From Okamejei kenojei (lineage: Eukaryota), in assembly GCA_035221665.1 (NCBI GenBank), contig CM069165.1:22382001-22446000 (forward strand): DNA of 64,000 nucleotides, read 5' to 3'. The position numbers were made by a program, and so were the translations under genes. Under the pieces are notes generated by a model, which was not told where the DNA came from, did no database searches, and saw nothing but the letters and a program-made list of their open reading frames with translations. Positions 1 to 64,000 of this stretch are shown one piece after another. Positions within the stretch are counted from its first letter, which is position 1. The number at the start of each line of letters is the position of its first letter.

Positions 1-1489
1 TCTTCACCTGAAACATCACCCATTCTTTTTCACCAGAGATGCTGAGTTACTCCAGCTTTTTGTGTCTACGGTTTAAACCAGCATCTGCAGTTCCTTTCTA
101 CAGAATTAATTGAGACGTTGGTTGTCTTTCTGCTGACTGGTTAGCACGCAACAAAAGCATTTCACTGTACCTCGGTACACGTGACAATAAACTAAACTGA
201 ACTCAGTTTAGGAGTCTTCTGTAAGGTTAATATCTAATGGGCAGTACAGATCTCCAATTTTGCTTAGCTTAGAGATAAAGCATGGAAACAGGCCCTTCGC
301 TCCAGCGATCCCCACACACTGACTCTATTCTACACACACTAGGGACAATTGCCAATTATACCAAGCCAATTAGCCTACAATTCTGTTTACTATTCCCAGT
401 CATCTTTATATTTCTGTCACATACACATTTGAAGGCCATTTCCAATTTAATTGTTCACCTCATACAAGTGATTATTTAAGCTGTCTGACCAAATCAGTCT
501 TATCATTGGATTTAATTGTAAATAACATTATTGTTTAGAGATAATACATTCTTATAATTCACATCCCATCTTTGTATTTCACAAAAAGATCAGTTTGATT
601 TTTTACACAAGCCAAGAATGCAATTATAGCCATTTTTAGATGCATAATTTGAAAGCTGTGTTTTCAGCTGCAAAATGGTATGTTTTAAAATTCACTATGC
701 ATGAATTTCTCTGCTCTATTTCTTTCATCTACCTTACATTGCTCCTTAAAATCTACTTCTGATCGGGCTTAAGGACTGTTAAATCCAATTTTGACTGATA
801 ATGCTCCATTGCAAAGCATTATGATACGACCACATGCAACTTGCCTTGCAATTACAGACTGTGACTGAATGTATGCTCGTCAGAACTCACTCACTGATTC
901 TCTACCACTATGTGCAAAACAAAGTGCCGGAGAAACTCAGTGGGTCAGGCAGCATCAGTGGACAGGCAACATTGCGGTGCTGGGCCCTTCCTCAGACTCT
1001 GCAAGACTGAATTGGGGTCCAGACCCAAAACACTTTCATAAAGTCATACAGCATGGAAACAATCTTTCAGCCCAGCTTGCCCATGCTGACCATAGTCTGT
1101 TCATGCCCTCCAGAGATGCTGCCTGACTTGCTGAATTCCTCCAGCATTTTGTGTTTTGCCACGACTTTGAATCCTGCTTGCACTGAAAGGGTGGGTACAC
1201 AAAAGGCTGGAGAAACTCAGCGGGTGCAGCAGCATGTAAGGAGCGAAGGAGATAGGCGACATTTTGGGTTGAGACCCTTCTTCAGACTGAAAGGAGCAGG
1301 ACTGGGGAAACATGTTTCTACCCCCTGATGCAGTGGCTGCAGTTAGTGAATCTTCGGCAGTAGACTGAAGGAATTAAGGAGGCCCGCCAGAAAGTTGGCA
1401 GAACCCAAGGCACCTTGAAGATGGAGCAGTGAGGAAAGATTTATATTCTGTTTAACGTATGCAGTGGTAAGCTTGAATCTGAGCACTGA

Positions 1490-1985
1490 AGGGCCTGTCC
1501 CACTTGGGTGACCTAATCCGCGAGTTCTGGCGAGTTTGCCCTCGAATCATACTCGCAGCATGGTCGACATGAGGTCGTAGGAGGTCTTCATAACTCTCCT
1601 TCGTGCTCAAGAGTGGTCTACGCGTACTCGAGACCTAAGCTAGGTCGCGGCGTTTTTTTTCAATATGTTAAAAAATGCCCACGAGTAAAAAAAAGGTCGC
1701 CATGGAAAAAATCGCTACTTTTTTTACTCGTAGGTTTCGTCGTAGTAGGTCGGCATGTTAGTCGTAGGTAATCGAGGGTAGTCGTAGATGGTCTTCATCA
1801 TAGTTGAAGGGAGGTTGAAGGAGATCGAAGGAGGTCGTCTTCACTCTCCACTATTCAGTGTCCAGTTTTCCCAAAGTTTGTCAGCTAGTTGAAGCTGGTC
1901 TTCAACAGTTGAAGGAGGTCTTCAACGTCATTTTTTCAAACTCTTCTAAACTCGCCAATTAGGTTGCCCAAGTGGGACAGCCCCT
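1490..1985. mobile_element. Non-autonomous DNA transposon (MITE), PIF/Harbinger-like
   Basis: TIRs AGGGCCTGTCCCACTTGGGTGACCTAAT ... ATTAGGTTGCCCAAGTGGGACAGCCCCT; flanks TGA/TAA, compatible with a decayed 3-bp TWA TSD. Superfamily call is inference. Confidence 0.7.
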
Positions 1986-2458
1986 TAATCCTCATGAGAG
2001 AAGAAAGCAATGGAAATAAGTTGACCAACAGTATTGGGGATGTCTTATCAGGAATTCTAGTTAGACATCAATATCCTTTACACCCCATGTATGCATTCAT
2101 GGACATCTAATGTAAATTGCGCACAAATGTGGAGAGGGACCTACAATACACTCAAGCTTCATTTAGACTGATTTATGATGTGTTCAGAAAAGATGACAAA
2201 GTGAATGTTAATGTTTGTGTGGAATAGGTTAGACTTGTCTGTAAGTGATATAGACATATTGCTTAGAATTTGCGTGTGGTGCATGGGGGAAATGTGAACA
2301 TGAAAGTTGCTCCTCTGGGATGCTGTGGTGACTTAATATTGGGGTTGGAACACTGGAAAATATTTGGGATTTCTTGTTAAGTAATTGTTGTATGAAAATA
2401 ATATGACCTGTTGCTGCATACATCAGGGGTATGAATGTTCCTTGCCGATCTGTTCCAG

Positions 2459-2575
2459 GGGGCTGTGCCATTGAAAGAACTCAACACTCGGCCACTAGAG
2501 GTGTTTATGTGCAGCGTGCTGAAACGTCAGGGATATGGAGAAGGATTCCGCTGGCTTTCGCAATACATCGACTGA
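2459..2575 (+). CDS. SAR1A: SAR1 GTPase (COPII), last coding exon; upstream exons lie outside the window
   Basis: Acceptor ttccAG ends at 2458. Manual translation [38 protein letters not shown] matches the SAR1 C-terminus. The WLSQYID ending and adjacency to TYSND1 favour SAR1A over SAR1B. Not in the ORF track because it is too short. Confidence 0.93.
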
Positions 2576-4915
2576 ACCCGAGTGTAAATTTTGCCACTTT
2601 GGACTGAACTAGTTTGCAGCTGTCTACATGATCTTATTTTCCTCTCTGCTTTCTTTCCAAAACAAAAAAAAACAGGTCACACAGCTGTTGACAAGATAGC
2701 AATGCCTAGCAGGGGAGGTTTCAGATCCAGGTTTTTAAAGTATAAACCTGAGGTAGGCGTTTGGACCTGGTTTAACATTACAACTATGTGCCCCAAGTGT
2801 GGCCTGTTTACAACCCCCCTCCCCTCCCTCCCCTCCCCCCCCCCAATAATAGTCAACTGAGAATTCACACTTGAGTTTGGCTATACAATGGTCTTAGAGA
2901 TATATGTGAGGATTTTTTTTTGTGTGTGTCCCTTTCTTGTGATGCTCTGTGCTCCCAAAGATATCCAGGTATATCTGCCCCTCTGGGGCCACGTCATAGA
3001 AGAAAGCATGGGTCGAATGGATGGCAGTGAACTGACCACTCTACAAAGCATTTTAACCAAATCAAGTGATAAGCTGAATAGTGTTCACAAGTCAACTATT
3101 CAAATATGTTCCCTGTCTGCGCTGATTATGGTAAGAGCCATTTTTCCTGAAGCTCGGAATGGTTTGAGGCCAAAATTAAAATATGGCCAATGTAAACGTA
3201 ACCATTCAGGACTTGAAGCTCCCATGAAATGAGGCTTGTGGGAACTGTTTTGTTAAAATTCTCTCTGCTGCCAGTTTATTCTAGGTGGGGTGTGCTTTAC
3301 ATACATGACATTAACATTTGAAGATATGCCCGTGGTGTTTGGACTGGTTAAATCACGATCAAATCATAAATGTGATTCAGTTTGGTTAATTATCTTAGTG
3401 TCGACTCTGTGTGGCTGTAGTTGTCGTATTGGTGTATCGTGCATCGAGGTGGATTGTAGCCAGGGTTTGAGTATGAACTGGGGATGTTTCATCAATAAAC
3501 AGCCCCAGTTTAGTTTTAGGTATATATAAAACTGCATATCAGAAAACATCATATTTTAAAATTTAAGATATTTAACTTTGTAATGGAGTGATGACACAGT
3601 GAGTTGTATTTTGCCAATTGGGTGTAAAGGTATCTTGGGAATTGGAAAATGAGCAAAGTGTGTCTCCGGTGGATGGAGTGTAATGCAGTCGGTTTCGACT
3701 TGATTAGTGAGTCATTCTGAATAACACAAGCTGGGTGGCATGGTTTACAAGATGGGTTTGTTGCAGAAATTATTATCTTCTAAGGGGCTCGCAAACTAAA
3801 GGAATTGCACAATATCGAGCACACTTTTAATGTAAAGCTTTTATTAAAAAAATGTGAACAAATTAATATACCTGGTGCTTTTAACAGTGGAGTCAAAATG
3901 GAAGTACACAGGCTACGTAATGCTGGGAACTGTTTTACAAATACGTTCAAATAGCGTGTGTCAACAAAACCGAACAGTGGGTGCGCATGGAACAGGGAAT
4001 TTTAAATCTGTTCATTGAACTAGGTAATACTTACAAAATGAATAAGGCTGCATTATCAATGATGTGGACTGTTATCAAACAGCCATTCCGCCAGGAAATT
4101 GAAGGGAATGAGAAGCGGTTGGTCAACACCATATTTTTTTTCTTGCTTCTAAACTTTTGGCGCTTGCACAGAATGGTGGTGTTCTTTCGCCGTTGATGAA
4201 AGGATGGAGACATTCTGTCGTGGCATTCTCCTTCTGCCAAAAATGAGAAAATCAAATCGCACCTTCTCCCTGTCGAGAAATAAATGTCTGTGTCGGAAAC
4301 GCCAAGCCGGCTGTTTTCCTCTGTTGAGGCTTATTTTGCCAAACCAGACAAAGACTCATTACTTCCAGTAGACGTCATTTAATGAGAATGTCATGTTTAT
4401 ACTTTATTGCCTCTTTAGGCTCTTCCATTAAAAAACATCTAATTTGCTCTAAATGAGTGGTTGGATAAAGAAAATATCTTGCTTGCCCCAGGAGCAAGAT
4501 AATGTTTCCTCAAGAGAGGCATCAGCAGATATCCATCTGAAGGGCATTTATTTATCACTGTGGCAGTCTGAGTGGACTTTCCCTTTTCCTAAGCATGACT
4601 GCAGAACTAGATATATTCTTTCCCCCTTCCCCAAAGGCTTTTGGGCTTTGAACACAACAGGTTAGTACTGTACCTGCAGTATTACTCAGTTATTACAGTT
4701 CTACATGTTTGGGGTTATTGATCTCCACTGAGAGGGTATAGGTGACTGCTTTAACATTTCACCAATCTGATGCCTTCCCCAACTTTATTCTTGCAAAAAA
4801 CTAGTTCTCGCCCTGAATTTGGTCATTCTTTATGTGGTAGAAAGATAACTTGCAACGTGTATAAATGTATTATAAATCATTGCTTTATTTGAATAAATGT
4901 ACTTGTATATCTTTG
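2576..4915 (+). other. SAR1A: Probable SAR1A 3'UTR with candidate poly(A) signal AATAAA at 4892-4897
   Basis: AT-rich stretch after the stop with no recognisable interspersed repeats; AATAAA followed by GT/T-rich sequence. The end point is inferred. Confidence 0.55.
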
Positions 4916-6669
4916 TGTCTTGAACTTTTGTTGAACTATGCATTCGGTATGGGCTGATGAGCATCTAGCAACTGCTGCAACTAAAACATGTGCTGGATAC
5001 TTCCACCGGTTTGTGTCCGTGTGGCACCTTACCCCATGGCCGAGCTTTGTTGCTTGCATTAAGGTAATAACGACACCACAGTGACCCGATGTACAGCAGC
5101 CACAATCCCAATGAGATGTAAGCCCAGTTAAAGTTTATTTTCATTGCACATTGAGAAATGAATAGAGGTTAGCTGACTAACTCGAACCTTCTTCACAAAA
5201 TGCCAAGAACCTTTCAACAAACACCAGCATTAATGCCACTATCAAAGGACAGCCGAGCACTGAGGTTCACTGGACATTACAGTTTCCAGAGCACTGCAAA
5301 TTATGAATCTCCCAGCTGCACTTGAAAGTTTAAAGTAGTATAATATCGTTCCTCTTCAGTAATCTGTTTGCCTTTCAGCCTAGAATACTTTCAGATTATT
5401 GCATTACTCCCAAAATAGTTTTCCCTGATGGAAGGTCAATTTCTACAGACCTTGAGTATAATGCAATAGCAAATATTACTATGTTTCAGGGGTTTTGAAT
5501 TCAATGTACATTCTTGTATTTAAGCTCATTATCTAGCTTGTGGATTGATTCTTGACCAGCATCTGAAAATTGCTCATTACTGGGTACGGACCAATTGCAA
5601 CTATTTCTGGGTCAAATTTGCTACTTAAAAAATTAATCTCGACCCTTTCAATTACTCTTGATTGAGTCTGGCGAAGTCCTGTCTGCCATCCTGGGAAATG
5701 AAGGCACATTGTTCCAAGTTCATCACTCATCCATCGGTTGGTCACACCCTGAATTCCCATTAGCTCGGGTGTAATGCCGATCTTCCAACCTACTTCCTGG
5801 CAGGCCTTGGACTTTTTCTATGTAACTGTAACACTATAATGCTGTAACGCTATGTTCTGCACTCTGGTGTTTTTCTCATTGCACTACCTGCTGTATTTAT
5901 GTATTGGCTCATTTGTAGTCATATAATGTTATTTAATTTGACTGGATAGCACGCAAACAAAAGCTTTTCATTGTATCTCGGTACACATGACTATAATAAA
6001 GCATATACCAATATATTTTCATTGTGCTGCTTGGTCTGCAGACACAGGTCCCCTTGGAGCAGGACCCAGTCTAGTCCAGAACCCAACCTAGATAGCCACT
6101 CCATTTTTATTTTTTTTTAACAATTGCACCCATTTAACCAACTTCAAGTTGGGTCTAGGCACCCATGAAACTGGGATAAGATGTTTGGACTTTCTCAGCC
6201 CACCACCCTCATCAATGAGCAAAGAAAACTCCAATAAGTTATCAGTAGCTCTGGACGTCCTAACCTCTCGCGCCACAGATGATTGCGGCAGTGAGTCCAG
6301 GACAGAAAATGACACTGGCACATTGAGCGATAAACTTTTGGTTTGATGGTAAAAGCACAAATTAACTTTTAGCTCTTAATGTAGAAAGGAGAGAAAGAGA
6401 ATTAATAGACTGGTTGACCTAAAGGATGTATTCCTAGACTGAGAAGCTTCTATGGGAAAGAGACATCACCCATGATTGAATTGTGGAGTAGACTGGATAG
6501 GCCAAATGTCCTAATTCTGCCCCTTTAACTTATGTACTTATAATCTTTGAAGGGAAACATTATTTGAATTTGAGAAAAATACGCGATCTTGTGGAAATGT
6601 ACGCGATTGTTCGTGGAATTCACCAGGTGTTTCCACAAGCTGCAGAATCCACCACATCGTTTCATGATC

Positions 6670-7190
6670 AAGTTAAGCCAAGTCAGGTTTATTCGTCACA
6701 TACACATACGGGATGTGCAGTGAAATGAAAAGTGGCCGTGCCTGCGGACTTTGTGCAAAAAACAAACAAACAAACAACCCACAAACTACAAACAGAATCA
6801 CATGTTCTTTTTCATATTAAATATTGTGGGCAGTATTGTGGTACAGTAAAGTTAGTCCTTGGTGAGATAGGAGTTTACAGTCCGAATGGCCTCTGGGAAG
6901 AAACTCCTTCTCATCCTCTCCGTTCTCACAGCATAGCGACGGAGGCGTTTGCCTGACCGTAGCAGCTGGAACAGTCCGTTGCAGGGGTGGAAGGGGTCTC
7001 CCATTATCCTATTGGCTCTGGAGTTGCACCTCCTGATGTATAGTTCCTGCAGAGGGGCGAGAGAAGTTCCCATAGTGCGTTTGGCCGAACGCACTACTCT
7101 CCGCAGAGCCTTCTTGTCCTGGGCAGAGCAATTACCAAACCAGATTGTAATGTTTCCGGACAAGATGCTTTCCACAGCCGCAGAGTAGAA
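6670..7190 (-). mobile_element. Rex1/Babar-like LINE 3' fragment
   Basis: ORF 6852-7295(-) FYSAAVESILSGNITIWFG...KALRRVVRSA...DPFHP...LLRSGKR...RSFFPEAIR resembles the Rex1/Babar ORF2 C-terminus; short-repeat tail near 6670. Confidence 0.75.
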
Positions 7191-9519
7191 TAAGTCTCCT
7201 ATTATTTTAGACTGAGTTGGTAAGAAATGTCTTGACTTAAAAGAGTTGTAGATCATTGGAAGTATCTGCACTTTAAGGCCGGGACTGCTGGTCATTGTTC
7301 GGGGTTGAGGTCTTCACATTTTTGAGCCAAGGGCTGCAGGAAAATCAATGTATATAATCGGCCTCAATCTACTTATTGAGCAGCAGAGCAGGCTTGAGGG
7401 ACGGTATATTTGTGCTAAAGTATGATGAAGAGCTGGGCCCACACACATTGAAAATGAGTGTGTTGCAGGCTTTCCATTGGAAACTGAAGTATCGCAGCGT
7501 GCTGACACCCACTAATGATCGGTGTGCTTTAAAGTATCCTTCTGCCTCTGATAACAGCATCGTGTTTGCGGCATCCAGCTGTGGGCTCACGGTCTACCCC
7601 AGAAATCAGTACAGCGTCTAGTTTGATAAATTTAACTTTTAGTTGAAGGATCATTGCTGAGTGTTTGGATCAAAGACTCCAGCTAAAATTATAACTCAAC
7701 CCCAGGCACTATTCAGACATTTAAGCTAGGAGCAATGGTGGGCGATTTGTCTCCCTAAGCCCGTTCTGCTATTCAATAAGATTACAGCTAATCTGATTGT
7801 AAACTTGAACTCCATATTCCTGCCTACCTCCAATAATCTCTAATCTTCTTATCAAGAGTCTGTGTATGTCTGCCTTAAAACATATCCAAAGGCTCTAGGT
7901 CTGGGTTAACGAAGAGGGCTCCAAAGACTCTTAATCCTCTGAAATAAATTGTTTTGCTTCATTCTCTGCCTTAAATGGGAAAAGCCTTATTTTTAAACAA
8001 TGGCTTCTTCTTCTCTAGTTACCTACAGCAGGAAACACCCTCTTCACATGCAGCCTGTCAGGATCCACAGGATCTTATCTTTATTAAGTCACCTCTCATT
8101 CTTCTAAACTCAAGAGGACGGCAAGTTAAATTGCTGTGTCCTTGTAAATACTCATCTATCAACCAAGATAAGTGCCCTTCGGGTGACTTATTCCTGTGTG
8201 TGAGATCTTGTTCTCAAATTCATTCTTGATCAAATTCATTGCAGTGAGTAACTCAGCCTTACCGTGAGGAAGTGCAGAGGACACTCTGTGGAGGGCAGCG
8301 CAGCAAGCATCGCTGCTACCTACCTACCTCACTGTTCCAGTGATCCAGGTTCAATCCTGACCCATGCTGCTGTCTGTATGGAGTTTGCATGTCCTCCTTT
8401 TGCCAGGGTCGAACTCGCCCCGGAAGCTCCCGTTTCCTCCCAAGTCCCAAAGACATGCAGGTTAGTATGTTAATCATGTGCTTTGAATTGCCCAGAATGT
8501 GTAGGTGAGCAATAGATGGAAATGTCGCAGTGTAAGTTTTGAGATACCGCATAGAAACAGGCCCTTGGGCCTACGGAGGCCAAGTCAACCATCCATCACC
8601 CAGTCACACTCATTCAATGTTATCCCACTTTCAACAAACTAAGGGCAATTTATAGAGGCCGATTAACCTATAAACCCGCATATCTACTGCGCCAGAGATC
8701 CAGTTTTCATCCTGACTACAGATACAATATACAATACCGTTTATTGTCATTTGAACCTCAGATGAAGTTCAGACGATATTTGGTTTCTGCAGTCATACAG
8801 CAAGAAGGGAACCAAGACACACACCAACGCAATTTACACAAACAGCCATCACAGTGAATCTCCTCCTCATTGTGACGGAAGGCAAAGTCTTGTCTCTCCC
8901 CTGGTCTCCATTCTTGTGGGCAGTAAGGAGCATGTTCGCCCTGTGACTAAGGGCTTTCTCCTGATGCTCCAGTTTCCTCCCACATCCTAAAGATGTGCGA
9001 ATTTGTATGTTAATTGGCGTGTGTAAATTGCCCCTAGTGTGTAGGATGTGAAACTAGGATAACAGAACTAGTGTACAGGTGATGTGTTTAAGAAGGAACT
9101 GCAGATGCTGGAAATATCGAAGGTATTTCACAAAAGTGCTGGGAAAACTCAGCGGGTGAGGCAGCATCAATGGAGCGAAGGAATAGGTGACGTTTTGGGT
9201 CGAGACCCAAAGGGTTTGAGTTTTGTCTTGATTGTATTTATGTGTAGTACTGTCTGATTTGTTTGGATCGCATGCATGCAAAATGAAGCTTTTTGAACTG
9301 TACCTCAGTGCATGTGAAAATAATAAATCTAAACCTATGGGTTTAGTTTAGTTTAGTTTGGTAAAGCAGCGTTGGGTCGAAACACCCGTTTGCATGCTGC
9401 ATGTCTCTATGTCTAACATTACTCTCGCTGCATTATTACGTGGATACGAAATGACAAAGTGGTAGAAATGAACTAGGACGGTCTTCTGATAAGAGTTGGT
9501 CTAAGTATGATTAGGACAA

Positions 9520-9700
9520 GTCAAAAAGGCAGCCAGCGTCATCAGACCTCCACACCACCCTGGCCATACACTCATTTCATCCCTGCCATCCGGAAGAAGA
9601 TACAGGAGCCTGAAAACTGTAACGTCCAGGTTCAGGAACAGCTTCTTCCCTGTAGCCATTAGGCTATTAAACACTGCAACCTCCAAATAAATTCTGAACT
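9520..9700 (+). mobile_element. Rex1/Babar-like LINE 3' remnant
   Basis: Encodes ...HHPGHTLISSLPSGRRYRSLKTVTSRFRNSFFPVAIRLLN. Confidence 0.7.
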
Positions 9701-9744
9701 ACATAGACTATTATGGTTATTATTGCACTATTATTGTTTGTTTT

Positions 9745-9795
9745 TTATGTGCACGTATGTGTGCGTGGGTGTGTATATATACATATGTATGTATG

Positions 9796-9826
<31 letters not shown>

Positions 9827-9848
9827 TCATATATATATATATATATAA
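9745..9848. repeat. (TA)n/(TG)n compound microsatellite
   Basis: Directly visible dinucleotide runs. Confidence 0.9.
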
Positions 9849-10119
9849 GAAGGAACTGCAGATGCTGGTTTAAATCGAAGATAGACACAAAATGCTGGAG
9901 TAACTCAGCGGGACAGGCAACATCTCTGGAGAGAAGGAATGAGTGACGCTTCGGGTATATATGTGAGTTTGGCTGTACATACACACACTTAACCTTTTCT
10001 CGTTCACTCTTGTGTTCACAATGCACTATGTTTACATAGTCTGTTGTGCTGCTGCAAGTAAGGATGTCATTGTTTTATCTGGAACATGACACACTCCTGA
10101 CTTGACACGTAGCTTGAAC

Positions 10120-10260
10120 ACACGCCTTTCCCGTGTGAAAGCAGAAAACTGGAATAACTCGCGAAAATAACGAAGGCTGCGTTTCACACGACCCGCAGAT
10201 GGTGACATGTGATGTGATGTGAGGTGCATCGCTTCCGGGTTAGTGATGAAGTTTTGCAGT
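10120..10260 (+). promoter_or_regulatory. Probable TATA-less TYSND1 promoter
   Basis: CpG-containing unique sequence just upstream of exon 1; ETS-type CTTCCGG at about 10232 and TCGCGA motif at about 10159. Confidence 0.45.
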
Positions 10261-10360
10261 GGTCCTCGGCCAGCTGTGGGATCGCCCTGTGCTCCAGGAG
10301 GTCCCAGAGCACAGCTGTGAGATCTCCACTGCAGACCCCCCACTCCCCCAGCTCCGTGCA

Positions 10361-11502
10361 ATGATCTCCCCGGAGAGCTGCAGTTGCATCGTCTCCGCTT
10401 CCCTGGCCAAGGAGGCGTCGGCTGCCGAGTGCCAGCGGGACGGAGCCTGGGGCTGCAGCGGCTTGCTCCTCCACCCCAAGCGCCGCTTGGTCCTTTGCCA
10501 CGGCCAGACCTTCTTGCCCTTCCTCCGGCGGCCGCAGCGAACCCTCGGCCGCCGGCCCTTCCTGCTCCCTGGGGCGTTCCACAGCGACCTCCACATCCAG
10601 GTCCAGTTCCCTGGGACCAGCTCCTCAACCCAGCCCGAACTCGCCATGTCCTTGGCTTCCAACGACACAGGGGCACTGAATTCAGAATCAGAACCCCCTA
10701 ATCTAGATTGCAGACCCAGACTGTCCTCATTGACTCCTGGCCAAGCCAAGGCCAAGAGTTCCAGCCCGGCTGAGATGCTCATGGTCTTCTCATGCCAAGA
10801 ATTTGGAGATATCTTCAGAACCTTGTTCAGCAAATCAGACAAGTGGTACTTCTACAGTGAGGACAAGGACCAGGAGGTCCATGGGGAGCCTCTGGATCTG
10901 GTCTGGTTCGCCCTGTTGTGGTGCCCTGGCTGGCTGGACGGAGGCAGCGTGTGTGGGGAGGAAGCCTTGAGGTATGTGAGGAGCGAGTGTTTGAGCAAGG
11001 GCCAGCCCCTCTTCAGTTGTGCGTCGCCCTTCGCCTCGTTCTGCTCCGAGATCTTCATGAACACCCTCAGTCAGGGGATTGTGAGCAACCTGGCAGGAGA
11101 GAGGAACGCCCTGATTTTAACTGATGCCCGCTGCTTGCCGGGCACTGAAGGGGGTGGCGTGTACATCCGATCCCAACACCTGTACTACCTGGCGGGATTG
11201 ATTGTGGCGCCTCTTTGCTGGAAGGCCAACGACTGGGTCGGCCTGACCTTGGTGTGTTCCATCACCTGCATCTTGGAGACCATGAGGAGGATTCTGAACG
11301 GATTTGAGATATTTGGTTCCCCGACCCTGACCGTCCCAGGGAGTCACGGGTTAACCCGGCTGCTCGGCACGGCAGCCCTGCTGGAGTCCAACAGAGTTTG
11401 GGGATCAGGAGTGATTGTCAGCCCTAGACTCATCATCACATGTAGACACGTCTTAGACCGGGCGCCATCTGTCACAGTGAAAATACAGTCGGACTCAAAC
11501 AG
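10361..11502 (+). CDS. TYSND1: Peroxisomal leader peptide-processing protease TYSND1, exon 1
   Basis: ATG at 10361 (MISPESCSCIVSAS...); motifs FMNTLSQGIVSN, LILTDARCLPGTEGGGV, PLCWKANDWVGLTLVCS, WGSGV...TCRHV (catalytic His); donor AG|gtaaga, phase 2. Confidence 0.95.
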
Positions 11503-11639
11503 GTAAGAGTCATCCAAGATAGCAGAGGTGCTCCGAGTCTGAGGTCATTGTACAAAATGTCGAAATTCTCAGCAGGTCAGTCTTCACCCGTGAAGAAGAA
11601 AATGTATCTGTCATATGAACCGGAAAAATTAAATTCTTA

Positions 11640-11850
11640 ATGTTCAAGAAGGAACTGCAGATGCTGGAAAATCGAAGGTGGGCAAAAATGCTGGAGAAAC
11701 TCAGCGGGTGAGGCAGCATCTATGGAGCGAAGGAAATAGGCAACGTTTCGCCTCAGACTGAAGAAGGGTTTCGACCGTAAACGTTGCCCATTTCCTTCGC
11801 TCCATAGATGCTGCCTCACCCGCTGAGTTTCTCCAGCACTTTTGTCTACC
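11640..11850. mobile_element. Inverted pair of Penelope-derived short repeats (foldback)
   Basis: GCTGGAGAAACTCAGCGGGTGAGGCAGCATCTATGGAGCGAAGGAAAT followed by its reverse complement. Confidence 0.7.
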
Positions 11851-12009
11851 TACAATGACATTCGTGTTTCCTGCAACATTACAGGCACCTATAATGCAAC
11901 AATAAATGATTAGTCATTCTAAGTGAACCAGACCACCATAACACAAAACTAAAGTATGCAATCCAACCGCAGCAGTGCAATTTGCTCTGTGGTGCAGTGC
12001 TGACGTGGG

Positions 12010-12410
12010 TTGTGGTTAGGGATTGTGCAAGAACTTGATGGTGGATGAGCGGACGCTGTCCTTGAACTGCGATGCAATGGTTCTCAGGCTCCTGTACTTT
12101 CCTCCCGATGCTGAGATGAAAGAGTGGCCGGGTTGATGTGGGGCTTCGATGATGTTAGCTGCTTGCTTGACGCAGCACCTCCTGTACATCCCTTCGAAGG
12201 TGGGGAGGTTACTGGACGGGCCGCGTCCACCAGCGCTCTTCGATCTTGCGCTTTCGAGTTTCTGAACCAGGCCGTATGCTCTCCACTGTGCACTTGTAGC
12301 AGTCCAATCAGAATATTCAGTGACATGCCGAATCTCCTCGAACCTTTGAGGAAGCAGAGGCATTGGTGAGCCTTCTTCGCTTTTGTGCTGGCCCCAGGAC
12401 AGACCATCAG
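12010..12410 (-). mobile_element. Degraded Rex1/Babar-like LINE fragment
   Basis: Frameshifted homology: KKAHQCLCFL...; MYRRCCVKQAANIIEAPHQPGHS...KYRSLRT. Confidence 0.6.
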
Positions 12411-12424
12411 AACAAAGTGTGATC

Positions 12425-12710
12425 AAATGCTGGAGAAACTCAGCGGGTGAGGCAGCATCTATGGAGCGAAGGAATAGGCGACGTTTCGGGTCGATGTCGG
12501 GAGGGAGGGGCGGGAAAAAGGAAGGAAGAGGCTGAGACAGTAGGCTGTAGGGGAGCTGGGAAGGGGAGGGGAAGGAGGGAGAAAGCAAGGACTACCTGAA
12601 ATTGCAGCAATCAATGTTCATACCAATGGGGTGCAAACTACCCAAGCGAAAGATGAGGTGCTGCTCCTCCAATTTGCGGTGGGACTCATTCTGGCCACGG
12701 AGGAGGCCAG
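12425..12710 (-). mobile_element. Penelope-like element 3' fragment (GIY-YIG endonuclease C-terminus plus pseudo-LTR)
   Basis: Minus strand 12592-12708 translates GLLRGQNESHRKLEEQHLIFRLGSLHPIGMNIDCCNFR*, typical of a PLE endonuclease end (L..L.P.G.N), followed by a pyrimidine-rich tract and the ACCCGAAACGTC repeat. Confidence 0.75.
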
Positions 12711-13519
12711 TATCTGCAGTTCTTTCTTAATCAGAATAACGAGTTACTGTTTTGGCTCATAAAGTCACTCCATTATTGTATAGCCTGATCTTCTACTGAA
12801 GTTCTGAGGGGAATCTGTATTGTCAGAAATGTCTGTTCTTTGGGTTGGATGTTAATTCAGATCCCTGTCATGTTATCTGTTGATTCAGGTCAATGTCAAC
12901 AATCCCATGGTTCTGTTGAAAGTTCTCCTGGTGCCCTGGTCCACATTGTATCCTCATTCATATGAGGAAAGGAACAGATTATCTCTTGTTCACTCCGTTG
13001 CTGATTGTTGAATTGTTTTCCAATTCAATAGTGATAATAGTTTCAACTAATTAATAGTAGACAAAGCAACAAGGAACTTTCCCTGGATCACAATAGGTGT
13101 TGTAAATAGGCCATGTATATGCATGCACTTATAACACCTTTAATATGGCAAACCATCCCAAGTCTTCTCGTAGAAATATTTTCAAATATAATTTTCTATC
13201 AGCAGTATTGCAAAAAGTAACCCAATAAAATGTATTTCTCTCCATCCCGCCCCCCACCCAAGTCGTACCAGCTTCAAAGTCGCCTTGTTGAGTCTCCTTG
13301 TCTGTCCTCGTTCTCACCTGGGCCACACTAACAATGGCCTGTTCCCTTGATCATCGTTACTTTTTTTTGCATATCTTTCATTCATTTGTTCTACATCTCT
13401 CTACATCACCGTCTATATCTCTCGTTTCCTTTCCCCTGACTCTCAGTCTTAAGCAGGGCGTCGACCCGAAACGTCGCCTGTTCCTTTTCTCCAGAGATAA
13501 TGTCTGTCCTGCTGAGTTA

Positions 13520-13637
13520 AGGACCCGTCCCACTTGGGCGTCATTTGCGAGTCACACAGTTGGCGCGCAAACATTTTGTACGCGTAAATGATGTCACGTA
13601 AATGATGCACAAATGACACCCAAGTGGGACAGGCCCT
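13520..13637. mobile_element. Short Harbinger-like MITE inserted in a Penelope-derived repeat
   Basis: TIRs AGGACCCGTCCCACTTGGGCGTCATTTG / CAAATGACACCCAAGTGGGACAGGCCCT; it interrupts host GCTGAGTTA|CTCCA. Confidence 0.7.
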
Positions 13638-14005
13638 TTTCTCCAACCTTTTGAGTCTATCTTCGGTTTAAACCAGCATATGCAGTTCCTTCCTACACGA
13701 TATGTTTTTGGTGTTGATTGAAAGGGTACAAATAAGGAATACTTAAACAAATGCAGGTTTTGCTTTACAAGGGTTTAAAGGGGAGCTTGTGGACACTTGA
13801 ATTGAAAAGGATGTCGACACTTGAATTGAAAAGTATTGTGTGGAAAGTAATTCCGGTGAAGAGAGGCTTGTGTGAAGAAGAAACGCCTTCATAGACCTTT
13901 AGGCCTGAAAGTCCAGTTTCCTTGTTGAATTTCATGTGTAAATGTGTGTAAAATTACACTGTGTGCGGAGGTAGTAGAGCAGGTACCTAAACACTTGGCC
14001 AGAGT

Positions 14006-14118
14006 CTGAAGAAGGGTCTCGACCCGAAACGTCGCCTATCTCCTTCGCTCCTTAGATGCTGCTGCACCCGCTGAGTTTCTCCAGCCTCGATTCTCCAGCA
14101 TCTGCAGTTCCTTCTTTA
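14006..14118 (+). mobile_element. 113-bp Penelope-derived short insertion with 16-bp TSD
   Basis: TSD AACACTTGGCCAGAGT at 13990-14005 and 14119-14134; insert begins CTGAAGAAGGGTCTCGACCCGAAACGTC. Confidence 0.75.
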
Positions 14119-15439
14119 ACACTTGGCCAGAGTGGTTGATTTTAAGGAGGTTCTTTAAGACAGGAAAAAATGGAAGGCAGCCGAATTCCAGAGTTTTGAC
14201 AGCTGAAGTCACGTCAGGTAATGGTGGAGTGGCAGAGGCAAGGAATGGAAAAATACAGAACATATGGGAAAGCTCAAGGTTGGTGGAGGAGGAGGAGGTG
14301 CTGGAATAGAGAGTAGCAAGGCACCAGCGACAAACCATAAATAGGTTCAGCCATGATCGCCTTGAAATGTGGAAAAAGGCTTGTTCCTGTGTCACCGAAT
14401 CTTGCTCTTTGTTAAATGTTATCGTGCTCAAATGGATGTGAAAATCAAAATTAATAAAGTGGCAGATTTGAAAATGTCAAACAGTCGAGCACAGGAATAG
14501 CTCTTTTCTCCCACAATGTCTAACATGATGCCAAATTAAACTAATCTCTTCTGTCTGCATGTGATCCATATCCCTCCATTACCTGTCGGAAGAAGGGTCT
14601 CGACCCGAAATGTCACCCATTCCTTCTCTCCAGAGATGCTGCCTGTCCCACTGCAGTATTTTGTGTCTACCTTCGATTTAAACCAGCATCTGCAGTTCTT
14701 TTATACACATTTTGTCCCTCCATTACCTGTACATTAATGCGCCCATTGGAAAATCCCTTAAAGGCCACTATTGTGTCTGCTTCCACCACCACCTCTGGTA
14801 GCTATCTCCCTTCTCAAACAAAGGGGAACACTGGCTACTCTCTGGGACTATGCCTGTGGCTAGAGATGCTACAAAGATCTTCGTCAAGAGCCCAACAATC
14901 TCCTCTCTCAATAATTTGGGATCGATCCCTTCAGGCCCTAGTCTGAAAGTGACCACAGGACGGATGAAAGGGGTGGTGTGGATTCGGAGGGGAGAAAGGT
15001 TTAGGTTGAGCTAAATATTTTAGAGCTTTCGGAGAGTTTTGGCTATCGTTTGCTGAGGGACGCACAGAAGCTCGGTGCAGCCAACGCCAAGGCTCGGTGG
15101 GGGAGGACCACAGTCTAGGGTCCTTCCACTGCTGGACATGGGGGGCAGGGTGTGGTGGAGACGCCTCTCAAAATAAGGGAAGGGATTCCACGCCAGTGGG
15201 CCACTTGACTGGCAAGGGTGGCGGACAGATTTACGAAATTTGAGCAATGTATGTAGACTGTATTGAATAATTTGTATAGCCTCCGTAAACGTCAGATGAT
15301 TTTTTTTCGCACGGTTTATGTATTGTATGTATTTATTAGCTGAATAAAGTCTATTTTTAAACTAGATAAATGAATGCACTAATGTAAGCAAGCGAAGCAC
15401 ATTTTCTGCATCGCACCTCTCCATCATGAATGACAGGAC

Positions 15440-15930
15440 CCTGGGGAGTATTGTACAACAGTAGGGGTGCAATTGCCAAGTTTCCTGAAAGTGGTGCCGC
15501 AGGTTGATAAGATGGTGAAGAAAGTGTACGGTATACTTGCCTTCGTTTGCCAGGGGCATTGAGGACAAGAGTTGGGACATCGTGTTACAACTTAGTGGGA
15601 CCACAATTGGAATATTTTGTGCCGTGCTGGTCATTGTACTGCCAGGAAGGATGTGATTAAATTAAGAATGGGCGCAGAAAAGCTTCACAAGGATATTGCC
15701 GGGAATGGAGGGCTTAAATGATAAGGAGAGGATGGATTAGCTGGGACTATTTTCCCTGGAATGGAGGAGGCTTGAAGGAGTCCGTATGGAGGTTTATCCA
15801 TCATGGGGAGCAGAGATAAAGTGGGTGGTGAATGTCTAAGGGAGTCTAAAACTAGCGAGCATCAGTTCAGGGAGAGAGGGGAAAGACTTTAAAAGAACCA
15901 GAGGCATTTTTTTCACACAGAGCTGATGAG
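15440..15930 (+). mobile_element. Old CR1 LINE ORF2 3' fragment
   Basis: Degenerate CR1-type sequence (GGCATTGAGGACAAGAGTTGGGAC...GCAGAAAAGCTTCACAAGGAT...TTTTTCACACAGAG). Confidence 0.6.
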
Positions 15931-16401
15931 TATATCAGGCAACAGAATCATCCTACCACAACTGGAGAGCAGACATGAACTACCATCCACCTCACTGGTG
16001 ACCCTTGGATTATCTTTGAACGGACTTTACTGGCTCTAACTTGCACCAAACGTCATTCCCTTGTCATATAGACTGTGAATGGCTCGATTGTAATCATGTA
16101 TTGTCTTTCCACTGACTGGTTAGCACGCAACAACAGCTTTTCGCTGTGCCTCGGTACACGTGACAATAAACTAAACTGAGTATAGGAAATAAGCTGCCTG
16201 GGGAAGTAGTAAAGCCAGGCACAATCACAATGTTTAATCGAGATTTGGACGAGTACATAGAGAGGAAAGCCTTTGAGGGATACGGGCCAAATGCAGGCAA
16301 TGGGACCAGCTCAGATGGAAATCATGGTCAACATGGATTGTACAAGTAATCGGTACAGGTTGAAAATAACTGATTAACCTTTCCCTTGTGCTTAACCATA
16401 G

Positions 16402-16532
16402 CTGCCTTGCCTTAAAGGGAAGAGTGGTGTTTGCCACAAAGGAAAATTCACCCTATGATGTGGCGGTGGTGGAACTGGAAGAAGATCTCTCATCCTTTGA
16501 AATACCAACCGTTGCTTCTGATTTTAAGACAG
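16402..16532 (+). CDS. TYSND1: TYSND1 exon 2
   Basis: catAG acceptor; (S)CLALKGRVVFATKENSPYDVAVVELEE... (catalytic Asp); donor G|gtaaga; phase continuous with exon 1. Confidence 0.93.
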
Positions 16533-18729
16533 GTAAGAATGGAGGAAGGGTTAACTTAAGGAAAGCAACTTTAACGTATAAAATTCAGAGCAAAAATTAC
16601 ACCTCGACCAAATCGTCTCACTGTGAATATGATGGGAGAAGGACTACTTTAGAATAACTCAGCGTAGCAGGCAGCATTTCTGGATAGGAATGGGTTGAGA
16701 CCCTTCTTCAGACTGAGAAACTCCGAAATGTCACCCATTCCTTCAATCCAGAGATGCTGCCTGTTCCGCTGAGTTACTCCAGCTTTTTGTGTCTACCTTC
16801 AGTGTAAACCAGCATCTGCAGTTCCTTCCTACACGTTATTTTAGAAATTCACTCACCCTTCTACAGCATTTTGTGTAGAATTGGTGCAGCTTAGGAGGAG
16901 GCCATTTAGCCCATCCAGTCTGTACTGTAATGGCCTGTGCTAGCACAATCCCTTCAGTCACATTCCCATAGTCATTCCCTATCTACTGGCAAGTTATTTA
17001 CCACCCAACCAGCCCCCTTTTATAAGCCCTGGTTAATTATATTTCTACCACTGTTACAGACAGTGATTAACAGATCCTAACATTAACAAAATATTCTTAA
17101 TGTGGCAAACTCAATTTGCAAAAGATTTGGATTTTTTTTTTACTTTACTTTCCTGTAGAAATAGCTGCAATTCTTTTGAGCCATACTTTCATTACAAATT
17201 TTCTTTTTTTTTAAATCTCCCATTCTTCCCTTTTAGGTTATGGACAGTGGAGTGGGATTTAAGGGTAGAACGGTCGAGGATGCGACTCTAGGGGGTCTCG
17301 TGTCTAGCTGGCACGCTGGTCAAAACTGCTAAATGTTGACTGAATGACTCTTAACTCTCTCCTCGTTGTGAATAATATCGCCTTCCACAACACTCGCACA
17401 CTTTGCCAGGGGCTGTGAAGCAACTCCACCCCCCCCCCCCCCCCCCCCCCATAACCGAATAACTGCACTGATGTGGGGAGATAAACATTGCAATGTAACT
17501 AACAGGGAACAAAGACATGAGCAAGGGTTGATAAAAACTAATCTCCCCCTCGCAGTGTGAGGAGCCGTTTACACAGGAGGTTGTTTATCGTTTGTTAAAG
17601 TTTACATTTATTAACAGAACATTCAGAGCACTTTTTAAACAAAGCAAGGGACTGATGCATGGGAACAAAAGGTTTCTGTGGTTCTGGCAGTGCTTATGCA
17701 CGACTTGACAATTTGTATTTTTCAGGGAGGGGGACGTTCTTTTTGGGAGAAAATTAAAAGCTTTTGAAAAGTTTGCACGCGTTATATCGACCAGACATGG
17801 TCATTGCAACATTTGAGTCCAAAAAAAAAATTCATTTAGAATAGAGAATATTACTGCAATGTCAGCGCAAAAGCTGAGCCTCGGTGTCTGCTGGTCGGGT
17901 TAAGGTATCAACGATCAGGAATCATGTCAAAAACAGCAGTTGTTGAGATAGACACAAAAATCGGGAGTAATTCAGGCAGCATCTCTGGATAGAAGAAATG
18001 GGCGACGTTTCGAGTCGAGACACTTCTCTCATTCTCTCCAGAGATGCTGCCTGGCCCGAGGTTTAAACCAGCAGCTGCAGTTCCTTCCTACACAGCAGTT
18101 GTTGAGAATCCAAATTAAAATGTCGAAGCATAAAATCTGATTTGAATTTAAGTCCCAGGAGCAAAAATAATTCATAAGTTCTAGGACCAGAATTAGGCCA
18201 TTCGGCCCATCGAGTCTACTCCACCATTCAATCTATTGTTCCCTATCAACCCCATTCTCATGTCTTCACCCCACAACCCCTGATGGCCTTTTATAGTTCC
18301 AGTCGTAGAACATAGTGTAGACAAAAGTGCTGGAGAAACTCAGCGGGTGCAGCAGCATCGATGGAGCGAAGGAAATAGGCGACGTTTCGGGTCGAAAGCC
18401 TTCTTCAGATTGATGTAGGGTAGGGTGGGCAGGGAGAAGAAAGGAGAAAGGAAGAGGAGCCAGAGGGCTGAGGGAGAGCTGAGAAGGGGAGGAGACAGCA
18501 AGGACTACCGGAAATTGGAGAAGTCAATGTTCATGCCGCTGGGTCCAAACATTGCAAACATAGTGTAACATTGCCATTATATTCCTTATTGTGTAGAAAA
18601 ATGAGAGAGCTCATAGAAGCAGAAATGGGCCCACAAATTCTTAAATGGGCCATGACTTTGCAATAAGGGATAGGTTGTTTAGGACTGAAATAGGGAGAAA
18701 GTTTGGCAAGCAGACGGTGGTCAATCCTT

Positions 18730-19020
18730 GCTTTAGAGACATAGTGTGGAAACAGGCCCTTCGGCCCACTGAGTCCATGCTGACCAGTGATCCCTGCACA
18801 CTTACACTGTCCTACATACTAGGGACAATTTACAATTAAATACAAAGCCAATTAACCTACAAACCTATACATTTTGTGGGAGGAAACCGGAGCACCCGGA
18901 AAAAAGCCACGCAGGTCATGGGGAAAAGATACAAACTCTATTCAGACAGCATCTGTAGTCAGGATCGAACCTGGGTCCCTGGCACTGTAAGGTGGCAACT
19001 CTACCACTGCGACACCATGC
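18730..19020 (-). mobile_element. tRNA-derived V-SINE (HE1-like)
   Basis: Minus strand: TGTCGCAGTGG (A box), GGTTCGATCC (B box), V-domain-like CCGGGTGCTCCGGTTTCCTCCCAC. Confidence 0.7.
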
Positions 19021-19083
19021 TGTGGAGGCTCAGTTAATTTATCCGATAATACTTTAAGTGAAACTGCGTCCTGTTGTCCACAG

Positions 19084-19269
19084 GAGAGGACGTCTACGTC
19101 ATAGGCTACGGGGTGTTTGGCCGTGCGTGTGGGCCCTCGGTGACGGCCGGGATCTTGTCCGCTGTGATCACTCTGGAGGAGCGGCCTGTCATGCTCCAGA
19201 CCACCTGTGCTGTTCATGCTGGGGCCAGTGGTGGACCTGTCTTCAGCACCAGCAGTGGAGAGTTGCTGG
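19084..19269 (+). CDS. TYSND1: TYSND1 exon 3
   Basis: cacAG acceptor; GEDVYVIGYGVFGRACGPSVTAGILS...MLQTTCAVHAGASGGP (catalytic Ser); donor G|gtaggt. Confidence 0.95.
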
Positions 19270-19354
19270 GTAGGTTGCCTGTCTTTGCAGCGTATAGAGG
19301 ACATCTTCCCATAAGACCTGTGGGTAGAGTGGGGAGCTGGACATTGGAGATCAG

Positions 19355-19596
19355 GTTGGTACTCGGGGCTCCCGTGGACATTTTTCAACACGTTGAAAAA
19401 TCTTCACGAGTCTTCCCGTGCTTACCTGCCGTTAGCGAGTCTTCCCGAGTACCTGCCGTTAGCGTTACGAGCCGCTAAGAGACGTCCCCGAGCTCCGACG
19501 TACCCGCTACGTTCATTCTCCGTGCTTACCACGAGTTTGAGTTATTTTAAACTCAGGAGAGCTCTTGGAATGAACTCATACCGTGGGACAGGGCTT
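19355..19596. mobile_element. Partial Harbinger-like MITE, same family as 36270-36585
   Basis: Reverse-complement match to the 36270 element; ends GTGGGACAGGGCTT. Confidence 0.65.
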
Positions 19597-20535
19597 TGAC
19601 CCGCGAAGTTACTCCAGCACTTTGTGTCTATCTTTGATATAAACCAACATCTGCGATTCCTTTTTAGTTCTCCATGCTGTCTTAGTCACCATGCTTCCTC
19701 AGTCAGTCAATGGTGATTGCTGTCAGTGGGAGCGTTCTGTGCACACATTGGGGGTACAGCTAATCGAGCTTCTCTATGTGGAGTTTGCATGCTCTAGTCC
19801 TTGGATTTTCTTTCCTAGGGAGGGTTTGGTAGGTTAATCGGCCACTCTCAGTTGCCCTCCATGAGTGGGGGACTGTTAGAGCCTGGAGAGCCAGAGGGAG
19901 AAGAGAATAGGATTAGCGTAGATGATTAGCCTGATGGTCAGCACGAACTCGGCGGGTCAAAGGGCCTTTTCGCCACATGTACCACATTACAGGAAGTGTT
20001 TCTGTGGCTGTGAAGCCACCCTCAACATCCACACAAAGGGTGGTGGGTGTATGGAACAAGCTGCCAGAGGAGGTAGGTGAGGCTGGGACTATCCCAACAA
20101 TTAAGAAACAGACAGAAACGTGGATAAAACCAGTTTGGAGGGATATGGATCAAATGCTGGCAGGTGGGAATAGTGTAGCTGGGACATGTTGGCCGGTGTG
20201 GCCAAGTTGGCCAAAGGGCCTGTTTTCACACTGTAACACTATGACTATCCTGAATCACATTATTGTTTTATAGAATACTTGGTATCAGGCTGCCCTCCCG
20301 ATCCCCAGAATTGGCATACAATCATTTGCCTCGCCTCCACAATGGGAGATTCTGTTAGGAGATTTAGTGATCCTCCTTAACCAATGCATCAATGTCAAAC
20401 TTGTCAAGTGCTGGAGTAACAGTAGGCCAGGCAGCATCTGTGGAGGTCTTGGATAGGTATAATTTCAGGTTGGGATCCTTCGAGATTTCACTGTGTGTGT
20501 CAATGGTGTCGAACCTGTGGTGCTTTCCCCTGCAG

Positions 20536-20753
20536 GGATTGTTTCCAGCAACGCTCGCAATAACAACGGGGGAGCCATCTACCCACACCTGAACTTCAGC
20601 CTTCCCATCACTGTCCTGTGGCCTCTTTTGTCCGCCTACAACCAAACGAGGGACGTTGCGGTCTTCGAGGGGCTGAACAGAGGCAGCAAACACCTGCACG
20701 CACTCTGGAGACTCCAAGGCAGCACCCCAGTCCCACAGAGGAGCAAACTGTAA
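20536..20753 (+). CDS. TYSND1: TYSND1 exon 4 (last coding exon) with PTS1
   Basis: tgcAG acceptor; GIVSSNARNNNGGAIYPHLNFSLPI...LWRLQ...QRSKL*; C-terminal SKL peroxisomal signal. Total CDS 1677 nt = 558 aa. Confidence 0.95.
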
Positions 20754-22354
20754 CTCTGGCTGTCGAAGGTAAGGCACAAAATGCTGGAGTAACTCAGCGG
20801 GACAGGCAGCATCTCCGGAGAGAAGGAATGGGTGACGTTTCAGGTCGAGACCCTTCTTCAGATTCCTTCTCTCCAGAGATGCTGTCTGCCCCGCTGAGTT
20901 ACTCCAGCATTTTGTGTCGATCTTCGATTTAAACCAGCATCTGCAATTCTTTCCTACACACTCAGGCTGTCGAGTTTGCTCCCTCATCTCAGGCCGTGCC
21001 AGAAATGGAGGGGAGATCAATCCAGGAGGGTTGAAATGGCACGAGTTTGGTTTTGACTCAATTTGCTGTTATCTGGAATATACTGCAGTCAGTGTTTACA
21101 GATTATCTTAAATCTAAGAAACAGAGGAATAATTGGGAAACAGTGATATCATGGTGCTTGGTTCATGATAGGGAACAGATTAACATTTGGTCTACAATGC
21201 AACTTGAATCTTTGAAATTGGCTGTTGCTTGGATTCTGATGAATTATTGGGACCACTTCAGTAGCGAACACCACTGTTCTAGTTCAGTCAGCAGACAATC
21301 CAGGTCTCAACCCCTCCGACCCCAACACCCCTAAGTACGATGCTAAATGAGTGCCGCACTCCTGGAGGTGCTGACCTTGAAACCAAATCTTAAACTGAGG
21401 TTTGCCTACTTATTTTGCCGGTTCAAGCAGAAATCAAAGATATTTGAGATATTTTTTTAAAACACAATACAGGGAATTTTCCAGCTGTTTTGTTAGAATA
21501 TTAGAAGTAGGCTGGAGTAGGCCTTTTGCCCCTTCTAGAATGTTCTGCTATTCCTCAAGATCTTCTACCTCAATTCCAATTTCCTCCCCCGTCCCCATTT
21601 TTCTTGATCACCTTCCTCTCAAGAAATCTATTGACCTCTGTTTTGAGTGAATCTTCGATGGAGGATGGCGAAGTTTCGCTGTGATCTGGCTGAAGACGTT
21701 TCTGCTCATCTCAGTCCCAAATAGCCTCTCGTATTCCCAATATTGACCCCTGAATGTAGGCTCCTCAGTCAAAGGAAGCATCCTCGTTGCCTCTAGCCTG
21801 TTGAGCCCTATGAGAATTCCAGTTACAGAATTGTCCAATTATCGTAGTCAGTTTAATTTTAGCTCTGTTGCACTATTACTGTCAGAGATTCCAGAAGTAT
21901 CGCTCCAACCTAAGCTGACTAAACTGGGAACTTATCACATTGAAACTGGGTCATTTAGCTATTTACAGTTGTATTTCAAAAGTTGTTATATGTTGGTATC
22001 TTGAAGAGATATGAACATTTCTGAGGTGGAGGAGCTAAATTTTCTGCACTTTGAACTGAATGAAGAACCGGTCCACCCTCTGACTTTAATGATTTAATTC
22101 AAATTTCCCAGCATCCATGAGAAAAATGTATTGTTAATTTTTCACTTTTCTGTATTCTGTACTCTGCTCAGTTCAAACTAGGAAATAACATTAGAATATG
22201 GATAGCTTGTAACAACAAAAATAATGTCACTGTACCTCAGCACACATGACAATAAACTAAACTATTAGGAAGAGATGTAATTCCTCCAACACCATCCTGG
22301 GCATTTTGGTCATGTTATAATTTATATATCATGCTATAATTGAATGCTATAATA

Positions 22355-22805
22355 ATGCAAATTGGAGGAACAGCACCTCATATTTTGCTTGAGGTGCTAC
22401 AACCCAGCGGTATGAACATTGATTTCCCTGACTTCAAGCAACCCTTGCATTCCCCTCTATCTATCTCTGTCTTTCCCCCACCCAAGTCATATTAGCTTCA
22501 AAGTTGTCTTGTTGAGTCTCATTGTCTGTGACTCGTTTTCACCTAGCCCACAATTAACGATGGCCTGTTTCCATTCTCATTGTTACTTTTTTGCATATCT
22601 TTCATTCATTTGTTCTATTTCTCCCTATATCACCGTCTATATCTCTCCTTTCCCTTTCCCCGACTCTCAGTCTGAAGAGGGTTCTCGACCCAAAACATCA
22701 CATATTCCTTTTCTCCAAAGATGCTGTCTATCCCGCTGAATTACTCCAGCACTTTCGTGTTTATCTTCGGTTTAAACCAGCATCTGCAGTTCCTTCCTAC
22801 ACAGT
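22355..22805 (+). mobile_element. Penelope-like element 3' fragment
   Basis: KLEEQHLIF...PSGMNIDF remnant, pyrimidine-rich tract, degenerate CTGAAGA...GACCC core and common tail. Confidence 0.7.
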
Positions 22806-23477
22806 AGGCAGGCATAGTCCATTTACCCCTCTCAAGCATGTTCTGCTGGTTCTAGCCCGTGTCTGTAGGTAACTTAGCAGAGCTGCTTATACCCACTACT
22901 GAACCATTGAGGAAGTTCATGTCCTTCCCTCACGAGAGCTTCAGAACACATTGAGAACAGCTGTTTCCTTCACAGAAGGACTGATACTCACTAAATTCCG
23001 TTACAAACCACAATGTCATAAGACACCGTCTAACCAGTTAGGCCAACTGTAGACACAACTGTAACCACTCTTCGACCATCGATCAGCTTACACCCCCCTC
23101 TTAGGTAGGCGATCATATGGGCGACATCACAACACAGTATTATTTTAATTTTCTAACTCAAAGATTCAGTTGTCGCCAACTGAGGCGGAGCCGACACATC
23201 ATGACGCAGAACTCGACTTTGCGTTGAACAAAGAATTATCAAAACAAATGAAATGAAGCTGAATCACATGGTGTGGGTAGGTTATTCAAAGTGTGCTGGG
23301 ATCATCACCAAATGAGAAGGTATCGATCGCCGCCTTAAATGTATGTTGCAACAACGGGCTAGATCACTGTCATGAAGGATTCCTCGCCCTTCGTCAGGAC
23401 TGCAATCACAAAGTCCTGCGACTGCCTCTGTGTGCAGCAAAGGTGCACATTTCATTGCACAGTAGATGCGAGATCGT

Positions 23478-23785
23478 CTCCAGGACAAGGGGTCACACAG
23501 TTTAAGGATAAGGGGGAAGTCTTTTAGGACCGAGATGAGAAAATCGTTTTTCACACAGAGAGTGGTGAGTCTGTGGAATTCTCTGCCACAGAAGGTAGTT
23601 GAGGCCAGTTCGTTGGCCATATTTAAGAGGGAGTTGGATGTGGCCCTTGTGGCTGAAGGGATCAGGGGGTATGGAGAGAAGGCAGGTACATGATACCGAG
23701 TTGGATGATCAGCCATGATCATATTGAATGGCAGTGCAGGCTTGAAGGGCCAAATGGCCTGCTCCTGCAGCTAATTTCTATGTCT
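23478..23785 (+). mobile_element. CR1 (HER1-like) LINE 3' end
   Basis: GSHSLRIRGKSFRTEMRKSFFTQRVVSLWNSLPQKVVEA...FKRELD motif plus CR1 3'UTR. Confidence 0.85.
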
Positions 23786-25999
23786 CTTTGTAAGTGCTAT
23801 CAATCTCTGAGAGGGTTTGAACGCGTCAATCACTTTGTTGACCCATGGCCAGGCAGGTACAGATTTATGAGCAAACTCCATTGATCGATCTTGTCTGAAG
23901 AAGGGTCCCAACCCCTCTGCCCCGACCCGCTGAGTTACTCCAGTACTTTGTGTCTTTTTTTGTAAACCAACATCTGCAATTCCTTGTGTCTACATTCTTC
24001 CATTAACGAGTACAGGCCCAGTGTCGACAAAGGCTCATCAGAGGTTAACCTACTTATTCCTGGATCATTCGTGTCAACCTCCAGAGCCGGCACATCCTCC
24101 CTCAGATATGGCAGCCAAAATTGCTCACAATATTATTACTCATCAAAGAGTAATAATAACAAAAACAAAGGGCTACTCAAAGAGGTAGGTTTGAAGGAGA
24201 TGAAAAAGCAGGGGGGGGGGAAATCACAAGCCTGGGGTCCAGGCAACCAAAGGGACCAATTATAAAGGGGATGGTGTGATGAGATTAAATCAGCAAGCAG
24301 TTTATTTTTGTCTTTTGAGTTTAAGCATTTTTAATTTTACATCTGATCCTTTGGAAAAATCCTTCACACCAGAGGGCAAAAGAGCAAGATCATGCCAACG
24401 CATATTTGTGGCCCCTGATCCTGTCAGCACAGCTTTAACTCGGCATGAGATTAGTATTGAGGGTTAGAGTGGGGTGAAGGAGGGGGGCAATTAAATCAGA
24501 GTCTCAGCCTTGCACACAGAGGCCCAATGAATTTTTTTGAACTGTTATTATTCTCAACTACCGATTCAAGGCAGAAAATGGCTCGATTGTAATCATGTAT
24601 TATAGACTTTCCGCTGATTGGTAGCAAACAACAAAAGCTCTTCACTGTATCTCGATACACGTGACAATAAACTAAACTGAAGCAACCAGGAGATCCAGTG
24701 GATCTTGGAGAAACGGTGGGGGGGGGGGGGGGGTTTGATATGGGTAGAGCTAGTGCCAAAAGCTAGAGATGAAAAAGCTACGAGTGTCAGATGAGGATAG
24801 GAATTAAATATGCAAAGGAATGGTGTAGAACGCTTCTGTCACAAGATGGAAGTGGACAGAGGATATTAGGGGACTCGAGGATGGAAAGTATGCATGTGGG
24901 GGATACTGGGGGGGGGGGGGATGTGAACAAGTCTTAGGGGTGTAGATGGAAACAGTCACAGGGAGCACAGACTCCAGATAGCACTGGGTCAGGATTGAAT
25001 CCAGGTGCTGGAGCTATGAAACAGCTGCTCCACCAACCACTGCTCCCAACAAAGGGTCAGAACAGAAAGAATTCTCCCGTGGCCTTTTGAAATAACAGAT
25101 GGTAATTTGTGACCGAGAGGACAAATCTACCCGGTAGATTGTTTCAGTAACATTTGATGCCAGTTAGAGTGTCGTTCAAAATAAAGTTTCAATCAATATA
25201 CCTCCAATTCAGGAGGACTGTTTAGAACAGATTAGAATTGAACTATATTATTCAACCATGCTGATCCTTTAACCAACAATAAACTAGCACGGGCAGTAAC
25301 AATTTGGCAAATTAACTTCATCCTCATTGATTTGGATGCAAAGGAGTGGTGGGGGGGGGGGGGGGGGGGGAAGAGACGTATTGTTCACAGGTTGTACAAG
25401 CAGAATTCGGCCATTTGGCCCATCAAGTCTAGTCTGCCATTCAATCATGGCTGATCTATCTCTCCCTCAACCCCCTTTTGCCCATATCGCTCGACACCCG
25501 TACTAATCAAGAATCTATCAATCTCTGCCTTTGAAATATCTATTGACGGTCTCCATAGCCTTCTGTGCCAAAGAATTCCACAATTGTGTGAAAAAACTGT
25601 GGCAACCAGAAAGTGTTTATTTGGGAGATTTTACAACATAAGTGAGAACTGGTTTTGCCAGTCAGTACTCGGGATCATAAACCTGATTGCTTTAAAATTC
25701 CACTCTTACAAAGACATTCGTAACGTCTTACAAATTCAAAGGAGGGGTTGTTTAGGCGCTAAACAAAACTGCTAGCAAGTTCTGGAATGTTCCTGTTAAC
25801 TGCAGGCACTAGGACCATGTAGCACATTGTAATAATGGCAATTGGAACAGCGCCCAACCTGATGCAATTGTTAATCTGAACCAAATGTTCAGCCTGCCAA
25901 TATGTTACACTGAAGCAGCAATAAAAGGGACAGCAAGTTCACTCCAGATATTTGGTGTCAGTACCCAGTCGGGACACTGTAAATGATCAAACTAAACAG

Positions 26000-26440
26000 G
26001 ATTTGAGTTTTGTTCGTTTATTTAAGTTGTACAAACTATAGAATAGCACCAAAGTATCAAAAGAATGTGTTGAATGCAAATCAATACCAGTCCAAAGGAA
26101 AAATTAGGCTGCCCTGCAGACCTATTGGCCCCACCGAGGGGTATTTACACGATTACACAAGTTAGCACCACGTTTGTAAACAAAGGTTTTTTTTTTAAAA
26201 ACTGCAGGAGATATCAAAATGGGCCCCATGCAGTACAGGTCCAGCTCCAGCCTTGGTTAACGTTGCATGCGTCTGGGAATAGGAAAGGCAACCATGTGCA
26301 GAGTCCCTCACCCTGGTGTGCAGGTTTAAAATCGCTCTGTGAATTTATAGTCCCCATTGTCAGATGTTACATTAAGCCCCGGGTGGAAACCTCTCCCCCT
26401 CCCTCCCTCCCTCCCTCCAACAGTTGCCGTGTCCATCGCC
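26000..26440 (-). other. DDIT4: Probable DDIT4 3'UTR; AATAAA(-) at 26017-26022, alternative at 25616-25621
   Basis: TTTATT on the plus strand; repeat-free sequence after the stop codon. Confidence 0.55.
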
Positions 26441-26922
26441 TCAACATTCCTCGACGAACACCACGTTAGAGCTGTAGAGTTTTCTCTTGATGATCCGGAA
26501 CCTGGGGCTGAGCCGGAGGGCTTGGCTGTACCCCGGGGTGAAGGAAGGACCCGAAGTCAAGAGGTCCTGGACCTTGGACCAGAAGCCCCCTTCCAGCCTC
26601 AACACCAGGGCGAGCTCGAAGGTGGGCGCCAAGCTGCCGTCCACCACGATGCGGTCCACGTCCTTGCACACGTGGCCGTCCTCCACGCTGAGGTGCAGCA
26701 CCGCTCCCCGCAGACCACAGGGCTCGCTGGCCGCCAGCCGCAGCAGCTCCTCCGCCACCTGGGCACTCAGCTCCTCGGGGATCAGCAGCTTGAAGCAGTG
26801 CAGCGCCACGCGTTTGGCCTCACTCAGACTCTGCTCGATCAGCTGCATCACATCGGCGCACAGCAGCTCCTCGAACGGGTCGTCAGTGACCGAGTCCCGG
26901 TCAGACTCCAAACTCCCGTAAT
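26441..26922 (-). CDS. DDIT4: DDIT4/REDD1 (RTP801) last coding exon, drawn with the most distal acceptor
   Basis: RTP801_C motifs ELLRLAASEPCGLRGA, PTFELALVLRL, FRIIKRKLYSS...EEC*. The EEC ending favours DDIT4 over DDIT4L. Acceptor ttgcAG|AT, phase 1. Confidence 0.92.
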
Positions 26923-27449
26923 CTGCAACATTCAGAGTGGCAACAGAAAGGATTAAACTCCCGTAATCTGCAACATTCAGAGTGGCAACAGAAAGGATTA
27001 AACTCCCGTAATCTGCAACATTCAGAGTGGCAACAGACAGGATTAAACTCCCGTAATCTGCAACATTCAGAGTGGCAACAGAAAGGATTAAACTCCCGTA
27101 ATCTGCAACATTCAGAGTGGCAACAGAAAGGATTAAACTCCCGTAATCTGCAACATTCAGAGTGGCAACAGAAAGGATTAAACTCCCGTAATCTGCAACA
27201 TTCAGAGTGGCAACAGAAAGGATTAAACTCCCGTAATCTGCAACATTCAGAGTGGCAACAGAAAGGATTAAACTCCCGTAATCTGCAACATTCAGAGTGG
27301 CAACAGAAAGGATTAAACTCCCGTAATCTGCAACATTCAGAGTGGCAACAGAAAGGATTAAACTCCCGTAATCTGCAACATTCAGAGTGGCAACAGACAG
27401 GATTAAACTCCCGTAATCTGCAACATTCAGAGTGGCAACAGACAGGATT
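26910..27449. repeat. Minisatellite, 12 x 45 bp, spanning the DDIT4 intron/exon junction
   Basis: Unit AAACTCCCGTAATCTGCAACATTCAGAGTGGCAACAGAAAGGATT recurs every 45 bp from 26910 to 27405; an A>C variant occurs in units 3, 11 and 12. Confidence 0.97.
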
Positions 27450-27477
27450 TAAAAAAAAACCTGTCTTTACAAAATGT

Positions 27478-27758
27478 TAAATGGTTCATTTAAGACTGAG
27501 GTGAGAAAAAACTTTTTTACCCAGAGAGTTGTGAATTTGTGGAATTCCCTGCCACAGAGGGCAGTGGAGGCCAAGTCACTGGATGGATTTAAGAGAGAGT
27601 TAGATAGAGCTCTAGGGGCTAGTGGAGTCAAGGGATATGGGAAGAAGGCAGGCACGGGTTATTGATTGGGGACGATCAGCCATGATTGCAATGAATGGCG
27701 GTGCTGGCTCGAAGGGCCGAATGGCCTCCTCCTGCACCCATTTTCTATGTTTCTATGT
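27478..27758 (+). mobile_element. CR1 LINE 3' end in the DDIT4 intron
   Basis: FKTEVRKNFFTQRVVNLWNSLPQRAVEAKSLDGFKRELD; tail (TTCTATGT)n. Confidence 0.85.
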
Positions 27759-29194
27759 CAGCTCGACAGATTACAAAACCTACACCAAACCCAAACCAAT
27801 TAGGAGCAGACGAGGGCATTCGATCCAATTTGAGATTCCAGCTACCAAGACAGATGTAAGTAAGTTTTTTTAATTCATATACCACTTTTAAATCAAATGT
27901 TTAAGCCAAAGTGCTTTACAGAGGAAAAAAAATAGATTACCATACATCCATATAAAATAAAAAGGAGAAAAAAGACCCAATACACCATAGGATTAAACAT
28001 GAACATCCCCCCACACAGCAGAATCAACACATTTAAGCATTTAATGTTTAAGAAGGAACTGCAGATGCTGGAAAATCGAAGGTAGACAAAAGTGCTGGAG
28101 AAACTCAGCGGGTGAGGCAGCATCTATGGAGCGAAGGAAATAGGCAACGTTTCAGGCCGAACCCCTTCTTCAGACTGCTTCAGATGTGTACTTCTCCCCC
28201 TCCCCCCCGCACAATTAAAGCATGGAATAATCATCACCCTACCAGATGCAACTACATTTAAGGTAGCTCTTTCTTCCCCAAAACCCTTTCTGGCTTAAGT
28301 CCTCCCTCCACCACCTCCAGTTTACATTCCAATTTGGAATATTTTGGAGGACCAAGGAGAGACCAGATTAAAACTAGCAGGGAGGACAGGCAACAAGGCC
28401 AACTGCAGATGCGGGGATTTTTCCAGCAAAACACACACAAAAGTGCCGGAGGAACTCGGGAGGGTCAGGCAGCATCCAGAGGGAATGTTTTAAGGAAATA
28501 GGCAACGTTTCGGGACGAAACCGCAGCGTTACTCCGCCACTTTGCGTTTTAAAACTGCCACGGAATTGGGCAGCTAACAAATAAACATTGCTACAGGCAA
28601 CGGGATCATTCAAACTGGGGTTAAACACATTTAAAGCACGCAGGACACACGGAGCGGAACCGTCCATTCGGCCCATCGAGCCTATTAAGGTGTCCCCCCA
28701 AGTCTCCAGTTTCCCCTCTATTGACTAAACTACCCCTCTTCACGCCCCAGTGTTAAATTAACACATGCGAGGAAAAGCAATGTTACATTTAAGAGTGTAG
28801 AAAGGAACCACTGGAAGATGTTAAAGAAGGAACTGCAGATGCTGGAGAATGGAGGGCGACACAAACCTGAGTTTCTCCAGCCTCTTGTGTAACTACTGGA
28901 AGATGCTGGGTGGGTTTTAAAAGATAAGACAGAGACACTAAACGCTGGTGTAACTCAGCGGGCCAGGCAGCATCTCTGGAGAAAAGCAATAGGCGACGTT
29001 TTTCACACTGGGAGTGGGGGAGAGGGAAGCGAGAGATTGGCGTTGTGTTGGGGCCGCACACACAAGACAGTTACACCGGCTGAAGAAACGTTTGCCCAGT
29101 TCCTTCGCCCCGCAGATGCTGCTGCACTAGAGTAGACTTTAGTCTACCTTCGCTTCTGAAACAATGAGACGGGCGCTGCTGCGATGCCACTCAC

Positions 29195-29417
29195 CGCTGT
29201 CGGTGTCCAGGTCGGGCTCGGCTTTGCGCTCGGGCTGGCACCGCGGCTGCTGGTGTTGCTGCTGCTGGTGTTGCTGGTGGTGGTGGTGGTTTTGGTGGTG
29301 TTGAGCCGGGGAGCCGCCGGTCAGGTCGGCGAATCTCTGCAGCAGCTTCCCCCAGGATGCGGGGAGCAGAGGCAGAGGCGGCGGCGCCGGGGGGGCTGCG
29401 GCTCGTCCGTGACACAT
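29195..29417 (-). CDS. DDIT4: DDIT4 first coding exon
   Basis: ATG at 29417 (aagATGt); MCHGRAAAPP...SWGKLLQRFADL (resembles the fish REDD1 N-terminal motif as I recall it)...DLDTDS; donor G|gtgagt, phase 1, joins exon 2 in frame (705 nt, 234 aa). Confidence 0.85.
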
Positions 29418-29439
29418 CTTCAAGTGGTGGTGGTGGTGG

Positions 29440-29630
29440 CGGAGTCACGTCAGGACACGACTGTTGCCAGGCGGAGTGGCGAGCGTCCGCGACCCGCGAC
29501 GTGCCTCTTATACTGGGCGCAGCATTGGCTACACCGCCCACAGCTCCGTATAAGGAGCGGCGCTCCATCCAGCAAAGTAACAAGCTCATCCCGGCCAATC
29601 CCTGCTCCCTGCACGTTCCCCACGTCCCAA
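29440..29630 (-). promoter_or_regulatory. DDIT4: DDIT4 core/proximal promoter
   Basis: Minus-strand TATAAG 29507-29512, CCAAT 29524-29528, GC box 29534-29539, CArG-like 29546-29555, two ACGTG cores at 29612-29616 and 29621-29625; CpG-rich. Confidence 0.75.
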
Positions 29631-30063
29631 ACCCTCGCCTCCCTCAGACACACCTTGTACCCAGCGATTATAGAGGAGCCAGCCGCCTTTGTGCCCACCC
29701 CCCAAAGATCCATAGCCAGATCTTTGCCCACCCCAGCCCGATTCAAGCAAGGACCCAGAGCAGCATAGGAAATAGGTGCAGGAGTAGGCCATTCAGCCCT
29801 TCGAGCCAGCACCACCATTCAATGTGGTCATTGTACTGTATATCTTTATTATCATGTTTCCTGAGCACTTACATACCCAGAGGAAAACGAAAAAACGTGG
29901 CTCAACCAGTGTCCAGTCAGTGTGCGGTAAAAAAAAATGCATAGAAATAAAAATAAAAATACATATATCATGAGTTCCAGTCGGCAGCGGCAGGACAATG
30001 GCTCTGCTTCAGTGTGTCCAGGTTGGTGGTTGGTCCGATCATCCAAAGTCACTCAATCATTCA

Positions 30064-30220
30064 GTTGGATGTGGCCCTTGTGGCTAAGGGGATCAGGGGG
30101 TATGGAGAGAAGGCAGGTACGGGATACTGAGTTGGATGATCAGCCATGATCATATTGAATGGCGGTGCAGGCTCGAAGGGCTGAATGGCCTACTCCTGCA
30201 CCTAATTTCTATGTTTCTAT
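30064..30220 (+). mobile_element. 5'-truncated CR1 insertion with 16-bp TSD
   Basis: TSD GTCACTCAATCATTCA at 30048-30063 and 30221-30236; CR1 3'UTR and TTTCTATG tail. Confidence 0.85.
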
Positions 30221-30554
30221 GTCACTCAATCATTCAATCAAGGCTGGAGAAACTCAGCGGGTGCAGCAGCATCCAAGGAGCGAAGTGGACAGGCGACGTT
30301 TCGGGCCGAGACCCTTCTTCAGACCCTCAATCGACCTTTATTGTCATCTTGCAAAGCAATAGTTGTACAGTGCAAAATGAGAAGACGTTTCCCAGGGAAT
30401 ACCAGAGCATCGCACATAAACCTTAAAACATTTCACACGTTTAAAAAAACAAAAAAAAACAATCCAGTCCCTGATAAAAACAATACGAATAGTTAAAAAG
30501 TGCAGGTAAAAAACAGCAACATTAAACTACAAGTAAAAACAGTCATAAATTGAC

Positions 30555-30802
30555 TGAATTCCTGCATTTTTCCCCATAATCCCTTGATTCCTTTAGCCCT
30601 AAGAGCTAACTCTAATTCTCTCTTGAAAACATCCTGTGAATTGGCCTCCACTGCCTTCTGTGGCAGAGAATTCCACAGATTCACGACTCCCTGGGTGTAA
30701 ACGTTTTTCCTCACCTCAGTCCTAAATGGTCCACCACTTATTCTTAAACTGTGACCCCTTGTTTTTGGACTTCCCCCAACATCAGGAACATTTTTCCTGC
30801 AA
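30555..30802 (-). mobile_element. CR1 LINE fragment
   Basis: RKNVYTQGVVNLWNSLPQKAVEANSQDVFKREL. Confidence 0.8.
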
Positions 30803-30999
30803 CTCGACCCTTACTTTACCCATTCCCTCTCTCCAGAGATGCTGCCTGTCCTGCTGAGTTACTCCAGCATTTTGTGTCTATCTTCAGGCAAGGACAGAAC
30901 AGGCACAAATATGTTGGAAGGGATTGCAGATGCTGGTTTACACCGAGGACAGACACAGCGGGACAACAGCATCTCAGGAGAGCAGGAATGGGTGATGTT

Positions 31000-31435
31000 T
31001 CAGGTCGAGGCCACCAGGGGAGAGGGAGACTACCAGACTATCAGCATCCAGGTGTGAAAACGACAGATCAAAGCAGACAATGGAAGTGTAGAATGGTTCA
31101 TTGTTAGCTGAGGGGGATGGTGACAACGAGGCATACAATCAGAAAAAATAATCAGGAGGACAGTGAAACTTGTTGGAGAACTAGGTGGGGGAGGGACACG
31201 GAGAGAGGGAGGGAAAGCAAGGGTTATTTGAAGGTTACACAAAAAGCTGGAGAAACTCAGCGGGTGCAGCAGCATCTAAGGAGCGAAGGAGATAGGCGAC
31301 GTATCGGGTCGAGACCCTTGAAGCTTTTTGTGTAACCCTCGATTCTCCAGCATCTGCAGTTCCTTCTTTAACACAAGGGTTATTTGAAGTTAGAGGAATC
31401 ACTATTCATATCCCGCTGGGTTATAAGATGCCCAA
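31000..31435 (-). mobile_element. Penelope-like fragment with a nested short foldback insertion
   Basis: Endonuclease end remnant near 31380-31435; duplicated CAAGGGTTATTTGAAG flanks the inner insert (about 31218 and 31374). Confidence 0.55.
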
Positions 31436-31498
31436 GGACAGGTCAAGCAGTGCTCAGCACCTCACTGCGACCAGGATCTTTTAGTTTTGTTTAGAGAT

Positions 31499-31643
31499 CT
31501 TCTCCTTCTTCTTCTTACGTATGGCGTGCACAGCCTAAAGTTGTCGGACAACTTGTTCTATTAGATCTTATTTGATTGTGCACGCCAGGTTGATTGCATT
31601 CGTCGAAACAGGGCGGACCACGTGAAGGTTGCAATCTCCCACC
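31499..31643 (-). mobile_element. Short retroposon with (AAG)n tail, inserted in a SINE tail
   Basis: (TTC)n at the left end; GTTTAGAGAT duplicated on both sides. Confidence 0.5.
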
Positions 31644-31925
31644 CGTTTAGAGATAATGTGTGGAAGCAGGCCCTTCGTCCCACCGAGTTAACATTCACAC
31701 TATCCTACACACGCACACACACACACACACACTTAGGGACAATTTACAATTATACCAAAGGCAATTAGCCTCCAAACCTGTGGAGTCTGGGAGGAAACCG
31801 GATATCCCGGTAATAACCCACACGGTGTCAGAACGTGCAAACTCCGTACAGACGGAACCCGTAGTCAGGATCGAACCCGGGTCTCTGACGCTGTGAGGCA
31901 GCAACTCTACCGCTGTGCCACCCTC
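31644..31925 (-). mobile_element. tRNA-derived V-SINE
   Basis: A/B boxes (TGGCACAGCGG; GGTTCGATCC) and V-like core on the minus strand. Confidence 0.7.
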
Positions 31926-32342
31926 CCGCTCTCAGCTTTGTTCAGCTTTAAGCCCTGCTTCCTTCACATGTCCCGCATTAAGTCTTTGCAGCTTTTTTTT
32001 TCTAGTATGGGGGTTTTTTTTTTAAAAAACCTTTTGTTTCAAATTTGCAGATCTGCAGTGTGTGGTTTTGTTTTGTGTGCAGTTTGTTCTGGGCCTGTAG
32101 CCAACAGCAGTTTGTGCAAAGGAGAGAGAGAGAGAGAGAGAGCGAGAGTGAGAGAGAGAACCAGCAAGAGCCTGGGACACCAAGTCCTTGGCATTTCGCC
32201 AGCAAGCGAAAGGCTGTGCTCGGCACGTCGTTAATCAACTCAGTTCAGTACAGTACGCTTTCCCTTGCGGCTTTGCAGAAACCTTCATAACATAATCCGC
32301 AATGCAACGTCAAAGTAATGCGAGGCAGATGTGGATTGGACA

Positions 32343-32348
32343 GGGGGT

Positions 32349-32404
<56 letters not shown>
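32343..32404. repeat. Poly-G homopolymer (about 55-60 nt)
   Basis: Visible run; its length may be a sequencing artefact. Confidence 0.8.
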
Positions 32405-32405
<1 letters not shown>

Positions 32406-34637
32406 GCCTTATAGAACAGTTCAGTAAACAGACACAAAGTGCTGGAGTAACTCAGCGGGTCAGGCAGTATCTCTGATGAATTACTATCTTCGGTATCAAA
32501 CCAGTATCTGCAGTTCCTTTCTACACATAGAACAGTACACAGGACGGATACATGGGCTACAATGTTCGTTCCCAACACATTGCTAAGTTAAACTAATCTC
32601 ATCTGTCTGCATATGATCCATATCTCTTGTTTCACTGTACTCCCATTTATCCAAAAGCCTCTTAAATGTCACTATCGTCTAAGTATCTTGATAAATAATT
32701 TTAAAGTTCATACAGCAGAAAGCCCACAGAGCAACCAGCCCCCGCATATTGACCTAACTGGGCATGTATCATACTTGCATTTCAAAGGCAGTTTGCAATA
32801 TTTTTAATAATGAAGCATGAGAAACCTACATTTACAGGGGCATTATCCGATCGTTCAAAAGCATCTTAGAGTATTTACTCTGTTTTAAGTACAGCGATTA
32901 TTCATGATCAAGCCAGCAAGGTCCCACAGGTAGGAATAAAATAAACCATCTGTAATTAGTTGTCAAATGTTGGGGGAACCTGCGATTATCTCATCAACAA
33001 CATGCATTTACATTCAGACATGAGCCCCAAGAGTATGCACAGGTGACATCAGTGTTGTGGAGATGCAAAAACACAGTTGAACATTTTGTTTAAGAAGGAA
33101 CTGCAGATGCTGGAGATTCGAAGGTAGACAAAAGTGCTGGAGAAACTCTGCGGGTGAGGCAGCATCTATGGAGCGAAGGAAATGGGCCGAAACCCTTCTT
33201 CAGACTGATGTAAGGGTGAGGGGGGGGAGGGGAAGAAGAAAGGAAGAGGTGGAGCCAGTGGGCCGAGGGAGAGCTGAGAAGAGGAGGAGAAAGCAAGGAC
33301 TACCTGAAATTAGAGAAGTCAATGTTCATACTGCTGGGAGAACATTTGGTGGGTTGCAAAACAAAAAAAATAAATGCCCCAGTTTTAAGAAGTCAGCTGT
33401 GAAACTGTCCTTGAAAGTGGATTCGAAATTCACTCCATTAACCTGACTACAAACAGGTCTGAGGAAAGGTTCTGACCCGTAGGTCACTCATCCTTTTTCC
33501 CCAGAGATGCTGCCTGACCCGCTGAGTTACTCCAGCATTTTGAGTCCACAGTATAAAGCAACATTTGCAGTTCCTTACCACACAAATATGGGGACTAGCA
33601 TTTGTGTACAGTATTGAGGAAGTGTTCTGCTGTTGGCGGAACTGTGCATGAGGTGTTCAAACTGAAACCACACGTCTACCATCTTGTAAACAATTCACGG
33701 GCATTGGAGCCACAAGGAACCGCAGATGGCGGTTGTTGCACAAAAGGACACAAAATGCTGGAGAAACTCAGCAGGTCAGACAGCACCTGTGGAGAACATG
33801 GATAGGTGGCGTCCTGAGTTGACAGCCTTCTTCCGGCCATGAGCATTTTTTTGAGATGAAGAAAGGCCACCATCACTGAAGACGGATGCAAAATGTTGGA
33901 GTAACTCAGTGGGTCCGGCAGCAACACTGGAAGAAAGGGATAGGCGATGTTTCATAAGTCATAAGATCATAAGTGATAGGAGCAGAATTAGGACATTCGG
34001 CCCATCAGGTCTGCTACGCCGTTCAAACTGAAGAAGGGTCTCGACCCGAAACGTCGGCCATTCCTTCTCTCCATAGATGCTACCTCACCCGCTGAGTTCC
34101 TCCAGTATTTTGTGTCTGCATTCAATCATGGCTGCTCTATCTCTCCATCCTAACCCCATTCTCCTACCTTCTCCCCAAGCAGGGGTCGGGTCATTGCAGC
34201 TTGAATATTTATTCCACAACGAATGTAACCAAAACCAACCAGTCAAGTATAATTGAAAATGATTTTAAAAAAAACTGCAGGTGCTGGAAATCTAATATAA
34301 ACACAGAAAACACTGGAAATACTTAGCCGGTCAACCTGTTCCACTCCGCACTGATGTGGCTGTACCTGACCTGCTGAGACCATCTGGTATTTTCTGATTT
34401 ACTCCAGTCACAATTGCAGTACTGGTTTTAGGAGCCTGTTTACAAATTTGCTGCTGCAACTTCCATCTTCCAGCAGAGATTGTATATTAAATATAAAAAC
34501 ATGGAGAGATCACGTGGCTGCAAACACTGCTGTAAAAAACCTGCAAGCTTTTCTTCTGACAGAGGAGGAGGAGAAGTTGGGGAGTTCTATGGAGCGCACT
34601 CCTGCCGACTGCAAAATAAGGATTGATGTGCAAGAAC

Positions 34638-34925
34638 GTTTAGTTTAGTTTAGAGGTACAGCACAGAAACAGGCCCTTCGGCCCACCGAGTCTGTGCCGG
34701 CCAGCGATCCCTGCACACTAACACTATCCTACACACACTGGGGACAATTTACACATACACCAAGCCAATTAACCTACATACCTGTACGCCTTTGGAGTGT
34801 GGGGGGGGAAACCCACGCGGTCACGGGGAGAACGTGCAAACTCCGTACAGACAGCACCCGTAGTTGGGATCGAATCCGTGTCTCTGGCGCTGCAAGGCAG
34901 CAACTCCACCGCTGCCCCACCCGTG
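34638..34925 (-). mobile_element. tRNA-derived V-SINE
   Basis: Same family as 63067-63390; (TAAAC)n tail. Confidence 0.75.
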
Positions 34926-36269
34926 CCGCACAACTTTACAAAATTGATAGGCGTGCGCAGGGAAGATTGAGTAGACGTGTCACGTACTGGAGGGCATAGC
35001 TTTGTGAGGAGAGCAAAGTTTAAAGGAGATGTGTGAGGCTAGTGCTTCACACAGAGTGGTGGGTGTCTGGAACGCATTGCCAGGGGTGGAGGAGGAAGCG
35101 CACACGATAGTGATGTATAAGAGGCATTTAGGCAGGCCAGTGAATATACAGGGAATGGAGGGATATGTGCGCATGCAGGTAGATGCGGTTAATTTAATTC
35201 AGCATCAAGATCAGTATGGACATTGTGGGTCTAAAGGCCTGTCATTTTGCACTGGGCATGAGTGCCTTGAGTCAATTAAATTGATTAAGATCCTGTTCCC
35301 GATCATGCAACAACACAGGGGGGGGGTCCCGATCTGAAACGTTCGACAGGAGAAGGGCCCCGAACCAAAACATGACCGATCCATGTTCGCCATCAATGTT
35401 TGTTGTGTTGGCAACTTATCTGTTTGTTAAAAGACAATGATACTGGATTAGAAGATCCAGCATCTTTGGAGCACCTTCTCCAGAAGGTCTGAAGGTTCTT
35501 CATGTTTCCCAGCCACCAAGGGAGCAGCAATAAACGCTGGCTTTGCCAGTGAACATCAGAGCCAAATAATAAATAAATAAAAAGCCGTGACTTGATAGTG
35601 AAACTGTTGTTAGATTTTTTTTCTTACTTGGCTTGGCATCTGATTTACCACAAAGTTGACAGCATTCGGCTGACAGACGTTTTAACTGAATCCATTGATT
35701 TACAGTAAAACGACTAAAAAACAGATATTCACGCTGTGTTGACTGTGCAATTTTGGACTCACAAATCCCCTCAAGCACTTTAGATGGTGAGCTGCTGAAG
35801 CGGAGGTTGGACGGAGTTATGTAGGTCAGAGCTGATACTGGGAAACCGAGAGTTGGCGGGAGCAGGTGCGAGTGGTTGAAAGCTGCAATGGTGACGAGGA
35901 GCGATCATACCCTCAAAGGAAGTCGTGATGCTGGTTCGACGCAATCTGGTGCCGTGAGAGAGACTGAAATCTGATGAGAGAGATTTGGAGTTTCCAAAAT
36001 TGATCGGCGAGGGCTCGCTTCGGCAGGCAATCCTGCGGGAAGGTAAAAAGACACCAGAAGATCAGGAGGAGGCACAAGGAACTGCAGCTGCTGGGTTCTT
36101 CAGTGAAATACACAGTGCTGGAGGCACTCCATCGGCCAGGCAGCATTTCAGGTGGGAATGGACATGCATTCAAAAAGATAATGCAGATCAAGGAAATCTG
36201 TAATTAAACTAATGATGCTGGAAATTCTCAGCAGGTCAGGCAGCATCAGTAGAGAACTAAAAAGAGTTA

Positions 36270-36585
36270 AAGCCCTGTCCCACTGTACGAGTTCATTCAA
36301 GAGCTCTCCCGAGCTAAGAAAAAATCAAACTCGTGGTAAGCACGGAGAATGAACGTAGCGGATACGACGGAGCTCCGGGACGTCTCTTAGCGGCTCGTAA
36401 CGCTAACGGCAGGTACTCGGGAAACGTGGTAAGCTCGGGAAGACTCGTGAAGGTTTTTCAACGTTGAAAGATGTCCACGAGAGCCCCCGAGTACCTGCGA
36501 GTGGCCATTACTGTAAATCTCCGAGTTTGAATCAGGGCAAACTCGGGAGAACTCTTGAATGAACTCGTACAGTGGGACAGGGCTT
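36270..36585. mobile_element. Harbinger-like MITE with about 40-bp TIRs
   Basis: AAGCCCTGTCCCACTGTACGAGTTCATTCAAGAGCTCTCCCGAG ... CTCGGGAGAACTCTTGAATGAACTCGTACAGTGGGACAGGGCTT; left flank TTA. Confidence 0.8.
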
Positions 36586-39567
36586 GGAACGATCCAGATT
36601 GTTGACTTACTATAGAATTACCAGCTTCATAGGATATTATCTAGTATGATGCAACTGTCCCTCCACACAGCAATGCACTGTCATCTTAAAGCTTTATATA
36701 ATGTAATATTAAATCCAGTCTGTTAATTTTGAATAGGAAGAAACTGCAGATGCTGGTTTAAACCAGATAGACACAAAAAGCTGGAGAAACTCAATGAGTC
36801 AGGCAGCATCTCTGGACAAAAGGAAAAGGTGAAGTTCGGTATCGACCTGAAACATCACCAAATCCTTTTCTCCAGAGATGCTATCTGACCCAATACGATA
36901 CTATACAATAGAACTTTATTTATCGCAGGAGGGATATTGATCTGCCAACAGTCCACTTGCCCACATTAGGCAGGTATCTCTCCATGTCCTTCATATCCAA
37001 GTACCTGTCCAAATCTCTTTTAAACGTTGTAATGTATCTGCCTCTACCACTTCTCCTGGCAGCTCATTCCATAGAAGAACTATAGGTCCATTGCAGGATA
37101 TAGAAAACCATATCCCTCAGACCACCTTTAAATCTCTCCCTTCTCATCTTAAATTGAAGCCCTCTAACTTTAGACTCCCCCCACCCTAGGAGAAAGACTC
37201 TGACTGACGAGCCTATCCATGCCCTTCATAAATGTATAAACCTCTTCTAGGTCACCCCTCCGCGTCCTAAATTCCAGTGAAAATAAACCAAGCCTTTTGA
37301 ATCTCTCCTTATAAGCAGTTCTTTATTCCTCTTCAAACGCCTAGCTAATCTATTCATAACTGTTAACATGGCCTCTGCTTCAGTTACAAACACTAGAGGT
37401 GGAACCAATAGCTTCCAAAGGCAAAAACTGAAATGTTGAAAGAACTCAGCCAGTCAAAGGGCATTTGTGGAACTCTTCCTGCAGGGTGCCCGACCTGAAA
37501 CGTTAATATTTATTTGAAAAGAGGACTTTCTACAAGAAATACAAAAAACAGTGCGCTGGGTTATTTACATTCATAATATCGCCTAGTCGATACATTCATC
37601 GCGTTCTCAGGTCTGTGCATTTTGCGAATGCATCCTATGTTGAAAGCACCAATGCCTGTCATGTGGCCTCTGTGGAAATACACTCTACAAGTGTTTCAGT
37701 GGCTGTGTCACAGGACTCGGTTCTCCAGTGTCTTGCAATTACAGGAACCTAGTTTATAGTGCTTTCCTTCTAAGTCGTTAGATCATGGGGCATTGGAGCA
37801 GAATTAGGCTGTTCGGCCCATCGGGTCTACTCCGCCATTCGATCGTGACTGATCTATTTTTTCTTCGGTTCTACCTTCTTCCCATAACCTCTGATGCCCT
37901 TACTAATCAAGAACCTATCAATCTCCGCTTGAAAAATACCCAATGTCTTGGGCTCCACAATGAATTCCACAGATTCACCCCCCTCTGGCTAATTCAATTT
38001 CCTCCTCATCTCCTTTGTTTTGGCCACACCCAGTTTCAGTTTGTCCACCGGCATGAACTCTTGCTTCTAGACTTTAGACTTAGAGATACAGTGCAGAGAC
38101 AGGCCCTTTGGCTCACCTAGTCCACGACGACCAGCGATCATCCCATACTTATTCATGTGTGTATTTACGTATATAATGGTATATGGACACACTGATCTGT
38201 TTTGTAGTCAATGCCTACTATGTTCTGTTGTGCTGAAGCAAAGACAGAATTTCATTGTCCTGTCAGGGACACATGACAATAAACTCTTTTGACTTTTGAC
38301 TTTGATTACACTAACACTATCCTACACAGCAGGGACCATTTACAATTTAACCGAAGCCAATTAACCTGCAAACCTGTATGTTTTTGTTCTTTCCACACTG
38401 CTTGACTGATTGAGTTGCTCAAGAATTTTTAATTGTTTCATATTCCAGGATCTGCATTTTTAGGGATTTTTTTTCCAACTTCAAGCATCCCTGGGAAGTT
38501 TCACCTACCCTCAGTACTAAAGGTCTTGCATTCCTCTTGTTTAATATATTGAGATCTTTTACATCTGCACACCAGGAGAGCTCTGTTAAATGGTTCTTCC
38601 AGAAAACAACACTTCTGTGGTCAGCGCTCCCTCACTATTGCACTCGAAGGTCTGCGTTTTGCAAAAGGTTACGGGAAGGGAGAGGACGGGAGAATAAGGT
38701 TGAGAGGGGAAAAATAGATCGGCCATGATGGGTTGAATGACCTAATTCTGCTCCTATGTCTTCTGAACTTGTGCATGTCCTTGTAGACCCCCCTCAACTA
38801 ATTCCCACTGTGCATATTCTTAAATTTGATACATAATGTATATAATTGTAAATGGGAAGAGCTGTCTTTATATGTGCTTACCGTAGCCGCCCTCAGGGTG
38901 CCCCAAAACTCTTTACAATCAATACACTGCTTCTGAAATGCAGTCGCAGTTGTAATAAAGGAAGCAGGGTCACAGGACGGATCTTGGTCAATGTGCCCAC
39001 CTTTCCCATGAAGCTCTCACAGATGGTCAGACTGGTGATTATAACCAGATCATGTTTTTTTTTTAGTCATGTTGATTAAGAGATTAATATCAGCCAAGGC
39101 ACTATGAATGCATGACTCAGCTTATTCGGAATAATATCTTGAGATTGTTTACAGGAGTTCATGTTACACAGCAAGGTGCTTTGTCACACGGTTCATCCAG
39201 AAAGCAACATTTCTGAAGGCAGGTAGACAAAAATTCTGGGGAAACTCAGCGGGTGAGGCAGCATCTATGGAGCGAAGGAATAGGCGACGTTTCGGGTCGA
39301 GACCCTTTTCCCCTGACTCTCAGTCTGATGAAGGGTCTCGACCTGAAATATCACCCAATTCCTTTTCTCCAAAGGTGCTGAGTGACTCCAGCTTTTTTCA
39401 AGTTCAAGTTCAAGTGAGTTTATTGTCATTTGTCACATGTGAGCTTTTTGTATCTATCTTAAGTAAAGAAACTATATGGATAGGCCCTTTCTCATGTTTA
39501 TTTTTTTATTCCCACAGTAGGGATATCAAAAAGAAGAAAGTATATGTTTAAGGGTAGAGGACAGAGT

Positions 39568-40064
39568 TTTTTTGTTTTTTTTTTAAAGTTAAATTTTATT
39601 AGAGGCATGTACTTATCATAGTCCGAACCACTACAAACTTTGTTAAACAGTTACATATTAAATATCCAGGATTTCAGGGACTGCTACCAATGTAGCTGGG
39701 GTCTTCATTTATCGGTTACATATTAACATTGACTCTAATTTTTATTATTTTTTGTTTCACAGATAGAAAAAATAAAGAAAAAGAAAAGAAAATTAGAAAA
39801 ATAGAATAAACTATCCATAATACAACTTAGGAGATAGGTCCGTAGGTAAGAAAACATAACTATTCATCTAGTCCTGGGTTCAAGCTTCCGTCAGGTATCA
39901 GCGCCGGTCCATTCTACCCCTTCAAATAATCTATGAATGGAGACCATATTCTGGTAAATAATTCTGGTTTGTCAATTAAGACAAATCTAATTTTTTCCAG
40001 ATTTAAGGTCTCCGACATCTCCTCAATCCACATTTTGATTGTGGGGGATGCAGGGTTTTTCCAA
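39568..40064 (-). mobile_element. 5'-truncated L1-clade LINE with poly(A) tail and 12-bp TSD
   Basis: Minus translation PTIKMWIEEMSETLNLEKIRFVLIDKPELFTRIWSPFIDYL* (fish-type L1 ORF2 end); poly-T at left; TSD AGAGGACAGAGT at 39556-39567 and 40065-40076. Confidence 0.8.
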
Positions 40065-40149
40065 AGAGGACAGAGTCTTAAAGGGGATATGAGGGGAAAG
40101 TTGTTTTACAGAGAAATGGTTGATATCTGGAACTCACTGCAAAGGAGGT

Positions 40150-40465
40150 TTAGATTAGTTTAGTTTAGCGTGAAAACAGGCCCATCGGCCCACCGAGTCC
40201 GCACCGACCAGCGATCCCCACACATTAACACCACCATACACGCACCGGGGACATTTTTTACATTTACACCATGCCATTTAACCTACAAACCTGGATGTCT
40301 TTGGAGTGTGGGAGGAAACCAAAGATCAAAACCACAAGAAGAAACCAAAAAAACCCCACAGGTCACGGGGAGAACATACAAACTCCGTGCAGGCAGCACC
40401 CGTGGTCAGGATCAAACCAAGGGTCTCTGGCGCTGTGAGGCAGCAACTCTACCGCTGCACCACCC
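40150..40465 (-). mobile_element. tRNA-derived V-SINE
   Basis: Family match to 63067-63390. Confidence 0.7.
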
Positions 40466-41806
40466 AATGTGATGGTGGAGTCCGAAACAATCAGAATGTT
40501 CAAGAGACATTTCAGCCAATGCTTCAATAAATATCAAGGACACAAATCTGTTGCGGACAATGGGAAAAGTGTAAAGGACAAAAGCGTCAGCACACACGTG
40601 ATGAACTGAGAGATCTATTTCTATGCTGTACAACTCTATGTCTCCATTTCTTAATGTAAATAGTATCTATTTGTATAATATAATCTCATTTATCTTAAAG
40701 CTGGATTTCTTAAAACCAGCAAAGCAATTTTATTATTCAGATTACAACTAGAAGATATCTGGATGCCCATAAATGCCTTATCTGCAACTCACTATCACAC
40801 AAGATAAATAATTTCAATTAAAAAAAAGCAAAGAGGCCACAGTTTATAATTATTCCAGAAAGTGCTTTCAAAGCAAATATTAAACAGAGTTGAAATGGGG
40901 GACAGAACTTATTTTTTATTGGTTTCTTTAACTAACATGAAGCCTCAAAGATGCTGAAAATGGATCTTCATAGTTATAAAATGTCTTAATTTTCAGACAA
41001 CTTTAACTTTACTAAATTAGTCTCATCTTCCTGGACATTCCCTATGGATTGATTTACTTCCACTCCAGTTCTGGTGGTTCAAAGGTGTCTAAATTCTGAA
41101 TCCTAAATTCCAGTGCTGTCTGTTGAGTTCCTTGTTCTTCCTGTGACCACGTGGGTTTTCTCCAGGTGCTCTCCTTTCCTCCCACATCCCAGATATGTTT
41201 TGGTAGACAAAGGTGCTGGAGAACTGTCCCTCCGGAGACAGTTTCGCAACCTCCTCTCTAACGTTCTCCTACTCTCAGATAGGTGTTGATTGATAGATTA
41301 ATTAGCTACTGTTCAAATGTGCCACTTGTGTAGGTAAATGGTAGAATTGATTTGGGGAATTTTGAGAACATAGGAAAAATTAGTTGGAGAATGGGATTGC
41401 TCCGTTATCCATTATAGGCTTGATGGATCAATGGCCTCTTTCTGTGTGATGAGAAATGCAAAATGATTTAAGTCCTTTCTTAAACATGGTACAAAACCCA
41501 TGGTCTACTTGGCAGCAATGTTTTGTTATTTGAGATACATGGACCATCTACTGCAAGTGGCATTGGACAGAAACCACCATTACTGTGCTTGCCCATCCTC
41601 CAATTCTGCTATGAGGCTGAGCAATCCCGACATTAGCTTCCTCTCCAAACCCAACTGAAGAAGGGTCTCGACCCGAAACGTCGCCTATCTCCTTCGCTCC
41701 TTAGATGCTGCTGCACCCGCTGAGTTTCTCCAGCTTTCTGTGTACCCCCTGGCTGTGGACATTTATTGAGTTGAGTTTGAGTTGAGCTTAGTTTATTGTC
41801 ACGTGT

Positions 41807-42183
41807 ATTATAAAAGGACTGGACAAGCGAGATGCAGGAAAAATGTTCCCAATGTTGGGCGAGTCCAGAACCAGGGGCCACACAGTCTTAGAATAAAGGG
41901 GAGGCCATTTAAGACCGAGGTGAGAAAAAACATTTTCACCCAGAGAGTTGTGAATTTGTGGAATTCACTGCCACAGAGGGCAGTGGGGGCCAAATCACTG
42001 GATGGATTTAAGAGAGAATTAGATGGAGCTCCAGGGGCTAGTGGAATCAAGGGATATGGGGAGAAGGCAGGCACGGGTTATTGATTGGGGACGATCAGCC
42101 ATGATCACAATGAATGGCGGTGCTGGCTCGAAGGGCCAAATGGCCTCCTCCTGCACCCATTTTCTATGTTTCTATGTTTCTAT
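41807..42183 (+). mobile_element. CR1 LINE 3' end
   Basis: HSLRIKGRPFKTEVRKNIFTQRVVNLWNSLPQ...; (TTTCTATG)n tail. Confidence 0.85.
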
Positions 42184-44760
42184 GTGTACCGAGGTACAGT
42201 GTAAAGCTTTTGTTGCTTTATGTTATGAGCCAACCAGCCAGTGGAAAGACCACGCATGATCACAATCGAGCCATCCACAGTGTACAGATACATGATAAAG
42301 GGAATAAAGTGAATAACGTTTAGTGTAAGATAAAGTCCAGTGAAGTAGATGAAGAAGAGCACAGTTAAAACAAGAAATCCTGCAGTTGGAGTGAAGGTTC
42401 AAAAGAGAGGAGTGATTGTAACGTGTGATTGCAGACTCTCTCGGTGACCAGCACACACAGAGCCGCCTGGCCTGGGCACCTTCGTGCATTGGCGTTATAT
42501 TGTTGGGATGTTGACGCTGGGCAGCAGAGGAAGGCTGGTCAATGACCTTTGTTTTAGAGATGTCTGGTGTAAGGCCCGTTTCATCAGTGAATGAGTTGAT
42601 TTAGAGCTCGACCTTTGTGCGTGTGCGAGTGTACACACAGACGTGATCAACACACTGTGGCTTTGGGTGACCTTGCTTCCAGAGTGGACGCTACGTAGAT
42701 TGAATCGTTTCCCATTTGTCCCGCAGATTGGCTCCTCTCCACGGGAAGCCAGTTAGATGTCAGGTGCAATATAGTGACGACAAAGAATGCAAAAGGATTT
42801 GTCAGCTCCTGTTGGAAGGACCCATCAAGGAACTTCTCAACCAAGGTTCTGTCCTTAACTCCTTCCCACAGCTTACACTCTCACTCCCAGCTCAGACTGA
42901 CAATAGGTTGAAAAGGCCACATGTCAACTGAATGAGCAGACAATGCCTCTGGTAAAAACCAACAGAGAGGAACTTCACACACAAATTCACAGCCTCATCT
43001 AGGCAACATGTCAGGCAAACGTAACAATAAGCTAAGCTCAAACTCAAACTCGTGAACATCTTCAAGAACGTAGACAAAACTGGCCAGATCTTTCCCTGTG
43101 ATCTCCAACAGAGAGACTCATTAAAGGGGACCTCCCCAGCCACCTCCGACCAGTGGATGGATCAGCAAAACCTTCAGTTTAAATTCGATTTGGAATACTT
43201 TGGAGGACCAAGAAACCAAGAAACCAAGAAACAAACATAATATAGGGACACCATCGACCCTGCTGAAACCTTTGGTTCTGGAGAATCCGTTTCAAATGTG
43301 GTTGCCTACATCAATCCGTCTCCATCCATGTCTGCTACAAGATGGCAACCAAGCCATGCACCTAACGGGTAAACCCACCAGAAACACAATCCCTGTGCAG
43401 ACTGGGGTCAAACACGGCTGGTCTATCACTCGCACATGTTTCTCAATATTTCTTGCTGTAATATTGCAGAAATAATAGCCTGCAACAGCAAGACACTTGA
43501 GCGTATGGTAGAGCATATGTGTGGGTGGATTGGAAGGATTTACATTGGTCTATGCGGTACCAATATAGGGTGGTCAAGGTTCACAATATTGCCTTGACTG
43601 ATCTTTGCAGCCACACATTCTCCACATCAGAGTCTGGCCACTCAAGGCCTCTCCTGAACTATATGAATCACTGTCTTGGACTCTTGCAGGACTCAAGGAA
43701 CAGACCTTGCTGTATTTATTGAACAGGAATATTCAATAAATGCAATGGTGGGAAATTGAACACCTCCCTCAGCATTCCGTGCGTGGAGTGCCAGCCCAGT
43801 TTATTCAGTCACCACCCTGGAATGGAGTGTGAAGCCTTCCAAGGTTGAGAAATGGCAGATACCATATGCAAGATACATCCACATTCATATTCAACCTACA
43901 GGTCTGTCTGATGCTGGTTTCTCAAGTCAAGTCAAGTCAATTTTATTTCTATAGCACATTTAAAAACCACTCTCGTTGACAAAGTGCTTTACATCAGTGC
44001 AGGTACTAGCGTGCTACATACAGTGGTGCATAGATGAACAATACACACATAGATACATACATACAGCGCTCCCTCAGAGGACCTCAAGAAACGCTTGAGA
44101 GTAGAATAGACAGTTTGGTCTCGATCCGAAACGTCGCCTATCTCCTTCGCTCCTTAGATGCTGCTGCACCCGCTGAGTTTCTCCAGCTTTTTGTGTACCC
44201 CCGCTTGAGAGTAGAAGTTAGTTTTAAGTCTAATCTTAAAAGAGTCGATGGAGGGGGCAGTTCTGATGGGAAGAGAGATGCTGTTCTATAGTCTAGACTT
44301 GACGATTGTCTAGGAGCTGCAACCGCAAAAGCGCGTTTGGAGTGAATGGGAGTGAGTCTTCACACGTGACCGATGATTGCAGGTCAGGTCAGGTATATTT
44401 TCTCATCTCACTTCATCCAGTTAGGGTCAGTCAAGTTCTGCGGGCTCTGTGGTGCCTGATAACACCAGTATAAAACCGACAAACTCCTTGGTGGGTTGGG
44501 GCTGGACAGGCTTTACAGAGTGGGTGGAAGTGTACCTCTTCTAACATTTGCGGGCTTCTTTGAACTACTATTGAAGGAACTTAAGGTTTCTCCAGTTTGA
44601 GCAGTCATGGGCAAGGACATTGGTGGGAAGCTACAGGACATGGTTTTCAAAAACGCTTTGAGAGCTTCCTTGATTCTGTTCTCGGTGAAGGAGCTTGAAG
44701 CAGAGGGCCTGCTTCTGATGTCTAATGTTAGCTATATAAATGCCCTCTGGTTGTGTGTAT

Positions 44761-45189
44761 NNNNNNNNNNNNNNNNNNNNNNNNNNNNNNNNNNNNNNNN
44801 NNNNNNNNNNNNNNNNNNNNNNNNNNNNNNNNNNNNNNNNNNNNNNNNNNNNNNNNNNNNNNNNNNNNNNNNNNNNNNNNNNNNNNNNNNNNNNNNNNNN
44901 NNNNNNNNNNNNNNNNNNNNNNNNNNNNNNNNNNNNNNNNNNNNNNNNNNNNNNNNNNNNNNNNNNNNNNNNNNNNNNNNNNNNNNNNNNNNNNNNNNNN
45001 NNNNNNNNNNNNNNNNNNNNNNNNNNNTGTGCGNNNNNNNNNNNNNNNNNNNNNNNNNNNNNNNNNNNNNNNNNNNNNNNNNNNNNNNNNNNNNNNNNNN
45101 NNNNNNNNNNNNNNNNNNNNNNNNNNNNNNNNNNNNNNNNNNNNNNNNNNNNNNNNNNNNNNNNNNNNNNNNNNNNNNNNNNNNNNNNN
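44761..45189. other. N block (gap or masked sequence)
   Basis: Runs of N with a 6-nt island at 45028-45033. Confidence 0.95.
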
Positions 45190-46969
45190 ACACTGTGGCT
45201 TTGGCTGACCTTATTTCATCCTTCTTCAGATTGACCCGACCTGAAACATCAGCTCTCCACGTTCTCCAGGGATGCTGCCTGACCTGTTGAGTTACTCCAA
45301 CACTTTGTGTAAACCAGCATTTACAGTTCCTTGCGTCTGCGTATAAATGATGTGACCGGCCCACAGGACTCAGCTGGGAGTCCCAATGCTGGCCTTGGAG
45401 AGAACAATGTAACTGTCACCTATCCTTTCCATGGATTCCCATGACTTTGCAAAGATAACAATGGTGCTCTTGATTTTGCAAACCTTCAGTTCCTTGAAAT
45501 GCCTGCTGCGGATTGCTCAATTCCAAGCCGCATGGAGAGCAGGGATCACTGTGACTCAGCAGACCACGAGAGTGGTGGAGGTACTACAGATAGACCTGCC
45601 TCCCTGCTGTTCCACCACGTTCAGACTCACCACTACAGCCTCATGTGTTTCCTCTCTGACGGATTCCTACCCGAAACCTTGCCTGTCCATTCCCTCCACA
45701 GATGCTGCCTGACCCAGTTACCAGACTGACTGGTCAGCACGCAACGTTAGCTCTTCACTGTACCTCGGGCCACGTAATAATAAACTCAAACTCAAACCTG
45801 AAGAGCTACTCCACGACTTTACGTTGTGCATGAGATTGCTGTGCGTATGAGAATTAATCTTCAAGTATTCTTTTGTGGAGGTGAATCTGTGGAATTCATC
45901 GCCACAGACAGCTGTATCATTGGATATTTTTAAGGTGCAGATCGATAGATTCTTGATTAGTACGGGTGTCAGAGGTTATGGGGAGAAGGCAGGAGAATGG
46001 GGTTAAGAGGGAGAGATAGATCAGCCATGTTTGAATGGCGGAATAGACTTGATGGGCCGAATGGCCTAATTCTGCTCCTGTAACTTATGAACTACTGCAA
46101 TAGAAGCGGTGGTGGATTTTATCACCAATATCTGTCATTGCTGGAAGATGTAAAGATAACTACATTTTCCAGCGAGACACAAAAACCTGGAGTAACTCAG
46201 TGGATCGGACAGACGTTTCCTTGGAGAAAAGGAATAGGTGACGTTTTGGGCTGAGACCCTTCTTCAGTCTTTACTCCAGCTTTTTGTGTCTATCTTCAGT
46301 TAAAACCAGCAAGTGCAGTTCCTTATTAAACATTTTCCAGAACCTTGTTGTCAGTGTTGATTGTTGGTGGAGTTGTTGGAATGGGAGCAAGTTCTTCGAT
46401 ATCCTTACCTTCCAGATGTTTAGTTTACAGCCCAATTATGTCTGGGAGGTGTGGGAGGGTGTCTTCATAGCAGCACTAGATCATTACATAAACAAGTGTC
46501 ACAGAGATATAAACCGAGTTCCCGCCAACAGGCAACAATCCCTTTACATGAATCCGAGATTAACTGAAACAAATTCTCTCCACATTCTCACCAGCTCCCC
46601 TTGGATTTTAGTCCTCACACCAATATACTGTGCGCCGTTAACCTCCTAACCCGCACGTTTTTTGGATGTGGGAGGAAACCGGAGCACCCGGAGGAAACGC
46701 ACACGGTCACAGGGAGAACCTGCAAACTCCACACAGACAGCACACAAGGTCAGGACCCAACACGGGTCGGCGGGGCCACAAGGCTGTGGCTTTACCCGCT
46801 GCACCGTCATGCACAGTGTGTGAGAATTGTGGAGCGCTCTTAAATGCTTTACTATCCCAACATCACGCACACCAGCAGCATTGCAGAAGCTTTCACATCA
46901 AGTCACAAACGGAGAAATGTGGTCAGAAGATCTAGATCGGAAAAGACTGCAGTTTAAAGAGATCTTTAA

Positions 46970-47422
46970 GGGTGAGGGGGCTGGGGGGGGAATAAAAGAA
47001 AGAGAGAGAGAGGGGGAAGAGAGCAAGAGGGAGAGAGAGGGGGAGAGGGGGAGGGAGAGAGGGGAGAGGAAGAGAGTGAGAGGTGAGCGAGGAAGAGAGA
47101 GGGAGAGTGAGGGAGGGAGAGTGAGAGAGGGAGAGAGAGAGAGGGAGAGGGGGAGGGGGAGAGAGGGAGAGAGTGGAAGAGGGGGAGNNNNNNNNNNNNN
47201 NNNNNNNNNNNNNNNNNNNNNNNNNNNNNNNNNNNNNNNNNNNNNNNNNNNNNNNNNNNNNNNNNNNNNNNNNNNNNNNNNNNNNNNNNNNNNNNNNNNN
47301 NNNNNNNNNNNNNNNNNNNNNNNNNNNNNNNNNNNNNNNNNNNNNNNNNNNNNNNNNNNNNNNNNNNNNNNAGGGACATGGAGAGAGAGAGGGAGAGGGG
47401 GTGCGAGGGAGAGAGTAGGGGG
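46970..47422. repeat. GA-rich polypurine low-complexity tract containing an N block (47188-47371)
   Basis: Visible (GA/GGA)n composition. Confidence 0.9.
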
Positions 47423-48388
47423 TTGCAGGTAGCAATTGCAGAGTTCAGGGGCCTGGCCATTGACAGCTGATCGAGTCAGCATTACTGGAGCGTGCTGGAA
47501 TGAGTTAAGGCCCAGAGTGTGAGAGCCGCAGTCCTGCAGGAACTGGAGATTGCGGAGGAAGGATATGGCCCACTGAGTAACTTGAATATAAGATATTTAT
47601 TTAAAAAACGCCTTTGGGACACGGATAGCTGAATTTTGGGAGGGATCAAATCTTAAATCCGAGATTATAACAATGCATGCATGGTACATTACTGAGTTCA
47701 CTGCCTTGTTGGTTTGGGTTTAAAAAAAAATCAACATAAACTTTATTCAGGATAAAAAATATGTACAGAACAAAAGCTGTGGAAAATTCCTGCGACATTC
47801 TCCGTGGCCACACATACAATCGTTAGCGTTATCTTTGATAGTGTTCCCAAAAAAACATAATTATACCGGGACCCTTGGCACTCAGGGTGATACCCCTCTT
47901 TGTGGCGCTGTTTGCCTTGCCTGACCACGGGAGAAGAAGCAAGGAAGAGATAAGATTCCTTTTACCTTCCATCGCAGTCAGGAGGTGCCTGGAGGAGAGA
48001 CACTGTGATGGATGTTTCTGTTAAATTTATGTAATTTGGTTTTGTGTCTTTGGTTTGCTTTTTATTGTTATGACTGTATGGTAACGACATTCCGTTCAAG
48101 TTTTTTATGGAATGACAAATAAATTCAATTGGATAGTATTAATGCAGCGAGCTCGCTGGGCCCAGAGTGACTGGGAGATCCAAGTCGATGCCTTCATGTC
48201 CCCCACCCCTCACTGTACCATTGTTTCTGAAAGGCACTGGGCTTGTTTGCGAGCAGGGCAATGTTTGAACTGCTCTCTTTGTCCCTGGCAGGCTGCATTG
48301 CATAAGTTCAAAGGGGATGTTGTCCCGTCCCTAGGTCCTAGTGCTAGTTGGTTGCAAGTGTTAGTGTTGCTAGTTAGTAGAAAACTAG

Positions 48389-49022
48389 AGGGCCTGTCCC
48401 ACTTTCCCGAGCTGCTCACGAATTCTCACGTGTTTTCCCCTTGATTCAAACTCAGAGAATGTTCGTAACGGGTCCGTAGGAGTCCGTAGATATATCGACG
48501 CGGCTCGTTACGCCAGCCGTAGGTACTCGGGGCATTAAATGTTGCAATTTTTCTCCTCCCGACTATCTTTTTACTCATGGACATTTTTTGTCATGCTGGA
48601 AAAAACGTCCCAACTTACCTGATGCCCTGAGTACCTACGGCTGGGATAATGAGCCGCTACGATATATCTTCGGACTCCTACGGCCTCCTACGGACCGGTT
48701 ATGAACATTCTCCGAGTTTGAATCAAGGGGAAAACTCAGGAGAATTGGTGAGCTGCTCGGGAAAGTGGGACATAGAAACATGGAAACATAGAAACATAGA
48801 AATTAGGTGCAGGAGCAGGCCATTCGGCCCTTCGAGCCTGCACCACCATTCAATATGATCATGGCTGATCATCCAACTCAGTATCCTGTACCTGCCTTCT
48901 CTCCATACCCCCTGATCCCTTTAGCCACAAGGGCCACATCCAACTCCCTCTTAAATATAGCCAATGAACTGGCCTCAACTACCTTCTGTGGCAGAGAGTT
49001 CCACAGATAAGGGAGAGGCCCT
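48389..49022. mobile_element. Harbinger-like MITE whose right TIR is interrupted by a CR1 3' end (about 48772-49007, minus)
   Basis: Left TIR AGGGCCTGTCCCACTTTCCCGAGC; right GCTCGGGAAAGTGGGACA|CR1 with (CATAGAAA)n|GGGAGAGGCCCT, followed by TAA. Confidence 0.75.
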
Positions 49023-49089
49023 TAAAGGTACACATTTCTCCATCGTCTGTCACGATGTCTCAAAATGAATCCTGTGGAGAAGTAAAAGC

Positions 49090-49576
49090 TGCTCGGTCCG
49101 CCTAAACCTGCCCGATCTTCTGGTTGGTAAACATTTTAACTCCCCTTCCCATTCCCACACTGACCCTTCTGTCCTGGGCCTCCTCCATTGCACCTCATAT
49201 TTTGCATGGGTAGCTTACACCCCAGCGGTACGAATATTGACTTCTCTAACTTCAAGTAATCCTTGCTTTCCCCCTCTCTCCATCCCTCCCCCTTCCTAGT
49301 TCTCTGGCCAGTCTGACTGCCCCCTGATTACATTTTATCTCTGTACGCTTCATTGTCACCTTCTCCTCGCTTACAATGACCTATTCTACATTTCCCTTGA
49401 CTCATCCCCTTTGATATCTTGTTTTCACACCTTACACTTACTCTTGTTATCATGTTTTCACACGTTACTCTGTGTCTCCCTCTCCCCCGACTCTCTGTCT
49501 GAAGAAGGGTGTCGACCCAGAACGCCACCCATTCCTTCTCTCCAGAGATGCTGCCTGCCTTGCCGAGTTACTCCAG
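49090..49576 (+). mobile_element. Penelope-like element 3' fragment (GIY-YIG end plus pseudo-LTR)
   Basis: SVRLNLPDLLVGKHFNSPSHSHTDPSVLGLLH...HLIFCMGSLHPSGTNIDFSNFK*, then the repeat core. Confidence 0.75.
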
Positions 49577-50319
49577 TAAAAAAAAACGCAAAGTGCTGGA
49601 GTAACTCAGCGGGTCAGGCAGCATCTGTAGATGACCTGAACTCCAGAGTGAGCTACTCCTGCACTTTGTGTTTTTTTGCAAACCAGCATCTGCGGTTCCT
49701 TGTGTCTGCTGTGGGCAAGTAAAGTTGTATGTATTGTAGAAAAAAACAGCAGGCAAACCGTTCACAGTAAACTCCCATCGTCAGCAGTGACCAATACATT
49801 TATTTTATTGTTATTTCGTGAGGGGGAATATTTGGTTAGAACACAAGATTTATTTTGTTTTTCTTTAAAATGTGCTGTTTTACATCAATTCATGAGAGCT
49901 TTGGAATAATATTCAAAAGCCAGTACTTCCAACTGTACTGTATTCACTCATTTATCATTTTAGTTTAATTTAAGGGATCTAGCATTGGTAAAAGGCCCTT
50001 CAGCCCACCAAGTCCATGTTGACCATCGATCAACGATTCACTTTAGTGCTACATTGCCCCATTTCACTATCCACTCCCTACACACTAGGGGCACTTTACA
50101 GAAGCTAATTGTTGGCTTCAACTCACAACCAACAAGAAGCCTATACCAAACCCACACATCTTTGGGATGTGGGAGAAAACCGGAGCGCTGGGAGGAAATC
50201 AGCGCAGTCACTGGGAGAACGTGCAAACTCCACACAGACAGCATCGGAGATCAGGGTCAAACCCAGGTCTTTGTTGCCCTAAGGCAGCACCTCTATCAGC
50301 TGCACCACACTGCTGCCCA

Positions 50320-50625
50320 TCCTTCTACCCTCGTTCCCTCCTACCTCTCCTCTCCCCCTTCCCCCTCCCCTCCTCTTCTCCCCTCCCCTCCCCTCCCGCT
50401 CCTCTCTCTCCTCCCCTCCCCCCTCTTCTCCCCCTCCGCCCTCCCCCTCCGCTCCCCCTCCCCCCTCTCCTCCCCCCTCACGCCCTCTCCTCCCCCCTCC
50501 CCCCTCTTCTCCCCCTCCGCCCTCCCCTTCCCCTCCCCCCCTCTCCTCCCCCCTCACGCCCTCTGCTCCCCCTCCCCCCCTCTCCTCCCCCTCCCCCCTC
50601 CTTCCCTCTCCTCCCCCTGCCCCCA
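50320..50625. repeat. CT-rich polypyrimidine low-complexity/tandem tract
   Basis: Visible; includes duplicated CCCCTCTTCTCCCCCTCCGCCCTCCCC. Confidence 0.9.
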
Positions 50626-52172
50626 TCCATATACATGTTCACCAGCCTGCTTGCTCGGCAGGTTATCCATTCAAAATGATGATTGCCCTCTGTAGCTCTG
50701 CACAGCATGGTGCAGGAGCCTGCGGCTACACTGCTTTAATTAAACACCACAGGATAATTAGTCTTCAAGATCACATTGACAGTAAACTTTTATTCTTTGA
50801 GTCTGATGAAGGGACTCGACCTGCAACGTCACCCATTCCTTCTCTCCAGAGATGCTGCCTGTCCCGCTGAGTTACTCCAGCATTTTGTGTCTATCTTTTA
50901 TTCTTTGGAATCTTTTGTACAATGAAGAACGCCTTTAACAATGACTCTTGAATGAGCTGAATCGAATTTTCATTGATGCGAAATGTGTCGAAAATGCAAT
51001 CTGAAGTTTCAAACACTCTGTTCTCCTATTTTGGAGGAACGATGAATTCAGACGCCTGCAAATGGCGGAAGAATTGTGTGTGAAAAGCTGAATGTTGATT
51101 ATCTTAGTATTATTATTGAATTGCTTAATATAATTATTTCAGTATTTCCCTGAAGGATATGTCGCGAAAAGCGCAACTTATTTTCTTTATGATTTCATAT
51201 TAATAATCTAAAGTTTTTTTTTAAATTTTGGTTTGCAGCATGTTATCTTGCTTTGTTGGCCATAGATTGTGGCGAATGTCTTCAATTACTTAGCATTGTT
51301 GAGTATAATTAACATGTCATGGCATTATATGTGTCTCCAATGTTTTATCACGAATAATGCAAACTTTGCAATTTAGATGGCATGTTGATTAGCCACAAGT
51401 CAAATAAGAGCGTAGTTGTGTCTATGTGAAAAGAAAAGTTGCACTGAAGAATCTGCCTAGTTGTTTGTGCTAACGTTTGCAGTGCCAGACTTATGCGTCA
51501 AGAGTTGAGGCAAGAGCGCTAATTTATTAAAGGCACTGGATATGAAACAGAACAAAGACAGACACAAAATGTTGGAGTGACTCCACGGGACAGGCAGCAT
51601 CCCTGGAGGTGCTTTCAAGAGAGAGTTAGGCAGGGCTCTTAAAGATAGCAGAGTCAGGGGATATGGGGAGAAGGCAGGAATGAGGGGTGCTGATTGTGGA
51701 TGACCAGCCATGATCACAGTGATTGGCGGTGCTGGCTCGAAGGGTCGAATGGCCTACTCCTGCACCTATTGTCTATTGAGAGAAGGAATGGGTGACGTTT
51801 CGGGTTGTGTCCCTTCCCCAGACTCGGCCCCAAACGTCACCCATTCCTTCTCTCCAGAGATGCCGCCTGTCCTGCTGAGTTACTCCAGCATTTTGTGTTT
51901 ATCTTCGGTTTAAACCAACATTTACAGTTCCTTGGGTACACAAAAGGCTGGAGAAACTCAGTGGGTGCAGCAGCATCTATGGAGCGAAGGAGATAGGCAA
52001 CGTTTAAGCTGAAACCCTTCTTCAGACCCTTTACAGTTCCTTCCTACACAGGTCAGTAACTGTATTGGGTTGAGCAAAGTCTATCACTTGCTGCAGCTCC
52101 CTTTGTTCTCAAGCATTTTTGAATTTCCAATAGGTGGCAGGGTCAGAGGTGTGAGGGAGATCAGCACTGAGC

Positions 52173-52396
52173 CAGGGCCGTCCTAACAGCATTATAGGCC
52201 CCCGGGCAAAGCAGTGAACTGGGGCCCCTACACTTCCGGTTTCTTTATGCCGAATCAAATATGCCATCATGCACTTGCGGTGTTTCTCTCCGCTCCCACA
52301 ATAACATTCTACAATACATAGATTATCATGGGGCCCCCTTATGCTCGTGGGGCCCCGGGCATCTGCCCAGCCAGCCCATGCATTAAGACGTCCCTG
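52173..52396. mobile_element. hAT-type MITE
   Basis: TIRs CAGGGCCGTCCTAA / TTAAGACGTCCCTG; perfect 8-bp TSD CACTGAGC at 52165-52172 and 52397-52404. Confidence 0.88.
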
Positions 52397-53029
52397 CACT
52401 GAGCCACAACCAGCGCTGCCCCCACACTGCACTGAACCTCTTTATACAATGTGTAAAATCTCCCCGAAGATTGACACAAAATGCTGGAGTAACTCAGCAG
52501 GGACCGGCAGCCTTTGTGGATTGAAGGAATGGGTGACGTTTCGTGGTCGAGACTCTTCCTCAGACTGACCCTTGCTCCTCAGTCTGAAGAAGGGTCTCGA
52601 CCCGAGACGTCACCCATCCCTTCTCTCCAGAGATGCTGCCTGTCCCGCTGAGTTACTCCAACATTTTGTGTCTATCTTCGCTTTAAACCAGCATCTGCAG
52701 TTCCTTCCTGTAAAATCTCTCCAGCAGGTTCCTCAGATTCAGCTGATAATAATGGCTATAAAAATAAATGACTGCCTTTCAAAAGGAATGTGGCCTTTCC
52801 CTTTTATTTGCTTGTAACGTCTTGTAGCTTCTCAAATTTCATTTATTTCGAATAAACATACCTCTCAGGCAGCCTGCTTATGTAATGAAAGACAGAGTGA
52901 GGATGGACAGATGGTGCTTACGGGAGTAAAAGGACAAGAGATTAAGGCATGTAGCAAATGCCTGGGTGAAACAAAGGATTTAGTAAAAGCAGAGAGAGCT
53001 GGCTTCACACATACGCTGTTGAACATCCG

Positions 53030-53915
53030 GGGGCGCTGCATGATGGCTGCCTCTGCCTACAGTGTTTGTTTTTCTGTCTTTTTTTTATTTTTGGTTTGTT
53101 TGGGGTTGTTCTGGAGGATTTTGTTCGGTATTTTGTGTGGGGGAGGTGGGTAGGGTAAGGGGGAACCGTTTCCCAGTCACCTCCTGGCGAGGATGCGACT
53201 ATTTTCCGAGTCGCGCCCTCGCCCCCCCCCCACTCCTCGCGGCCTACCAACTGGATTGGCGCGGCCTTTCCTGCCGGGGACCGGACCAGAGCTTCAGCAG
53301 CAGCGGCGCAGCGCTGGATACTTCGCCGTGCGGGCGATGCCTCACCTGGGAACGCCGTTTGAAGCTCCCAGCCTGTTTGATGCCTCACCTGGGAACGCGT
53401 TTGAAGTGTTGGGCCTGCTGCTTCAACATGGCGGAGCTGTGATTTGTAGAGCTCCCAGCACAGGCGGCGCTGAGTCCTGGGACCCTTTGCCGAGGGCCGC
53501 CAGCGTTGAATCTCCGCCTATGGACTTCGGGAGCCGCTTACTCCGGTAGGAAGTGTCCGATTCAGAGGTCCAAGCCGCTGAGGATGTTCTTTCGTTCCGA
53601 TGTCGGAGTTCCATCGTCCCGGCGAGAGGGCCTGAACATCAGGCCGCCCGTAGCGGCGACTGCGGGGGGGCTCGGGAGGCCCGGACCACGGGTGAACATC
53701 GGGGAACATCAACGAGGAGGCTGACTGGAATTTGGTGCCTTCCCTCACAGTGGGAAACTTTGATACCGCTGTGGGGGTGTTTGTGTTGTGGACTATCGTG
53801 TTCTGTGCTTTTATTTTTTAAATTCGTATGGCTGTATGGGAAAAAGCATTTCATTATCTAAGTATTTGTACTTTGGACAATGGCAATAAAGTTGAATTAA
53901 ATCAAATCAAATCAA
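53030..53915 (+). mobile_element. Unclassified CpG-rich retroposon-like element
   Basis: CpG-rich body with an internal duplication (GATGCCTCACCTGGGAACGC), 3' stem-loop (CACAGTGG...CCGCTGTG), AATAAA and (AAATC)n tail; 3' part resembles about 47930-48125 and 8740-8900(-). Confidence 0.5.
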
Positions 53916-55024
53916 ATATGAAAAATCCTCCAGTTGGTAAATAATAATGGACCAAGCACAGGCAACTGGGGCTAGTGTAGCTGGGACATTGTTGGCCGGT
54001 GTGGGCGAGTTGGGCCAAAGGGCCTGTTTCCACACTGTATCATTCTATGACTCCATGACCCTATAACTTCTCTCCCCACTAGGACTACACAGACTAAAGC
54101 CAGTCACTCATTCGAATCAGGACTTCATAGGTGATAGGAGCAGAATTAAGCCATTCGGCCCATCGAGGCTACTCCGCCATTCAATCATGGCTGATCTATC
54201 TCTCCTAAACCTAATTCTGAACATTAAGGAAATCAAGGGATATGGGACAGTGCAGGAAAATGGTTCTGAGGGAGAAAATTAGCTAGAGTCCCCAATGAAG
54301 GGGCACATGGACTACTCCTGATCTTCTGTCTTATGTTTCTTGCATGGAACTTGGGTTGAATGTAGAAACAATTGGCCTAAACTGGAATGTAAATTAACAT
54401 CAGGTTTTTTACTTGATTTTATTAAAAGGCAAATCACCAGAGATGCTGCCTGGCCGGTTGAGTTACTCCAGCCCTATGTGCCTTTTTTGTTGTTGTATAA
54501 TCTGGCATTTGCAGTTCCTTGTATCTCTGGAGGTCGGGACTGAAGGAATATAGAGTTATGTAAAGAGTGCAGGATTCAGGGAGGCCACAGAGAAGGCAGC
54601 AGCAGCAGTACAACAGAATAAGAATTTTTAACTCGTGATTGGTAAATTTTGTCCATTTTCCAGAATCGTTGGATGGGCCCCGGGCAGCGAAGTGGAGCTG
54701 AATCATGGGGTCAATCATGATCTTATCGAATGGTTTGAAGCCCAAGGGACCAATGGAGTTGGAGTTTTTTTTTTTCCCTGCCTGACTCATTTGTTTATAT
54801 GATGAGGTGTTAACACAGCTGTTAAAAAACTCATGCATCAGGAAGTGGCATGTTGAACATGTTGGTGGTGTGATTGGTGAGAGAGTGTCACCTCTTACAG
54901 GGGCTGTGGTTCTGCGTCAGACAAAACGTCTCTCGGGTGAGATGCTGAATAAAAAATTAGTCTGTCCCACCAAGATGAGAAACGTTCCCCTTTACCGCGG
55001 TTACTGGGACACATGACAATAAAC

Positions 55025-55460
55025 TATTTTTTTAATTTTATTTTTTTTAGAAGCAATTGTACAAAGATAAAACATTCGGCATCTAAAATTATACAATTAT
55101 TGTACAGCTTCATTTTTTAACCTTCTAACCTGAAAATGGAAAAAAAGCAAAGAAAAAGAGAACGAGAAAGGCAAAAAGTGAGAAGTGGAAAGACAGCTCG
55201 AAAAAGAACAAAGGAAAGACCCCTAAACTACCAAAGTAGTGTGGCCGGAAGATATAGAAATAAGAAAAAAGGAAAAGAAAGGTGGAGATATATCTTGCCC
55301 CTCATCCCTCCCGCCCACCTCACCCAACCCGGCATCGGATTTAAATTTAAATGTGCATTGCATCATACTATTCTTGTAAGAATTCGATGAAGGGTTCCAT
55401 GTCTTGAGAAATTGATCTGGTTTTTCAGCCAAGACAGGCCCAATGTTTTCCAAAGGTGAA
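55025..55460 (-). mobile_element. L1-clade LINE 3' fragment
   Basis: LENIGPVLAEKPDQFLKTWNP resembles an L1 ORF2 end; poly-T at left. Confidence 0.6.
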
Positions 55461-55524
55461 GTGACTCTTGACTTGACTCTTGACATACGAGCCCGGCTGG
55501 TGTTAGAGAGGAACATGGCTGTAT

Positions 55525-55925
55525 TAGAAACATAGAAAATAGGTGCAGGAGTAGGCCATTCGGCCCTTCGAGCCTGCACCGCCATTCAATATGATCATGG
55601 CTGATCATCCAACTCAGTATCCCGTACCTGCCTTCTCTCCATATCCCCTGATCCCTTTAGCCACAAGGGCCACATCTAACTCCCTCTTAAATATAGCCAA
55701 TGAACTGGCCTCAACTACCTTCTGTGGCAGATAATTCCACAGATTCACCACTCTCTGTGTGAAAAATGTTTTTCTCATCTCGGTCCTAAAGGACTTCCCC
55801 CTTATCCTTAAACTGTGACCCCTTGTTCTGGACTTCCCCAACATCGGGAACAATCTTCCTGCATCTAGCCTGTCCAACTCCTTAAGAATTTTGTAAGTTT
55901 CTATAAGGTCCCCCCTCAATCTTCT
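55525..55925 (-). mobile_element. CR1 LINE 3' end (well preserved)
   Basis: RGDLIETYKILKELDRLDAGRLFPMLGKSRTRGHSLRIRG...GIRGYGEKAGTGY*; (CATAGAAA)n tail. Confidence 0.9.
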
Positions 55926-58025
55926 ATAAGATCACCCCCCTAAACTGTGACCTTTTGTTCTGGACCTCAATTGTATTGTAGTTATTTAGTATATTTGTAA
56001 CATAGTTGTTTGGAAATTTAGTGTCTGAATAATTGGGTGATTTTTGTAACATGGTGGTAGGTGTGTCACCGTGGTTTTGTTTTGTACCGTGATAGTAATT
56101 AAATAAATTATTTTTGATACGAAAATAAGAGACGAGAAGCGTTTTAATCAAAGGTGTGTGAAGCTGGGGAATTCTCACTTGTTGAGTATTTTGAATGTTG
56201 GGATGGATATCTGTGGCAGCAGAAGAGACATGGGGGAAGAAGGCAAAGCGTTGGAGGAACTCAACAGGTCAAACAGCATCACTGGCAACTGAGGGACCGG
56301 CGATGTTTCGATCCACATCGTGGCTGCTTGGGTGTGAAATTGGAGGAGACAATAGATTATCCATGATCTCACTGAACGGTGGGGCGGGTAAGAGGGGCTG
56401 AAAGGCCTGCTCATCATTCTGTTTCTTACATGGTCCTATTTTCTTTGAGATGGCTATAAAATATTTGGTGACTCTGCTTCGAATGTAGGTCCACCAACTG
56501 GGTCTTTGTTTGGAATGGCCCGGCCTGAGTAAGATGCCTCGCTCGCTCCTCTCGGTAGCCTCCGAAGGTTTCAAGTGGACAATCAGGAGAGAGGAGAGGT
56601 TGCCGCTCTGCGTGACTGAAGGTTGGCTCTCTCGCTGGTGGATCAGACAGACGGTCACCTCCACCAAGGCCACTTGGTCAAGAGTTGACTGCTGCCTTCA
56701 AGGCAAATTGAACCAGGGATCTCAGGTGTGGGATCAATGATGGGTGATTTTTCCCTGCAGGGCACAAGCGGCAGGAAGAGTCTGCAGTTGGGTGAGTCAC
56801 CAGTCTGACCGCAAGACTTGTCACCACAGCACATCCCATGCCATTCACAGAGTGTGGTTTCTTCTGCCATGATATCAATGACGTTAGTTAGTCACTATCA
56901 GACTGTGCATGTTACTGCAATATGCAAGGCCACATGAAATCATTTCCCCTTCACTAGAAATGATGCAGAATTGCATCGACAATCAATTGCACCAGATTTC
57001 TTGACTCACATCATTTACTGAAAATGAAAGGTAGGGAGGATATTATTCAGACTCTTGCACAATCTCAGGCTTCCAGCAACCTCATGCTCATTCACCCGCC
57101 TTCGTGCCTAATCCTCTGAATCTCTCCATTTTAAAATTCCATAGCCTGCCACTGCCCATCTCCATAGCTTCCACCAACCTCTCAGAAGCCCCTGTTCCTC
57201 AACTTGTTCTGCTCTGTACTCACCTTCAATACCCCCCAATCCCCACTTTAACCCACCAAATCTCAGTGATTCTACCTGCAGTCACAACGTCTCAAACTCT
57301 GCCGTTCCATCCATCAAACTCTCTTCTTCTCTGATTCCTCCTTAAACAAACCTTTGGCCGAAGATTTTATCACCTATCCGAAGATTTGAATAAAAAAGGC
57401 TTAAAACATACTTTTTTCAAAACATTCCTTTGGCCAATCAATTTATCACCTCTTGAAACATGTTTTCAAAAGTACTTGCATCGTGACGGGTAGACAAAAA
57501 GGCTGGAGAAACTCAGCAGGTGACGTCTCGACCCGAAACATCACCTATTTCCTTCGCTCCATAGATGCTGCCTTCCCCGCTGATTTTCTCCAACATTTTG
57601 GTTTACCTTCAATTTTTCCAGCATCTACAGTTCCTTCTTAAACATGCATCGTGACAGAGCCTTTAATATCCTCTCTACAGCCAATAAGATAAATTTGAAT
57701 CATCATTAGTATTGTACAGTAGGAAACACTCCAAATCTTTTGTGTGTAGGATCCCATGAAGAGCAAAATGATAATGAGCAGATAATCAGTTTTTAGTTTA
57801 GTTTGGCTGAGAGATACAGCATTGAAACAGGCCCTACGGCCCACTGAGACCAGGCTGACCATCGATCACCCGTTCACATTCATTCTGTTGTCCCACTTTC
57901 TCATCTACTCCTTACACACTGTGGGCCAATTTAAAGAGGGCAATTAACTTGCATACCCACATGTCTTTGGGATGTGCGAATAAAGCAGAGCACCTAGAGA
58001 GAACCCGCGGGGAGAACGTACAAAC

Positions 58026-58419
58026 CAAAGATCCTATAGCGGAGCAAGGTAGACCACTCCTGCTAAATGCAATGGGCTGACGTGTAGTACGCAACGTGTA
58101 GTACGTGGGCCTTTCTTTCATCCATTTCAGTAACCCGACCCAACCCGACTCGCAGTGTAATCAACGTTGCGGGGGAACCATTTGTGTTACTAAATTAAAA
58201 TTCTGAAAATGAGGAGAAGATTTTTACCAAATAACTTTTATTTTTACGAGGATGTTTCTGTAACCGGCTTCCGTCTCCGCACTATTATCCTACGGGATCT
58301 TTGGTGCGGAGACGGAAGCCGGTTACGGAAATGGGGCCGAAAATTACCCATGAATCTGCCCATGACCGTACTACGTCCTTTTCGTCGAGTGGACTATCAT
58401 GCTCGCTGTAGGATCTTTG
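58026..58419 (+). mobile_element. MITE with CAAAG termini and 8-bp TSD (P-element-like), inserted in a V-SINE
   Basis: TIRs CAAAGATCCTATAGCG / CGCTGTAGGATCTTTG; TSD GTACAAAC at 58018-58025 and 58420-58427. Confidence 0.85.
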
Positions 58420-59728
58420 GTACAAACTCCATACAGACAGCACCTGTAGTCAGGATCGAACCTGAGTCTCTGGCGCTGGAAAGAAGCAACACTACCCGCT
58501 GTGCCACGCTGCTGTCCTATGTTTTACTGATGTTATTGAGAGGCAACGATTGGGGAGGACCCTAGGATAACAGTCTGAAGAAGGGTCATGACCCAAAACA
58601 TCATCTATCCATATTCTCCAGAGATGCTGCCTGACCCGCTGAGTTACACTAGCACTGTGTCTTTTTTTTTGTAGACCACCACCTGCAGTTCCTTGTTCCT
58701 ACACTAAGATACAGGTAACTCCTCAGTTTTTTTAAAACTGAGATAATTTTAAACTGAGATCATTTATACCTACCCACAAGGCAGCAGAGATTTAGTTTGA
58801 CAATCAACGTATATGACATTGGTGGTGGGGCCAAGTTTGTTGATGGGTGGACTTGTGGCTGTTTAAAAGGGTACAGATAAGCTGTGGTAGACACAAACTG
58901 CTGGAGTAACTCAGCGGGACAGGCAGCATCTCTGGGGAGAGAGAATGGGTGACGTTTCGGGTTGAGACCATTTCTCAGACTGATGATCTATATCCTATAG
59001 ATGAGCTGTGAGTGGACAAGAATATGATAGATGGAATATACTAATTTAATGTGGACTTTGTTCCTAAAAATGGGGACCAGAGTAAGTGCATCGAGGACCA
59101 CAGGACATCTGCTTACGGTGAAGGGGAAAAGATGTAATAGGAGTCCGAGGGGTAACTTTTTCACACAAAAGGTGATGGGTGTATGGAACGAGCTGCCAGA
59201 GGAAGTCATTGAGGCATGAACTATCCCAATCTTGAAGAAACAGTTATACAGGTAAATGGATAAGACAGGTTAGGTGGGATATGGACCAAACACAGGTAGG
59301 TGGGACAAGTTGGGGCAAGTTGGGCTAAGGGGCCTGTTCCCAAGCTGTGTGACTCTGTTAGCTCCATCTGACTGAACAATTTTGTTTGAAGTAATTTGGG
59401 ACCTTTGGGTTAGGGTTGTCTCCACTGAAGGGTGAAAGGAATTCAAGTGAGTGCACTCCAGATGAAACAATGAAATGTTTTTTTTTGTATCTAGAGTGTG
59501 GTACACATCTGGAAGGCACTAAACTGAGGGGCTGGTGGAGGCAGGAACACTCACAACATTGAAGGCCTACATAGACAAGGACCTGAAACACCATGGCAAA
59601 GTGCTGGAAAATAGGATTAATAGGGAAAAGTACCCAAAGGTCAGATTGAGGATTGTGGACCAAGGGGTCAATTTCCTTGCTGTGTGATGCTGGGACTCCG
59701 TGAAAGGCATTGTGAATTTCCAGCTGTG

Positions 59729-60172
59729 CAGAGACTCCAACCCCAAGCACCTTCTGATCTGGAGATTCTCCCGCCTGGATCCCCTAGGAAACTGGAGACT
59801 CCAAACTCATGTGCGCGAAGCGCGAAGTCCCTTGCGGCCGGGGTCCGGGGGGGGGGGGGGGGGTAGAGCGCCTAGCATGCACATTATACATGTATACATG
59901 TATGCACTATATGCATTAAAACGTATGTAGTATCGCGTGTGCGCATTTGGTTATTTATACACCGTGGAAATGCATGAAAATTAAATTCCACTTTTCAAAA
60001 AGGTGATTGGGCGGGAGAAAGAACATTTCAAGCGGGAGAAAATACATCTTAAGTGGGAGACACAAAGCCAGGGCGGGAGAAATTAAATCTCAAGCGGGAG
60101 ATCGGGAGATTTTGCGAAAATGGCCTTTCGGCGGGAGATCTCCCGTCGAAAGCGGGAGAGTTGGAGTCACTG
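59729..60172. mobile_element. hAT-like MITE with subterminal GCGGGAGA repeats
   Basis: TIRs CAGAGACTCCAAC / GTTGGAGTCACTG; many GCGGGAGA motifs; flanks AGCTGTG/GGCTGTG (imperfect TSD). Confidence 0.6.
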
Positions 60173-60797
60173 GGCTGTGTTAGCTGACTCCATTTCAAAG
60201 GGTGGCTAACTGAGAGACTGAACACACAACATTAAAGGACATCAATTATGGCATTGAGCTTCTTTTGAATCATCAAAAACCTTTTTAATGAACAGTGTTC
60301 AAGGCAATCCACATGATGGAGGAGCAGCAAGACATACACGGCCCTGTCACGCTCTTATTTCGGGACTACTATCGGCAAGAAGGAGCCTGAAATCCTTGAT
60401 CGCCAGGTTAATGAACAGTTTCTTCCCAACAAACATCAGGCCCTTGAGCACAACGCAACACTAACCTCTGGTATGTAAAATAGCAATCTGGAGAAAAGTT
60501 CCGACCCGAAACGTCACCCATTTTGTTTTCACCAGCGATGCTGCCGGACCTGTTGAGTTACTCAAGCACTTTGTGTCTAACAACACTAACCTCAGCAATT
60601 ATTATCTTCTAAGGACCGTGTCCTTGGCCGCACCTCGTATTTTGTTTTTTGCACTTTTGTGGTTACCATAAATTATTGTATTTTTGACTATTATATATTT
60701 ATCCACGAGTCATTACATTTACAAGCCTGTTAAGCTGCAGCAAGTAAGGATTTCATTGTTCCATTGCCAGTACACATGGCAAAGAAACACTCTTGAC

Positions 60798-61178
60798 CAA
60801 AGATCCTGCAGCGAGCAGGATAGATCACTCGACGAAAAAGACGTAGTACGGTCATGGGCAGATTCATGGGTAATTTTCGGCCCCATTTCCGTAACCGGCT
60901 TCTGTCTCCGCACCAAAGACACCATAGGATACTAGTGCGGAGACGGAAGCCGGTTACGGAAACATCCTCGTAAAAATAAAAGTTCTTTGGTAAAAATCTT
61001 CTCCTCATTTTCAGAATTTAAATTTATTAACACAAACTGTTCCCCCGCAACACTGCGAGTCGGGTCGGGTTACTGAAATGGATGAAAAAAAGGCCCACGT
61101 TCCGCTCCGTTGCGTACTACACGTCAGCCCATTGCATTTAGCAGGAGTGGTCTATCTTGCTCTGCTATAGGATCTTTG
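60798..61178 (-). mobile_element. Second copy of the CAAAG-terminus MITE, inverted
   Basis: Reverse-complement match to 58026-58419; TSD CTCTTGAC (60790-60797) / CTCGTGAC (61179-61186). Confidence 0.85.
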
Positions 61179-62036
61179 CTCGTGACACCCTTTGAAAAGA
61201 TCCGCCTCATTTACAGACTCCCTACTCTGTTCTCCCATTGCCTTTCACCTCCAGATAACCTGGATTATGATCACAGTTTCACCCACATGACAAAGTTGCA
61301 CATTCTGGTTTTTCAGACCTCAATTTGAACAAAGAAAAATACAAGACAGTCAAGTCAAGTCAGGCCGCGTTTGTTGTCACATTCACAAGTTCGATCAGGT
61401 ACAGACTCAAAGAAAACCTTGCTTGCAGCAACATCAGAGACACAAAGACTTAGACAAACACAAGATACATAAATTAGACATGAATTATTCATATAATTAC
61501 ACCCAAAATTCTGCAAAAGAAAAAAGAACTCTGCAATAAAAGAAAGGCCATTAAAAAAATTACCATTACTGGTAAAGAAAGCAGACAGTGTGCGCTTGCT
61601 TTCATGGCTTGGGGCATCATTGAGTTTAAGTGTCAGGAAGGCACAATGCAGCTTTGTATGACTTTGGCTGTGCCACACTTGCAGTATTACATGCAGTTCT
61701 GGTTACCCCCATTACAGGAAGGATGTGGAGGCGTTGGAAATGGTGCGGTGGATGTTTACCAGTGTGACGCCTGGATTTCGGGGCTATTAGCTACAGGGAG
61801 AAGTTGGATAGATTTGCATTGTTTTCTCTGCAATGCTGGAGGTTGCGCGGAGATCTGATAGGAGTATATAAAATTAGGCAGCATCTCTGGAGAGAAGGAG
61901 TGGGTGACGTTTCGGGTCGAGTCCCTTCTTCAGAATGCTTCCTGGGCCCGCTGAGTTACTCTAGCTTTTTGTGTCTATCTTCAATGAAATGGCACAGTGG
62001 GGGGGGGGTAGAACCCATGTGGGTTCCCCCCCCCCC

Positions 62037-62185
62037 CGCACTAGTATCTTTGCTCCGCTACGGGATCTTTGGTGTGGAGACGGAAACCAGTTACGGAAAT
62101 GGGGCCGGAAATTACCCCATGAATCTGCCCATGACCGTACTACGTCTTTTTCGTCGAGTGATCTATCTTGCCCGCTGTAGGATCT
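62037..62185 (+). mobile_element. Third, partial copy of the CAAAG-terminus MITE
   Basis: Matches the right half of 58026-58419 (GGAGACGGAA...CATGACCGTACTACGTC...CGCTGTAGGATCT). Confidence 0.75.
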
Positions 62186-63066
62186 ACGCGGTAAATGGCT
62201 CATGTTATAGGCGAGTCTCCAGGGGACTGTTCATTAACATGTGTGATGGAACAGATGACAGGGAAACGGGAGGCGGGATGGGATTGATGGATTGTTATGT
62301 GTACAAGAACCGACTTGTTGGGTCAAATGAGTTCCTTCTTGATTGTAAGTAAATATATATGATGTGTCGTTGCTGCTGTAATGTTGGAAACGCAGCAGCT
62401 AATTTGCACACTTTAAACCTACCCGTGACCAGGGGAAGGTGATAATGACCAGACAGCCACATGAATCTTCTTTTGTGCGGGTCTTTTGGGGCTACCAATG
62501 ATGGCAGGCAAGACCTCAGTTTAATGAATCTGGCAAGTTAGCAGATCTTCAATGTAGGCACTGCGATCTGTGGGGGAAATTGCCCCAGCACCAGGGACAA
62601 GAAACATTAGTTCAAAAGGGATAGGAGCAGAATTAGGCCATTCAGCTCATCATGCCAGCTCCGCCATTCAATCATGGCTGATCTACCATCCCCTCTCAAC
62701 CCCATTCTCCTGTCATTAACACTGCAGCTTGCAATGGGGATGGTGAGTGCCACAAAATATAGGAACTGATATTTTGGGTTTGAGACCCATCTTCAGACTG
62801 AGAGTCAGGGGAAAGGGAAACTGAGTTCCAGGCTGAGCTCCAGGCCCACAGCCGCCACCAAGAGCTTCCATATTGCGATTGCCCAAGGAACTCTCTTCCG
62901 TGTTGTCCACTCTTCTCAGAGGGTAGCACTAGATCCTGAATTCTAACCTTGACCTAGCGTTGCACCAACACAATATTATTTTTCTTGGAATTAGACATAT
63001 AATTGGAACCCATCACCACCTCTTTGTTATTTTGCTTGGCTCATTTTGGCAGCCGATTGCAAGAAT

Positions 63067-63390
63067 TGTAGTTTAGTTTAGTTTAGAGATACAGCGCAGA
63101 AACAGGCCCTTCGGCCCACCGGGTCCGCGCCGACCAGCGATCCCCGCACACCAACACTCTCCTACACACACCAGGGACAATTTGTTACACATACACCAAG
63201 CCAATTAACCTACAAACCTGCACGTCTTTGGAGTGTGGGAGGAAACCGAAGATCTCGGGGAAAACCCACGCAGGTCACGGGGAGAACGTACAAACTCCGT
63301 ACAGACAGCACCCGTAGTCGGGATCGAACCCGGGTCTCGGCACTGCAAGCGCTGTAAGGCAGCAACTCTACCGCTGCGCCACCGTACCGC
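63067..63390 (-). mobile_element. Full-length-looking tRNA-derived V-SINE (HE1-like)
   Basis: Minus strand: TGGCGCAGCGG A box, GGTTCGATCC B box, V-domain-like core (GGAGTTTGTACGTTCTCCCCGTG...GGTTTCCTCCCACACTCCAAAGA), (TAAAC)n tail; CpGs retained. Confidence 0.85.
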
Positions 63391-64000
63391 CTGACATCAT
63401 TCACCCCATCAATCTTGGTTAACATTAAACAGCCACTGTGTGTCCAGTAACCCTTTCGCGAAGGAGACTTTGAAAGAGGACTAAGGCCAATCTCCCTTGC
63501 GGCGTTATATCTACCACTGGCCTTTGTCTTTTGATCGATTGAGAGGGACAATTACTTGGATGAGAAGCTTTAGGTCAACAAGTTAACCACATGCATAGCA
63601 GAGGGCAGAAGGGAATTAAATGCATTACGTTGAACTTTCCATGATGCCCCAAGCCACTTTACAGCGTCTGAGGTAATGTTGGAAACACAGGAGCCAATTT
63701 ACCCACAACAAGCTTCCACAAACAACACGTACACAGGCTGAACCAGAAACGTCACCCATTCCTTCTCTCCAGAGATGCTGCCCTGTCCCGCTGAGTTACA
63801 CCAGCTTTTTGCGTCTATTATCTTCAAACTATTCATTGGTTCATTGCTGAGATTGGGCTTGTGCTATCTATTTTAATGAGTCCAATATTTATTGAGGAAT
63901 ATTTTATTAGCTGGGAAACTTGGAGAACTCTCAGATCTTTTTACAATACTGGCCATGTGTTGAGAGTCATGACATGTAGCAAATCTTGGCCTTTCATGCC

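What the first reader, a model, noticed from the sequence alone, without database searches (positions are those of the whole stretch)
26910..27449. DDIT4 splice acceptor amplified into a 12-rung, in-frame, stop-free minisatellite
Seen: on the coding (-) strand each 45-bp unit reads TTAAT (branch-point-like YTNAY), CCTTTCTGTTGCCACTCTGAATGTTG, CAG|ATTACGGGAGT. That is a complete 3' splice-site module plus the first exon bases. AG acceptors sit at 26923-26924 and every 45 bp up to 27418-27419. Because 45 is a multiple of 3 and the frame set by the phase-1 donor is open (DYGSLILSVATLNVA per unit), any acceptor gives an in-frame protein. Lengths range from 234 aa (distal acceptor) to 399 aa (proximal acceptor, +11 x 15 aa). 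Established: REDD1 is a short-lived, stress-induced inhibitor of mTORC1. Inference: copy number and acceptor choice could set the length of a hydrophobic linker between the N-terminus and the RTP801_C domain. Alternatively only one acceptor is used and the array is neutral.
Basis: partly seen in the sequence, partly recalled or inferred. Interest (0 to 1): 0.8.

Follow-up and report, generated by a model that had tools for sequence, protein, structure and literature searches.

The report
Repeated splice acceptor in skate DDIT4
In a skate, the boundary where the intron of a stress-response gene ends has been copied twelve times in a row without breaking the reading frame; similar repeats in lancelets are simply spliced out, and this one probably mostly is too, but it is a natural test of how cells choose among identical splice sites.

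Summary
A 12 x 45-bp array (26910-27449, 99% identity) repeats the last 32 intron bases and first 13 exon bases of a skate DDIT4/REDD1 gene. All 12 AG acceptors are in frame and stop-free (234-399 aa). Corrections: unit 1 lacks TTAAT (the junction creates it in units 2-12), and 3 of 12 units carry a synonymous variant.

The structure is of a known kind: amphioxus 'mirages', minisatellites spanning exon-intron boundaries, reported not to disturb splicing. The in-frame, stop-free property arises in about 11% of hypothetical duplications here, so it is suggestive only.

Most likely (0.55) the array is near-neutral and acceptor 12 dominates, with harmless in-frame leakage. Only acceptor 12 is followed by exon-like sequence, and it is predicted the most accessible. 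15 of 16 closest homologues keep the junction 15-17 residues from the core, and no search found the repeat peptide. Substantial use of upstream acceptors (0.27) is not excluded: all 12 share the top-ranked acceptor hexamer. Adaptive linker tuning has no support (0.05); assembly artefact 0.10. No RNA or orthologous DNA was available, so acceptor use is untested.

The parts
26910..27449 (-). 12 x 45-bp minisatellite; each unit = last 32 intron bases + first 13 exon-2 bases; variant order G,G,T,T,T,T,T,T,T,G,T,T
26923..26924 (-). acceptor 12 (distal); the only one followed by the unique exon; gives 234 aa and the conserved DSD-YGSLES junction
26968..27374 (-). acceptors 2-11 (AG every 45 bp), each with TTAAT branch-point-like motif (A at -31) and TTGCAG; followed by intron-like sequence
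27418..27419 (-). acceptor 1 (proximal); native upstream intron; only a TNA core at -32/-33; gives 399 aa
27449..27451 (-). first in-frame stop (TAA) upstream of acceptor 1; lies exactly at the array's 5' edge
27440..27466 (.). 11-bp inverted repeat (91% complementary; -11.0 kcal/mol as RNA) straddling the array's 5' edge
29195..29417 (-). DDIT4 coding exon 1 (74 codons + 1 base), with a His/Gln-rich tract
29189..29194 (-). splice donor GTGAGT, phase 1
27418..29194 (-). intron to the proximal acceptor (1777 nt; 2272 nt to the distal); holds repeats found elsewhere in the window
26441..26909 (-). unique coding part of exon 2, holding RTP801_C and ending ...EEC-stop
26017..26022 (-). first AATAAA after the stop (418 nt downstream)
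29507..29539 (-). GC-box, CCAAT and TATA-like motifs just upstream of exon 1, suggesting a two-exon gene (motif labels recalled)
   Evidence: read directly

Best explanation
It is a 'mirage'-type minisatellite: a tandem duplication of the DDIT4 intron/exon-2 boundary, amplified to 12 units by slippage or unequal exchange. Shown: the anatomy, the 12 identical acceptors and the open frame. Inferred: the first duplication joined exon TTT to the intron's T-run/AAT next to a hairpin. Inferred: the spliceosome mostly uses acceptor 12, because only it has exon-like sequence downstream and it lacks a following unit to pair with, so units 1-11 mostly leave with the intron and normal 234-aa REDD1 is made. 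Inferred: minor use of other acceptors (11 and 1 most likely) gives in-frame products longer by multiples of 15 aa. The open frame is a tolerance filter that let the array persist, not a function.
For: Precedent: BflGb6 repeats of intron 3' end plus exon 5' part (6 and 3 units), and Adh3/TnC arrays, are reported not to disturb splicing (PMC3087553; PMC3902484). Context: bases +14..+60 score 0.54 after acceptor 12 (exon tile median 0.51) against -0.30, -0.48 and -0.37 after acceptors 1, 6 and 11 (intron median -0.44); GC in the next 50 nt is 58% against 40-42%. The last 6 intron bases are predicted most unpaired at acceptor 12 in 5 of 5 window settings (0.30-0.48 against 0.23-0.36; single-copy model 0.40-0.46). 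15 of 16 closest homologues keep the junction 15-17 residues before DP[FY]EE. 0 of 66 homologues carry a repeat 6-mer. In-frame and stop-free arises in 631 of 5940 hypothetical duplications.
Against: No RNA from this species was seen. All 12 acceptors share TTGCAG, the top-ranked acceptor hexamer (bioRxiv 10.1101/2024.03.21.586179), and 11 have a YTNAY at -31, inside the usual 19-37 range (PMC10078293). Duplicated 3' sites often favour the upstream copy in classic tests (recalled, Lang and Spritz 1983). The frame is open, the only variant is synonymous (36 of 135 possible changes are), and the array edge falls exactly on the first in-frame stop: all expected if the repeat is translated. The array's folding is not exceptional (z = -0.13). 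The 4-mer score is largely a GC proxy trained on this window alone.
Confidence: 0.55

Rival explanations
1. Upstream acceptors are used substantially (a ladder, or mainly acceptor 1 or 2), so much of this animal's REDD1 carries up to 11 extra 15-aa hydrophobic repeats before the folded core. This is tolerated but not adaptive.
For: Identical strong acceptors, 11 against 1. Open frame (about 11% by chance), synonymous variant (27% by chance), and array edge at the first in-frame stop. A unit made by TTT slippage on the present flank would be 46 bp and out of frame, whereas all units are 45 bp (sequence; inference). The insert lies about 15 residues before the crystallised core, and the core still folds like 3LQ9 in the model.
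Against: No homologue has an insert here. No protein with the repeat was found, although this species may be absent from those sets. The amphioxus precedent points the other way. Sequence after acceptors 1-11 is intron-like. The frame criterion is partly an ascertainment effect, since it is why the locus was flagged.
Confidence: 0.27
2. The array, or its copy number, is an assembly artefact.
For: Single assembly, near-perfect units, and no reads or second haplotype available. The window holds 607 N in three runs far from the gene; whether these are gaps or masking I cannot tell, so the assembly type is unknown.
Against: Three units share the same base change at the same column (5.5e-5 if they were independent errors). 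The order G,G,T7,G,T,T needs at least 6 units even if the central run is collapsed (inference). There are no indels and no N in the locus, and both flanks are clean. Other hard low-complexity tracts in the window are resolved.
Confidence: 0.1
3. One reading: copy number and acceptor choice act as a selected rheostat on REDD1 stability or activity.
For: In-frame design. REDD1 is a short-lived, ubiquitin-controlled mTOR inhibitor (PMC4183088), so changes near the N-terminus could matter.
Against: Units are 99% identical, hence recent. There is no conservation in relatives and no evidence of expression. The model's strand-per-repeat structure is a known AlphaFold2 bias for perfect repeats (PMC11795689), and it matched no solved structure at E <= 0.001 apart from REDD1 itself.
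Confidence: 0.05

Closest known systems
Amphioxus 'mirage' minisatellites (Adh3, BflGb6, BflGb9, TnC; PMC3087553, PMC3902484)
   Same: [quoted passage not shown] BflGb6 has the same build: intron 3' end plus exon 5' part.
   Different: The host is a jawed vertebrate. Units are uniform 45 bp at 99% identity (BflGb6: 150-160 bp, 81-100%, some with the AG lost). All 12 acceptors are intact and every one is in frame and stop-free. Polymorphism and splicing outcome are untested here.
Variable internal tandem repeats at exon-intron boundaries in human paralogues (PMC2812944)
   Same: Minisatellite-sized units, mostly frame-preserving in coding sequence, kept in or spliced out of the mRNA.
   Different: Those lie in recent segmental duplicates and create new introns through cryptic sites. 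This is a conserved ortholog in which the native acceptor itself is multiplied.
Human donor-spanning VNTRs in IFI6 (6-16) and CBS (recalled; not read; search returned nothing)
   Same: Vertebrate minisatellites offering several copies of one splice site.
   Different: They repeat donors, not acceptors with their own branch point and pyrimidine tract.
Intron gain by duplication of an AG|GT site (PMC3265369)
   Same: Tandem duplication that can be removed by splicing and leave the protein unchanged.
   Different: The unit reads AG|AT and has no consensus donor, so no new intron or cassette exon is predicted.
DDIT4/REDD1 (RTP801 family)
   Same: RTP801_C domain, REDD1 fold, conserved exon junction.
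   Different: Longer His/Gln tract in exon 1 and the acceptor array.

Membership tests
mirage-type minisatellite | tandem repeat spanning an exon-intron boundary | tested here: met
   32 intron + 13 exon bases per unit; junction position fixed by homologues
mirage-type minisatellite | minisatellite-sized unit (10-160 bp reported) | tested here: met
   45 bp; range from PMC3087553
mirage-type minisatellite | units carry AG/GT splice signals | tested here: met
   12 of 12 units keep TTGCAG
mirage-type minisatellite | copy-number instability between haplotypes or cells | not testable with these tools
   one sequence only; no reads or second haplotype
mirage-type minisatellite | regular splicing is undisturbed | not testable with these tools
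   no RNA; protein searches negative but of limited reach
mirage-type minisatellite | homogenised interior with divergent boundary units | tested here: inconclusive
   one variable site only, in units 1, 2 and 10
DDIT4/REDD1 | RTP801_C domain | tested here: met
   PF07809, E 1.5e-38
DDIT4/REDD1 | closer to DDIT4 than to DDIT4L | tested here: met
   top named hits are batoid DDIT4 at 90-94%; teleost DDIT4L-named hits at 38-43%; no tree built
DDIT4/REDD1 | REDD1 fold | tested here: met
   3LQ9 by sequence and by structure, probability 1.00
DDIT4/REDD1 | synteny with human 10q22 genes | tested here: inconclusive
   Arf-family and Trypsin_2 exons nearby; the names SAR1 and TYSND1 and their human location are recalled
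AG|GT proto-splice intron gain | unit holds AG|GT, giving both donor and acceptor | tested here: not met
   AG|AT; the three GT sites in the unit are far from donor consensus
NAGNAG / short tandem acceptors | AGs a few bases apart sharing one branch point (definition recalled) | tested here: not met
   45-nt spacing, each with its own branch-point-like motif

The most novel reading that the evidence does not exclude
A vertebrate gene in which a variable minisatellite made of its own complete 3' splice site yields a ladder of translated in-frame isoforms (REDD1 + n x 15 aa, n = 0-11), so that repeat number and acceptor competition set how much normal REDD1 is made under stress. That would be a mirage that is expressed rather than silently spliced out.
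Probability: 0.2. Interest if true: 0.75.

Novelty: new variant of a known kind. Interest (0 to 1): 0.43.

Why it matters
Twelve sequence-identical acceptors in what looks like a single-intron gene differ only in position and in upstream or downstream context. Any RNA from a carrier therefore reads out how the spliceosome chooses among equal 3' splice sites (proximity, exon context or structure), a question mostly studied in artificial minigenes. It also places mirage-type arrays, which the papers I read describe from amphioxus, in a jawed vertebrate. If upstream acceptors are used, it is a snapshot of coding-repeat birth from intron sequence in a conserved mTORC1 regulator. If only acceptor 12 is used, it is a harmless curiosity and a trap for gene annotation.

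Tried and rejected
Repeat peptide in protein sets. (178-567 aa, 1411 candidates): 66 hits, none with a repeat 6-mer. (30-177 aa, 8000 best candidates): 2 hits at 53% and 47% identity, low-complexity look-alikes. (exon-1 fragments, 40-130 aa): 0 of 35 candidates scored; 134 hits, none above 59% identity. These negatives are weak. The species may be unsampled, a single unit would score near the threshold, and a 234-aa product could be hidden inside the P0003/P0004 clusters (94-95% identical over the shorter sequence). Cluster membership stayed unchecked.

Orthologous DNA: no eukaryotic genome collection was available, so array presence in relatives and the ancestral allele are unknown.

Long named homologues P0027 and P0044 have N-terminal extensions, not junction repeats. 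One long unnamed, distant hit (P0052, 478 aa) was left unexamined.

The Pfam NLRX1_C match in the repeat is below its cut-off and rejected. The AlphaFold2 strand-per-repeat model is rejected as evidence. Cassette or microexon use is rejected: no donor in the unit. A stable RNA structure for the whole array is not supported (z = -0.13). A transmembrane role is unlikely (best 19-residue hydropathy 1.5; the usual cut-off is recalled as about 1.6-1.8).

Literature: Canestro 2002 (original mirage paper) and Mukamel 2023 are not held. Searches for experimental duplicated-acceptor studies returned nothing, and searches listed nothing on point.

Full report
1. Observation. Tandem Repeats Finder reports 26910-27449, period 45, 12.0 copies, 99% matches, no indels, the highest-scoring of 25 rows in the window. 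A 31-base core occurs 12 times and nowhere else, against 0 in 100 shuffles. On the minus strand each unit is the last 32 bases of an intron (ending TTGCAG) plus the first 13 bases of the next exon. AGs lie at 27419/27418 and every 45 bp to 26924/26923. Exon 1 runs from ATG 29417 to 29195 (223 nt, phase 1, G|GTGAGT). The array and exon 2 translate without a stop, and the spliced forms are 234 and 399 aa. Two corrections: unit 1 has TTTAAAT rather than TTAAT, the full YTNAY of units 2-12 being created by the junction; and units 1, 2 and 10 carry a T/G variant that is synonymous in the coding frame. Two of the three minus-strand frames of the unit are open.

2. The gene. Exon 2 holds RTP801_C (E 1.5e-38) and matches human REDD1 structure 3LQ9 by sequence and fold. 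The closest named relatives are batoid DDIT4 proteins (Rhinoraja longicauda 94%, Pristis pectinata 93%); two unnamed proteins, P0003 and P0004, are 97% identical over exon 2. I infer a skate; the species was not identified. P0003 and P0004 sit on contigs of 1207 and 1194 bases, about the size of a spliced two-exon transcript (here roughly 290 + 482 + 440 nt, taking the promoter-like motifs at 29507-29539 and the AATAAA at 26022; inference). Of the 16 closest hits (P0003-P0018; 4 unnamed and taken as cartilaginous fish by similarity), 15 have the junction motif 15-17 residues before DP[FY]EE. The 16th is an alternative Callorhinchus model with a different junction. None of the 66 hits carries a 6-mer of the repeat. 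So the junction used by acceptor 12 is ancestral and the array is young. Whether relatives carry the array in their DNA could not be checked.

3. Is it real DNA? Three units share one base change at one column (5.5e-5 if independent errors), and the order G,G,T7,G,T,T needs at least six units even if the central run were collapsed (inference). The locus has no N and clean flanks. The window has 607 N in three runs far from the gene, which may be gaps or masking, so assembly type is unknown. I put artefact at 0.10.

4. Origin (inferred). The junction joins exon TTT to intron AATCC, next to a T9 run and an 11-bp inverted repeat that straddles the array's 5' edge (-11.0 kcal/mol). That fits slippage at a hairpin followed by unequal exchange, but 21 such inverted pairs were listed in 3.4 kb, so this is a hint only. 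The present flank has one more A than the junction, so TTT slippage on it would give a 46-bp, out-of-frame unit. Either the flank changed later, or a frame-restoring loss came before amplification. That extra A also makes the first in-frame stop, exactly at the array edge.

5. Is the open frame more than chance? Among hypothetical duplications spanning this acceptor, 631 of 5940 (10.6%) are in frame and stop-free; three narrower size boxes give 10.6-13.7%. 36 of 135 single-base changes in the unit are synonymous. Both observations lean towards translation. But an unused array is in frame one time in ten at no cost, a used one must also be tolerated at up to 165 extra hydrophobic residues (GRAVY 1.13), and the frame is why the locus was flagged. 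The evidence is suggestive, not decisive.

6. Which acceptor? For upstream use: all 12 carry TTGCAG, the highest-strength acceptor hexamer in bioRxiv 10.1101/2024.03.21.586179 (passages; supplements not seen). 11 have a YTNAY with A at -31 and no intervening AG, within the typical 19-37 nt (PMC10078293, passages). AG scanning runs from the branch point (PMC10946897, passages), so each unit is a self-sufficient acceptor. A proximal preference in duplicated-acceptor tests is recalled (Lang and Spritz 1983; not read). For distal use: only acceptor 12 is followed by exon-like sequence. A window-trained 4-mer score, with that stretch held out, gives 0.54 against -0.30, -0.48 and -0.37 for acceptors 1, 6 and 11 (4 of 12 scored), and GC is 58% against 40-42%; the score is largely a GC proxy. 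Acceptors 1-11 can pair with the next unit's pyrimidine tract (-10.6 kcal/mol), and acceptor 12 is predicted most open in 5 of 5 settings, close to a single-copy model. The gap is modest and the array's overall folding is ordinary (z = -0.13). Acceptor 1 has the weakest branch-point match, and that region is predicted half as open as in other units. That exon sequence can override proximity is recalled (Reed and Maniatis 1986; not read). Four protein searches found no repeat peptide, with the limits given under Tried and rejected.

7. If translated. The insert would lie about 15 residues before the crystallised core (residues 89-226 per PMC4183088, passages). In an AlphaFold2 model of repeats plus exon 2, built on 47 sequences (the query and 46 named hits out of 66), the core folds at pLDDT above 90 over most of its length and each repeat forms one strand at 62-77. 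AlphaFold2 is known to over-predict beta-solenoids for perfect repeats (PMC11795689, abstract), and the only matches at E <= 0.001 were REDD1 (2 of 476). So activity may survive, but the insert's structure is unknown and aggregation is as plausible as a linker role.

8. What is known. Tandem repeats spanning exon-intron boundaries are described in amphioxus as 'mirages'. BflGb6 repeats the intron 3' end plus exon 5' part (6 and 3 units of 150-160 bp), and RT-PCR suggested regular splicing (PMC3087553: passages, section 16 and supplement 4). Adh and TnC mirages 'do not generate aberrant mRNAs' (PMC3902484, passages). The original Adh paper was seen only as a citation. Human paralogues have boundary repeats that are kept or spliced out (PMC2812944, parts 1-3 of 6). 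AG|GT duplications can create introns (PMC3265369, abstract and opening), which this unit cannot. Donor-spanning VNTRs in IFI6 and CBS are recalled only. Searches listed no report of this locus or of an all-in-frame acceptor array in a vertebrate. In one search, none of the 20 listed of 87 papers mentioned DDIT4. The library lacks most subscription and older papers, so absence is not proven.

9. Verdict. A real, well-formed acceptor-spanning minisatellite that works like a mirage and meets the three structural features I could test; polymorphism and splicing outcome are untested. Most likely near-neutral with distal-dominant splicing (0.55). Rivals: substantial upstream use, tolerated (0.27); artefact (0.10); adaptive rheostat (0.05). 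It is a new variant of a known kind. Interest 0.43, chiefly as a ready-made natural test of choice among identical 3' splice sites; 0.75 if a translated ladder is shown.

Noticed in passing
window 29246-29303 (-): His/Gln-rich trinucleotide tract in DDIT4 exon 1, longer than in any aligned relative; it makes the protein 234 aa against 209-228 in the 15 cartilaginous-fish proteins aligned. A second young repeat expansion in the same gene.
   Followed up: partly
window 27486-27761: A repeat present up to 9 times elsewhere in the window (SINE-like; label recalled) ends about 35 bp upstream of the array. It supplies a pyrimidine-rich AG at 27497/27496 in the exon frame, whose use would hit a stop after nine codons.
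   Followed up: partly
window 27462/27461 and the GGGAG in each unit: Further AGs that are out of frame with exon 2; their use would frameshift in the last exon.
   Followed up: no
window 29445-29452 (-): TGACGTGA, a CRE/HRE-like motif (label recalled), between the TATA-like box and the ATG of this stress-induced gene.
   Followed up: no
window 10250-11503 and 19062-19475 (+); 2435-2572 (+): Trypsin_2 exons (TYSND1-like) and an Arf-family C-terminal exon (SAR1-like); gene names and human 10q22 neighbourhood recalled.
   Followed up: partly
window 30000-64000: No Pfam match among the GC3-rich, non-repeat ORFs tested upstream of DDIT4 (48 of 70 selected ORFs in the whole window were scanned); short exons would be missed.
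   Followed up: no
window 32349-32404: Run of 56 G; further G/C runs of 16-22 elsewhere. Real or a sequencing artefact, unknown.
   Followed up: no
window, far from the DDIT4 locus: Three runs of N (607 bases in all) in simple-repeat sequence; gaps or masking cannot be told apart.
   Followed up: no
P0018: A UniRef Callorhinchus DDIT4 model differs from the NCBI model (P0017) exactly at this exon junction, probably a mis-called splice site.
   Followed up: no
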